A stretch of DNA of 64,000 bases, taken from the NCBI GenBank assembly GCA_963741205.1, contig CAVUHW010000034.1:128001-192000 (forward strand), written 5' to 3'. A program made the position numbers and the translations under genes. This DNA is from Nitrospirota bacterium. Its GTDB lineage: Bacteria > Nitrospirota > UBA9217. The notes under the pieces are model-generated. The model ran no database searches, was not told where the DNA came from, and worked only from the letters and a program-made list of their open reading frames with translations. This document shows positions 1 to 64,000 of the stretch, piece by piece (position 1 is the first letter of the stretch; every line of letters starts with the position of its first letter).

Positions 1-790
1 TTTCGGTCCTCCGCCTGATAAACCCGTCCAAGGCTTTGAGCTGGTGCAGGCCCAGGGCGGCCTGGATGTCCATCATGTTGTATTTATATCCCGGGGCGAT
101 GATCTCGTAATGCTGGCTCCCTTTTTTACCGAACCGGTTCCATGCCTCGCGGTCCATGCCGTGAAAACGGAGCAGCGCGACATCGGAGGCGAGCTTCTCG
201 TCCCGCGCAGCAACGCACCCGCCTTCGCCGGTGGTCATGTTCTTGTTGGGGTGGAAGCTGAAGACCTGGATGTCTCCGAAGCTGCCGATGCGCCTTCCCT
301 TGTATTCCGTTCCGATGGCATGGGCGGCATCTTCGATGACCCTGAGGTTGTGTCTTTTCGCGATATCATAGAGCGGGTCGAGGTCAACAGGAAGGCCCGC
401 GAAGTGCACCGGCATGATGGCGCGGGTGCGTTTCGTGACAGCCTTCTCGATCCTGGTCACATCCATATTATACGTACCGGGCTCGACATCGACGCAGACA
501 GGTTTCCCGCCGGCAAGCACGATGGTGTTCAGCGTGGCCGCAAAGGTCATGGGCGTGGTGATCACCTCGTCACCGGGCTTGAGCTTTAAGCGCCGTGAGC
601 ACGAGGTGCAGCCCCGCGGTCGCGGACGTCAGGGCGAGCACATGCGGCGCTCCGAGATAGGCCTTCAGGTCCTCCTCGAACTGCTTGACGCGGGGGCCGG
701 TGGTGATCCAGCCGGACTTGAGGCAAGCCACTACCTCGTCGATGGCCTCCTGGCTTATGGAAGGCCGGGAGAAGGGGAGAAATTCTTCAT
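1..790 (-). CDS. arnB: DegT/DnrJ/EryC1/StrS aminotransferase (ArnB-like), runs off window start, one frameshift near 590
   Basis: Manual minus-strand translation MKNFLPFSRPSI..SGWITTGP..VIEDAAHAIG..FSFHPNKNMTTGEGG; lies downstream of the flippase and arnT genes. Confidence 0.8.
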
Positions 791-853
791 TTGGGATTAT
801 TTGACATGGTTATCCTTTATAAACAATCGCAGCTGCTAAGGCATTTAAAGTTC

Positions 854-968
854 GTCGTCCCCGAATGACCCTATCGGAGACCCAGCATCTTCAAAGTCTC
901 TGGATTCCCGATTAAAGCATTCGGGACTGACGTGAAAAATGAGTCCTGCGCGCATTCGGGAATGACGT
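854..968. repeat. REP-like palindromic element (GTC..CCCG / CTGGATTCCCG / CGGGAATGAC family)
   Basis: Imperfect palindromes ending TTCGGGACTGAC and TTCGGGAATGAC; related copies near 31371-31400 and 62263-62326. Confidence 0.6.
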
Positions 969-987
969 ATGACCTTTCGAAGATTGA

Positions 988-1353
988 TCAGCTCTTCGTC
1001 ACGAAATACACTCCCACGCAGATGATCAAGATCCCCGTGATGCGCATCAGCGAGAGGTTCTCCTGGAACAGGTAGTAACCGGCCACGGCATTCACTATGT
1101 ACCCCACGGAGAGCAGGGGGTAGGCGTAGCTTACTTCAACCCGTGACAGGACCAGAAGCCAGACCGCTACGCTCACTACATAGCAGGTAAGGCCGCCGAG
1201 GATGAAGATGTTTCCCGCGACCTGGACCGTGATCGGGATGATATTGGCCCAGACGAACTCGAAGTGGCCGATGCGGCGCATGCCTTCCTTCAGGAAGAGC
1301 TGGGCCGCCGCGTTCAGCATCACGCCCAACAGAATCAGGGGAAGGTAGCTCAT
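988..1353 (-). CDS. EamA/SMR-type undecaprenyl-P-L-Ara4N flippase subunit (ArnE/F-like)
   Basis: ~120 aa, four hydrophobic segments, LSRVEVSYAYPLLS motif; located between arnT and arnB. Confidence 0.8.
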   Translation of the reverse strand: MSYLPLILLGVMLNAAAQLFLKEGMRRIGHFEFVWANIIPITVQVAGNIFILGGLTCYVVSVAVWLLVLSRVEVSYAYPLLSVGYIVNAVAGYYLFQENLSLMRITGILIICVGVYFVTKS

Positions 1354-3032
1354 CATTTGACCTCTCTATTGACCAGCAGAATATTCCGCCGGCTCCGCGC
1401 GACCGGGTAGAGCGGGAGATGGTTGTCCGACCGGAGCAGGGCATCATAGGTCCCGAGCTCCGTCAGCAGGTAAATCGTCGCCGGTCCTTGCCAGCGCCGC
1501 CAGAACGTCGCCCCGTCGGTCATCCACTGGCGGGTGTCCTCCACCTGTGTACCGAAGTCGAGTTCGCCCCCCCAGTCCACCACGGTGATGCGCCTCTCGA
1601 GGTACACCGGCAGGTCCTGATAATACTCCTGATAGCTTGCCACCTCGTCGCCCGGTTTGAGAAGGGGCTTGAGCGTCTGCGCCAGGCCTTTTACGGACTT
1701 GAAATCGACGCGGGGCGCAGCTGCGTTCATGACGGCAAGAAAGACCGCCGCTGCCGCAACGATTGCGATAAAGGCCGGTTGAAAGCCCCGGTAACGCGCC
1801 AGGGCCCAGGCGATCGCGGCCCCCGCGGCGAGGATGAACGCGATGGCGTAGATGAAGGGGCCGAGGGCCGCCGTCAGTTCCTGGGGAACTACGAAGGGAG
1901 CTGCGATAAACGCCCCTGCCAGCAGGAGCGACGAGGCAAGGTAAACATGATAACCCGCCCTGACCCCGGGAAAATCCCGGCTCTCCCAGGCGTCGGAAAG
2001 ATAACGGCCGATCAGGAGCGCAAGGGGCGGGAATACCGGCAGGATATAGGGCACCAACTTCGAACTGGAGACAGAGAAAAAGAAAAATACCAGCCCTGCC
2101 CAGAGGATGAGAAAGAGCGCGTCGCGATGTTCATGCCGTTCCTTCCAGGAAGCAGGCAGGCTGTGCCTGACCGCCTGGACAAGAAAGGCGCTCCAGGGAA
2201 ACAGGCCCAGGAGCACGACGGGTATAAAGAACCACACCGGCTGATACCGGCTGTGCATTTTCGTCAGATAGCGGAGAAAATGCTCCCGGATAAAGTAAAA
2301 ATTGAAAAACTCCGGGTTGGCCCGTTGGACCAGGATATGCCACGGCGCGGCGATGAGCAGGAAAAGCGCAATCCCTGCGGGCAGCTCCATGTTCAGAAGC
2401 ATGCGCCATTCTCCCAGCAGGATGATCCACGCACCGATGACCATGCCGGGAATGAGAATGCCGATGAGGCCCTTGGTCAGGACCGCGAGGGCGGCAAAGC
2501 CGTAGAAGCTCCACAGGGAGAGCCTGCGCTTCCAGCCCGGCGCCTCGCGCACGCCGACGAGGAAGGCGAGCAGCGACGCGCTCAGCAGGACCGAGACGGG
2601 CATATCGAGAATGATCGCCCGGCCGAGGCCGTAATACAAGAGGCTGGTTGCCAGGACGGAGGCGGCAATGAGCCCGCTCCGGCGCCCGAAGAGGCGCGAA
2701 CCCGCCCAGGCGACCGCCAGACAGCCGAAGGTCGCGAAGATCACCGGCCAGAGGCGCAGCGTGAATTCATCAAGCCCGAAGAGCCTGATGGAAAAGGCTT
2801 CGAGCCAGTAGAACAGGACCGGTTTCTCGAAGTACTTAACGCCGTTTAAACGCGGGGTGACGTAATTGCCGGTTGCCGCCATCTCCCGCGGGATCTCGAC
2901 ATAGCGCCCTTCGTCAGGCACGGAGAGCGGGCGGTTCCCGAGCATGAAGCAGAAGAAGACGCCGATCAGGACGGTCAGTGCAAGCATTTCTCGCGGGGCA
3001 GATCGGCCGGTTTGTCTGGAATCGGAATTCAT
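1353..3032 (-). CDS. arnT: 4-amino-4-deoxy-L-arabinose transferase (GT39/ArnT family)
   Basis: PDEGRYVEIPREM, YFEKPVLFYW, LTKG and SKLVPYILP motifs; multi-TM protein. Confidence 0.85.
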   Translation of the reverse strand: MNSDSRQTGRSAPREMLALTVLIGVFFCFMLGNRPLSVPDEGRYVEIPREMAATGNYVTPRLNGVKYFEKPVLFYWLEAFSIRLFGLDEFTLRLWPVIFATFGCLAVAWAGSRLFGRRSGLIAASVLATSLLYYGLGRAIILDMPVSVLLSASLLAFLVGVREAPGWKRRLSLWSFYGFAALAVLTKGLIGILIPGMVIGAWIILLGEWRMLLNMELPAGIALFLLIAAPWHILVQRANPEFFNFYFIREHFLRYLTKMHSRYQPVWFFIPVVLLGLFPWSAFLVQAVRHSLPASWKERHEHRDALFLILWAGLVFFFFSVSSSKLVPYILPVFPPLALLIGRYLSDAWESRDFPGVRAGYHVYLASSLLLAGAFIAAPFVVPQELTAALGPFIYAIAFILAAGAAIAWALARYRGFQPAFIAIVAAAAVFLAVMNAAAPRVDFKSVKGLAQTLKPLLKPGDEVASYQEYYQDLPVYLERRITVVDWGGELDFGTQVEDTRQWMTDGATFWRRWQGPATIYLLTELGTYDALLRSDNHLPLYPVARSRRNILLVNREVK

Positions 3033-3376
3033 GATAGTCTTTCCGCGGCTAAGGTCCGGGAACATGTCTGAGCGAAAAATCCGTCGATATTTTCCGCTCA
3101 CTTCTAGTCGCAACAGTGCCGCGGTATTCACGCCAGGCCGAAGGCCCGAAAAAAAGAAGATTGTACATCGCGGCGGTGCGGTTTGTCAAACGATTTGTGT
3201 CCGGGCTCAAAGGCTTATTGGCCGTTTATCGCTCTCTCTGTACGGCCCGCTGCAATTTCGGCCAGGGTGCCGGGCCCCTTTGCGGTTTTCATGCTGCCCC
3301 GGGAAGTTCAAATTTATGATATAGTTTTGTCGAAAAAGGTTTTGTTTCAGGACAAAACGAGAGTCGGGAGAAAACC

Positions 3377-3946
3377 ATGAACGATGTCATTGAAGCCATT
3401 AAAAAAAGACGCTCCGTCAGGGCATATGAGGCGAAGCAGATACCCCGCGACCTCCTGAACGCCGTCATCGAGGCGGGGAACGAAGCGCCGTCGGCGATGA
3501 ACAGCCAACCCTGGAGATTCGTTGTCGTAGAGGATCAAGACGCGAAAAAAAAGCTGCTTGCCGCCGCCCTGCCGAAGGCAAAAAAGATCACCGAACAGGT
3601 GAAGGACATTGATCCGGAACGGTATGAAGCGATCAAGAAGCGTTACGCCGAAATGCCGGACCCCGTGTACTACTCCGCTCCCACGATCGTGTTCGTAATC
3701 GGAAACGGCATGTATGCCGGACATTCCTGCCCGCTGGCCTGCGAGAACATGATGCTCGCGGCCCATTCCCTGGGGTTGGGAAGCTGCTGGGTCGGCTTCG
3801 GCTCAATGGTGACTGATGATCCGGAGGTGCGAAGACTTCTTGAATTGCATGATGGAGACTCCCTCTATGGACCGATCCTTCTCGGATACCCGAAGGCACA
3901 TCTCCCGCGGCCCCCCAAGAAGGACCCGAGGGTGAAGTGGGTATGA
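3377..3946 (+). CDS. Nitroreductase family protein
   Basis: RRSVRAY, APSAMNSQPWRF, ENMMLAAHSLGLGSCW. Confidence 0.9.
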   Translation: MNDVIEAIKKRRSVRAYEAKQIPRDLLNAVIEAGNEAPSAMNSQPWRFVVVEDQDAKKKLLAAALPKAKKITEQVKDIDPERYEAIKKRYAEMPDPVYYSAPTIVFVIGNGMYAGHSCPLACENMMLAAHSLGLGSCWVGFGSMVTDDPEVRRLLELHDGDSLYGPILLGYPKAHLPRPPKKDPRVKWV

Positions 3947-4003
3947 TCATTCCTTGAGGTGCCGGCAGATGAACGGAAAAAATACTTCTGAAAGAGGGCC
4001 ATT

Positions 4004-5524
4004 ATGCGAGTCAAACTTTATTTCCTCTCCGCTTTAGCTGTCGTCGCGTTGTCCTCGTCATTGAGCCGCGCCGATAATAGTGGCTTCGAGATTTCAAACA
4101 TCCAGATGAGCCCTGCCACGGAAAGCTGCATCGCCTGCCATATCCTTTTTACGCCCGGGATCGTTCATGACTGGATGTCGAGCAGGCACTCGAAAACGAG
4201 CCCGGCCTTTGCCTTAAAAAAGCCGGCACTGGAGAGGCGGATTTCGGCAGATACGGTATCCGAAGAACTCTCCGGATATGCAGTGGGATGCTTTGAGTGT
4301 CACAGCCGGAATCCCAGAAAGCATAAGGACAATTTCGATCACATGGGGCACAAAATCAATGTCGTGGTAAGCCCCGAAGACTGCAAGACCTGTCATCCCG
4401 TGGAAGTCGAGCAGTTTGCCGGCAGCAAGAAGGCACACGCGGTAAAAAACCTGATGGCGAACCCGATCTACCACGCAATGGTGAAAGAGATTACCGGCGT
4501 TAAAAAACTGGTGAAAGGCAGCATCGTGACGGAAAAACCATCGGATAAAACGCTGCACGAGAGCTGCCTCGGATGTCACGGGACGAAGGTGGAAGTGAAG
4601 GGAATGAAGAACTTGGCCGTCCAGATGGGCGAGATCACGGTGCCGAACCTTACGAACTGGCCGAATCAGGGCGTGGGCAGGGAAAATCCGGATGGAAGCA
4701 CAGGCGCCTGCACGGCCTGCCACCCGAGACACGGTTTCCTGATCGAGGTAGCCCGGCAGCCTTATACATGCGCACAATGTCATCTCGAACCCGATGTACC
4801 CGCCTGGGACGTATACAAAGAAAGCAAGCACGGTAACCTTTTTTTCTCGATGAACAGGGAATGGGACCTGACCCTGGTGCCGTGGACCGTGGGCAAGGAT
4901 TTCAAGGCGCCCACCTGCGCGGCATGCCACAACAGCCTCCTTGTCTCTCCTTCCGGCGCTCTGATAGCGGAGCGCACGCATGACTTCGGCTCGCGGCTCT
5001 GGGTCAGGCTCTTCGGCCTTATTTACAGCCATGCCCAGCCTCGATCCGGAAATACCAGCGTGATCAGGAACAAGGACGGGCTGCCGCTTCCGACGACGTT
5101 TATGGGAGCACCTGCTGCTGAATTTCTGATCGACAGGGAGGAACAGGATAGGAGGATGCGCGGCATGAAGTCCCTGTGCAACGGATGCCACGGCATGGAC
5201 TGGATCAACGGGCATTTCGCAAAGTTTGAGAGCACAATCGCCGAGACCGATGCGATGACGCGGACGGCGACGGACCTCATGACCTCCGCATGGGACCGGG
5301 GCGTCGAAGACCGGAACAACCCCTTCGACGAGCCGGTCGAGCAGCGGTGGATGAAGCAATGGCTGTTCTACGCGAACTCCGTGCGCTACGCTTCGGCCAT
5401 GACCGGAGCGCCTGATTATACTGCCTTCAAGAATGGCTGGTGGGAGATGACGAGCAATCTCGCGGACATGAAGGAGATGATCGATCTCAAGGCAACAATG
5501 AAAAAGACAGGGCCGCCCCATTGA
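4004..5524 (+). CDS. Octaheme c-type cytochrome, hydroxylamine oxidoreductase-like family
   Basis: Signal peptide plus 8 CxxCH (CIACH, CFECH, CKTCH, CLGCH, CTACH, CAQCH, CAACH, CNGCH); WPNQGVGR, ESKHG and APTC motifs. Confidence 0.85.
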   Translation: MRVKLYFLSALAVVALSSSLSRADNSGFEISNIQMSPATESCIACHILFTPGIVHDWMSSRHSKTSPAFALKKPALERRISADTVSEELSGYAVGCFECHSRNPRKHKDNFDHMGHKINVVVSPEDCKTCHPVEVEQFAGSKKAHAVKNLMANPIYHAMVKEITGVKKLVKGSIVTEKPSDKTLHESCLGCHGTKVEVKGMKNLAVQMGEITVPNLTNWPNQGVGRENPDGSTGACTACHPRHGFLIEVARQPYTCAQCHLEPDVPAWDVYKESKHGNLFFSMNREWDLTLVPWTVGKDFKAPTCAACHNSLLVSPSGALIAERTHDFGSRLWVRLFGLIYSHAQPRSGNTSVIRNKDGLPLPTTFMGAPAAEFLIDREEQDRRMRGMKSLCNGCHGMDWINGHFAKFESTIAETDAMTRTATDLMTSAWDRGVEDRNNPFDEPVEQRWMKQWLFYANSVRYASAMTGAPDYTAFKNGWWEMTSNLADMKEMIDLKATMKKTGPPH

Positions 5525-5916
5525 TGTTTAAGATTCTGAATGAAAATATTTCTGAACGTTGAACGTTGATCTTTGCACGGTCATTCGATCTTCTGATCCT
5601 CTCATCGGACCAGAGCAGCGACATTTAATTTTGTCGACATCCACGTAGCCAGGCATGCATGTCTCGTCGTCCGATCCAAATTCCATGAAGGTCCGGCCCT
5701 GGCAATGTCGGGGAAATCTGGAATTATAGTCCCCCCCTTGAAGTCAAAACTGAGTTATAATTGATTTATCTGCACAAAATTAAGTTAATCCCGCTGAAAA
5801 CCAGAGAAGATCAAAGCCATCACGATTATATTTCAGAGGAATATCGCACCGGGGACCACGGTCCGTGACAAACGGCGCGTCAAAATCAGCCTGGATCATT
5901 CGCGGAGGCTTTCATC

Positions 5917-6262
5917 ATGCCGGAGATAGAGTTTGAAGGACGAAAAATAGCTATAGATCAAGACGGTTTTCTGGTCAGCCTCGAAGACTGGACGGAATCA
6001 GTTGCACGCATTCTTGCTATTCGGGAAGGCATCGATGAGCTGTCGGAGGACCAGCTCGACATTTTGAAGTTTCATGAGGACCTATTACCGCAAACATCAG
6101 TTCTTCCCGATCGTGCGTTATGTGTGCAAGAATGTCCATCAGCCCGTTAATTGCGTTACGGAAAAATTTATCGATCCGGTCAAGGCCTGGAAGATTGCCG
6201 GCCTGCCGAACCCCGGAGAGGAAGTTAACATGTTCAGATCCTGGGAGCCGCTCGGGTATTAA
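5917..6262 (+). CDS. TusE/DsrC/DsvC-family protein (frameshift near 6072)
   Basis: DQDGFL..EDWTESVA..F[M]RTYY..KIAGLPNP reconstructed across two ORFs. Confidence 0.75.
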
Positions 6263-6294
6263 AGAACGTCGTGTTGAGGAAAAGGGGGAAAGTT

Positions 6295-8562
6295 ATGCTC
6301 GTACGGAGCGACTTTTTTGCGCTGATCGTTTTAGCGGGTTTCGTATGGGGATGCAGCAGCCCCAACAGCAACGCCCCGGTCTTCGATTCATCCGGGAAGC
6401 ACGCCGCCAATTGGATTGTTGATCACCGGGCGTCTTATGTGGGCAACCCGAGTTCGTGCCAGGAGTGTCACGGCAGCGACCTCAAGGGAGGGATATCGCA
6501 GGTCAGTTGTTTCAGTTCAGATTTCAACGGACAAAACTGCCATGCCAGCGGACCTTCCATCGATCCATCCGGGAAGCACCCCGCGAATTGGATCGTCGAT
6601 CACCGGGCGGCTTTCGTGAGCAACCGGAGACGTGTGCTATGAGTGTCACGGCAGCGATCTGCAGGGGGGGATCTCGCAGGTGAGTTGTTTCAGCCCGGAG
6701 TTTAATGGTCAGGCATGCCATGCCAACGGACCCTGCCGGACACCCCGCTGGGTGGAGAGACCCCGCCCTGCACGGCGCTGATGCCAAATCGCAGCCCGGG
6801 GCCGAGAGCGGCTTTACCAGTTGCCAGAGCTGTCACGGGGCCGACTTTAACGGCGGCTTAACTGGAGTGAGCTGTTTTACCGCAGGCAGGGCCACCGGCC
6901 CGTGCCACGTGACGAACGGCATCCCTGTGGGAGCGCCCCATTCACCCATTCCCTGGAGGACCTATCCGGCTCCGACCCACACTGATACCGTTGATGATGC
7001 GGACGGGTTAAACGCCGCAGTCTGCGCCCTTTGCCATACGCAGGGGGCCAACCTGAGGACCCCGATCATCACCACCTACAACACCGGGTAAACCCGGCTG
7101 TTTCAACAGCACTCTCTGCCATGGCCAGATGGGCCATCCGGCCGGCTGGGCGGATCCGAACAACCACGGCCAGGCAGCCAAGTCCAACCTGACGTACTGC
7201 CAGCAGTGCCATTCGGACAACCCCTTCGGAGGGCCGGGGAGCAACCCGCGTTTCAATGTTCAGCTCGGCAGGCTCGTTGATGCCGCCCTTGGGAATACCG
7301 GATGTGAGGTCTGCCATGCGCCGTTGGCGGCCCATCCCCGGATCATTCAGATCCCCGTCTCCTTCGGCACGATAACAACGCTCAATCCCATCGGCACCCC
7401 GTGGTATCTCCACTGCAAGGCCAGCCCCTCCGGCTTTGACGCCTGCAACCGCTGCCACGGCGCGAACCTGGACGGCGTCGGGGGTGTGACGGGGGCCACA
7501 GGCTGCACGTTCTGCCACCGGAGCGGACTGCCGACCACCTTGAAGAACTGCACCTCCTGTCATGTGTCGCCGCCCAACGGAGCTGTCTATCCCAACAAGG
7601 CGTCCGCCCACGCGAAACACAGCACCCTCAATGTGGCGGACATCTGCGGCCAATGCCACAACGGACTCGGCTCGGTCACCCTCGACCATTTTTCACGAGC
7701 GAAGAACCATACGACGAGCGTACAGGCGGGGGCGGTCCTGTTCGGCGCGTTCGCGCAAACCAACGGGGTGAGCCCCGTCTTACAACGAGACGACCCAGCA
7801 GTGCACCAATACCTACTGTCACGGCGCAACGCTCTCCGGAGGCGCGAACAAGTCGCCCATCTGGAGCGACGCGAACTATCTGACGGCGGCAGGCTGCGGC
7901 ACCTGCCACGGCTTCCCGCCGCCCAATGCCGCCCATGCCGGTTTCACGTCGAGCACGGTCTGCAAAAATTGCCACACGCATGTCAATGCCACCAACACTG
8001 GCTTCGACGATCCCACGAAGCACGTGAACGGCGCAATCGACGTCACGGGCGGAGCGTGCCGCATGCCTTCCCGAATCCCGGCTCGGTCCACGCAACGGCA
8101 GCCGGGACAGCCCCCTTCTCCGGCTGCGTCACATCAGCGGTTGCCATACGAACGGCATCGCCAACAGGGGTGTATCCCGTTGCCGCGGGCACGCCGCCTG
8201 ATTGCCGGGCATGCCACATCAAGCTCGCTCCCGGCAACAGTTGCGGATCGTGCCACGGCATCGCCAGTACCAACGCGCTGACAGCCGGACGGCCGAACGG
8301 CTCTTCATTCCCGGATGTTGCGGGGCGCCATGCGTAGGTCAGACCATAGCTTTGCCTGCACACTTCTGTCACGGATCAAACGGCACAGGCAATGACACCC
8401 ATGGCCCGAGCAACAGGACCGCCCATGGACGATGCCAATGTCGTCATCCAGTTCACCGGAGAAGCGGCTGGCATGACCTATACCCGCAACGTACTTGGAA
8501 ACGGTCATGGCACCTGCAGCGGAAGCTGCCATAATAAAACTCACAGCGGATTAACGTGGTAA
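6295..8562 (+). CDS. Multiheme c-type cytochrome lipoprotein (~20 heme motifs, CxxCH plus extended CxnCH), several frameshifts
   Basis: Lipobox FVWGC; at least 14 CxxCH plus CX9CH x3, CX5CH, CX4CH and CX3CH across frames; ends CSGSCHNKTHSGLTW*. Confidence 0.75.
6384..6735 (+). repeat. Intragenic tandem duplication (~177 bp unit) of a diheme module
   Basis: DSSGKHAANWIVDHRA..CQECHGSDL..CFSSDFNGQNCH repeated as DPSGKHPANWIVDHRA..ECHGSDL..CFSPEFNGQACH. Confidence 0.85.
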
Positions 8563-8904
8563 GGCTGCCGGCCGATCAGAAGAGAGGAGCGCACTCAATT
8601 GTTTAAGCACTTATAAAATCAAGCTCACTGATTGAACTGGACTGTATGGAGTCAAACATCAGGATAGAATGGAGGACGCGCACCATCCTCGGCGCATCAT
8701 GTTGACTCATTATGCAGGAAATAACGCTGCGGAACTCGATCAAGAACACAACAACTAAAAATTTTTATTTCACGAGAAGTAAGTCACATGATTTTAGCGG
8801 TTTGAGTGCGGGAAACAAGATGCTCTCGATTTGACAGCCTCCCTCCCGGTTGCTATCATTAAAACCAAAATCCCGACCAATTTATTTTTTTTGGAGGTGT
8901 CGTC

Positions 8905-10139
8905 ATGAAAAGCACGAGAGTACTTTTAGTGGGTCCTTGTTTGTGCGTTGTTACTGATCAGTGCGGCAGCGATACTGTATTCCTGCAGCGGTGGCGGAGG
9001 CGGCGGGGAGGAGCGCGAACTCAGGCACGGTTGCGGTCTACGCCACCGGAGATACTACCCTGAATTCGCTGGTTACCTCGACAACGGGAACAGGCGACAC
9101 CGCCCTGAATACGGATTTGACTTCCACGGCCACCGGAACGAACCTCGATACAGGCGGCACCTCGACGGCCGAGGATAACGGGAACAACGGCAATTCCCTT
9201 ACCTCGCGGATGACGGTAACGATCACGAGCATCGAGCTTGTCAACAAAGGCACCGGAACGAGCTGTCCAGTGCTCACCCCGAAGATCCGATATCCCTGAG
9301 CATCGCGGATCTTTCGAACATAATGCATCTTATCACCGAGGCAGATTGTCCCGCAACGTCTTACAACAGGATCCACATCGAATTCGGGAAAAATTTTCTT
9401 GTGGAGGACAAAGAGGGGAATGAGTCATTCTGCTCCCTAACGTCCTATAAAGGGCAGGGCAACCAACCCAACGTCCTCCAGTGCAACGGAGAGGTATGTA
9501 CCCTGGACATCAACGGCGCGGTGAATGTCCTGGCGAATCAGAAAAACAACGTGTCCCTGAACTTCAACCTGAAAGAGTTCATGGTGAAAGGGTTCGGAAA
9601 TCCGGAGACGTGCACGGTGACCGTAAAGACGTCGCCAATCTGCGGATCGCAGGGGTCGCAGGGAGAGATTCAAGGCCAGCCCGAAAGCATCACGGGGCTG
9701 GTTTCGCACCTGTCTTCTTCAACTTCAACGCAGACCTTCGATTTGACGAAGGGCCACAAGACGTTCACCGTCCTGTATTCAGAAATTACATCGAGTCAGC
9801 AGCCCGGCATCTATGACCTGCTGAAGACGCGCGCAGGACGAAGGGCTCCTGGTGAATGTCCTCTCATCCAGTCTTGAGCACGAAGAGCGGCATCATCACG
9901 CGTCCGCCGTCTTTATGAAAGTCGAAGGCGTTGTTTCGAATCTCGATGCCGCGAAAGGAACCTGCACGATCACCTACAGGGCGGCGGGACGATCGACATT
10001 GTTTATCAGGACTCCGCCAATGACGGCATGCTCAAGGACGGCGCCTGGGTCCCAGTCAGGATCACGGGGTACGACGGTCGATCGATACATCGCATCCTGG
10101 GTCGGGACGGGGAGCGAGGGAAGCGGCACCGATAATTGA
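8905..10139 (+). CDS. DUF4382-like lipoprotein (frameshifted)
   Basis: GGAGG RBS, lipobox LYSC-SGGGG, 'TVAVYATGD', 'VTITSIEL', 'YNRIHIEF', 'SLNFNL' resemble DUF4382. Confidence 0.55.
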
Positions 10140-10266
10140 CATGCGCAGGGGGGCAAACGTTCTCATCAACACCTCGTTTGCCCCCCTGCGGAATATTCCG
10201 GATACGGCTCTGGTACCGGTTTTCACTTGCATTTTGCCTCTCGCAGTCCTGTGCGGCAATGATCTC

Positions 10267-10669
10267 ATGGCCTCCATCCTCATCAAGAGTTTCGGCGTCT
10301 GGCTCCTTATTCTCCTTGCCGCCATTGGCAACGGCGTTTTTCGCGACCTCGTCATGACCCCGAAACTGGGCGACCCAGTGGCACGGGCAATCAGCTGCTT
10401 CACGCTGTCACTCCTCATCGTACTCATCACATGGGTTTTTATCACCAGGCTTGGCATCTTCCGTCAAAAGCCAGTTATGGTCTGTGGGCTGGTTCTGGCT
10501 CGCGCTTACCCTTGCCTTCGAGTTCCTCTTCGGGCATTATGTCGGCGGCAAATCGTGGATGGCTCTCCTCGAGGACTACAATATCGTGGAAGGCAGGCTT
10601 TGGGTCCTGGTGCTCGTGACAACCTTATTAGCACCTCCATTGGCCGGGCGATTGAGAAAGATCGAATGA
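10267..10669 (+). CDS. Hypothetical membrane protein (frameshift near 10450)
   Basis: AIGNGVFRD..; WLALTLAFEFLFGHY..LLEDYNIVEGRLW. Confidence 0.6.
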
Positions 10670-10762
10670 GAAGGCGTGAAGCCCGCCCTTCCGCAAAGCT
10701 TTCACGGACCATGCTATAATAAGCATGCGACAACACTTGAGACACCTTCGAGGAAAGACGTC

Positions 10763-11212
10763 ATGCGATACGCAAGGTATGTGATTGTAGTGCTCCTCCT
10801 GGTCCTATCCGCCTCATACCAGGCCTATGGTCAGGAGGCTAGGCAATCCGGGAAGCCGGCAGATCCGGCGCCTACGGAAAAGCTTTTCACGGCGACCATT
10901 GGGCCTGACGGCATTCAACACGTCGAGATCGTGGGCGGCGAGTATTACTTCGAACCGAATCATATCGTCGTGAAGGTCAATACCCCCGTCGAGCTGAAGG
11001 TGAAGAAAGCGGGCTTCGTGCCACATAAAATCATCGTCAAGGCGCCGGAAGCGGGCATCGATTTCAAGGTCGACCTCGTCAGTGATTGGAAGACCATTTC
11101 CTTTACGCCCACGAAGACCGGAACATATGAAATGATATGCGACAGGAAACTCCTCTGGTTCAAGAGTCATAAGGACCGCGGGATGGTAGGCACTATCGAG
11201 GTGGTAGAGTAG
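10763..11212 (+). CDS. Cupredoxin-domain periplasmic protein
   Basis: Signal peptide; YYFEPNHIVVK, PH, GTYEMIC..SH..GMVGTIEV copper-ligand pattern. Confidence 0.75.
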   Translation: MRYARYVIVVLLLVLSASYQAYGQEARQSGKPADPAPTEKLFTATIGPDGIQHVEIVGGEYYFEPNHIVVKVNTPVELKVKKAGFVPHKIIVKAPEAGIDFKVDLVSDWKTISFTPTKTGTYEMICDRKLLWFKSHKDRGMVGTIEVVE

Positions 11213-11217
11213 GACGT

Positions 11218-11661
11218 ATGCAATATCCCTTAATCGGCAGACAGTTGTTGTTGAATCTCAGGCTGGTGCACGCCTTCTATAACAGCTGCATCATGCTGTT
11301 TTTTTTCTACCACGGCTGGCTCGGATTCACGATCAGGCGCGCGCGAAGGGCAAAGGCCCCGCTTCCGTTCTTGTCGATCAAGCGGCACCGGAAGACGGGA
11401 CCGGTCGTTGCCGCCTTGGGCATTACCGGATTTTTCATAGGTTTCACACTCGTTATGCTCCATACGGGGAAGGTACTCGAATATCCTCCTCATTTTTTCA
11501 CAGGCCTCATTATCGTCATGCTGCTCATGACGACGTGGACGATCTCCCGGAAGATCAAGGGTCCCGATTCTCCCTACCGCACTCCTCATTTTGCCGTGGG
11601 CATAGCCATTCTGTGTTTCTACGTCGTCGAAGCGATCCTCGGTCTCGGGGTATTGTTCTAA
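11218..11661 (+). CDS. DUF4079-like membrane protein (His-containing, cytochrome b-like)
   Basis: Four TM helices with conserved His (RLVH, KRH, PPH, TPH). Confidence 0.6.
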   Translation: MQYPLIGRQLLLNLRLVHAFYNSCIMLFFFYHGWLGFTIRRARRAKAPLPFLSIKRHRKTGPVVAALGITGFFIGFTLVMLHTGKVLEYPPHFFTGLIIVMLLMTTWTISRKIKGPDSPYRTPHFAVGIAILCFYVVEAILGLGVLF

Positions 11662-11764
11662 CAGTGCGTGCGTCCATCGGCCTCTTCACAACGCAGCCTT
11701 GTAAACACTGCCTTCGGTGCCCTCCCGGGGCGTGCGTCTTCCCGCAATCTATCCGCATTAACAA

Positions 11765-11793
11765 TTGACTTCCCCCTCGCACCTTGCTAATAT
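11765..11793 (+). promoter_or_regulatory. sigma70-like promoter of the pilM/T2SS cluster (leaderless candidate)
   Basis: TTGACT-17 nt-TAATAT with ATG at 11800, 7 nt after the -10 box. Confidence 0.55.
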
Positions 11794-11799
11794 GTTACG

Positions 11800-12748
11800 A
11801 TGTTTCAATTTCTTGCGAGGAACCCCTCCCTGGGGATCGAGATAACCGCTTCGGCGGTGCGGCTGGCGGCGGTAACCGTCAGGGGTTCGGGCATCTCCGT
11901 GGAGTATCACGAAGTACGGCGGACCTGCCGTCAGGGACGGTATGCGGGGGCTACGCTTCGCCGAACATCCGCGATGCAAGCGGTCTTGCCGACGTTCTGC
12001 GGGATTGTCTCTCCGGCGCTCCCCGCCCTTACCGCCGGGCGGCGCTTGCTCTGCCCGACGGTGTATTTCGCGTCCAGACGCTCGAGTTCGACGAACTGCC
12101 GGCAAAGCCGGCGGACCGGGAGCGGCTGATCCGATGGCGGCTCGAAAAGGCCGCGGCCTTTGACCTGTCCGACACCGTCCTGCGTTACCAGGTCCTGAAG
12201 CGCCAGGGAAGCGGTTATACGGTGCTTGCCTGCGTGGCCAAGCAGTCCGTGATCGCGCAGTATGAAGTCGCTGCTCATGGAACTGGGACTCGAGCCCTGG
12301 AGCGTGGGGATATCGTCCTTTCATGTCCTGAACCTCTATTCACCCGTCATCAGGAAAAAATCCCCGGTCTTTGCCATCGCCCACCTGATGGAAGATTCCT
12401 TCACGACCATCGTCACGGAGGCGGAGGGAACAAGGTTTTACCGGTACAAGGAAGTGAAGCGGGCCGGCGCCGTCGAGCTCAAGGCCAGGTTCATGCGCGA
12501 GATCGAGGATTCGCTCCATTTTTATTCGCACATGGACCGCACGCAGACATCGGAGGTGCAGCATCTCTATCTCAGCGGCGAATCGGCCCTGCTGTACGAC
12601 CTCTGCGAAGGGCTCAGCACCGTCCACCTCGCTCAACGTCGAGGTCCTTTCGCCCGCCGACGTCATCACCCAGACCGGCCAGGGGGGGACCGCCTCGGCC
12701 TGGCTCGTGGTCATGGCGGCGGCGCTCGGCGCCGGGAGCGCATTATGA
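11800..12748 (+). CDS. PilM/GspL-like assembly protein (frameshifted)
   Basis: SLGIEIT..VRLA, AALALPD..FRVQTLEFDELP, YLSGE; first gene of a pilMNO-like cluster. Confidence 0.65.
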
Positions 12749-13300
12749 TATCGATCAATTTTGCGAGCAGGAACTACCGGCTGTCGACTCGCGTTCGTTC
12801 AGGCGCTCGCCGCCGGGAGCGTCATTCTCGCGTTCATTGCGGCCGTGATGATTGGAAAGGCGGCCTCCCTTCGCGCGGACATTTCCTCGATGCAGAAGAA
12901 GCTGAAGGAGGCGGAGGCGGCCGACGCAGCAGGTGAAGCCCGCGCTCATGGAGCGTGAACGTCTGGTGAAAGACCTGAACGCCATGTCGGGCCTCATGGA
13001 TGCGCGAAAGTTTTCCTGGACGCGGCTCCTCTCGAGCATCGAGTCCGTCGTCCCGGTGGGCGTGGCCCTTCAGAAAGTCCAATACAGCCCCCAGGACCAC
13101 TCGCTGGCCATGGACGGCACGGCGCAGTCCCCGGAGTCGCTCCGCAACCTGGTGGTGGGGCTCGAAAAATCGTCTTCGTTCACGGACCCGTTTCTCAAAC
13201 ACCAGACACTGGAAAAGGGGAGTATTTCATTCAATGTGGTTGCAGTTTATCATGAACATAAAGACGCCGGCATGGTTCAAAGGAAAAAGATAAAAGGCTC
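12745..13300 (+). CDS. PilN-like protein (frameshifted, end approximate)
   Basis: MISINFASRNY, TM segment, FSWTRLLSSIESVVPVGVAL. Confidence 0.7.
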
Positions 13301-13782
13301 CGCACGGCGGCGCTCGTCTTTCGCGGTCTTTCTCGTCGCTTGATCTGTTCCTGTACGGCGTTTTCGTCGCGCCTTCCGTCGCGTGGCTCGCCACATGGGA
13401 GGCCAAGTACGGAGAGCTGAGAAGGCGGCATGCCGAGGCGATCCTGTTCAAGAACCAGAAATCCTCGTTCGCCGGGATCATGGCCGGGATCCCCGCGCAG
13501 AAAGACATGCCGCTCCTGGTCAAGGACCTGGTGCAGACGGCCCGGCGGCTGAACCTGTCCGTGTCGTCGGTCAAATACGACATCCCCAAACGGGCAAGCG
13601 GCGAGCTCGCCATGCTGACCTTCTCCTTTCCGGCTGAGGGGAGGTACGCCGATCTCAAGCGGTTCGTCTACGAAGTGGAGACGTCGGACCGGCTCGTCGG
13701 CATACAGGAGATGAAGATGGATTCGGACCAGGGCAAGGTGAAGATGGAAATGAAGCTCCTGACCTATATCAAGGGGCAGTGA
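13252..13782 (+). CDS. PilO-like protein (frameshifted)
   Basis: IPAQKDMPLLVKDL..EGRYADLKRFVYEVE. Confidence 0.7.
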
Positions 13783-13787
13783 GCGCC

Positions 13788-14435
13788 ATGATGAAACTGG
13801 GGCCGGAACAAGAGAAAAAGGCGCTTGCCGTGCTGTCCGCGGTCCTTGCGCTCCTGATCGTCTACCGCGTCGCGACGTCGGAGAAGCCGAAGACGGCGCC
13901 GCTGGCTTACCCCCGCGGCTCCGTCGCGCGGTCCCCGGTGCGGGAGGGGCTGCTGGCCGCTTCTCCGGCGCCGATCCCCTGAACGTGATCCTCGTCAAGC
14001 GGCAGGAGAAGTTCCCGGGTGTTTCGCGCGACATTTTCAGGATGGAAAATCCCGGCGCCCAGGCCGAAACCGCAGCCGGCAGCCGGTCGTTCTACGCCTC
14101 CGCCGCCTCCTCCTGCGCCGCCGGAGCAGACGCCGCTGAAGCGGATCGCCGCGGAGGCCGCGCGGGCGGACCTTTCGAAGTTCCGTTTTCTGGGATACCT
14201 GACCAGCAAGGACAATACCTTGTTCCTGTCGAAGGACGGGGAGCTCTTTATCGTGAAGAGCGGGGACAAGCTGCTCGCGAGTTACCAGGTGAAGGAGGCG
14301 GGCAAGGACTATGTGGTCCTGCTCGACACGGCTACGCACGTCGAGGTGCGCGTAGAACTATCGGGCGGCGAACCGCAGCCGGCATCGCCGGCAGCCCGGT
14401 ATGCCGCCGCGGTACCGATGAAGGACGGAGTTTGA
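13788..14435 (+). CDS. PilP/GspC-like accessory protein (frameshifted)
   Basis: N-terminal TM, RDIF, Pro-rich linker, FRFLGYL..FLSKDGELFIVKSGD. Confidence 0.55.
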
Positions 14436-14576
14436 GGGATGAGGCACGAAGGACGAGAGATGAGGGACGAAGGACGCGAAAGCTTTTTCGTCTATCGTCC
14501 TAGCGAGCAAACGAACGATCGTCCATCGTCCGTCGTGCAGTTCCGTCGTCCTTCGTTTCAACAAGGGAGGAAGTAG

Positions 14577-16941
14577 ATGATGAAAAGGATCGTGCACCAG
14601 CTCATGGCAGTCATGCTGTCTGCGGTGCTTCTGAGCTGCGCGGGCTCCCAGGCGTTCCAGCGGGGCGAGAAGTACGCCCAGCACGGCGAGTGGGACCTTG
14701 CGGTGAAGGAATACCGCGAGGCCAACAAGCGCGACCCCCACAACATCGAGTACCGTTCCGCGCTGCTCCGGGCGGAGGAAACCGCGGCGAACGAACACTA
14801 CAAAAAGGCCCGCAACTTCCTGAAGGAACGCAAGCTCGACCAGGCCATCGTCGAACTCCAGCAGGCCATCTACCTGAACCCCACCAACGCGGCGATCCAG
14901 AGCGCGCTCAGGTCGGTCCTTGACATGAAACAGGCCGAGGAGCACTACCGCGCGTCGCTCACCTTCGTGGAGCTCAACCGGCTCGGCGAGGCCATCAACG
15001 AACTGATGCAGGCCGTCAATCTGGACCCCGAGAACGTCAAGTACCAGGACGCCCTGGACAAGCTCCAGAAGAAGAAGACCGAGATCGAGCCGGAAGACGC
15101 ACTCTCGCTGGTTTCGGACAAGCCCATAACGCTCAACTTCAAGAACACGAACATCAAGGACGTTTTCGAGTTCCTCGCCAAGCTCTCCGGCATCAACATC
15201 CTTTTCGACGAGGAGGTGAAGGCCCAGCCCGTGACCGTCTTCGTCAAGGACGTGTCGTTCCAGTACGCGCTGAACCTGCTCCTCTCCACGAACAAGCTCT
15301 TCATGAAGAAGATCAGCGCGGACACCATCATCATCATCCCCAAGAGCAAGGCCAAGACCGACCAGTACCAGGACCTGATGGTCAAGACCTTCTATATCAA
15401 CAATGCGAAGTCGAAGGAAATCGTCAACCTGGTCCGCTCCATGCTCGACGTCAAGCGGGTGTATGTGAACGAAATGCTGAACTCCATCACCATCCGCGAA
15501 ACGCCGGAAAAGATGAAGCTGGTCGAGAAGATCATCGCGGCGAACGACCTCAAGGAGGCGGAGGTCATCCTCGATGTCGAGATCCTCGAGATCTCGCGGA
15601 CGAACGCGCTGAAGTACGGCTGGAATTTCCAGCCCGGCCTGTACCGCAACCGCATCGATTCAGCCGACGACCACCTCCACCACCGTGAACGCTAACGCCG
15701 GGCATTGCCCTGAGCGAACTCAGGAACCTGACGAGCAACAACGTCATTCATATCGCTCCCGAGCCTGGTGCGTGACCCTCATCAAGCAGGATTCGGACGC
15801 CCAGACCCTGGCAAATCCCCGGGTGCGCGTTCTGAACAATAAACAGGCAAAATTCCATATCGGAGACAAAATACCGGTCCAGACCTCGACCATCCAGTCC
15901 ACGGTGGTCGGCCAGGTAACGTCGAATTTTGAGTATAAAGACGTCGGCATCAAGCTCAACATCGAGCCGACCATCCACCTCAATAACACGGTGACGCTCA
16001 AGCTCGCATGGAAATCAGCACCCTGGGAGACCAGCTGGACTTGGGCAACGGCCAGAAGCCGTTCAGGTTTGGCACGAGGAACACGGAAACACTCATCAAC
16101 CTCCGCGACGGAGAGACGGTAATCATCGGCGGCCTGATCAAGGACGAGGAGCGCAAGACACGGAACAAGATACCCCTCCTCGGAGACATCCCGATCCTGG
16201 GCAAGCTCTTCTCCGCGGCCGACGACGGAACGATCAAGACCGACATCCTCATGTCGATTACGCCAAACATCGTCCGGAACATGGAACTGCCGGACAAGGA
16301 CACGCAGGCTTTCTGGTCCGGCACCGAAGAAAACTTCGACACGAAACCGCTCTTCGTTACAGCCGGCAAAAGCACGAAGGCTGCGGAAAAACCGCTCGAC
16401 AAGACGGCGGTTCTGGAATCGATGGCAAAGCGGGAAGCGGCGCCGTCCCGGCAGGCGCAGAAGCGGCAAAGCAGCCGCCGGCGCCGACGACCGCGGCGGC
16501 CGCGCAGCCGGCCGCGGAAGGTACGTCCGTACTTCTGGAATTGAAGCCTCCCGAAAACGCTGTCACAGGTCGGACAGGAATCGCGGTTCGATATCTCTGC
16601 GGGAAGCGTCAAAGACCTTTACGGAGTGATCATGACGCTCAGCTATGATCCCAAGATCGTGGAATTCAAGACCGCCGGCGAAGGGACGCTCCTCAAAAAG
16701 GACGGTCAGCAGACTTCGTTCCTGTTCTCGAACAATATCAAGGCGGGGACCGTGGACATCTACATGACCCGCATCGGCGACGTGGGCGGGGTGGGCGGCT
16801 CCGGGAGCTCTGTGCACGGTTGTGTTCCAGGGCAAGTCGGGCGGGACGAGCGAACTGGCCCTGAAGAGCGTCAAGCTCACGAATTTCAATCGCGAGCAGA
16901 TCAAGACGGACGCCAGGGGCGCCAAGGTGGTTGTGAAGTAA
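14577..16941 (+). CDS. gspD: Type II secretion secretin (GspD/PulD-like) with lipobox, TPR repeats and C-terminal cohesin-like domain (frameshifted)
   Basis: LLSC lipobox, TPRs, ITLNFKNTNIKDVF, LANPRVRVLNNKQAKFHIGDKIP, KIPLLGDIPILGKLF, LSYDPKIVEF. Confidence 0.85.
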
Positions 16942-16946
16942 TTCAC

Positions 16947-17491
16947 ATGCGGAATTCCCCCGATAAAATCGTTCGAGGGCAGGCTCCATTCGGAATGCGG
17001 AATAGTGGTGTGAAGCGGGATCACGCTCGATCGAACTGCTCGTGGTGATCTCCATCGTGGCAATCCTGGCCACGGCGGCGATGCCGCTGTCGCGCATGAC
17101 AATGCAGAGAACGAAGGAGATCGAGCTCAGGAACGACCTCAGGACCCTGCGGACGGCAATCGACGCGTTCAAAAAGGATTGCGAAAACAAAAAACTCTCG
17201 ACCTTTGAAGGCTACTGCAAGACCGAGCAGAACAACTACCCCGACACTCTTGAACAGTTGACGGAGCCGCTGAAGATGAGCGGCGCGGTGGACAAGACCG
17301 TCAAGTATCTCCGCAGGATCCCGCGGGACCCAATGACGGCGCCGGAGTCGGCCGACAAACCGAACAACTGGGGACTTCGCTCCTACAGCGATCCGCCGGA
17401 TTCCACGCAGTGGGGCGGGGGCAATGTGTACGACGTCTATTCGAAGAGCGATAAGATAGGCCTTGACGGATCGAAGTACAGCACGTGGTAG
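16947..17491 (+). CDS. Type II secretion pseudopilin (GspG-like), start approximate
   Basis: G-ITLIELLVVISIVAILA N-methylation motif across a frameshift; YLRRIPRDPMT; DGSKYSTW. Confidence 0.8.
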
Positions 17492-17556
17492 AACAGTGAT
17501 TACAATGCGGAATGCGGAATGAATAAACAGTATGCATAGCGGCTGAGGTTGATAGA

Positions 17557-18066
17557 ATGGTATGGCAGGTGGCAGAGAACAAGAGCGAGGAGATACTGCG
17601 AAATAGAGAACGGGTCCGGAATCAGAAGACCGAGCGAATTCCGAAGGTCTTTCACTCCGCATATCCGCAATCCGCAATCCGCAATCGAAAGGCTTTACCC
17701 TCATCGAACTCATGATCGTGATCTCGATCATGGGAATCCTCATCGCGATCGCCGCGCCGAACCTCAAAGTGTCCATTATCAGGGCGCGCGAGGCCGTGCT
17801 CAGGGAAGACCTGTTCCAGATGCGCGAAGCCATCGACCAGTACTATGCTGACAACGGCAAATTCCCCCCGACGCTCAAGGACCTGATCAATGCCCAGGAT
17901 CGGACGAGAAGCTACCTGCGCGACATCCCCAAAGACCCCTTTACGGGCGCAGACGACTGGATCACAGTGGCGCCGGAAGGAACGGACGCGGAAGGCGGCG
18001 TCTTCGACGTGCACAGCGCGAGCCCGCTTCTTGGCCGTGGACGGCACTGCGTACAATACCTGGTGA
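17557..18066 (+). CDS. Type II secretion pseudopilin (GspG/OxpG-like), start approximate
   Basis: KGFTLIELMIVISIMGIL; AIDQYYADNGKFP; YLRDIPKDPFTG; DGTAYNTW*. Confidence 0.8.
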
Positions 18067-18239
18067 TTGTTCCCCACGCCCTACTTCGTCGCAAAAAACG
18101 AACGTTTCCCGGGGATGACCATCAGCTCCGGTTTGTGAAGTATATTATTTATCATGGTAACCCGGCCACCCGGTTTTTTCTCCCCTGTTGCGTAAACTGA
18201 CCAAAATTATAGATATCCTTCAGTGGCATAGTAATTGAA

Positions 18240-18903
18240 ATGTGCTTTGCTTATAAAAAGAAGGCAGGACGGCAGTCTGTCTGGATTACTAGCGAGCTAT
18301 TCAGGTTCGTTCCTACTGGAGGCTCAAAACAGCGGCAAGACAAAACTATATATGAGCACCGGCTGATGCTTGGCACAAAGTCGGTCGATCTGGGCGAACT
18401 TAAGTTCAAAGCTCATGATGAGTACGAGGTTCCGGCGGCTATCACCATTTCCCGGGAGTCCGAGAAATGGTATGTCTCCTTCTCCTATGAGAAGCAAGGC
18501 GCGGTTTTAAGCGAGCAGGAACTTCTCGAGCTTTACGGCGGCATGTCAACAGAGAGTCTTAATACCGTTACCTTGGGAATGGACCGAGGGGTTGATAATC
18601 CCGCTGGCAACGAGCGACGGATTTATGTATGACTTCTCCGGCATACAAAAGGAGCGTCTGGCAAAAAAGGATGCCGGAAGAAGAGATATCAGAGCAAATG
18701 GCAAGCGGATCAGTGACCGCCCGCATAAGCAAGCTGCAGCGAAATCAGCCGGTGCCAGGCTTATGCTGCCAATGTGAGGCATGATTTCGCGCATAAGGCC
18801 AGCCGCAGCTCGCGGATTCACCCGCGGAGGTGTTCGTCTTCGAGGACCGCAAGGTCAAGAACATGACCAGAGTGCCAAAACCTAGGAAGTCAGCCGGCGG
18901 GAC
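18240..18903 (+). pseudogene. tnpB: IS200/IS605 TnpB remnant, 5' part (interrupted by IS110)
   Basis: ITISRESEKWYVSFS, TLGMDRGV (RuvC-I), HDFAHKAS, VFVFEDRKVKNMTR (RuvC-II); frameshifted. Confidence 0.8.
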
Positions 18904-19039
18904 ATCCTATAATGCCCCTGTCAAGTACAAGTTCAGCACACTGATCTTTCAACACGATGGCAAACGGCACTTAAGCAGGGCGTAGTTCGCCATATAACCC
19001 GCGATGGGCATTCGTGCTTTTCTTCGACGATTCTCTCAC

Positions 19040-19190
19040 TGAAGCGAACTTGCTCTCTCAGCGTTATATTATCCGGCGTGCCGTTGCCGCCAAGCATCCC
19101 TTATCCAGATTCCAAGTTCTATGAGAGGCCCTGCATTGTCCCGCACGAGGTCATTTGCCTCAACGTATTGTCTCGGGCTCTCTACGTCGA
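19040..19190 (-). ncRNA. Predicted bridge/seek RNA core with target-binding and donor-binding loops (full transcript extent unknown)
   Basis: Target-matching loop segments at 19138-19144 and 19163-19168 around the GAGG/CCTC stem; donor-matching segments at 19063-19069 and 19095-19099 around the GGCG/CGCC stem; outer stems GAACTTG/CAAGTTC and GAGAGGCCC/GGGCTCTC. Confidence 0.7.
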
Positions 19191-19264
19191 AATATAATTT
19201 TCAGGGCTTCTTGCTCGGAAAACGCACGAGCAGGAAGCCCGTATTTGAGTCCTCTCGATCTAGC

Positions 19265-20555
19265 CTATGCCTTGCTATCCCCCTGGTTGAGGTATTTGGG
19301 GTCGTACGGCTCCTTCTTTTTCATCAGGGTCCAGGCAATGATCAGAAGCTTCGCTGCAAGTTTCACCCGCATCTTGGTGCCGATCCCTTTCTCCCGCTCC
19401 CGTCCCCGGATCTTGTTCGTGTGGTAAATGATAAACTCTTTGTTGTTGAGCGAGCAGATGATCGCCGCCGGATATAGTGCATAGCGAAGATCGCCTTTCC
19501 CATGTTTGGAGATCACGGCGTGGCGCTCTGTGACGTCTTCCCGCTTCGGCTCGCGCATAGGTCGAAGCCGGCCATCTTCAAGACCTGTTTGCCGGCCGTA
19601 AAGCGCTTGGGGTCTCCAATGGCGGCGAGGACCTTGGCTGACACATCCGGACCAAACCCCGGGATCGTGAGAAGGAACGAGTACTCCGGAAACTTCAGGC
19701 AGATGTCCACGATCTTGTCTTCAAGGTTCTTCATCGTCTCTCGGACGCGATGGAGAGCCGCCACCATGATCTGTGCCTCCACGGACACTGCTTCTCCGAC
19801 GATACAGCCTATGGACTGCTTGGCAGCCCGCCATATCTGCGTAAGCCGACCTGCTGAGGCAAACTCACCTTGCCGGGCGAGACGGTCCGGCAGAATTCAT
19901 CGTACTCCATGACCGAGATCAGCGAAGGGTCCAGACAGCGGCTTACCACGTTCAGACTCGCCACTGACCCGAAGTGCTGGTCCATCTCCGGGAAGTACTG
20001 GGCCAAAAGCTGATTGCGGATGCGGACCCGAAGGCCGTGCTCCTCCTTCTTGAGCCGTTTCTTTAAGGACAACAGGCCCCGCAGGGACCGAAGATCCTCT
20101 CCCGGGCAGTCGTAGTACAGGCATTTCCCTTGGGCTATCAGGTCGGCGACATTGGCGGAATCCTTCGTGTCGTGCTTATCCCACCGGCCGTCCAGAAGCT
20201 CCCGGTTCTTTGACGTGGCCGCCGCAGATACCAGAACCACCAAGTGCCCCCCCTTGATAAGATACTCTCCCAAGGGCTTGTGGTAGTTGGCCGTGGGCTC
20301 CAAGCCGAAGACCACCTTCCGGTGGCCGTGCTGCACCTTGAGGGCGTCCGTCTGGATCAAAAGCTTCTGAAAGCCCTCATAGGTATTGTCAAAGAACATT
20401 CCTTTGTGCAGCGTCTTGCCGGCGGCCGTGCCGAAGAAAGCGTTGTGCCGTTCCTTGGCGATGTCCAGGCCGATAATCAAATACTCCGTTGAACCTCGAA
20501 TCTCCTTTTGGAATCGACAAAACTGCTCGCGTCTGCTATCATTGAAATCATTCAC
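19265..20555 (-). CDS. IS110-family recombinase/transposase (DEDD RuvC + Tnp_20), two frameshifts
   Basis: LIIGLDIAK, GLEPTANYHK, KHDTKDS; LLTIPGFGP..AAIGD..GFDLCASRSGK..ISKHGKGDLRYALY; GTG start behind AGGAGG. Confidence 0.9.
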
Positions 20556-20616
20556 AGAAACCTCCTGCCTCAAGAATTTAGTTCCCGCATGAACTTATTC
20601 TTAGCAGGAGGTTTCT
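20556..20616 (-). promoter_or_regulatory. Anti-Shine-Dalgarno hairpin upstream of the IS110 recombinase
   Basis: Perfect 13-bp inverted repeat AGAAACCTCCTGC (20556-20568) / GCAGGAGGTTTCT (20604-20616) covering the RBS. Confidence 0.7.
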
Positions 20617-20691
20617 ATTTTGGATAGATTGAAAAAGAACTTCCTCTATGATTTACTGGGGAAGATCAACCTCATGCTCTATCCATATATA

Positions 20692-20745
20692 ACGTATATC
20701 CCGAACGGATCAAAGGCCAAGGCCGGTCTCAACAAGTCCATAATT
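20692..20745 (+). pseudogene. tnpB: TnpB remnant, 3' continuation
   Basis: TYIPNGSKAKAGLNKSI matches the TnpB 'NG.KAK.GLN.SI' motif; no zinc finger or RuvC-III recognisable afterwards. Confidence 0.75.
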
Positions 20746-20873
20746 GAAGTGATGCGGAATATCGCGTGGCGACGGATGCTATTAAACCTCTTCCTATCGA
20801 GAGTGTCTCATTCCATTGACGGACTCCGCATATCGGAGAGGGGCGGAGATTATCCATTTCGGGAGGGAATCAT

Positions 20874-22502
20874 ATGATGTTCAGAAGGCATCTTGCCTGG
20901 GTTTTGGTTTTACTGGCTGTAGCAGCGTTGCAGGCGTGCGGAAATAACTCGAGTTCATCGGAAAGCGGGACAACTTCTCAGACAGGCGTCGTAGCAATAA
21001 AACTTACGGACGCGCCGGGAGATTTCGATCATGTGTATATTACGGTGAAGGACATCTGGTTCCATACGAGCGACGCGGCCGATCCGCGTACGGGAGCCTG
21101 GCTCAAGTATCCGCTCACGCAACCCGTCATCGTTGATCTCCTGGCTCTCTCGAGCGGGAACATGCAGTCCCTCTGGAACAACATCCAGCTCCCGGCAGGC
21201 ACGTACCGGCAGATCAGACTGTTTTTGGAACCTACCAATCCGACCGCCGTCAACCCCGCCCCGACAGGCCACACGTATTTCAACGAGGTTGTCATCGGTT
21301 CAACGACCTCTCCCCTGTATATACCGGACGCCGACCACGGCATCATGCTGACCGGCGCGTTCGGCGTGACGGCCGGAGGCACGCTCAATCTTGCCATTGA
21401 CCTCGACGCCGGCCACGACATCGTGGAATTCCACGAAGGAACGGACTTCGTCTTAAAACCGAGGCTCAACTACTTCGACCTTGACCATGTGGGCGCCATT
21501 ATCGGCAAGCTCTCCACCGGCGGATCACTAACGGCCCCCCGTTTCGTGATCAAGGCCGAGCGTCTCTCCACGGAGAAGGAAATGGAAGACGCCGGCGCGG
21601 TGAGCCCTTTCCATGTGGTGAGACGCTGGACTGTTCCCAGGGCCGACGGTACGTTTATTCTCTATCCCGTATCGACGCTGGTCACCAGCACGTGGGATGT
21701 CGTGATCCGGGGCTTGAACACGGAGACCATGATCATTAAAGGGGTGCCGGTCACAAAAGGCACGACCACGGCGAACGGCACGGACCTCGCCGTCATCAGC
21801 ACGACTCCGACGAGTACCAATGACTACGCGGTCGACGGAACGATCCAGTCGCCCACGGGCGCATGGGTGCAGTTCTACCAAACCCTTCCGGGGGCCGGGG
21901 AGTACCCCTATGAGATCCGGTTCCGCCATTTCAATCCGCTCACGGGAGGTTTCAGGAACTTCCCATTGAACAACGATCAGATCCAGGTGGCGAATTTCGT
22001 GAGCAGCGGGGCAACACTTACGTTCACGCCGGAGACCCCTGCCGGCGGCGCCGGCAATTATGGCGCCGTGGCCGACGCAATTCTGTTCAAACACAGCGAC
22101 CCCATACCGGTCACTTCATCGACGACGACCGTCGCGTTCACAACGCCGCTTCAGGTGGTGTCTCCCTATAAGGGAAACAGCGTGACCGGCACGATCACCA
22201 TGAACAATCCGTTAAGGATGAACAATAAGATGGACAGGGGCCGGCTCTTCGCGGTGCACGGCGGAATGATCGTCAATGCCGTCGATGTCAGCAGTCAGAT
22301 GACGGGGACGACCACCAATGCATACAGCATCGATCTGCCCGGCGGCGATGCGGCAACACCGCTTCCCGGCGCCTTCTACGGGATCGATGCGGTCGGTTGG
22401 TCCTCGACGAGCCCCCTGTTCAAGGCGATAGCGATTCCTCAGATCGTGGATGTCCGCACAGGGAACGATATTGCCACGGTGGATATGCTGCCGCTCTGGT
22501 AG
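20874..22502 (+). CDS. DUF4382-domain lipoprotein
   Basis: Lipobox LQAC; IKLTDAPGDFDHVYITV, LPAGTYRQIRL, LAIDLDA, FVLKP. Confidence 0.8.
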   Translation: MMFRRHLAWVLVLLAVAALQACGNNSSSSESGTTSQTGVVAIKLTDAPGDFDHVYITVKDIWFHTSDAADPRTGAWLKYPLTQPVIVDLLALSSGNMQSLWNNIQLPAGTYRQIRLFLEPTNPTAVNPAPTGHTYFNEVVIGSTTSPLYIPDADHGIMLTGAFGVTAGGTLNLAIDLDAGHDIVEFHEGTDFVLKPRLNYFDLDHVGAIIGKLSTGGSLTAPRFVIKAERLSTEKEMEDAGAVSPFHVVRRWTVPRADGTFILYPVSTLVTSTWDVVIRGLNTETMIIKGVPVTKGTTTANGTDLAVISTTPTSTNDYAVDGTIQSPTGAWVQFYQTLPGAGEYPYEIRFRHFNPLTGGFRNFPLNNDQIQVANFVSSGATLTFTPETPAGGAGNYGAVADAILFKHSDPIPVTSSTTTVAFTTPLQVVSPYKGNSVTGTITMNNPLRMNNKMDRGRLFAVHGGMIVNAVDVSSQMTGTTTNAYSIDLPGGDAATPLPGAFYGIDAVGWSSTSPLFKAIAIPQIVDVRTGNDIATVDMLPLW

Positions 22503-22520
22503 ACGGAGCTCGTTCTCCTC

Positions 22521-22557
22521 GAAAAGGCCTTCCCGCTCCCGGAAGGCCTTTTTCTTT
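22521..22557 (+). terminator. Rho-independent terminator
   Basis: AAAAGGCCTTCC-loop-GGAAGGCCTTTT followed by a T-rich tail. Confidence 0.8.
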
Positions 22558-22636
22558 ACGCGCGGACGACGGCGTCTTCATTCCTCGCAGGAAAAAAAGC
22601 TTGCAACCTCCCGGCAAAATCAGTAATATTACAAAC

Positions 22637-23266
22637 GTGAAAAAAATCAGGGTTTTTTTTAAAAAATATTTTATCACCGGCCTGCTCGTCCTCCTGCCGA
22701 TCTGGGCTACGTACTATGTTCTGACCGCGCTTCTAGGCGTGATCGACGGCATCCTGGCAGACCTTCCCGCGCAGTTTTTCGGACACCGGATTCCCGGCAT
22801 GGGCATCATCACCCTGATCCTCTTCGTAGTGTTCGTCGGCATGCTCTCCGCCAACTATCTCGGAAGCCGGATCGTCAAGACGAGCGACGAGCTGTTGCAG
22901 AGGGTCCCGCTCGTGCGCGGCGTTTACTTCACCGTCAAGCAGGTCATGGAGACCTTCTCCATGAAGCACCAGTTTCACGGCGTGGCCCTGGTCGAGTATC
23001 CGCGGAAGGGCTGTTACAGCGTCGGTTTCATGACCGGCGAGATGCAGGGAAGCACTGTCGGCATGTCCGGCAAGTTCGTGACGGTCTTCGTTCCTACTAC
23101 GCCGAATCCTACGGCGGGGTTCCTCCTCATTCTGCCCGAGGCGGAGGTGTCCAAGCTCGGTATATCGGTGGAAGAGGGGATGAAATTCATCATATCGCTG
23201 GGCCTGGTTCCCTTAAGCGAGTTCCAGGCGAACAAATTGAAACAAACGGCGCAGGAGGTGCGGTAA
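22637..23266 (+). CDS. DUF502 membrane protein
   Basis: YFITGLLVLLP, VALVEYPRKG, VFVPTTPNPTAGFL; GTG start follows TTGCAA-17-TAATAT. Confidence 0.85.
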   Translation: MKKIRVFFKKYFITGLLVLLPIWATYYVLTALLGVIDGILADLPAQFFGHRIPGMGIITLILFVVFVGMLSANYLGSRIVKTSDELLQRVPLVRGVYFTVKQVMETFSMKHQFHGVALVEYPRKGCYSVGFMTGEMQGSTVGMSGKFVTVFVPTTPNPTAGFLLILPEAEVSKLGISVEEGMKFIISLGLVPLSEFQANKLKQTAQEVR

Positions 23267-24656
23267 GTGAGACCGACGGTCGTTATTCTCGCGGCCGGTC
23301 TCGGCACGCGGATGAAATCCGGGATTGCCAAGGCCCTCCATCCGCTCGCGGGAATGCCGCTCATCCGTCACGTCCTGAACACCGTGGCGGACCTCGACCC
23401 TGAGAAGACCATCCTCGTTCTGGGGCACCAGGCTGACAAAGTGAGGAACGCGGTCGGCAATTACGGCGTCGAGATCGTGCTTCAGGCCGAACAGCTCGGT
23501 ACGGGACACGCTGTTCTGCAGGCGAGAGAGGCTTTCTCCGGCGCGTCCGGTCCGGTCATGATCCTGTGCGCCGATACGCCGCTTCTTACGGGCGAAACAC
23601 TCAGGGCGGTCATGGAACTCCACCGGAAGTCCCGCGCCGCGGTTACGCTCATCACCGCCCGAGCTTGCGAACCCCTTCGGGTACGGGAGGGTCGTGCGCG
23701 CCGGGGCCGGGGTATCGCGCGTGGTGGAAGAGAAAGACGCGACCGCCGCGCAGAAGAAAATCAAAGAGGTGAACGCGGGGATTTACTGTTTTGACCCGAA
23801 GTTTCTGCTTGCATCCCTTGACCTGCTCGGCAAAGACAATGCGCAAGGCGAGTACTACCTGCCCGACATGATCGAACTCGCAAAAAAGAAAAAACGGACC
23901 GTGGCCGCGCTGGTGTGCGGCGATCCGGAAGAGGTCATGGGCGTGAATTCACGCAACGACCTCTCACGGGCCGAAGCGGTCATACGCCGGCGGACCAACG
24001 GGCGCTGGATGGCCGAGGGTGTGACCATGTTTGACCCTGAAACCACCTTTGTGGGAACCGAGGTTTCGCTGGGTCGCGATGTTGTACTTTATCCCAACGT
24101 CCGGATCGAAGGAAAATCGAAGCTCGGCGACGCCTGCGTGATCTATCCCGGCTCGCGGATCATAGACAGCATAATCGCGGGCACCGTGACCGTGAAGGAC
24201 TGCTCGGTCATCGAGGAAAGCGACATTGCGGCCGGTGCGACGGTCGGGCCCTTCGCGCACCTGCGGCCGGGCTCGGTCATCGGCGAAAGGGCGAAGATCG
24301 GGAACTTTGTCGAGGTAAAGAAATCGGAGATCGGAGCGGGGAGCAAGGCCAACCACCTCTCCTATATCGGTGACGCAACGATCGGCAGGGACGTGAATAT
24401 CGGCGCCGGTGTCATTACCTGCAATTACGACGGATACGAAAAGCACCGCACCGTGATCGAGGACGGCGTGTTCGTGGGCAGCGATGCGCAGCTCGTTGCA
24501 CCCGTTACGATCGGCAAGGGCGCGCTTGTCGCCGCGGGCGCCACGATCACCCGCAATGTCCCGGCGGATGCCCTTGCCATCAGCCGCGTGCCGCAGGTAA
24601 TCCGCGAGGGGTTCGCGAGCCGCCGGAGAAGATTGAAGCAGAAAAGCAAAAAATAA
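23267..24656 (+). CDS. glmU: Bifunctional UDP-GlcNAc pyrophosphorylase/GlcN-1-P acetyltransferase (frameshift near 23665)
   Basis: ILAAGLGTRMKS, QLGTGHAV, GPFAHLRPG, GNFVEVKK, NHLSYIGDA. Confidence 0.95.
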
Positions 24657-24790
24657 TTGGAACAATTGTACAAATTGCGAAAATTAGGCATCAATGTGCA
24701 GCGAACATTGAAGGAAGTTGGAATTGCCATTTCCAATTTGAAATAGTTGCAAATTTACAATTTCCAATTTGAAATGGAGCGTAGCGACTT

Positions 24791-26620
<1,830 letters not shown>

Positions 26621-26630
26621 CAATTTACGT

Positions 26631-26927
26631 TCTTCAGGGAATAAAGAGATAGCAAAAGCCACGCTTTAACGAAAGAATGGTTGACGAAGCTTCCTTATCT
26701 CGATATGAACAAAGAAATTCATCTTGCTGCGGCATCACTGTACCGCTCACAACGGGCAAAGGGAATAACAGTACATCCGCATACACCTCGATAGCAGCAC
26801 TTGCGACCCTCAATAACATTCCGCTTTATACTAAAGACGATCACTTCCACATTATCGCAAAACATACTAAACTCGATCTCTATTCAAAAAACATCAATTA
26901 AATCGACAAGCATTTACAGGCATGATC
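26631..26927 (+). pseudogene. Degenerate duplicate of the vapC 3' part and its downstream flank
   Basis: Near-identical to 27531-27827 with scattered substitutions and indels. Confidence 0.85.
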
Positions 26928-27203
26928 AAAGACTTGAAGAAGTCCATAGCGCATTCCACCCTTGCTAGGGCGAAGGATCGGGAGTGAAAAGGGACTGTTG
27001 AATTTGTTCCGGAAAATGAGCCAAATTGATTGCCCTTCAGTATTTAGTGTTGTATTCTCTGTCGATTCTTCGTTGTAGTAGAACATTCCCTCGATATACT
27101 CTCGGACTGCTTCAAGTGATATCAAAATACTATTGAAATGATATCATCTTTATGATAAAGTAATAATCTGGTTAATGGGCTATAGATGACAAGGAGGCTG
27201 ATT

Positions 27204-27413
27204 ATGTCACGTACAGTAATAGACATTCAAGATGATCTTCTGCGAAAAGCGCAGAAGATGACGGGTATTAGCAAGAAAGTGGATATCGTCAACTATGCTC
27301 TTAAGCGACTTCTCGAACAAAAGGAGTTTGAACAGGTTCTGGAGTTGAGGGGGAAGGTGAAATGGGAAGGCAACCTTGATGAGATGAGAAAGGACCGTCG
27401 TGGTTCTCATTGA
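27204..27413 (+). CDS. vapB: VapB antitoxin
   Basis: MSRTVIDIQDDLL..KKVDIVNYAL..WEGNLDEMR; AGGAGG RBS; overlaps vapC. Confidence 0.85.
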   Translation: MSRTVIDIQDDLLRKAQKMTGISKKVDIVNYALKRLLEQKEFEQVLELRGKVKWEGNLDEMRKDRRGSH

Positions 27414-27801
27414 CACTTCCATATGGATTGATTTTTTCCAGAATCCGGTATCACCGCAAGCCGCAGAGCTAGAAGACCTCATCAGGGAGCATAATCGGGC
27501 TGTTCTCTGCGGTATTATTCTCCAAGAGGTTCTCCAGGGAATAAGAGATAACAAAAGCCACGCTGTAACGAAAGAACGGTTGACGAAGCTTCCTTATCTC
27601 GATATGAGCAAAGAAATTCATCTTGCTGCGGCATCACTGTACCGCTCACTGCGGGCAAAGGGAATAACAGTACCATCCGCATACACCTCGATAGCAGCAC
27701 TTGCGATTCTCAATAATATTCCGCTTTATACTAAAGACGATCATTTCCACATTATCGCAAAACATACTAAACTCGATCTTTATTCAAAAAACATCAATTA
27801 A
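27400..27801 (+). CDS. vapC: VapC PIN-domain toxin
   Basis: VLIDTSIWIDF, ILQEVLQG, LYTKDDHF. Confidence 0.9.
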   Translation: MVLIDTSIWIDFFQNPVSPQAAELEDLIREHNRAVLCGIILQEVLQGIRDNKSHAVTKERLTKLPYLDMSKEIHLAAASLYRSLRAKGITVPSAYTSIAALAILNNIPLYTKDDHFHIIAKHTKLDLYSKNIN

Positions 27802-27953
27802 ATCGACTAACACTTACAGGTATGATCTTTGAACAAAGTGTTGAAAAACGAGAGGCGGGATAGGAGTATATTCCTCTCGCAAAATCTGAGGGTCAGGTCC
27901 ATACACATCGCCCACTTGACGATATTCGCACGGCTGTCGGTATGCAAGTGCAC

Positions 27954-28418
27954 TTATTCCAGAGGTTTGGAAAACACGTAATCGGAGTCTTTGGCCGCCA
28001 TGTGGCAGGCGAAACAGGCGGTCTTTTCGTCCTTCTTTATGAACCTCCCGTCAGGGGAGAAGACAGCAAATATCCAGCCGCCTGTTTCTTTCGCAGACAG
28101 GTCCTTCCTCATATAGGAATAGCGCAGCATCTTCCCCTCGGTCATGCCGACTATAGGAGATGTCACGACCTCGTACACCTTGCCCACGATGATCGTGCCC
28201 TCGGGGTAGGGGGCCCCCGTCTTGAACGCCGCCAGCCCTTTTTTGTTCATATAGTAATGGAAAAACCCGAAGAGCGGGCTGTTCTTATCGGGGATGACGA
28301 GGGAACCGGTGTATGCATACGAATCCAAGTCCCTGGGCAGCGCTTCCTCGCCGGCCCACACGGTGATCGCCGACGCCAAAATAGACAATACTATGACAAC
28401 ACTTGCCATCTTTTTCAT
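27954..28418 (-). CDS. Cytochrome P460/c'-beta family monoheme protein
   Basis: Signal peptide, YPEGTIIV, MRKD..TGGWIFAVF, CFACH..DYVF near the C-terminus. Confidence 0.75.
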   Translation of the reverse strand: MKKMASVVIVLSILASAITVWAGEEALPRDLDSYAYTGSLVIPDKNSPLFGFFHYYMNKKGLAAFKTGAPYPEGTIIVGKVYEVVTSPIVGMTEGKMLRYSYMRKDLSAKETGGWIFAVFSPDGRFIKKDEKTACFACHMAAKDSDYVFSKPLE

Positions 28419-28666
28419 GCTGTTCCTCCCGGTCGTGATGATGTTTATTAAGAGTTTACCCTATAAAATTGGAAAAGCAACCTTGGACTGTGGTGTGTAG
28501 GAACATCTGAGGGGCCAGGTCCGTACTGTTGGACTGGTATTTAAAACCGGCGTAAGACCATCGAATGCTTGAATATGAATTGCCCGCCTCTATAGTGCAG
28601 GCTAAAGACTGGGGCTACGCTCGCGGAGACCTCCTGCCTGAAGCATGACATCCTCCAAAACTAATC

Positions 28667-28695
28667 TTGCAATTTACGTGGTTGTTCTGTAAAAT
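28667..28695 (+). promoter_or_regulatory. sigma70-like promoter of pcrA
   Basis: TTGCAA-17 nt-TAAAAT. Confidence 0.55.
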
Positions 28696-28726
28696 ACGCA
28701 ATCTGCAAGGGCTATTTTGATATTCC

Positions 28727-30973
28727 ATGGACTATTTTGAACAATTAAATCCCCCCCAGCGCGAAGCCGTGCTGTACGGCGACGGTCCGCTTTTGATCCT
28801 TGCGGGCGCGGGCAGCGGGAAGACCCGCGTGATCACCTGCAGGATCGCGCACCTGATACGCGAGCGGGGGGTCGACCCCGGCAACGTTCTGGCGGTGACC
28901 TTTACGAACAAGGCCGCGAATGAAATGAGGGAGCGGCTCGAGCGGATGCTCGATATGTCCCTCGGACGCGGCATCGGGTACGGCGGGCTCTGGATCAGTA
29001 CGTTCCACTCGGCCTGCGTCAGGATACTCAGGCAGCATATCGACAAGCTCGGATACAAGCGCTCGTTCGTGATCTACGACGAGACGGACCGCTCGTCGCT
29101 TGTGAAGGCCTGCGTTGCGGACCTGCGGATCGACGCCGAACGGTACCAGCCCCGGGCGATTGCGGCGAAAATCAGCGCGCTCAAGAACAACCTGACCGGC
29201 GCCGAAGAGTTCGTGAAAACGAGCTCCCCCTTCGGTTTCGATGAGGCGGTCGGCCGCGTCTATTCCCTGTACGAGGAGAAGCTCAGGGAATCGGACGGGC
29301 TCGATTTCGACGATCTGCTGATGCTCACGGTGCGGCTCTTCGAGCGGCATCAGGACGTGCTCGCGTATTATCAGGGCATGTTCCACCACATTTTGATCGA
29401 CGAGTATCAGGATACGAACCGCGCCCAGTACCGGCTCGTGCGGCTTCTTACGATGAAGAGGCAGAACCTCTGCGTCGTGGGAGACGACGACCAGAGCATC
29501 TACAAATTCCGCGGGGCGGACATCTCGAACATCCTGAACTTTGAAAAGGACTATCCCGCGGCCAAAGTCATCAAGCTTGAGCAGAACTACCGTTCGACGC
29601 AAAACATCCTGGGTGCCGCGGGGGCGGTGGTCGCGCGAAACCTCGGAAGAAAACCCAAGGAACTCTGGACCGAAAGACGCGGCGGCGACAAGATCGCGTG
29701 CTACAAGGCCGTTGATGAGAAAGATGAGGCGCGCTACATCTCCCGGTGCATCCAGAAGGAAGTGGACGAGGGCAGGAGCCTCAGGCAGATCGCGGTGCTC
29801 TATCGCACCAACGCACAGTCCCGCGCGCTGGAAGACGCGCTCCGGAACTGGGGAACGCCGTACCGCATCTTCGGAGGCCTGCGGTTCTATGACCGCAAGG
29901 AGATCAAGGACGTCATCGCGTATCTCCGGGTGCTGCAGAACCCTTCGGATATCGTGAGCCTGCGCAGGATCATCAACGTGCCGGCGCGCGGCATCGGCGA
30001 CACGACAATCGACAAACTGGAGACGGCAGCGGCCCGGGCCGGCGCCGGACTCTATCAGATCGCGATGAATCCGGAGAATGCCGACATCGCGACCGGCGCC
30101 AGAAAAAAACTCCGGGACTTCACGGGCATGATGGAGCGGCTGCGGGCCGATCTCGGGAAAACCGAAATCACCGAGCTGGTCCGCCGCGTGATCCATGAAT
30201 CAGGATACGGACAAGCGCTTGAGCAGGAAAAGAACGTGGAAGCCCGGATCCGGCTCGAAAATCTGAACGAGCTTCTGACCGCAACCGAGGATTTTCAGGA
30301 ACAGAACCGGGACGCATCGCTGGCCGCGTTTTTGGACCAGGTTGCGCTCATTACGGACTCGGAGCAGCAGATCTCGGCTGAAGGCAGGAGGGGCAGCTCC
30401 GACACGGTTACGTTAATGACGCTTCATAACGCCAAGGGGCTCGAGTTCTCGGTGGTCTTCATGGCCGGTATGGAGGAAGGCCTCTTCCCGCATTCCCGGT
30501 CCGCGGAGAGCGAGGAAGAACTCGAAGAGGAGCGCAGGCTCTGCTACGTGGGCATTACGCGGGCCAAGGAACGGCTCGTCATCACCCACGCGGCTGAACG
30601 CCGGCTTTATGGATACCCCCAGGCGAACCTTGTCTCCCGGTTCGTGCAGGAGATCCCGGATGAGGCGATGGAGCACGTCGGGGCGGATCGAGCGACGGCG
30701 TATTCCTTTCAGGACCGGGCAACCTGGGAAAGGACGACATTCGGCGCGGACCGGAAAGGGATACCGGAACTTCACAGCGCAGCCCCTCAGACGGCGAAGT
30801 CCGGTCCCGCTGACCGGTACTATAAGGGCGCCGTGGTGCGCCATGCGAAGTTCGGACTCGGCACCGTGCAGCGTTCCGAAGGGTCGGGTGATGACCGCAA
30901 ACTCAGCGTAAGTTTTCCGGGTCACGGCGTCAAGACGCTCGCGGTGAAGTATGCAAACCTGGAAGTGATTTAA
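28727..30973 (+). CDS. pcrA: ATP-dependent DNA helicase PcrA/UvrD
   Basis: AGAGSGKT, IDEYQDTN, VGDDDQSIY, LEQNYRST, EEERRLCYVGITRA. Confidence 0.95.
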   Translation: MDYFEQLNPPQREAVLYGDGPLLILAGAGSGKTRVITCRIAHLIRERGVDPGNVLAVTFTNKAANEMRERLERMLDMSLGRGIGYGGLWISTFHSACVRILRQHIDKLGYKRSFVIYDETDRSSLVKACVADLRIDAERYQPRAIAAKISALKNNLTGAEEFVKTSSPFGFDEAVGRVYSLYEEKLRESDGLDFDDLLMLTVRLFERHQDVLAYYQGMFHHILIDEYQDTNRAQYRLVRLLTMKRQNLCVVGDDDQSIYKFRGADISNILNFEKDYPAAKVIKLEQNYRSTQNILGAAGAVVARNLGRKPKELWTERRGGDKIACYKAVDEKDEARYISRCIQKEVDEGRSLRQIAVLYRTNAQSRALEDALRNWGTPYRIFGGLRFYDRKEIKDVIAYLRVLQNPSDIVSLRRIINVPARGIGDTTIDKLETAAARAGAGLYQIAMNPENADIATGARKKLRDFTGMMERLRADLGKTEITELVRRVIHESGYGQALEQEKNVEARIRLENLNELLTATEDFQEQNRDASLAAFLDQVALITDSEQQISAEGRRGSSDTVTLMTLHNAKGLEFSVVFMAGMEEGLFPHSRSAESEEELEEERRLCYVGITRAKERLVITHAAERRLYGYPQANLVSRFVQEIPDEAMEHVGADRATAYSFQDRATWERTTFGADRKGIPELHSAAPQTAKSGPADRYYKGAVVRHAKFGLGTVQRSEGSGDDRKLSVSFPGHGVKTLAVKYANLEVI

Positions 30974-31009
30974 AGCCAGGAATCAGTAATCAGGAAACGA
31001 GAATAACGA

Positions 31010-31297
31010 ATGAAAATCACGAGACAGGAAGTAGAACATGTTGCGAAGCTCGCCAGGCTGGAACTGTCGGACCAGGAAAAGGAAAAGCTGACCGATCAGC
31101 TCTCGAACATCCTCACCTATGTTGAAAAGCTGAACGAGCTCGACACCAAAGGAGTGGAACCCACCGCCCACGTGCTGGACATCAACAACGTCATGCGGAG
31201 CGACGTGCCGGAGGAGAGCCTGACGCAGGAACGCGCCCTGGCCAATGCCCCGGAAAAGGCCGCGGGTCATTACAAAGTGCCGAAGATCATAGAATAA
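31010..31297 (+). CDS. gatC: Asp/Glu-tRNA amidotransferase subunit C
   Basis: VEHVAKLARL..LDTKGVEPT..YKVPKII. Confidence 0.95.
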   Translation: MKITRQEVEHVAKLARLELSDQEKEKLTDQLSNILTYVEKLNELDTKGVEPTAHVLDINNVMRSDVPEESLTQERALANAPEKAAGHYKVPKIIE

Positions 31298-31432
31298 GGC
31301 AGATATGGACCGGCCGATTCCGGCATGATCGGCGTGAATCCAGGAAGTATAATCTCAACCGATCATGAACCTGGATCCCGATAGCAGCATCGGAATGACG
31401 AAACAGTTCCAGCATCCAAAAAAGGATAATTC

Positions 31433-31786
31433 ATGTTTAGACTGATGCTGCGATCGAAAATACACCGCGCGACCGTGACGGACGCGAACCTCGAGTACGA
31501 GGGAAGCCTGACCGTCGATCCCGTGCTCCTTGAGGCGGCGAGCATTCTGCCCTATGAGCAGGTTCATGTGTCGAACCTGAACAACGGAGAGCGGTTCGAG
31601 ACCTACGTCATTCCCGGCAAACGCGGTTCGGGCGAAATGGTGCTGAACGGTCCCACCGCACGGCGGGGCGTCAAGTCGGACAAGATCATCGTTTTCTGCT
31701 ACGAATATTTCAATGAAGAAGAGCTCAAGACCTTTAAGCCCAAGATAGTTCTCGTGGATGAAAACAACCGGGTGAAGGAGAAATAA
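31433..31786 (+). CDS. panD: Aspartate 1-decarboxylase
   Basis: [26 protein letters not shown]. Confidence 0.95.
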
Positions 31787-33249
31787 TGGAGTTCTCTCAG
31801 TTGACGATTCATGAACTGCATGACATGCTGAAAAAGGGCGAGACCACGTCGGAAGCCGTAACCGAGTCGGTCCTCGGCAGAATCAGGGCCGTGGACGGGA
31901 AGGTCAAGGCGTATATCACCGTGACGGAGGACATCGCCCGGGCGCAGGCGAAAGAAGCTGACAGGCGGATCAGGGCCGGAGATACATCGTCGCCGCTTCT
32001 CGGGATCCCGATCGCGGTCAAAGATAACATGTGTATCGAGGGAATCAAGACCACCTGCGCTTCGAAGATACTCGCAAACTTTGTGCCTCCCTATGACGCG
32101 ACCGTTGTGCAGAAACCTGAAAAAGGCCGGCTATGTGCTCTGCGGCAAGCCGAACATGGATGAATTCGCCATGGGGTCCTCTACGGAAAACTCGGGATTC
32201 TTCATCACGAAAAATCCCTGGGACCTTGAACGGATCCCCGGGGGCTCGAGCGGCGGTTCGGCGGCGGCGGTGGCAGCGGGAGAATGCATCGGCTCGTTGG
32301 GTTCGGACACGGGAGGATCGATCCGGCAGCCGGCGGCATGCTGCGGCGTCGTCGGCTTGAAACCGACCTACGGAAGGGTATCGCGGTTCGGCCTCGTAGC
32401 GTTCGCGTCATCGCTGGACCAGATAGGCCCGATCACCAAGGACGTGACCGATTCGGCGCTCCTCATGAACGTCATAGCCGGCCACGATGCGAAGGATTCC
32501 ACCTCGGCAAACATTCCTGCCCCTGATTTTACGAAGGCCCTCAAGAAAGACGTAAAAGGAATGAAGATCGGCCTGCCCGAAGGAGTATTTCATCGAGGGG
32601 ATGGATCCGGAGGTGGAGAAAGCTGTCAGGGATGCAGTGAAAACGCTTGAGGGGCTCGGTGCAACGGTCGTGGAAGTCTCGCTTCCCCACACGGACTATG
32701 CCGTCGCTACGTACTATATCCTCGCCACTTCCGAGGCGAGCTCGAACCTTGCCCGTTACGACGGCATCAAGTACGGGTTCCGCGCCGAAGGGGCGAAGGA
32801 CCTCCTGGACCTCTATATGAAATCGCGCAGCCAGGGTTTCGGTCCGGAGGTAAAACGCAGGATCATGCTCGGGACGTATGCGCTGTCCGCTGGTTACTAC
32901 GACGCCTATTATAAAAAAGGGCAGCAGGCCAGGACGCTGATCAAGCGGGATTTTGACGAGGCCTTCAAAAAGGTCGATGTCATTGCCACGCCGACGGCGC
33001 CGACCGCCGCTTTCAAGATCGGGGAGAAATCCTCCGACCCGCTCCAGATGTACCTTTCGGACATTTTTACGATCAGCGTGAACCTCGCAGGTATCCCGGG
33101 CATGTCGCTTCCCTGCGGGTTTACGAAAACGAATCTCCCTATCGGTTTGCAGCTCCTCGGCAAGCACTTCGACGAGGAACGCGATCCTTCATGCGGCCTT
33201 TGCCTACGAGCAGGCGACGGAGTGGCACACGAGAAGGGCGAAGCTGTAA
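31786..33249 (+). CDS. gatA: Asp/Glu-tRNA amidotransferase subunit A (frameshifted)
   Basis: [46 protein letters not shown]. Confidence 0.95.
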
Positions 33250-33329
33250 TATGGAGCGAGCCATCCGTGATGGCGTGAATCACGGCAGCACGGTTGCCGT
33301 GGTCAAAAATACGAAGAGGGAAGTCAACC

Positions 33330-34786
33330 ATGAAATACGAGGCAGTCATCGGGCTTGAGGTGCATGCCCAGCTCCAGACCAACACGAAGATCTTCTGCGG
33401 GTGCGAGACGCGTTTCGGCGAAGAGGCGAACACGCGCACCTGCCCGGTCTGCATCGGTATGCCGGGCGTGCTGCCGGTGCTGAACAAAAAGGCAATTGAA
33501 TACATCATCAAGACCGGGGTCGCCACGCATTGTTCGATTAGTCCCTACAGCCGGTTCGCGCGGAAAAACTATTTCTATCCCGACCTTCCCAAGGGCTACC
33601 AGATATCGCAGTATGAACTGCCGGTCTGCGAACACGGGTATGTTGAAATCGTGGCCGACGGGAAGATCAAGCGCGTCGGCATCACGCGGATCCATCTTGA
33701 GGAGGACGCGGGCAAGAACCTGCACCAGGCCGAAAGCGGGGCCAGTCTCGTGGACCTGAACCGCGCCGGGACGCCGCTCATGGAGATCGTGTCCGAGCCG
33801 GACATTCGGACCCCGGAAGAAGCGTCGGAATATCTGAAAAAGCTCCGCTCCATCCTTCGCTATATCGAGGTGTCCGACGCCGATATGGAAAAGGGGAACT
33901 TCCGCTGCGACGCCAATGTCTCGATTCGGCCGATTGGATCCAGTGAGTTCGGCACGCGGGCCGAGATCAAGAACGTGAATTCCTTCAAGTTCGTGCAGAA
34001 GGCGATCGAGTACGAGATCAAGCGCCAGGCGCAGGTCCTCGACGACGGAGGCAAGGTCCTCCAGGAGACCCGCCTCTTCGACTCGGCCAAGGGCGTCACC
34101 TTCTCCATGCGGAGCAAGGAAGAGGCCCACGACTACCGCTATTTCCCCGAACCGGACCTCGTGCCGGTCGTCGTTTCGAAAGAGACGGTCGAGAACATCG
34201 GCAGGACTATTCCCGAACTTCCCGACGCCAAGCGGGAGCGGTTCGTGAAGGAGTATGCCTTGCCTGAATATGATGCGGATACGCTGACGCTGACAAGGGC
34301 AACGGCCGCCTACTATGAGGAAACGGCAGGGGCGTCAACCAAGCTGTCGATCAATGTCTCCGATTATCCCAAGGTGGTCTCGAATTGGATGATGGGTGAG
34401 TTGACGCGTCTTTTAAACGCTGAGGGAAAAGGAGATTGAGGATTGTCCGATAAAACCGGACAGGCTGGCCGGCATGATCAAGATGATCAGTGACGGCGTG
34501 ATCAGCACCAAGATCGCGAAGACCGTGCTTCGAGGAGATGTACAAGTCCGGTAAGGACGCTGAAACGGTCGTCAGGGAAAAGGGGCTGGTCCAGGTTTCG
34601 GACACCGGCGAGATCGAAAAGATCATAGATGAGGTGATCAAGGCGAACCCGGCACAACACGCCGATTATAAAACCGGCAAAGAGAAACTCTTCGGGTTCT
34701 TCGTGGGCCAGGTGATGAAGGCGAGCAAGGGGAAGGCGAACCCGGAGCTTGTGAACCAGCTGCTCAAGAAGAAATTAAGTGAATAA
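33330..34786 (+). CDS. gatB: Asp/Glu-tRNA amidotransferase subunit B (frameshifted near the 3' end)
   Basis: [46 protein letters not shown]. Confidence 0.95.
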
Positions 34787-34811
34787 CATGAAGCACTGCG
34801 GATTTCCCTTC

Positions 34812-34890
34812 AACCTACCCTCTCCCCTCAGGGGAGAGGACAAGAGGAGAGGGGTGGTTTCATTCCGCAATCGGCAATCCGCAATCCGAA
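34812..34890. repeat. CCCTCTCCC/GGGAGAGG palindromic repeat plus TCCGCAA heptamer run
   Basis: ccctctcccctcaggggagagg then attccgcaatcggcaatccgcaatccgaaat. Confidence 0.6.
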
Positions 34891-34911
34891 ATTAAACGAG
34901 GGGGAATCACC

Positions 34912-35604
34912 ATGATTGAATGGATTCGAAAGCACATGGGCTGGATGATGTGGATCATCGTGGGGCTGGTGACGGTCACGTTCCTTTTTTTCGGGATCTA
35001 TCCGTCGTCACAGGGCAAGGGGGCCGTGGCCAAGGTCGGCGATACGGTTATCACGTCGGAAGAGCTGAACATGGCCTACCGGAACCTGTATGAAAATTAC
35101 CGGGAAATTTTAAAAGGCCAGCTTAATGAGTCCTTCACGAAGGGCCTCAGAAATCAGGCGCTGCAGGAATTGATCGTGAACCGCTTGCTCCTCGACGAGG
35201 CCGAACGCGAAGGGCTCAGGGTCAGCGATGAGGAACTGCAGGCGTCCATCATGAGGATGCCCGCCTTCATGCAGAACGGAAGATTCAACAAGCAGATCTA
35301 TGAGCGTACCCTCGACCGAATCAATATGACGCCAGCGGTGTTCGAAAACGGTCAGCGCGAGTATCTGCTGCGTCAGAAGCTGGAACACCTCGTGAAAGAC
35401 AGCGTGGTCGTGGGAGACGCCGAGCTCAGCTCCGCCTATATGCGGAAAAATCCCAACGCGAAACCGGGGGATTTTGAGAAGAATAAGGAAGGCTTCAGAC
35501 AGACGTATCTCGCGGAGAAACAGCGCGACGCCCTGACTGCGTTTATCCGGAACATTCAGACCCGGATTCCGGTAAAGATCGAGGACAAGGCGCTGGCGTC
35601 ATAA
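34912..35604 (+). CDS. SurA N-terminal domain protein (PpiD-like, no PPIase domain)
   Basis: N-terminal TM, VAKVGDTVIT, GLRVSDEEL..PAF..GRFNK. Confidence 0.8.
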   Translation: MIEWIRKHMGWMMWIIVGLVTVTFLFFGIYPSSQGKGAVAKVGDTVITSEELNMAYRNLYENYREILKGQLNESFTKGLRNQALQELIVNRLLLDEAEREGLRVSDEELQASIMRMPAFMQNGRFNKQIYERTLDRINMTPAVFENGQREYLLRQKLEHLVKDSVVVGDAELSSAYMRKNPNAKPGDFEKNKEGFRQTYLAEKQRDALTAFIRNIQTRIPVKIEDKALAS

Positions 35605-35646
35605 CACTTTTCATGCTTCAGAGTCCGCGGTCAACCTTACCGAACG

Positions 35647-37035
35647 TCAGGCGGCCAGTTCCGCGAAAAGATGGATGAGGCTCTTGCAGCCTTTTTCCCA
35701 GTCCGCGATGAGAAGACTTTCATTCTCAGAATGGGCCGCTGAATAAGGATCGCCGACGCCGAAGAGCAAGGCCGGCACGCCGCCAAGAGCGCCGGTGATG
35801 GTCTGCACGAAAGGGATCGATCCCCCCGCTCCCGCTACCACCGGTTTATTCCCGTAACCCTTTTCGAGGGCGCGCATCGCGGCCTCAAATACCGGTCCTT
35901 CTGTTTCCATCTTCCACCACGGCGAGGGTGTTTCCGGTTGAACGGTCACCTGCACGCCCCAGGGCGCATGTTTCTTCAGGTGGTCCGTGAGCAGCGCGAG
36001 CGTTTCGGACGGGTCCATATCGGGGACGATGCGGACGCCGATCCGCGCCCATGCCGAATCATTGATGATGTTTGCGGCCTGTTTGCGGCTGCTCGCTTCG
36101 ATGGCATTGACGGCAATGGACGGACGGTGCCACATCTTTTGATAGACCGTTCCCTCGCCGCCGATCACCCGGACACCGTCAAGAAGTTTCACCTGTCTCC
36201 GGTACAGGGATTCGTTGAAGGGCAGCGCATCGAGAGCTGCCTGGTCTTTCGGGGACAACGTCCTCACCCTGTCGAGGAGACCGGGAACGGCGGGCCTGCC
36301 CTCGTCATCCACGAGGCCGGAGATCATCTTCGCCAGGGCGATGACCGGATCGGGCAGGGGGCCGCCCCAGGTGCCCGAATGGACGCTCGACGCGAGCGAG
36401 CGCACTTCGACATTGACCGTTACGATGCCGCGGAGCGACGCGGTGAGCGTGGGAACGCCGCTGTAGAAGTTTTCACTGTCGGCGATGAGCACCGCGTCCG
36501 CGGAAAGGAGGTCGAGGTTCCGCTTCAGGATTTCGTTGAGGTTCGTTGAACCCACTTCCTCTTCTCCCTCGATCAGGACCTTCACATTGACCGGAAGAGA
36601 GCGCGCAGCCTTGAGGTAGGACCGTACTGCGACGGCGTGCATCACCACTCCCGCCTTGTCGTCCGAGGCCCCGCGGCCGTAGAGCCTTCCGTTCCGCTCG
36701 GCGGGTTCGAAAGGCGGTGTGGTCCAGAGCTCTTCCCTGCCGATGGGCTGGACATCGCAATGCGCATACAGCAGGATGGTGGGTTTCCCCGGCGCCCCGG
36801 TCCACTGGCCGAATACGGAAGGGTGGCCCTTGCCCGTTTCAAGGAGGTGTACGTCGTCCAAGCCGCTTTCCCGGAGGAGAGCAGCAACGGCCTCGGCGCA
36901 CTGCCGCACCGGTTTGGGATCAAATCCCGGAAAACTGATGCTCGGGATGGCGATGAGCTTCTTAAGGTCGCTCAGAAAATCCGGCCTGTTATTGTTGTAG
37001 TATTCCAGCGCCGAACGTGCGGTATCTCCAGCCAT
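35647..37035 (-). CDS. M20 family metallopeptidase/dipeptidase
   Basis: LYAHCDVQP, GRGASDDK, EGEEEVGS, AHSENE. Confidence 0.9.
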   Translation of the reverse strand: MAGDTARSALEYYNNNRPDFLSDLKKLIAIPSISFPGFDPKPVRQCAEAVAALLRESGLDDVHLLETGKGHPSVFGQWTGAPGKPTILLYAHCDVQPIGREELWTTPPFEPAERNGRLYGRGASDDKAGVVMHAVAVRSYLKAARSLPVNVKVLIEGEEEVGSTNLNEILKRNLDLLSADAVLIADSENFYSGVPTLTASLRGIVTVNVEVRSLASSVHSGTWGGPLPDPVIALAKMISGLVDDEGRPAVPGLLDRVRTLSPKDQAALDALPFNESLYRRQVKLLDGVRVIGGEGTVYQKMWHRPSIAVNAIEASSRKQAANIINDSAWARIGVRIVPDMDPSETLALLTDHLKKHAPWGVQVTVQPETPSPWWKMETEGPVFEAAMRALEKGYGNKPVVAGAGGSIPFVQTITGALGGVPALLFGVGDPYSAAHSENESLLIADWEKGCKSLIHLFAELAA

Positions 37036-37299
37036 GGTGGGCCTCCTTCTTTGCATAAGCAAAAAATTGATTCATTCCAATTCTAGTTGAATCCATCTGC
37101 AAAATCAACATCACCGCATCAATCCCCGGTCCGTTCGAAGATAGCAAACCACCTTCCTTAAGTAAAATCAGCAACATCTCATGCTACAATATTTGTATTC
37201 GCTTGTTAACGGAAATGAATCGACGGCCATAGAGCCATATGAAGAGATACGCTGCATTGGGACAGGGATGGGAACTGTCTGAAGCCTGAGGAGGTCTGC

Positions 37300-38346
37300 A
37301 TGGGGAACCTGGTCTTTGAGAAAACATCTTCTGCATTTACGATCCTGAACCCGTTTAATAACTTTGCTCCCGAAGAACATCGCGTGGAGGTGAGAAAGGA
37401 CCCGCTCCTCGGAGATACGAGCGTCCACAATCCCTTTCTGAAGGACAAGGCCCGCGTATTTTTCGGTGAGAACGACCCGGGATTGATAAAAAAGCTTGCG
37501 GAAGAAAGCGCCGGGAACTGCATTTTCTGCGGCCAGAATGTTGCCAGCAAGACCGCCCGCTATCCTTCCGACCTTGTGTCCGAAGGACGGATCCGGAGAG
37601 GCGATGCAGTCCTGTTTTCCAACCTATTTTCCGTCGGGGCATATCACCCCGTGATCGCGCTCGGCGCCCACTTCTTGAAACTCTCGGAATTCAGTCCCCG
37701 CATCATTGCCGACGGTTTCGGTGCGGCGCAGGAGTTTTTGCGGCGCGTGTACGGGAGGGACGAGTCCGCGGTCTTTTCGGCGGTCTGCCAGAACTATCTC
37801 CTTCCGGCGGGCGCAAGCCTCGTGCATCCCCATCTGCAGATGCTGGTGACTCCTATGGCGTATTCTTATCATGCGCGGATGCTGGACGCCGCGCGGAAGT
37901 ACCATGAAAAGCACGGCTCATCCTATTACGACGACCTGGTAAGTGAAGAGAAGAGAATCGGCGAACGCTACGTTGTCCGACAAAACCGCTGGCATTGGCT
38001 TGCCGCCTTTTCCCCTCTGGGTAGCAATGAAATCACGGCAATCCACGACAGTGATACCGACCTGGACAGACTTTCGCAGGCGGATCTCGAAGACCTTGCC
38101 TACGGCATCTCAAGGGTCCTTTTTTTGTACGAACGTCTCGGACATATGAGTTTCAACTATACGCTTTATTCAGTACGGCAAACCGTCCGGGACAAAGGTC
38201 ACCGATGCCTGTTCAAGATCATCAGCCGCCAGAACCTCTATCCCAACTACCGCAATGACGATTACTTTCTTCAAAAGATGCTGCAGACGGAATTGATCTT
38301 CAATCTGCCGGAGGAGCTTGCCGGGCGGTTGAGAGAAATATTCTGA
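37300..38346 (+). CDS. Galactose-1-phosphate uridylyltransferase-like (HIT superfamily)
   Basis: EVRKDPL, CIFC, GASLVHPHLQ. Confidence 0.75.
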   Translation: MGNLVFEKTSSAFTILNPFNNFAPEEHRVEVRKDPLLGDTSVHNPFLKDKARVFFGENDPGLIKKLAEESAGNCIFCGQNVASKTARYPSDLVSEGRIRRGDAVLFSNLFSVGAYHPVIALGAHFLKLSEFSPRIIADGFGAAQEFLRRVYGRDESAVFSAVCQNYLLPAGASLVHPHLQMLVTPMAYSYHARMLDAARKYHEKHGSSYYDDLVSEEKRIGERYVVRQNRWHWLAAFSPLGSNEITAIHDSDTDLDRLSQADLEDLAYGISRVLFLYERLGHMSFNYTLYSVRQTVRDKGHRCLFKIISRQNLYPNYRNDDYFLQKMLQTELIFNLPEELAGRLREIF

Positions 38347-38519
38347 AATAATACTTTTCCCGATTGCACCAGCTTCATTCTCATGAAGGATCGGGAGATG
38401 GGTTCTTTGAACAGGCCCCCTCAAGCGTCCCAGCTCAGGTAATGGTTTTCGCAATAATTAATGTAAAACGTATTCTTTGGATGATTTATATGTAAATTAT
38501 CCCAATAGAGGAGCGTATT

Positions 38520-38846
38520 TTAATCATTATGATTCTCCTTTGCTTTCGTAGACTTTATTTTTTGCAGTCTGTGTTTATATATATCATAGGCAATGGCGCA
38601 AAGAATTATAAGAGCAATCGTTGACGCAAAAAATGGATTATTATTAACGAAAAACGATATACCTGAGGTGATGGGCTTGATTGATTTAAAAAACCATCCA
38701 CGGCCTAGAAATAGCACTAACAGGATGGCTGCGATAATAATTATTGTAATTGCACTGATGGTAAAAATGCTCAAGATTGCGCGTGTCGAATCATTGGAAA
38801 GCACAAGAATTAGCAGGAGCAGAACGACTATATAAAGCATACACAT
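38520..38846 (-). CDS. Hypothetical AT-rich membrane protein
   Basis: 108-aa hydrophobic ORF in a low-GC island next to the integrase remnant. Confidence 0.45.
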   Translation of the reverse strand: MCMLYIVVLLLLILVLSNDSTRAILSIFTISAITIIIIAAILLVLFLGRGWFFKSIKPITSGISFFVNNNPFFASTIALIILCAIAYDIYKHRLQKIKSTKAKENHND

Positions 38847-39109
38847 TCTCTCTTTCTAGGTAGCTAAACCATTATGCAGTGTCAATCAGTATAATGCTGT
38901 GAACATCTATTGTAAAGGCCTCTTGGCAATAGGGGGAAAGACCCTATAACAAGGACTAGACTGAAAAGGGGTGGGACAAGACGAAGATAGGGGGATGGCG
39001 AGAGATACCGATCAATAACACGCTCAGGGAGACGCTGAATAAACTCTCTCGCAATTATACCGGTGAGAAGGAAGATAGGCAGCTTGTCCGTATGTGTTCC
39101 ATGATCCGA

Positions 39110-39430
39110 AGACGTTCAATCCTTATGGCTCGGGAAGCACAGGTTCAATACTGCCGTCAAGAATGCCGGGATCAGATATTTACACTTCCACGACCTGAGA
39201 CACACCTTTGCGAGTCTCGCTATGATGTCAGGCAAGATCGACATAGTGACGCTCTCGAAAATCCTGGGTCACAAGATCCTCAAGCAGACCATGAAGTACG
39301 CCCACCTTGCACCGGCACACTTACAGAAAGCAGTTTTTGTAATGGACGACGTGTACCGCGTGTCAACTGACACAAAACTGGCACAGTCAAATGAAAAAGG
39401 GTCAGTCAATAATGACCAACCCTTTGAAAA
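39110..39430 (+). pseudogene. Tyrosine integrase C-terminal remnant
   Basis: FHDLRHTFASL..LSKILGH..TMKYAHLAP; no N-terminal part recognisable. Confidence 0.8.
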
Positions 39431-39432
39431 CT

Positions 39433-39450
39433 TGGTGGAGCTGAGGGGGA
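39433..39450 (-). repeat. Duplicated 3' end of tRNA-Ala (att-like site)
   Basis: TGGTGGAGCTGAGGGGGA identical to 39601-39618. Confidence 0.8.
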
Positions 39451-39600
39451 AATCTCCTGCGCTTCGCTCCACGAGGGGACTGGTCCCCTCGTGTGCTCCC
39501 CTAAATCATGAGGGAAATCCTTTCCCTCACACTCCCTTGGTTCGATCCCCCTCATGAAAATAAAAAAGGCCGGTCATGAATGACCAGCCTTTGTTTATTT

Positions 39601-39676
39601 TGGTGGAGCTGAGGGGGATCGAACCCCTGACCCCAAGACTGCCAGCCTTGTGCTCTCCCAGCTGAGCTACAGCCCC
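39601..39676 (-). tRNA. tRNA-Ala(GGC)
   Basis: GGGGCTGTAGCTCAGCTGGGAGAGC..CTGGCAG..GGTTCGATCCCCCTCAGCTCCACCA, 76 nt with encoded CCA. Confidence 0.97.
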
Positions 39677-40021
39677 GAAAACTATCGTAAAACAGGAGCT
39701 TAATGTAACATCACGAACTGTCGTTGTCAAGAAAAAAGACAGGTTTCGTGCGTTCATGTACAGCCTTTCCTGGAGTAGACACAGTCGCAATGAAGCAATC
39801 ACGAGACACAAAGGGGCAGGAACGGATGAACATCTGAGTGAGAGGGAAAATATTTCATGTGCTCCATCGGTTTCTATTCTAGTAGCAGCAGATGATGTTG
39901 TAAAGGTATTTGTGTATCTTCATGATGGGCCTTGCAGAAAATCTATTTTGCAAAATAATGAATTTATGCTATAAAACCATGACCCGGGAAAGAGAACACG
40001 GATCGACCGGTCAGGAGGATT

Positions 40022-40600
40022 ATGATGAAAGTCATCGCATTCAACGGTAGCGCCCGCAAAGAGGGGAACACGGCCATCCTCTTGAACCTGGTGCTCGGCG
40101 AACTCAAGGCGGAGGGCATCGGGACCGAGCTGTATTCGCTCGCCGGAAAGCCGGTCCAGGGCTGCATTGCCTGCATGAAGTGTTTTGAAAAGAAAGACCG
40201 GCGCTGCGCCGTGGAAAAGGACGTCATCAATGAATGCATCGAGAAAATGGCCGAGGCCGACGGTATCCTGCTCGGATCGCCGACCTACTTTGCCGACGTG
40301 TCCGCGAGCATGAAGGCGCTGATCGAGCGGTGCGGCATGGTGGGAAAGGCGAACAACGACCTGTACAAGCGCAAGGTCGGGGCGGCCGTCGTGGCGGTCA
40401 GGCGCGCGGGCGGCATCCACGTCTTCAATTCGCTCAATTATTTTTTCTCCATCAATGAGATGATCATTCCGGGATCGAGCTACTGGAACCTCGGAATCGG
40501 CCGCCAGCCAGGCGAGGTGAACAGCGACGCGGAAGGCGTGCAGACCATGAAGGACCTTGGCAAGAATATGGCGTGGCTGATGAAGAAACTGCATGGATGA
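40022..40600 (+). CDS. Flavodoxin-family iron-sulfur flavoprotein
   Basis: NGSARKEGNT, CIACMKC..C, LGSPTYF. Confidence 0.9.
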   Translation: MMKVIAFNGSARKEGNTAILLNLVLGELKAEGIGTELYSLAGKPVQGCIACMKCFEKKDRRCAVEKDVINECIEKMAEADGILLGSPTYFADVSASMKALIERCGMVGKANNDLYKRKVGAAVVAVRRAGGIHVFNSLNYFFSINEMIIPGSSYWNLGIGRQPGEVNSDAEGVQTMKDLGKNMAWLMKKLHG

Positions 40601-40819
40601 CCGGCAGGCGGGTCGGCATCATTCCACCTTGAACTCGCGCTGAAAGAGTTGACTTTGACCGATAAATAGGGTTTAATAGGGGTGATCGCGTTTTATTTTC
40701 TTGACCCGATATCGTAACGCATTTCAGGAAAGCGTTCTCAATAGTGTCGGAAAGCGACGTCGCGAGGCTTCCTGGAACGCGTATTTCCGGCAGACCCGGT
40801 GAAGGGGGGAAATATTACA

Positions 40820-41614
40820 ATGAAGCGAACACTCTTGTTCATGATTGTCATTCTTATGGTGGCCGGCGCCGCCATGGGTCAGACGGGCGTCAAAAAGAAG
40901 AGGCAGCTCCCGTCTGATTACGGCAAGGTCGTCCTGAATAATTATTCGGAAAAAGCGGGCCTCGCCCCGGTCGTGTTCGATCATTGGCTTCATCGGTCGA
41001 GATTCACCTGCAGGCTCTGCCACGTGGACATCGCGTTTGGCATGAAGGCGGGCACCACGGGCATCACCGCCGCGGACAACATGAGCGGCGTCTACTGCGG
41101 GGCCTGCCATAACGGCAAGAACACGTTCGAAGGCAAGAAGATCTTTGAAGCGTGCTCAAAAACGCATCCGAAGGAAGACACCAAAAGATGCGAACGGTGC
41201 CACTCGCTGGGGAAAAACGTTAAGCGGGAGTACGATTTCGCAAAGTTTACGGAACGGTTTCCAAAAGAGCGTTTCGGCAACGGGATAAACTGGGAAAAGG
41301 CCGAGGAAGACGGGATCATCAAACTCATGGACTTCCTGGAGGGAGTATCAGTCCGCAGAAAAAGTCTCGCTTCTCCGAAAGACCTGGCCGTCAAGCCCAA
41401 GCAGGCGGAGATGCCCGAAATCATTTTCTCCCACACGAAGCACGCCGTCTGGAACGGATGCGAACTTTGTCACCCGGATATCTTCGGTATTAAAACAGGG
41501 GCGACCAAATATTCTATGACTGAGATTTTCGAAGGCCGGTACTGCGGCGCCTGCCATGACAAAGTAGCCTTTCCCAATCTCGATTGTCAGAGATGTCATA
41601 CCAAACCCGTTTAG
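40820..41614 (+). CDS. Hexaheme c7-type cytochrome
   Basis: Signal peptide; CRLCH, CGACH, CERCH, CELCH, CGACH, CQRCH; VVFDHWLH. Confidence 0.85.
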   Translation: MKRTLLFMIVILMVAGAAMGQTGVKKKRQLPSDYGKVVLNNYSEKAGLAPVVFDHWLHRSRFTCRLCHVDIAFGMKAGTTGITAADNMSGVYCGACHNGKNTFEGKKIFEACSKTHPKEDTKRCERCHSLGKNVKREYDFAKFTERFPKERFGNGINWEKAEEDGIIKLMDFLEGVSVRRKSLASPKDLAVKPKQAEMPEIIFSHTKHAVWNGCELCHPDIFGIKTGATKYSMTEIFEGRYCGACHDKVAFPNLDCQRCHTKPV

Positions 41615-41685
41615 GCTGTGTTAAGGCGGGATGTCGGGAAGCAATGACTATGTCTGCTTTCCCGGTTTTAGAGAAAGGAGCCGTC

Positions 41686-42015
41686 GTGAACAATAACTTG
41701 TTTCGTTCAGTCGTTATCTTCGTTGCCATCTTTGCATCTGCCGCACTCCTGATGTCCGGGAACGCGCCGTCTTTGTCGCCGGGATCGGCGTATGCGCAAG
41801 ATGACTGGCGGAAGGAATTTGACGACGTCTGCGCGAGAACCCAGGACGCCGATGCGTTCAGCACCGAGGAGCTGAAGGAAATTATCGACCGGTGCGATGC
41901 GTTAAAACCCCGCATCGAAAAAATTGAGGAGTCGCAGCGCAAGGTGGCGCTGAAAAGGCTCAAGATGTGCAGGGACCTGTATGTCTTTGTACTGCAGGCA
42001 AAGGAGAACCATTGA
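41686..42015 (+). CDS. Secreted hypothetical protein with three Cys
   Basis: Signal peptide; WRKEFDDVC..RCDAL..MCRDLY; lies between the two cytochrome paralogs. Confidence 0.65.
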   Translation: MNNNLFRSVVIFVAIFASAALLMSGNAPSLSPGSAYAQDDWRKEFDDVCARTQDADAFSTEELKEIIDRCDALKPRIEKIEESQRKVALKRLKMCRDLYVFVLQAKENH

Positions 42016-42018
42016 CCG

Positions 42019-42826
42019 ATGCGGAACATCGTACTCTTGACGCTGCTGGCCTTCTTGTTTCTGGTACGCGCCGTTCCGTCGGCGGCATGGGTCATGCCGG
42101 CGCCGCAGGACTACGGCCTGGTGATCATTGACAACTTTTCCGGTAAGGCCGGGCTTGCGCCGGTGCGTTTCGATCACTGGCTCCACCGGGCGATCTACAC
42201 CTGCAGGCTTTGCCATGTCGACATCGGTTTCGCGATGGAGGCGAACGGAACAAAGATCACGGCCGATGCGAACAGCAAGGGATTTTACTGCGGGGCATGC
42301 CACGACGGAACGCGGATCTATAACGACAAGAAGATCTTCGCCTCCTGCACGGCGGGCCCGGCAAAACCCGGAGAGGCAGAAACGTGCATACGATGCCATT
42401 TCGTCGGTAAAAAAGACGGAGAAAAACAAGAGTACGACTACGCGACGTTCACGGCGAAATTTCCTAAACGAAACTTCGGGAAACTCATTGACTGGGAAAA
42501 AGCCGAGTCCGAGCGGCTTATTCAGCCCGTTGATTTCCTCGAAGGAGTGTCCTTCCAGCGGCGTGCGCTCAAGGCACAGAAAGATTTTTCCATCACGTCA
42601 AAGAGCACGTGGATGCCGGACATTATCTTCTCCCATAAGAAGCATGTTATTTGGAACGGCTGCGAGGTATGCCACCCCGATATTTTCCCCAGCGTCAAGA
42701 AAGGGGCGGTCAAATATACCATGCTTGAAATAGTCAGGGGGCCAGTACTGCGGCGTCTGCCACAACCGCGTCGCCTTTCCCTTGGATGACTGCGACCGGT
42801 GCCATAGAAACCCCGTCGTGAAGTAG
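42019..42826 (+). CDS. Hexaheme c7-type cytochrome paralog (frameshift near 42735)
   Basis: CRLCH, CGACH, CIRCH, CEVCH, CGVCH, CDRCH. Confidence 0.85.
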
Positions 42827-42862
42827 CTTTCCTGTCGCAGAGACTTCCGCGGCAAAAAGTGC

Positions 42863-43031
42863 TTGACTTCATCGCGGCAGTTAGAGTATTGTAACATGCG
42901 TTACGGCAATTCTCTTTAAGTCTGGTCCTGTGAGGCCAGGAAGGGTTTAGGATGAAAAACTTAACAGCGGAAACACGCTTATCATGTTTACACGGACCTT
43001 CTTTCCGAAATTACGGGAAGAAGGTTTTTTT
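42863..43031 (+). promoter_or_regulatory. pyr operon leader: promoter, PyrR-binding loop and attenuator
   Basis: TTGACT-18-TATTGT; CTTTAAGTCTGGTCCTGTGAGGCCAGGAAGG resembles the PyrR site; terminator ACCTTCTTTCCG..CGGGAAGAAGGT-TTTTTT at 42996-43031. Confidence 0.8.
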
Positions 43032-43076
43032 GCGTCTTTCGCAGGCAAATGCTCGGTGAATACAGGAGTTTATGAA

Positions 43077-43619
43077 ATGAGTATCAAAGAAAAGGCCCTG
43101 ATCCTGGACAAGGCCGGAATCGACAGGGCGCTCACCAGGATCGCGCACGAAATTCTGGAAAAGAACAAGGGAGCGAAAGACATCGTGCTTGTCGGCATCC
43201 AGCGGGGCGGCGTACACCTGGCAAAGCGCATTGCTGCACGGATCAGGGAGATAGAAGGCGCGGAGCCGCCGATGGGCAGCCTTGACATTACCATGTACCG
43301 GGACGACCTGGCGACGCGCAAGTCCCAGGCCGCGCCGCAGGCCACGGACATCGTTTTCGATATCCAGGAGAAGATCATGGTGCTCGTGGACGATGTCCTC
43401 TTTACCGGCAGGACCATACGGGCGGCGCTGAACAGCATCATGGATTACGGCAGGCCGCGCAGCATCCAGCTCGCGGTCCTCGTGGACCGCGGACACCGGG
43501 AGCTCCCGATCCGCGCCGATTATGTCGGTAAAAACCTTCCGACCTCGGCAAAAGAAAAGGTGGAAGTGATGCTTGCCGAGGACGGCAGGGAAGAGAAGGT
43601 TGTTATCCTGGGAGAGTGA
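43077..43619 (+). CDS. pyrR: Pyrimidine regulatory protein/UPRTase
   Basis: [47 protein letters not shown]. Confidence 0.95.
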
Positions 43620-43740
43620 ATCGAAGAGGAATACGCATTGATGCAGAAGCGCAATAGAGCATACGGCATGCAGCAAGGAAAGTGCATGAACGTAACGCTA
43701 TGCGCTTAGCGCCATGCTCTTCTGCGAGTTAGGTACAATC

Positions 43741-44671
43741 ATGGCTTTAGCCTCCAAAGACCTGCTCGGCATAAAAGATATGACTGCCGATGAGATCACG
43801 CTCATCCTCGATACGGCGGCGACATTCAAGGACGTTTCGGAGCGGGACATCAAGAAGGTGCCGACGCTCCGCGGCAAGACCGTGATCAACCTGTTTTATG
43901 AAGCGAGCACGCGGACGCGGACGTCGTTCGAACTTGCGGGCAAGCGGTTATCCGCCGACGTGATCAACATCTCGACCTCAACCAGCAGCGCGACAAAAGG
44001 CGAAACGCTGCTCGATACAGCCAGGAATATTGAAGCCATGAAAAGCGATATGATCATCGTCCGCCACTCCTGTTCGGGCGCTCCGGAGTACCTTGCCACG
44101 AAAGCTCAAGAGCTCGGTGATCAACGCGGGTGACGGTTTCCACGAGCACCCGACCCAGGCGCTCCTCGATATGTTCACGATCCGCGAAAAGCTCGGCAGG
44201 ATAGAAGGGCTCAAAGTCGCGATCATCGGGGACATCCTGCACAGCCGCGTGGCCCGGTCGAACATCCACGGGCTAACGACCATGGGCGCGAAGGTGCGCG
44301 TCTGCGGACCGCCGACCATGATCCCGCCGGGCATCGAATGCATGGGCGCAGAGGTCACGTACGACATGGACGCGGCAGTCGAGGGCGCCGATGTGGTCAT
44401 GATGCTCCGGCTTCAGCTCGAGCGGCAGGCGGCCGGGCTCTTCCCGGGCGTCCGGGAGTACGCGAGTCTGTACGGGCTGAGCCGGGCACGCGTGGCGAAG
44501 GCCGCGGACCATGCGCTCGTGATGCATCCGGGACCGATGAATAGAGGAGTTGAAATATCGTCCGACGTAGCCGACAGCACTCCGGTCATCCTCGATCAGG
44601 TCACGAACGGCGTGGCGGTCAGGATGGCGGTGATGTTCCTGCTGGCGGGGGGAACGAAGGCTGAGGCGTGA
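43741..44671 (+). CDS. pyrB: Aspartate carbamoyltransferase (frameshift near 44100)
   Basis: [37 protein letters not shown]. Confidence 0.95.
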
Positions 44672-44789
44672 AAGTTCGAATGCGGAATGCGGATTGCGCA
44701 ATGAATACGCAAAGCGCATAGAGCATAGAGGTTAATCGCTTTGCGCTATGCACCATGCCCTATGAGCGGCGGGCTGAGTGGGATGCACT

Positions 44790-46052
44790 ATGAATATTCT
44801 CATTAAAAACGGTCACGTGATCGATCCGGCGAACAAGGTTGACGGCAAGATCGACATCCTCGTATCCGGCGGGAAGATAGCCGAGCTCGGAAAGCCGGGC
44901 ACGATCTCAGGCGATGGCGCCGAGATTATCGACGCCTCGGGGAAAATCATTGTTCCCGGCCTCATCGATATGCACGTGCATCTGCGCGAGCCCGGCTTTG
45001 AATATAAAGAGACGATTGCAACCGGAGCGGCCGCTGCAAAGGCGGGCGGGTTCACCGCGGTCTGCTGCATGCCGAACACGCAGCCGGTTAACGATAACCG
45101 GTCGGTCACCGAATTCATCCTCGCCCAGGCCTCGAAAGCGGAAGCACTGGTATACCCTATCGGCGCCATCACCAAGGGGTCCATGGGCGAGGAACTATCC
45201 GAGATCGGCGAACTGTACGCCGCGGGATGTCGCGCGATTTCCGACGACGGCAAGCCTGTCACGAACTCGGCCGTCATGCGCCGTGCGCTGGAATACGCGA
45301 AGATATTCGATATGCTCATTATCTCCCACTGCGAGGACGGCGCGCTCGCGGCAAAGGGCGTGATGAACGAAGGTGTCGTCTCGACTGAACTGGGGCTTCG
45401 GGGCATCCCCCGGGCCGCGGAGGACGTGATGACGGCGCGGGACATCTTTCTCGCCGAACTGACGGGCGGGAGGCTGCATATCGCCCATGTGAGCACGGCA
45501 GGCTCAGTCAGGCTTGTCCGAGACGCGAAGTCCCGCGGGGTACGGGTCACGGCGGAGACCTGCCCGCACTACTTTTCTTTGACCGAAGAGGCCGTACGGG
45601 GTTACAATACCATGGCGAAAATGAACCCCCCGCTTAGGACCGCGGAAGACGTGGACGCGGTAAAAGAAGGCCTGCGGGACGGGACAATCGATGTGATCGC
45701 CACGGACCATGCGCCCCATGCCCTTGATGAAAAGTCAGGCGAGTTCGACTATGCGCCCTTCGGGATCGTCGGACTGGAAACCGCCCTGGGCCTTACGTTC
45801 AAGCTCGTGGAGGAAGGTGTGCTGACGTTTGCCGAAGCGATCCGGAAAATGAGCATCAATCCGGCATCGATCCTCAAAATAAGCAAGGGCATGCTCTCCG
45901 AAGGATCGGATGCGGACATCACGATCGTTGATCCGGATGCCGAATGGGTTGTGGATGCGTCTCAATTCAAGTCAAAATCGAAGAACACGCCGTTCCATGG
46001 ATGGAAGCTCAAAGGGAGAGCGGTGAGGACGATCGTGGGGGGGCGGCTTTAG
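44790..46052 (+). CDS. pyrC: Dihydroorotase
   Basis: [24 protein letters not shown]. Confidence 0.95.
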
Positions 46053-46939
46053 TGCGGATTCCGGATTTCGGAGTGCGGAGTACTAAATTTGTTGTCATTG
46101 TTTCCCTCGTCCTGTTACTGGCGTCGGCTGCCTTCGCCGCTCAGGACCAGCAGATCCAGCAGAAGCTTGCGGCGCTCGGAAATATCCAGGGAAAGTTCAG
46201 CTTCATTGTCATCGGCGACAACCGGTCGGGCGATGAGGTCTACAAAAAGCTTGTTTCCATGATCGCGGAACGAAAACCGGACCTCGTCGTAAACACCGGC
46301 GACATGATCAAGACCCCGGGCAACAAACAGGAATGGGAAAAATTCTGGGAAATGTCGAAGCCCGTCACGGCGCCGTACTTCCTGACCGTCGGAAACCACG
46401 ACGCATATGCGAAGGTGCCGCAGAGCGAGAAGATATACAAGCAGGAGGTCGACCTTCCCGGAAACGAACTGTATTACTCGTTCACAGTGGGAAACTCGCT
46501 TTTTATCGTTCTCGACTCTTATATTGCGGGCGAGGAAAGAAAGATCGCCGGCGAACAACTTGCATTGGCTTGAAGGGGTTCTCGCAAATTCCAACCGGAA
46601 GCACAACTTTGTCTTTCTTCATCATCCCCTCTATACCGATCCGGCGAAGGGCCATCACGCAAACGACAGCCTCGACAAGTATCCGGAAAGCCGGGACGAG
46701 CTTGGAGACGCTCCTGGCGAAGTCGCAAGGTGGATGCGGTGTTCGCCGGCCATGAACATTATTATCAAAAAACGACCGTTGACGGCATCCTGCACATCAT
46801 CACCGGCGGCGGCGGGGCCCCGATGTATGACCGGGAAGAGGATGGCGGATTCAATCACTTTGTCAGGGTGACGGTGGACGGGGACCGGGTGAGCGGGGAA
46901 GTCATAGATATAAACGGAAAGGTAAGGGACAGGTTTTGA
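46052..46939 (+). CDS. Secreted calcineurin-like metallophosphoesterase (frameshifted)
   Basis: GDNR, NTGDM, GNHD, HHP, GHEHYY, TGGGGAP. Confidence 0.8.
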
Positions 46940-46953
46940 ACGCGATTGCGGAC

Positions 46954-47040
46954 CACCCCTCACCCAGCCCTCTCCCCTGAGAGGAGAGGGTGAACAAACG
47001 CTTCCTCTCCCCTTGGGAGAGGATCGAGGTGAGGGGGAGT
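46954..47040. repeat. CCCTCACCC..CCCTCTCCC/GGGAGAGG palindromic repeat
   Basis: Two nested palindromes; related copies at 34812 and 48226. Confidence 0.6.
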
Positions 47041-47064
47041 CATCGAATGGGAGAGATGGCTGAT

Positions 47065-48210
47065 ATGAAAAAAGCGGTTCTTGCATTGGCTGACGGATTG
47101 GTGTTCGAAGGGGATTCCTTCGGGGCCGAGGGAGAGACTTCCGGCGAGATCGTATTCAATACGAGCATGACGGGGTACCAGGAGATCCTGACGGACCCTT
47201 CCTACAAAGGCCAGATCGTCACCATGACCTACCCCCAGATCGGCAATTACGGCGTGAACGACGAGGACGTGGAGTCAGGCAGACCTTATGTCGAGGGGTT
47301 CATCGTCAAGGAATATCTCGATATCCCGAGCAACTGGCGCATGAAAAAAACACTCCATCAGTATCTGGCGGAACACGGCATCGTCGGGCATCCAGGGGAT
47401 CGATACCCGGGCGCTTACCCGTCACCTTCGCGATTTCGGCGCACAGCCGGGAGTGATCTCGACCAAAGACATCGAAACCGGAGAGCCTGGTGGCCAAGGC
47501 GCAAGCCCTCCCGAAGATGAGCGGCCTCGATCTTGCGAAGGACGTGACCTGCAAAGAGCCCTACCACTGGGACCAGGGAGACTGGGACATTGCCTGCGGC
47601 TACGGGTAGAAGCCTTCGTCCCGCTACAAGGTCGTGGCCTATGATTACGGCATCAAGCGAAACATCCTCCGGCTCCTGACCCAGGCATGCTGCGATGTGA
47701 CCGTCGTGCCCGCGACCATGCCGGCCGAAGAGGTCCTCAAGATGAACCCCGACGGAGTGTTCCTGTCGAACGGGCCCGGGGACCCCGAGCCGGTGACCTA
47801 TGCCAGTAGAGAACATCAGGAAGATCCTGGGCAAGAAGCCCGTCTTCGGGATCTGCCTCGGCCAGCAGCTCCTGGGCCTGGCGCTCGGCGGGAGGACCTA
47901 CAAACTCAAATTCGGCCATCACGGCGGGAACCAGCCGATCATGGACCTGACAACACGCAAGGTCGAGATCGCTGCTGAAAACCACGGGTTTGCCGTGGAC
48001 ATGGAGACCGTGAAGGACCAGGTCGTCTTGACCCACGTTAACCTGAACGACAACACCTGCGAGGGGTTCCAGCACAAGACCCTGCCGGCGTTTTCGGTGC
48101 AGTACCATCCCGAGGCGTCGCCCGGACCGCACGACAGCAGGTATTTGTTCCAGCGCTTCATCGATATGATGGAGAAACATAAGACATTAACCACGGAGAC
48201 ACTAAGATAA
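47065..48210 (+). CDS. carA: Carbamoyl-phosphate synthase small subunit (frameshifted)
   Basis: [38 protein letters not shown]. Confidence 0.95.
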
Positions 48211-48323
48211 ATACAATGAGGTTAGACCCATCCCCCTCTCAATCTCGCCCTTGAAGGGGCAGTGAAATTTTCCGTCCCCTTCAAGGGATGGTAAGGGTGA
48301 GGATGGGTATTGAGCGGTTTTAC

Positions 48324-49279
48324 ATGGTTTCAACGCTTTCAAACACAGAATTACAGAATCGCATCGACGCGGCCTATAAACTGCTCGAATCCTGCCGCGT
48401 CTGCCCCCGCGAGTGCGGGGTGAACCGCTTGCAAAACGACAAGCTCGGTTTCTGCAGGTCCGGCCTGAACCCGATCGTATCGAGCGCGAGTCCCCATCAC
48501 GGCGAAGAGCCGCCGCTCTCGGGAACGAAAGGCTCCGGCACGATCTTCTTCACCAACTGCAATCTGCGGTGCGTGTACTGCCAGAACTATCCGATCAGTC
48601 AGACTCGGGAACGGCGCGGAGCGGACCCCGGCGGAGCTTGCCTGCCAGATGCTCTGGCTGCAGGAACAGGGATGCCACAATCTGAACCTCGTGACCCCGA
48701 CGCATTTTATGCCTCAGATACTGAAGGCGCTCGGCATCGCGCGGGAGCGCAGCTTCAACCTGCCCATCGTGTATAACACGAGCGGATACGAATCACTCGA
48801 GGCGCTCCGATTGCTCGACGGGATCGTGGACATCTATATGCCGGACATGCGGTACTCGGAGGGCGGTATCGCCCGCCGGTACTCCGCGGCACCCGATTAT
48901 CCTGATGCAAACCGTGCGGCGATCAAGGAAATGTACCGGCAGGTCGGCAACCTGGTTGTCGATAAACACGGCATTGCGAAGCGCGGTCTTATCATCCGCC
49001 ACCTTGTCCTGCCCAACGGCCTGTCGGGCACTGAGAGTATTATGAAGTTCCTGGCTGAAGAGATTTCGAAAGATGTTTACATCAGCCTCATGTCCCAGTA
49101 CTTCCCGGCATACAAAGCGACTGACGATGAAAGAATTGTCGCGCAGGGTCACGGCAGAGGAGTATGAAGAGGCGTGCCGGATCATGCAGAAGTACGGGTT
49201 CGAAAACGGATGGGTGCAGGAGCTACGACAGCTGACGCCGATTGCAAATTGTAAATTGAAATTGAATTGCATATTGTAA
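48324..49279 (+). CDS. Radical SAM protein (PflX-like), frameshifted
   Basis: CRVCPREC, GSGTIFF..CNLRCVYCQN, NLVTPTH, IRHLVLP. Confidence 0.85.
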
Positions 49280-49296
49280 AGTTGAGGAAGGGATAG

Positions 49297-52200
49297 ATGC
49301 CGAAACGGACAGACATTAAAAAAATCCTCATCATCGGCGCGGGGCCGATCGTGATCGGACAGGCCTGCGAGTTCGACTACTCGGGCGTGCAGGCGTGCAA
49401 GGTGCTCAAGGAGGAAGGGTACGAGATCGTGCTGGTCAACTCGAACCCGGCCACGATCATGACGGACCCGGAGATGGCGCACCGGACCTACATCGAGCCG
49501 ATCACTCCGGCGGTGGTCGAAAAGATCATCGAACGGGAACGGCCCGACGCGCTGCTTCCGACCATGGGCGGCCAGACGGCCCTGAACACGGCCGTGGCGC
49601 TCGCGGAGTCGGGCGTTCTGGAAAAATACAAGGTCGAGCTGATCGGTGCGAAGCTGCCTGCCATCAAAAAGGCGGAAGACCGCGAGCTGTTCAAAAAGGC
49701 GATGGAAGCAATCGGCCTCGATGTGCCGAAGAGCGGTTTTGCCACGAGCAGGGAGCAGGCCTATGAGATCCTTGAAAAGGTCGGTTTTCCCGCGATCCTG
49801 CGCCCGGCCTTCACCCTGGGCGGCACCGGCGGCGGCATCGCCTATAATAAGGAAGAATTCACAGACCTGATCATGCGCGGTCTCGATGCGAGCCCGGTCC
49901 ACCAGGTGCTGATCGAGGAGTCAATGGTCGGCTGGAAAGAGTATGAACTCGAGGTGATGCGGGACGGGAAAGACAACGTCGTGATCGTCTGTTCCATCGA
50001 AAATCTCGACCCCATGGGCATCCACACCGGCGACAGCATCACCGTGGCGCCGGCGCAGACCCTGACCGACAAGGAATACCAGATCATGCGCGACGCCTCG
50101 CTCAAAATCATCCGCGAGATCGGCGTGGATACCGGAGGGTCGAACATCCAGTTCGCCGTCGATCCCGCGAACGGCAGGATGATCGTGATCGAGATGAACC
50201 CCCGCGTGTCGCGCAGTTCCGCGCTCGCGTCCAAGGCCACGGGGTTTCCCATCGCGAAGTTCGCGGCCAAACTCGCCGTCGGGTATACCCTGGACGAGAT
50301 TACGAACGACATCACGAAGGCCACGCCGGCGTGCTTCGAGCCGACCATCGATTACGTGGTTGTGAAATTCCCGCGCTTCGCCTTCGAAAAGTTTCCGCAG
50401 GCGGACGCGACCTTGACGACGCAGATGAAGTCCGTGGGTGAGGCCATGTCCATCGGCAGGACCTTTAAGGAGGCGCTCCAGAAGGCGCTTCGCTCCCTGG
50501 AGATCGACCGTTATGGGTTAGAGTCCCGCCGTGACCGCGACGGAGACGCAGAGCGCAGAGGCGACGACGATATCCGACAGAGGATCAGCGTGCCGAACTG
50601 GGAGCGCATCTGGTACATAGCGGACGGGTTCCGCGCGGGAATGAGCGTTGAGGAAATTTTCACGCTTTCGAAGATCGACCCCTGGTATCTGCACCAGGTC
50701 AAGCAGATCGTCGACATGGAGAAGGACCTGAAGGAGCAGGGGACCCGCGTCCTGGACACTGCTTCCTCCGGGATCGATCATCCTCTCCGGCGCGCGAAGG
50801 AATACGGTTTTTCGGACCGCCGGATCGCGAGGCTGCTCACGACCACGGAAGACGCGGTGCGCAAGGCCCGATACGGGCTCGGCATCACGCCTGTCTTCAA
50901 GATGGTGGACACCTGCGCCGCGGAGTTCGAGGCCCACACGCCGTATCTCTATTCGACGTATGAAAAACCCTTCTATAAAATCGGGAGTCAGGAGTCAGGA
51001 GCCAGGAACTGGAAGGCGGAGTGCGAGGCGAACCCGACGGACCGAAAAAAAATCGTGATCCTGGGCGGCGGGCCGAACCGGATCGGGCAGGGCATCGAGT
51101 TCGATTACTGCTGCGTCCATGCCGCCTTTGCCCTCAAGGAAGACGACTTTGAGACGATCATGGTAAACTGCAACCCGGAGACGGTCAGCACGGATTACGA
51201 TACCTCGGACAGGCTTTATTTTGAACCCTTGACACTGGAAGACGTTTTACATATTATACACCGGGAAAAGCCTGTGGGCGTAATCGTGCAGTTCGGAGGT
51301 CAGACGCCGCTCAAGCTCGCGGTGCCTCTTGAGAAAGAGGGCGTGCGCATCCTCGGGACGACGCCCGACAGCATCGACCGGGCCGAAGACCGGAAGCGTT
51401 TCAAGGAACTGCTGGACAAACTCGGGCTGCTCCAGGCCGAGAGCGGTACGGCGGTCTCCTGCGATGAAGCGGTGGAGGTCGCGAACCGCATCGGTTACCC
51501 GGTCATGGTCCGGCCGTCTTATGTACTCGGCGGCAGGGCCATGGAGATCATCTACGACGAGGAGAGCGTCCGGAGCTACATGTCCAGGGCGGTCAAGGCC
51601 TCGCCGGAGCGGCCGGTGCTCGTTGACAAATATCTGGAGGACGCTATCGAGATCGACGTGGACGCGATTTCGGATGGAGCGGCGGTGGTCGTAGCGGGCA
51701 TCATGGAGCACATCGAAGAGGCTGGAGTGCACTCCGGAGATTCGGCATGTTCGCTGCCGCCGTTCTCGCTCTCGCCGGATGTCATCAGGGAAATCGACCA
51801 TCAGGCCCGGGCGCTCGCCCTGGAACTCGGCGTGATCGGTCTCATGAACATCCAGTTCGCAGTCAAGGAGGGCCGGATCTACGTGCTTGAGGTGAACCCC
51901 CGGGCGTCCCGGACCGTCCCCTTCGTGAGCAAGGCCATCGGCGTACCGCTCGCCAAGCTCGCCGCCCGCGTCATGGCGGGCAAGACGCTCGCGGAGCTCG
52001 GCTTTACCAAAGAGATCGTCATCAAGCATATCGCGGTCAAGGAAGCCGTGTTTCCCTTTGCGAAGTTTCCGGGCGTGGACACACTCCTGGGCCCGGAGAT
52101 GAAGTCGACGGGCGAGGTCATGGGCATCGATACGGACTTCGGCATGTCGTTCGCCAAGTCCCAGATAGCGGCCGGCAATCCCATGCCGGTGTCGGGCCGC

Positions 52201-52590
52201 GTCTTTTTGAGCGTCAAGGACAAGGACAAGCCGGGCCTGCTCGAAGTGGCGCAGGGACTGGAAAAAACGGGGTTCACCATCGTCGCGACCCGGGGCACGG
52301 CAGAGTACCTCAAGAAACGGGGCATCGCTGTCGAGACCGTGAACAAGGTGACCGAGGGCCGTCCGCACATCGTGGACCAGATCACCGACATGCAGATCGA
52401 TTTTGTCATCAACACGGTCCACGGCGCCCAGGCGCAAAAGGATTCCTATTCGATCCGGCGAACGACCCTGATCAAGGGGATTCCCTATTTTACGACGATC
52501 TCTGCCGCGAAGGCGGCGGTACGGGGCATTTCGGCAATCAAAACACGACCACTTCAGGTCAAGACCATTCAGGAGTACCACGCATCATGA
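49297..52590 (+). CDS. carB: Carbamoyl-phosphate synthase large subunit
   Basis: [30 protein letters not shown]; duplicated ATP-grasp domains. Confidence 0.98.
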
Positions 52591-53069
52591 CGCAGAAAAT
52601 ACCCATGACCAAAGAAGGCTACGAAAAGCTCAAAGCCGAGCTCGACCGCATCGTGAAGGTGGAACGGGCGAAGAACATCAAGGACATCGAGGAGGCCCGG
52701 GCCCACGGCGACCTTTCGGAGAACGCGGAATATCACGCGGCCAAGGAGCGGCAGGGCCATCTCGACGCCAAGAAGCGCGAGTTGGAGCATAAGCTTGCCC
52801 ACGCCCAGATCATCGATATTTCCAAGCTCTCGAATGAAAAGGTGGTCTTCGGAGCCACGGTGACTCTTTCGGACACTGATTCCGGCGATAGGAAAAAATA
52901 TATGCTCGTAGGCCAGGAAGAGGCGGACTTGAAAAAGGGGAAAATATCGATCCAGTCGCCCGTTGGCAAGGCGCTCATCGGCCACAAGGTGGGCGATGTC
53001 GTGACGATCAAGACACCGGCCAAAACCGTGGAATATGAAATCCAGGAGATCCAGATTGCCTTTGAATAG
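52587..53069 (+). CDS. greA: Transcription elongation factor GreA
   Basis: [31 protein letters not shown]. Confidence 0.95.
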
Positions 53070-53880
53070 GCTTCACCGGGCAGCCATTCTGAGCAACAAA
53101 CCCGCGGGAAGGGGTTACCATCGCCTCGTGCTTAGGGCGCCGGAAGTCGCGGCCGCGGCAATCCCCGGCCAGTTCGTGATGCTCAGGGTGTCCGAGAACA
53201 GAGACCCCCTCCTCGCCCGTCCCTTCGGAATATCTTCTCTTCCCTCCCGGTCATCCATCGAACTCATTTACCGCGTAGTCGGCCGCGGGACCTTGCTTTT
53301 GACCGGCATGGAAGCGGGGCATTCGCTGGGCCTCCTCGGCCCGATCGGCAACGGTTTCCCGGTGCCGGAACCGGGTGCGGCGCCGGTGCTCATTGCCGGC
53401 GGGAGCGGGTTCCCGCCGCTCTACTTCTTCTCCCTGCGCCATGGAACGTCGGCGCACGTTTTCCTCGGGGCCAGAAACCGGGAATGCCTGCCGCCATCAG
53501 GCATTGTGAAGAGTTTCCGGGAAGCCGCGGCCGGGGTGCACATCTCCACGGAAGACGGAAGCGCGGGGAAAAAAGGTATGACCACGGACCTCCTGAATGC
53601 GTTCCTTGCCCGGAGGGAACAAAAAACGCGGCTTGTCGTCTACGCCTGCGGTCCCCACGCGATGCTCGCGGCGGTAAGCAAGAGCGCGGCTGACCATGCC
53701 GTACCCTGCTTTGTATCCCTGGAAGAGCGCATGGCTTGCGGACTCGGAGCGTGCATGGGCTGCTCTGTGGGCATGAAGGCGGGAGGATACAAGCGCGTCT
53801 GCAAAGAGGGGCCGGTGTTCGATTCGAGGGAGATCGAGTGGAGCGAGCAGATACGCATAGCGATTCCCCGTAAAAAATAA
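53062..53880 (+). CDS. pyrK: Dihydroorotate dehydrogenase electron transfer subunit
   Basis: PGQFVML, RPFGI, ACGP, EERMACGLGACMGC..VCKEGPVF. Confidence 0.9.
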   Translation: MNRLHRAAILSNKPAGRGYHRLVLRAPEVAAAAIPGQFVMLRVSENRDPLLARPFGISSLPSRSSIELIYRVVGRGTLLLTGMEAGHSLGLLGPIGNGFPVPEPGAAPVLIAGGSGFPPLYFFSLRHGTSAHVFLGARNRECLPPSGIVKSFREAAAGVHISTEDGSAGKKGMTTDLLNAFLARREQKTRLVVYACGPHAMLAAVSKSAADHAVPCFVSLEERMACGLGACMGCSVGMKAGGYKRVCKEGPVFDSREIEWSEQIRIAIPRKK

Positions 53881-53942
53881 GAAACGTGAATGAGACAAGC
53901 AAGCTTCGCGGTAAACGTTCTTCGATTCGGTTTTCGTTTATT

Positions 53943-54879
53943 ATGGAAAAGACAAAAATAATAAAAAAAACCGACCTCTCCGTCGACTTCGCCGGTATCG
54001 GCTGAAGAACCCGGTGCTCACCGCGTCCGGCACGTTCGGATACGGTGAGGAGTACGCCGAGTTCGTCGACTTGAACAGGCTTGGCGGCGTGATCGTGAAG
54101 GGCGTGTCCCTGAAGCCGATGAAGGGTAATCCTCCCCCGCGCATCTGGGAAACTCCGTCCGGCATGCTCAATGCCATCGGCCTTGAAAATCCCGGCGTAG
54201 AGGTATTCTTAAAGGAAAAACTGCCCTACCTCAGAAAGTTCGATACCGCCGTCATCGTGAATGTGTTCGGGTACAGTCTCGAGGACTATGTCGGCGTTGT
54301 CGAACGGCTTGACGGCGCTTCGGGCATCGCCGGCCTCGAAGTGAATATATCATGCCCCAACGTGAAGGCGGGGGGGATCGTTTTCGGGACGAACCAAAAG
54401 TCGGCGTTCGAACTCCTGTCGGCCGTGCGAAAAGCCACGAAGCTTCCCGTTATCGCAAAGCTGTCGCCGAACGTGACGGATATCACCGAATTCGCCCGGA
54501 CCGCCCGGGATGCCGGGTGTGACGGACTATCGCTCATCAATACACTCCTCGGCATGGCGATCGACGTGCGTTGCAGGAGGCCGCGGCTCGCAAACTGCAC
54601 GGGGGGCTCTCCGGCCCGGCGATCAGACCGGTAGCCGTCCGCATGGTCTGGCAGGCGGCAAAGGCGGTGAAGCTTCCGATCATCGGCATGGGGGGGATCG
54701 TGACGGGCGAGGACGCGCTGGAGTTCATCCTCGCGGGCGCGTCGGCCGTGGCCGTCGGCACGGCGAATTTCATGGACCCGCGCGCAACGCTCGGGGTGCT
54801 TGACGGCATGGAGGCCATCCTGGCTGAGCAGGGGACCGCGAGGCTCGCCGATCTTATCGGGAAGGTGGACGCCGGATGA
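53943..54879 (+). CDS. pyrD: Dihydroorotate dehydrogenase type 1B catalytic subunit (frameshifted)
   Basis: [44 protein letters not shown]. Confidence 0.95.
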
Positions 54880-56385
54880 AGATCGTTTCCAGCCTCATGA
54901 GCAAGATCATCATCGCGGTCTCCGCTATCCTGGCGGTAACGATCGGCCTGGGCACGTGGATCAACATCGGGTATCAACGGGCGCAGATGGAAGACTCGCT
55001 CGAAGACAATGTCCTGATCATTTCGAACACTATCGAAAGCAGCCTGGCCAACGCCATGGTGGACGGGAAGAGCAAGGAGGTGCAGCACATCCTGGAGGCC
55101 GTCGGCGGATACCACAACCTCCGGGAAGTGAAGATCTTCAGTCCGAACGGCGTCATTTTGAAATCCTCAAAAAGCTGGATGATCGGGAGGCAAGTGGACT
55201 CCCAAACGCAAAAATGGTTTCTTGCCGGAACAGTTCAGTAAACCGATCAAGCGCAGGGAAGAAGGCATCTTATCGGTGCTTGTCCCCATCGAGAACGACG
55301 AGCGCTGTTTTCATTGCCACGGTTCCAAGATAAAGCTGAACGGCATACTGGCGGTCGACGTGTCCATGGCGCAGACCCAGGCGAAGGTGCGGGAACTCAG
55401 CAAGACCATGTTCCTCTGGGCACTGGAAGTCACCGCGATCCTGGCAGTGTCTCTCTCCCTTTTACTGACGCACCTGGTCACGAACCCCATCCAGAAACTG
55501 ATCGGCACCATGGAGCGCGCCGAGCGGGGGCTTGAAGCCCGTGCTAATATAAGGAGTTCGGACGACATCGGAAGGCTGGGCCAGGCCTTCAATTCCCTCC
55601 TTTCCAAACTGGAACGCGCCCGCGGCGAGGTGGAACGCTATCACTATGAACAGATGAAGCGGGCCGACCGGCTCGCATCCATCGGCGAAATGGCGGCCGG
55701 CATCGCCCATGAAATCAAGAATCCGCTCGCCGGCATCGCGGGGGTGATCCAGGTCATCAAGAACGAACATGCCCTGGGCGACCAGAAACGGGTTATCCTC
55801 GATGAAGTCCTCTCGCAGGTGGAGCGCATGGACAAGGCGGTACGGAACCTCCTTTCCTTTGCGAGGCCTCCGGAACCGAAGATGACGTCCGCCGACATCA
55901 ATGAACTCATCGGCAAACTCCTCGATTTTCTCGCGCCGCAGTTCGCCAAAAACTCGATCAAGACCGAACGAAAACTGGCGCCGGGGCTGCCGAGGGTGAC
56001 GCTCGACCCGGACCTGATCCAGCAGGCGTTCATTAACATCGCCCTGAACGCGATCCAGGCGATGCCTGGGGGCGGCACAATGTTCATCGAAACAAGGGCG
56101 GCAAAACAGAACGGTCAAGACAAGGACTCCATCGAGATCGTCTTCACCGACTCCGGAAAGGGCATCCTGCCGGAAGATCTGAGCAGGATATTCAGCCCCT
56201 TTTTTACAACACGGCTGCAGGGCACGGGGCTGGGCCTGTCGATTACCCAACGGATCATCGAACAGCATGGCGGGGAAATCAGCGTGACGAGCACCCCCGG
56301 CAAAGGAACGACCTTTACCATCACCTTCCCCTATCCGCAGAAAGACGCTTCAGAGCAAAATGCGAGGGACCCATGGCAGCTATGA
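54876..56385 (+). CDS. Sensor histidine kinase with periplasmic CxxCH and HAMP domain (frameshift near 55230)
   Basis: Two TM segments, [30 protein letters not shown]. Confidence 0.9.
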
Positions 56386-56611
56386 TCTCCGCAAAAAAAA
56401 CGTATTGATGCATTCGATTGTTGATGGATTTAAAGGAGGCAGCTCCCGTAAATCTATTTTTATTCGGCACCTCTTTTTATCGGGTCAGCGATTCTTGTTC
56501 ACGGCGGCCGAGACAGAAGGCCCTCGTTAGGCAACACTGTTCATCGCGAAGCAAATTTAATCATGAATAACCTGACCCTTATGATTTTCCCGGGGCACAG
56601 GGGGAGGGGTT

Positions 56612-57527
56612 ATGGAACGACAGGACGGCACAGGCAGCGAAGCGCTTCTCGACTGTATAGTCATCGGGGCGGGCCCGGGAGGCCTGCAGGCCTGCATCCA
56701 CCTCGGCCGCTACAACTTCCGCGTCGTGCTGTTCCACACTCCCGGGGGGCGGACCGGCTATGCAAAACACATCGAGAACTATCTCGGCCTTCGTGCCGTC
56801 TCAGGCCCGGACCTCCTGAAAATCGGTCTCGAGCAGGCGGAGAGTTTCGGCATCACCATCGAGCGCGCCAAGGTGGAGCGCCTCACGGCCCGGGAGGGGC
56901 ACTTCGAGGTGCAGGCCGCGGGGAAGACCTATCGCTCCCGTTTCGTCATCGCTGCCTCAGGGGCCCGGGAGGCCCTCGCCCCCTTCAAGAACCTTTCGCG
57001 TTTTTTCGGCATCTCCTACTTCACCTGCATGATCTGCGACGGCTATCGCACAACCGGCAAGAAGCTGCTCGTCATTGACCGCACTATCAACGGGGTGCGC
57101 CTCAGCGTCGGCATGAAGCAGATGTTCACCAGCGATGTGACCTTTCTCGCCCACGGCTTCTCCCTGGCCCCGGTGTACAGGGCGCTCCTCGAGGAGGAGG
57201 GGATCGGCCTGGTCGAGGGGCGGCCGGAAGAGCTTCTCGGCGAGAAAAACCTTGAGGGGGTGCGGCTCGCTGATGGTCGCGTCATCCCCTGCGAGGTCAT
57301 CTTGGGGTGGGGCGGGATATCCCTCAACGATGAGTACCTCGAGGGCCTCCCCCTGGAACGCGACGCCGAGGGATTCAAGATCATGACCAAGGGCGCGAGC
57401 GAGTCGAGCATCCCCGGCCTCTTCGTCCTCGGGCGCACTCCGCCACGGCCACTCCCAAGCGATCATCTCTGCCGGCCAGGGTGCCGAGGCAGCGATCGAA
57501 ATCAGCACAAGGATCGTTGAACTCTAG
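56612..57527 (+). CDS. Thioredoxin reductase-like FAD/NAD(P) oxidoreductase (3' frameshift)
   Basis: IGAGPGG, CMICDG, SIPGLFVLG. Confidence 0.8.
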
Positions 57528-57701
57528 AAGAAGATCTTTTGAAAATACAACGTACGGAACCGGCAAAAGCGATACGTCATTGCCGGACGAAGTTCTACCT
57601 GCCGATTTCCACTTCACGATCGTCCCTCTTCAATTTCTTGCTTTTTCGGTGCTTCTGACATAGAATCAAATCAGGGCCGCCTTGGTCCCCTCAAATTCCT
57701 C

Positions 57702-58583
57702 ATGGACGACGAACTCCTGAAGCAATTTCTCAATTATCTTACCGTTGAAAAGGGACTGGCGGAAAACACCGTCGAATCCTACGAACGGGACCTGCGCAAA
57801 TACCAGGAGAGGATGAAGACCAAGAATCCGGACGATATCACGGAGTCTGACATTGTCTCCTTTCTCAGCCGCCTGTCCGGGGAGGGAATGTCCGCGCCGT
57901 CCGTGTCGCGAAGCCTGTCCGCGATCAGGGGGTTCCATAAATATCTCCTGACCGACGGCCTCGCGACTGTGGACCCGACGGTGAATCTCGAAACTCCCCG
58001 CGGATGGAAACGGCTGCCGAAAGCGCTTTCCCGGAGGGACGTCGATGCGCTGCTTGAAGGTCCCGACCCCATGACGCCGGTCGGTCTCCGGGACAAGGCC
58101 ATGCTTGAACTCTTGTACGCCACCGGGCTCCGCGTAAGCGAACTGGTGGGCCTCAAACTTGGAGATCTGAATCTCGAACGGGGCTTTCTCGTCGTCATCG
58201 GCAAGGGGTCTAAAGAGCGTGCGGTGCCCATGGGAGAGGCGGCCATGGCCGTTATCCAGGAGTATCTGGACCGCGCGCGCCATACGCTGCTCGGGGGCTC
58301 CGAGTCGAATCACCTCTTCATCAGCTCGAAGCGCCGGGGTATCACCCGGCAGATGTTCTGGGCACGGATAAAGTTTTACGCCCGAAAGACCGGAATCTCC
58401 GGCTCGGTCTCGCCGCACACCCTGCGCCATTCCTTTGCGACGCACCTCCTGGACAATGGCGCCGACCTTCGCGCTGTCCAGGCCATGCTCGGCCACTCGG
58501 ACATCTCCACGACGCAGATCTACACCCAGGTGTCCCGGGAGCGGCTCCGGCAGATCCATGAGAAGTACCATCCGAGACGGTAG
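57702..58583 (+). CDS. xerD: Tyrosine recombinase XerD
   Basis: RDKAMLELLYATGLRVSEL, GKGSKER, SPHTLRHSFATHLL, LGHSDISTTQIYT, YHPR. Confidence 0.92.
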   Translation: MDDELLKQFLNYLTVEKGLAENTVESYERDLRKYQERMKTKNPDDITESDIVSFLSRLSGEGMSAPSVSRSLSAIRGFHKYLLTDGLATVDPTVNLETPRGWKRLPKALSRRDVDALLEGPDPMTPVGLRDKAMLELLYATGLRVSELVGLKLGDLNLERGFLVVIGKGSKERAVPMGEAAMAVIQEYLDRARHTLLGGSESNHLFISSKRRGITRQMFWARIKFYARKTGISGSVSPHTLRHSFATHLLDNGADLRAVQAMLGHSDISTTQIYTQVSRERLRQIHEKYHPRR

Positions 58584-58720
58584 GACAAAGCGCATGGCGC
58601 AGAGCGCAAAGCGTCAGAGCGGAAATCGCATAGTGCATAGAGCAAAGCGCATAGCGAAGAAACTTGTCATCTGCCTCTGCATCATGCCCTCTGCGCTATG
58701 CTCTCTGCGTGTTTAATATT

Positions 58721-61340
58721 ATGGAAATCATCACCAGTCATACGAACGCCGATTTCGACGCCCTCGCCTCCATGGTCGCGGCGAAGAAGCTCTATCCCGA
58801 CGCGAAGCTGGTGTTCCCGGGTTCGCAGGAAAAGAGCATGCGGGACTTTTTCCTCGAGTCCATGTTCTACGCCCTGGAGGTGGAACGGCTCAAAAACATC
58901 GACGTGGACAGCATTGCCCGGCTCATCATCGTGGACAACCGGAATCCCGCCCGGCTCGGCAAACTAGCCGCGGCCCTGCAGCGGCCCGGCGTCTCGGTGC
59001 ACATCTACGACCATCATCCGGCGGCGGCGGGAGACGTCCGCGGGGAAAAGGAAATCATAGAAGAGATCGGCGCAACGACCACGATCATGGTAGAGCTCTT
59101 GAAGGAACGGGGGATCCCGATCAGCCCGATCGAGGCGACGGTCTTCGCCCTGGGCATCTACGAGGAAACGGGCTCCCTCACCTTCGTCTCGACGACCGTG
59201 CGCGACATCGAGGCCGCGGCATACCTCCTGAAGCAGGGCGCCATGCTCAATATCGTCGCCGATTTCGTTTCCCGGGAGCTGACGGCCGAACAGGTCGCGA
59301 TCCTCAGCAGCCTCATCGAATCCGCGAAAAGCTACGACATCAACGGAGTGCGCGTGGTGATCTCTTCCCTGGCGATCCCGCACTTCGTGCCGGACCTCGC
59401 CAACCTGGCGCATAAGATCAGGGACATGGAGGGTCTGGACGTGCTCTTCCTTGTGGTCCAGATCGCCGACAAGACCCATGTGATCGCACGGTGCAGGATC
59501 CCCGAGGTGAACGCAGGACTCGTGATGGAGGAACTGGGCGGGGGCGGGCACGCCACGGCCGCGTCGGCGGTGGTCAGGGACATGACCTACCTCCAGGCGC
59601 GAGAGCGTCTCATCGACGTATTGAGGCGTCATATCAAGCCGGGCCCCGTGGCCCGCGAGCTTATGACCTCGCCGGTCAAGACCATTGCCTCGGGCAGCTC
59701 TATCGAGGATGCGGGCGAAGCCATGACCCGGTTCAGCGTGAACGTGCTGCCGGTCCTGCGCGGAGACGCCTACGAGGGCATCATCACGCGCGAGGTCGTG
59801 CAGAAGGCCCTCTTCCACGGCCTGGGCAAGCAGAACGTGGAGGAGTTCATGACCACCGGCGGGGCGATCGCCGATCCGGACATGCCCATGGCCCAGGTGG
59901 AGCGGGTCATGATCGAGGAGCACCAGCGCTTCGTTCCCGTGATCGACCGGGAGGGGAAGCTTGCGGGGGCGATCACCCGGACCGACCTCTTGCGCTCGCT
60001 CCATGAGGAGCGGCTTGCGGAGGTCCCCGAGTTTGACGAGGCGGCGCCCCGTTCCGTCAGGACCGTTAAGGGACTGATCGAGGAGCGGGTGCCGCAGGAA
60101 GTGCGCGAAGCGCTCCATCTCGTCGGCGAGGTCGCGGATAAAAGCGGTTTCCCGGTCTATCTCGTGGGGGGGATCGTCCGCGACCTCTTTCTGCGTGTTA
60201 CGAACACTGGACATCGACATCGTGGTAGAAGGGGACGGCATCACCTTCGCGGGGATGCTGGTCAAGAAGGCCGGCGGCCGCATGAAGACGCACCTGAAAT
60301 TCGGCACTGCCGTGGTCGTGCTGCCCTCTGGCTTGAAGCTCGACATAGCCACGGCCAGGCTCGAGTACTACGAATCTCCCGCTGCCCTGCCCACGGTGGA
60401 GCTTTCGTCCATCAAGAAGGACCTCTATCGCCGGGACTTCACGATCAACACGCTTGCCGTACGCCTGAACAGGAGACGGTACGGCGAACTCATCGATTTT
60501 TTCGCGGGCTTGCGGGACATCAAGGACAAGACCATCCGGGTCCTGCACAGCCTCTCGTTCGTCGAGGACCCCACCCGGGTGCTGCGTGCGATCCGCTTCG
60601 AACAGCGCTTCGGTTTCCGTCTCAGCAAACACACGCAAAACCTGATCCAGTCGGCGGTGAACATGAAGCTCTTCAACCGCCTGACCGGAGAGCGGATCTA
60701 TACGGAGCTCGTTCTCATGTTCTCCGAGGCGGAGCCGCAGAAGATGCTCAGGCGGATGAAAGACTTCGAGCTCCTGAAATTCATCCACCCAGCGCTGAAA
60801 GGCTCCGGAGACCTCGATCGTCTCTTCGGGTCCATCTCCGATACGCTCACCTGGTTTAAGCTGCTCTACCTGGACCTCAAGGCGGAAAAATGGTTCGTCT
60901 ATTTTCTCGGCCTCCTGGACCGGATGAAGGACGCGTCCGCGGCCGAAGCGCTCGAACGGCTGGCCGTCCCGCTGCGCATCAGGCAGCGGGTTCAGCAGGC
61001 GCGCACGCGCGCTCGTGACGTCCTCTATCTGTTCTACAAGGAACAGCAGCTTCCCCAGAGCCGTATCTACGATCTTCTCGCCCCTCTCGATACCGAGGCG
61101 ATCCTCCTCATGATGGCGAAGGCCAGGCAGGAGCGGGCCAAGAAATACATCTCTCTGTACCTCACGCACCTGAGAAACGTCAAGATCACGCTTACGGGCG
61201 ACGACCTCAAGAAACTCGGCATCCCGCCGGGGCCGCGGTACCGGAAGATCCTCACGGAACTGCTCGACGCCAAACTCGATGGCGTGGTCAGGACCCACGA
61301 TGACGAGATCGAGTTCGTGAAAAGGGCGGCGAAAAAATAA
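58721..61340 (+). CDS. DHH-CBS-tRNA nucleotidyltransferase fusion (A-/CCA-adding enzyme), frameshift near 60200
   Basis: HTNADFD, DHH, GGGHATAA, CBS pair, VGGIVRD..DIDIV, DLYRRDFTIN, EDPTRVLRAIRF. Confidence 0.88.
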
Positions 61341-61409
61341 TTCGCCGGAACGCGGGCGAATCTGGCGTGTTCCCGGGAAGAAAGTATACTTTCAGGAGGA
61401 GAAAGCGCG

Positions 61410-62235
61410 ATGTCGAAGTCGTGTGTATTGGTACTTCTTTGTGCGATCATGCTGTTTATCTGCCGTCCCCCCGCATATGCGGACACGGCAACGGCCATCT
61501 CCGAGGTCTACCTTGACAACGGCCTGCCGGTCTGGGAGCAGCCGGTGCAGGCAGGCCTGTACGGGATCCTCGGCGCAGGGTATTTCAGAGGCACCCGGAT
61601 CACCGGCGATCCGCGCCTCAGGACGGTTTTTCTACCAGTCGTTCTGCTGGCCTGGGAGAACAAGGCGTTCTGGAGCATAACAGGGGGCGGCGTGTGGCTG
61701 TACCACTCCAGACACCAGCCGTTCAAGCTCGGGATAGGCTTGAAAGTTCACCCGGGGTACGACCCCGACGGCGATCCGAACCTCATCGGCATGCAACAGC
61801 GGTACACCTCGATCGATGGCTCCGTGAACGCCCTCTGGGAAACATGGCTTGTCAATATCGGCGCATCGTATTACCATGATATCAGCCACGTGACCCGACG
61901 GTGAATCCGGCACGATCAGGCTTTCGCACCATATCCAGATAACGCCGAAACTCACGGTCACGCCCCGTGCCGGCCTTGAATACGAGGACGCCAGGCTCGT
62001 GGGCTATTACTACGGCGTGCAGCCGTCCGAAGCCCTTCCGGACCGTCCCGCCTACAGCGGTCATCATACGGTGAATTACGGCATTGGCGCTATAGCCGTC
62101 TACCGTCTCAGCCGGTCGTGGTCTCTCGTGGGGGGCTTCTTCGCGAACCACCTGAGCAACGGCATTTCGGACAGCCCCATCGTGTTGCAGCGGCACACGA
62201 AGGTGGCGTTCTTGAGCGCTGGCTGGACGTTCTAG
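61410..62235 (+). CDS. MipA/OmpV family outer-membrane protein (frameshifted)
   Basis: Signal peptide, YYYGV, ISDSPIV, terminal GWTF. Confidence 0.75.
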
Positions 62236-62262
62236 GGTCCCAAAAGATTCTTTCCTTTTGAT

Positions 62263-62326
62263 GTCATTCCGGGCTTGACCCGGAATCCATTTTTATCCAA
62301 TGGATTCCCGCTTTCGCGGGAATGAC
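62263..62326. repeat. REP-like palindrome
   Basis: GTCATTCCGGGCTTGACCCGGAATCCA..TGGATTCCCGCTTTCGCGGGAATGAC. Confidence 0.75.
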
Positions 62327-62415
62327 AGCCTGGGAGCGAGTGTAAAGAAGTGTCAGGGACATTACACTAACAGTTTCCCGTTGACGAACAGCGAAAAATT
62401 AGGCATAGTAGCCCC

Positions 62416-64000
62416 ATGATCTTCGTGAGCCTCTTCGGCGGCGTCCTGCTCCTCCTCTACGGCATAAAGCTCCTGAACGACGGCCTGCAGAACGCTGCCG
62501 GGTCGAAGATCCGCTCCCTGCTCCGCTCGCTCACGAGCAACCGGCTTTCAGCGGTGGGCGGCGGGGCATTCATCACCGGCCTCATCCAGTCCTCGAGCGC
62601 GACATCGGTCATGCTCGTCGGGTTCGTCTCCGCCGGACTCATGAGCTTCCGCCAGACGCTCGCCGTGATCCTCGGCGCCGACATCGGCGCCACCGTCACG
62701 GTGCAGCTCATCGCCTTTCACATTTACGACTACGCCCTCCTCCTGATCGGGATCGGGCTCTGCTTCATGCTCTTCGCCCGGAAGATGCAATTCCGGAACG
62801 TGGGACAGGGGGTGCTCGGTTTCGGCTTCGTGTTCCTCTCCCTCAGGATCATGACCGACGCCATGACGCCGCTCCAGGGAAACGAGCTGTTCCGGGAGGT
62901 GTTTGTCGCGCTCACCGGCACGCCTTTCGCGGGCATCGCGCTTTCGGCCGGCGTCACCGCGCTCATCCACTCAAGCGCGGCGACCATGGGCATTGCGCTC
63001 GTCCTCGCCAAGAGCGGCCTGATCCCGCTTCATACCGCCCTGTACATCATTCTCGGCGCGAACATCGGCACCTGCGCCACCGCCTTCCTCGCGGGTATGC
63101 GTTCTCCGACCGAGGCGCAGCGGGTGGCCTGGGCGCACCTGCTTTTTAAAGTCTTCGGGGTCATCCTGTTTCTGCCCTTTCTCGGCCCCTTTGAACAGCT
63201 CGTCACCGCAACGACCCCGGACCTTTCGCGCCAGATCGCGAACGCCCATACCCTGTTCAACGTGATAATCGCCCTCCTGTTCCTGCCGTTCACCGGGTTG
63301 TTCTCGAAACTGATCATGTGGCTGGTGCCGGAGAAGGCGGAAGAGAAGAAGTTCGGACCCATGTACCTGGACGACCACGTTCTCGGCACGCCCGCCTTGG
63401 CGCTCGGGCAGGCCACGCGCGAGGCGCTCCGTGAATCGGACATCGTCCGGGAGATGCTCGCAGAAGTCGTCCATGCCTTTCAAACAGACGACCAGTCCTC
63501 CATTGATTCGAGATTAAGAACAAGGACAACCTGATCGACGTGCTGGACCGCCAGATCCGGCTTTACATAACCCGGCTGTCGTCCTCGCATCTTACCGAAT
63601 CCCAGTCCCGCCGCGCGATGACCGTCCTTGAGATCGCCCGAAACCTCGAAAGCATCGGGGACATCATCGACAGGAACATCATGCCCCTGGCGATGAAGCG
63701 GATCACCAAGGGGTTCACCTTTTCCCAGGAGGGGATGGATGAAATCGAAGCGTTCCACAAAAGGGTCCTCGATAATTTCGATACGGCCATTTCCGCTTTT
63801 GCGGGAAACGACCGCGACCTCGCCGACCGGGTTCTGCGGAACAAGGAAGAGCTCGGCATCATGGAACGCGAACTCATTCAGGCCCACCTGGACCGGCTCC
63901 GCAGGGGATTCCGGGAATCCATCGAGACGAGCCACATCCATCTGGACGTCATCGGCAACCTGGCGCGCATCAATTCCCTCATCACGCACATCATCTATCC
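62416..64000 (+). CDS. Na/Pi cotransporter family protein with PhoU domains (frameshift near 63510, runs off window end)
   Basis: IQSSSATSV, GADIGAT, IHSSAA, GANIGT, ANAHTLFN, LESIGD. Confidence 0.9.

Follow-up and report, generated by a model that had tools for sequence, protein, structure and literature searches.

An IS110-family element with a GT core in a Nitrospirota genome very probably encodes an IS621-like two-loop bridge RNA behind its recombinase gene

Bridge recombinases are wanted as programmable DNA-insertion tools, and new lineages widen the choice of core, guide length and protein. In a 64,000-nt stretch of a Nitrospirota bacterium genome (assembly GCA_963741205.1, contig CAVUHW010000034.1, positions 128,001 to 192,000; hereafter the window), an IS110-family element carries a non-coding end downstream of its recombinase gene, and the locus raises the question of whether this end encodes a guide RNA for the recombinase and, if so, of which kind. 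We conclude with high confidence that a bridge RNA some 170 nt long, with the same sense as the recombinase gene, is encoded in the 3′ non-coding end, and that its two stem-loops are held in a closing stem. The ends of the element, its core, the conserved structure and the covariation of the target guides and of the left donor guide with the element's own DNA were all observed. The features are collected in Table 1.

Table 1. Coordinates of the element, its host element and the predicted bridge RNA in the window.
Feature	Position (sequence)	Strand	Basis or remark
IS110-family element, both GT core copies counted	18902..20693	minus	empty sites in the same genome; matches of the host element
Core GT copies	left 20692-20693; right 18902-18903	minus	
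Host element, left part, with tnpB-like gene	18248..18903	plus	resumes at 20692-20748; genome match
DEDD/serine recombinase gene	19265..20555	minus	three frames, shifts near 19851 and 19516; ORFs, PF01548, tblastn
Leader hairpin, 13 bp, perfect	20556..20616	minus	anti-Shine-Dalgarno CCUCCUG pairs with the CAGGAGG ribosome-binding site of the recombinase gene
14-bp hairpin between stop codon and bridge RNA	19204..19240	minus	93% complementary
Predicted bridge RNA, delimited by P1	19023..19192	minus	compensatory changes in 60 relatives; MFE fold
Closing stem P1	TTCGACG 19191-19185 / CGTCGAA 19029-19023	minus	also drawn by the MFE fold
Target-binding stem-loop (hairpin 1)	19123..19182	minus	covariation of structure and guides
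Hairpin 1, outer stem	GAGAGCCC 19182-19175 / GGGCCTCTC 19131-19123		one bulged base
Hairpin 1, inner stem	GAGG 19161-19158 / CCTC 19150-19147		
Left target guide (LTG)	ATACGT 19168-19163	minus	
Right target guide (RTG)	GCGGGAC 19144-19138	minus	next base, A19137, is the handshake position
Donor-binding stem-loop (hairpin 2)	19046..19119	minus	
Hairpin 2, outer stem	GAACTTG 19119-19113 / CAAGTTC 19052-19046		perfect 7 bp
Hairpin 2, inner stem	GGCG/CGCC		
Left donor guide (LDG)	GGAT(G) 19099-19095	minus	
Right donor guide (RDG)	(ATA)TAAC 19069-19063	minus	next base, G19062, is the handshake position
Alternative-helix strand UGAGAG	19033..19038	minus	complements CUCUCA 19127-19122; helix used by the MFE fold
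TTGACA, right end (candidate promoter half)	18919..18924	minus	TTGACA..TATAGGATGT and GT|TATATAT conserved across relatives

The element's ends, together with its GT core, were fixed by uninterrupted copies of the insertion site in the same genome. A DNA search of this genome identified three such sites (L005, L007 and L008/L009), at which the flanks of the element abut with an overlap of two bases and which read, unbroken, ..CGTTCGGGATATAC-GT-CCCGCCGGCTGAC.., the target being ATAC-GT-CCCGC. In the window, read on the minus strand, the left junction is ..GGGATATACGT|TATATATGG.., so that ..ATACGT is followed directly by TATATATGG.., and the right junction is ..TATAGGATGT|CCCGCC... Since GT is present once in the empty site and once at each junction, it is the sole overlap of the target and the joined ends, and with one core counted the element measures about 1790 nt (~1.79 kb). 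The empty target and the core that had been read from the window by itself in the original prediction were therefore borne out. That this core differs from the CT of IS621 is also correct; a non-CT core is no novelty as such, as ISPpu9 is described as recombining at AG (PMC12288879).

The insertion point lies within the coding sequence of a tnpB-like gene, at the codons ..GGTYIPNG... The interrupted host element matches the window at 18248-18903 and 20692-20748, with query positions 924-925 used twice, and has 28 match places in its own genome; one uninterrupted copy (L008) encodes a Cas12f1-like TNB domain (PF07282, E 2e-18). The exact 11-nt target word ATACGTCCCGC was found 16 times in the genome, compared to twice for the reversed control, and 14 of these 16 words fall in listed copies of the tnpB-like host element. 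The locus also shows how a mobile element can home into coding sequence that belongs to a second one, here a tnpB-like gene with some 20 copies at least in this genome. All 16 perfect target sites are empty. The host element is thus highly repeated, and none of the 14 further exact target sites within it is occupied.

The recombinase gene starts with GTG at 20555-20553, preceded by GGAGG at 20565-20561, and an intact 430-aa homolog (P0002) was aligned onto it by tblastn in frames -3, -2 and -1. PF01548 was identified on the N-terminal piece of the window recombinase and PF02371 on the C-terminal piece of a sister copy in the same genome; the protein thus combines the DEDD RuvC-like domain and the C-terminal serine (Tnp) domain by which IS110-family bridge systems are recognized. 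P0002 scored 154.7 bits against the NCBIfam model NF033542, ‘IS110 family RNA-guided transposase’ (cut-off 140), and intact 430-aa homologs matched the IS621 transposase chain 8wt6_A (PDB) with an E of 5.5e-17, a ..RSG.. motif of the homologs being aligned with ..ESG.. of IS621. A tblastn search against plasmids returned only ‘IS110 family transposase’ at less than 30% identity, and for this reason no ISfinder name could be attached to the element. Both arms of the 13-bp leader hairpin are found in the leaders of homologs as well.

The predicted RNA begins about 70 nt past the recombinase stop codon, in the right end of the element, and not upstream of the gene in the left end as is the rule for the IS110 group. 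The stems and loop words of both hairpins were all found on the minus strand at the positions originally assigned to them. In the 359-nt non-coding end, ATACGT, GCGGGAC, GGATG and ATATAAC are each found a single time, following one another as LTG, RTG, LDG and RDG; the four words co-occur, in any order, in 3 of 50,000 mononucleotide shuffles, and the expectation for all four in this order, calculated as the product of the single-word frequencies divided by 24, is ~8e-7. Folding, which had been proposed as a check, was run on the 365-nt end: the MFE structure draws both P1 and a helix between UGAGAG and CUCUCA, within which the donor stem-loop lies and which is incompatible with the lower half of the target hairpin's outer stem, and its energy is ordinary (z = -0.84). 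The structure is consequently supported by covariation and not by fold energy. The span first proposed for the RNA, 19040-19190, stops short at the 3′ limit, where P1 carries the RNA on to about 19023; given the two strands of P1, the RNA therefore extends from about 19192 to 19023. No Rfam family was detected in the window from 18000 to 21500 at E up to 1, and no RNA run containing the sequence was present among the sequencing runs listed. A scan of 18850-20750 for promoters and terminators gave counts equal to the shuffle expectation, with no minus-strand promoter-like site before the RNA.

Relatives of the element were collected at the level of proteins and of genomes. Of 6,675 candidates in the protein search, 4,635 were relatives with an E of 1e-10 or lower; among the best 120 of the 4,635, a length of 430 aa predominates, and the few that are named belong to Nitrospirota or Nitrospiraceae. 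A scan of one genome per species gave 243 stretches encoding a relative, and the best 80 of these 243 loci, which come from Nitrospirota, Thermodesulfovibrionales, several Desulfobacterota, Binatia and others, were taken for the analysis. A strict pair of scaffold motifs was found in 65 of 81 related loci at a distance of no more than 330 nt behind the gene, and a looser parse reaching 1500 nt placed the RNA after the gene in 74 of 82 rows, the window included. Among the eight unparsed rows, L002, L033, L038, L040 and L078 reach the contig end or are empty behind the gene, L066 has a somewhat divergent version of the RNA, the gene of L050 is followed by other DNA, and in L072 the RNA was not found in the 260 nt after the gene.

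Both hairpins were predicted by RNAalifold on an alignment (A2) of 56 distinct RNAs, each with at least 170 nt after the motif, with 18 of 29 pairs showing compensatory changes. The structure was then named on a second alignment (A3) of 60 RNAs, from which 3 of 63 rows (L058, L082 and L083) had been dropped for insertions in the donor loop, and consists of five helices, namely P1 and the outer and inner stems of hairpins 1 and 2. The share of paired cells in A3 is 94.4%, compared to 84.2% after shuffling and to 31-47% after sliding of the partners; changes on both sides have occurred at 21 of 33 pairs, in agreement with an RNA of two stem-loops. Compensatory changes are seen in these 60 relatives at all six pairs of P1 and, in hairpin 2, at six pairs of the outer and five of the inner stem. 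Since G-U pairs are frequent (for example, in 25 of the 60 RNAs at one pair), only the recombinase-sense strand fits. The alternative helix CUCUCA/UGAGAG is also maintained in A3 (pair 95-205, AU 47, GC 10, UA 1; pair 94-206, CG 57, UA 2; pair 91-209, UA 47, GC 9), as is the competing GAGA/CUCU pair 24-91 (AU 51, CG 8, UG 1). Two mutually exclusive helices (19122-19127/19033-19038 and 19175-19182/19123-19131) hence share the CUCUC strand and both keep their pairing in relatives; they could constitute a switch or a sliding junction.

The covariation between loops and targets that the original prediction had named as its check was then examined in the relatives, and it held. The ends of the relatives were placed without use of the target loop, the left end as GT|TATATAT in nearly all cases and the right end as TTGACA followed, after ~11 nt, by TATAGGAT|GT. 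With identical pairs merged, matches counted as contiguous from the core and the kinship of loci ignored, the LTG matched the left flank over a mean of 5.80 nt, compared to 3.64 nt when shuffled (n=55 distinct pairs), and the RTG matched the right flank over a mean of 5.49 nt, compared to 4.50 nt (n=59 distinct pairs); on neither side did any of 10,000 shuffles reach the observed value. When only variable positions were considered and one locus was kept per distinct guide, the match was 4.65 of 7 positions on the left (2.55 shuffled, n=31) and 4.15 of 7 on the right (3.00 shuffled, n=20), again without regard to kinship and with none of 20,000 shuffles reaching the observed value on either side.

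The left and right target guides are thus complementary to the bottom and top strand of the target, respectively, and change together with the insertion sites. A clear case is L017, whose guides GGCTTAGT and GTTCTCCAC stand against the flanks CCGGCTTAGT and GTTCTCCACACG, and L077, L047, L059 and L026 are further ones. The sister copy has the loop CAACGT beside the flank ..GCAACGT, just as the window has ATACGT beside ..ATACGT, and in some relatives the left target guide reaches up to 10 nt. The exceptions are L025, which fits neither flank (variable positions matched, 0 of 7 and only 1 of 7), and L075, which does not fit on the left side (1 of 7). In 21 of the 55 left pairs the contiguous run is shorter than 5, mostly owing to single mismatches. 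One locus, L022, seems to be shifted in register by two bases, which gives an AT core: its LTG ends in ..AGAT, the flank reads ..GGAT|ATATATT and the RDG is ATAT. This RDG is followed by C, whose partner would be the final G of the left target, and the RTG still ends in AC.

For the donor guides the outcome differed between the two sides. In most loci the right end reads GGAT ahead of the core; the variants are GTAT (6), GCAT (1), GAAT (1) and GGATT (5), and the LDG mirrors the variant in 12 of these 13 loci. The left donor guide had been proposed as the 5-nt GGATG; of this, GGAT pairs reliably, and the fifth base, the G of the core, is unmatched in the GTAT and GGATT variants. On the right side the left end of the element is too uniform for covariation to be read, and only TAAC, the complement of GT plus TA, is complementary throughout the family. 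The 7-nt ATATAAC originally proposed as donor-right guide matches as such in the window and its small clade, to which the 7-nt match is confined, and was rejected as the family-wide RDG. The core is represented as GT in the LTG and as AC in both the RTG and the RDG; the LDG holds only its G, and the GTAT and GGATT variants lack even this.

A left target with C as its last base goes with G just 3′ of the RDG (46 of 47 loci, the exception, L077, being a parsing slip), and one with A as its last base goes with U (6 of 6 loci, from three lineages). This is the behavior of a handshake base as defined in PMC11208158, where the handshake guide of IS621 is described as acting in the same way.

The comparison with known systems placed the RNA closest to that of IS621. 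The IS621-like two-loop reading of the original prediction was supported, with a conserved scaffold, target guides that track the flanks and the guide orientation given for IS621 in PMC11208160. As in that account, the target-binding loop comes first and the donor-binding loop second; in both loops the 5′ strand has the top-strand sequence of left half plus core, and the 3′ strand is the reverse complement of core plus right half; and ATA..TAT surrounds the donor, as for the IS110 group (PMC11208160). The two systems also share the handshake base 3′ of the right guides (PMC11208158), a short right donor (2 nt plus core, 2 bp having been varied in the published IS621 work), a -35/-10 pair, here a predicted one, at the circle junction and the same two recombinase domains. 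Unlike IS621, in which the RNA is described upstream of the gene in the left end and the core as CT, the present element carries its RNA downstream in the right end and has a GT core; its recombinase is of 430 aa (328 aa for the IS621 chain), its left donor is of 4-5 nt (a 7-bp left donor was varied in the published IS621 donor screen), its LTG is longer in some relatives, and its stem-loops are united in a junction by a closing stem, besides which there is an alternative helix.

Other members of the family share part of these traits. The seekRNA of ISEc21, of the IS110 family, likewise has the bottom-strand match 5′ of the top-strand match, and ISEc21 also targets the transposase gene of another insertion sequence, at IS3-family DDE codons instead of a tnpB-like gene; its RNA is, unlike here, upstream of the gene, and its transposase has 358 aa (PMC11187229). 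ISPpu9 and ISPpu10, IS110-group elements of Pseudomonas putida, resemble the present element in their site-specific insertion into a repeated sequence, in a non-CT core (AG) and in a structured 5′ leader that limits translation; they differ in that their bridge RNA is described upstream, the downstream Ssr9 RNA being reported as dispensable for transposition (PMC12288879).

The position of the RNA raises the alternative that the element belongs to the IS1111 group and has a seekRNA as understood for that group and not an IS621-like bridge RNA, and the original prediction had itself pointed to IS1111-type elements. Downstream of the gene is indeed the usual IS1111 place (PMC11187229, PMC11208160), and the IS1111-group seekRNAs of ISEc11, ISKpn4 and ISPa11 share with our element both this arrangement and a circle-junction promoter, which is a predicted one here (PMC11187229). 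Beyond that the likeness failed. IS1111 transposases are given as 330-350 aa, top-strand match first, and long subterminal inverted repeats as typical of the group (PMC11187229), whereas here the recombinase has 430 aa, which lies within the range of the IS110 subgroup and outside that of IS1111 (PMC11187229), and the order of the strand matches is the opposite. Subterminal inverted repeats of 7-17 bp were searched for and none was found near both ends; the highest-ranking pair, I1, shows 71% complementarity and has one arm 75-100 nt inside the left end, and only the short ATA..TAT surrounds the donor, as described for the IS110 group. Furthermore, both binding sites are simple internal loops, while the donor-binding bases of many IS1111 RNAs are reported to lie in a multi-loop (PMC11208160). 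By the features compared, the element is one with an IS621-like two-loop bridge RNA located behind the gene, only the RNA position being IS1111-like, and we regard an IS1111-group assignment as very unlikely. A downstream RNA is by itself an arrangement already known to exist, since some IS110-family elements are stated to have a non-coding region downstream (PMC11187229) and ‘the vast majority’, not all, of the IS110-group RNAs are placed in the left end (PMC11208160).

It could further be supposed that the hairpins are protein-binding or terminator elements of DNA or mRNA and that the loops match the flanks by chance. The unexceptional fold energy would be in line with this, as would the fact that words of 5-7 nt are common singly (GGATG is found in 40% of the shuffles); the ordered occurrence of all four words, given its expectation, and the change of the loops together with the flanks across relatives make such an explanation extremely improbable. 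A different doubt is that the bridge RNA is real but this copy is a dead relic, with a broken recombinase and no more movement in this genome, and this we consider a serious possibility while leaning against it. The window copy has two frameshifts, the sister copy (85% DNA identity to the window copy) contains a single in-frame TAG and is cut off by the end of its contig, the third copy in the genome is a fragment, and the 16 exact target sites are unoccupied. On the other hand, the frameshifts are absent in contigs from three runs of one study (X1, X2 and X4), which have one extra base after 19515 (X1 and X4) and after 19850 (X1, X2 and X4), exactly at the frameshift sites. These contigs lie on the element, X1 reaching the same right flank as well and having no listed difference within the two hairpins. 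No joints were seen in such DNA contigs, from which an absence cannot be read. The frameshifts of the window may therefore be assembly errors or strain differences, and the recombinase gene may be whole in the population. In any case the relic explanation concerns the activity of the copy and not its identity, and it is compatible with the bridge-RNA explanation.

With the bridge RNA as the preferred explanation, its transcription, processing, binding by the recombinase and chemistry can be pictured as follows. Excision would bring TTGACA (18924-18919) 17 nt upstream of TATATA (20691-20686) and so create a junction promoter; junction promoters are described for IS621, ISEc11 and ISEc21, and the candidate promoter function is inferred from these (PMC11187229). 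The transcript would begin with a leader whose 13-bp hairpin may hide the ribosome-binding site, continue through the recombinase gene and end with the bridge RNA. This is probably how the RNA arises, as the tail of the recombinase transcript: as there is no promoter-like site before it, processing from a long transcript is likely, as proposed for other members (PMC12288879). The first internal loop would then pair with both strands of the target, ATAC-GT-CCCGC, and the second with the joined ends of the circle, GGAT-GT-TA, and, in the manner of IS621, strand exchange by the RNA-bound recombinase would take place at the GT core common to both.

The clade combines IS110-type loops with an IS1111-type RNA position, and offers a GT core, left target guides longer than that of the window in some members and a natural covariation table of about 60 loci. 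These data overturn nothing known and document an uncommon arrangement, not a new kind, as a minority of IS110-group elements with a downstream non-coding region is already reported in surveys (PMC11187229, PMC11208160). No paper dealing with the clade came up in our literature search; members may already be included in the supplements of PMC11208160 and PMC11187229. A bolder idea, which we put forward only tentatively and hold to be rather unlikely, is that the clade (Nitrospirota, Desulfobacterota and other phyla) forms a separate lineage in which an IS110-type two-loop RNA moved to the 3′ tail of the transcript and became closed into a junction, where the choice between the CUCUC helices could act as a switch that couples the conformations of the target and donor loops or controls processing.

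Some further observations were made on the surroundings of the elements. The contig of the sister copy stops inside hairpin 1, and a search of the own genome for its predicted right-end junction gave only matches with two mismatches, none of them that copy. Two of these matches are solo right ends of other family members (L092 and L093; G000 C10 near 107823 and C12 near 106894), which read TTGACA..TATAGGATGT followed by CCCCAA and have no family recombinase gene nearby. The left flank of L061 is the right end of another copy (..TATAGGATGT|TATATC..), the two forming a head-to-tail pair. Short tandem or inverted repeats of their own target halves adjoin many relatives, at the right flanks of L036, L062, L064, L065 and L088 and at the left flanks of L010, L024 and L038, where GTCCCC.. 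or ..CAACGT.. is repeated and, in L024, AGGGACGTTG lies upstream; this suggests that the targets are clustered or palindromic repeats. In a Desulfatiglandales/Desulfobacteraceae subclade, the element contains an additional ORF of 320 aa, which follows the recombinase gene and precedes the bridge RNA (L046:4360-5322); the ORF of L046 matches Toprim_2 (E 3.6e-14) and DUF3991, and similar sequence is present in L047, L048, L051, L054 and L056.
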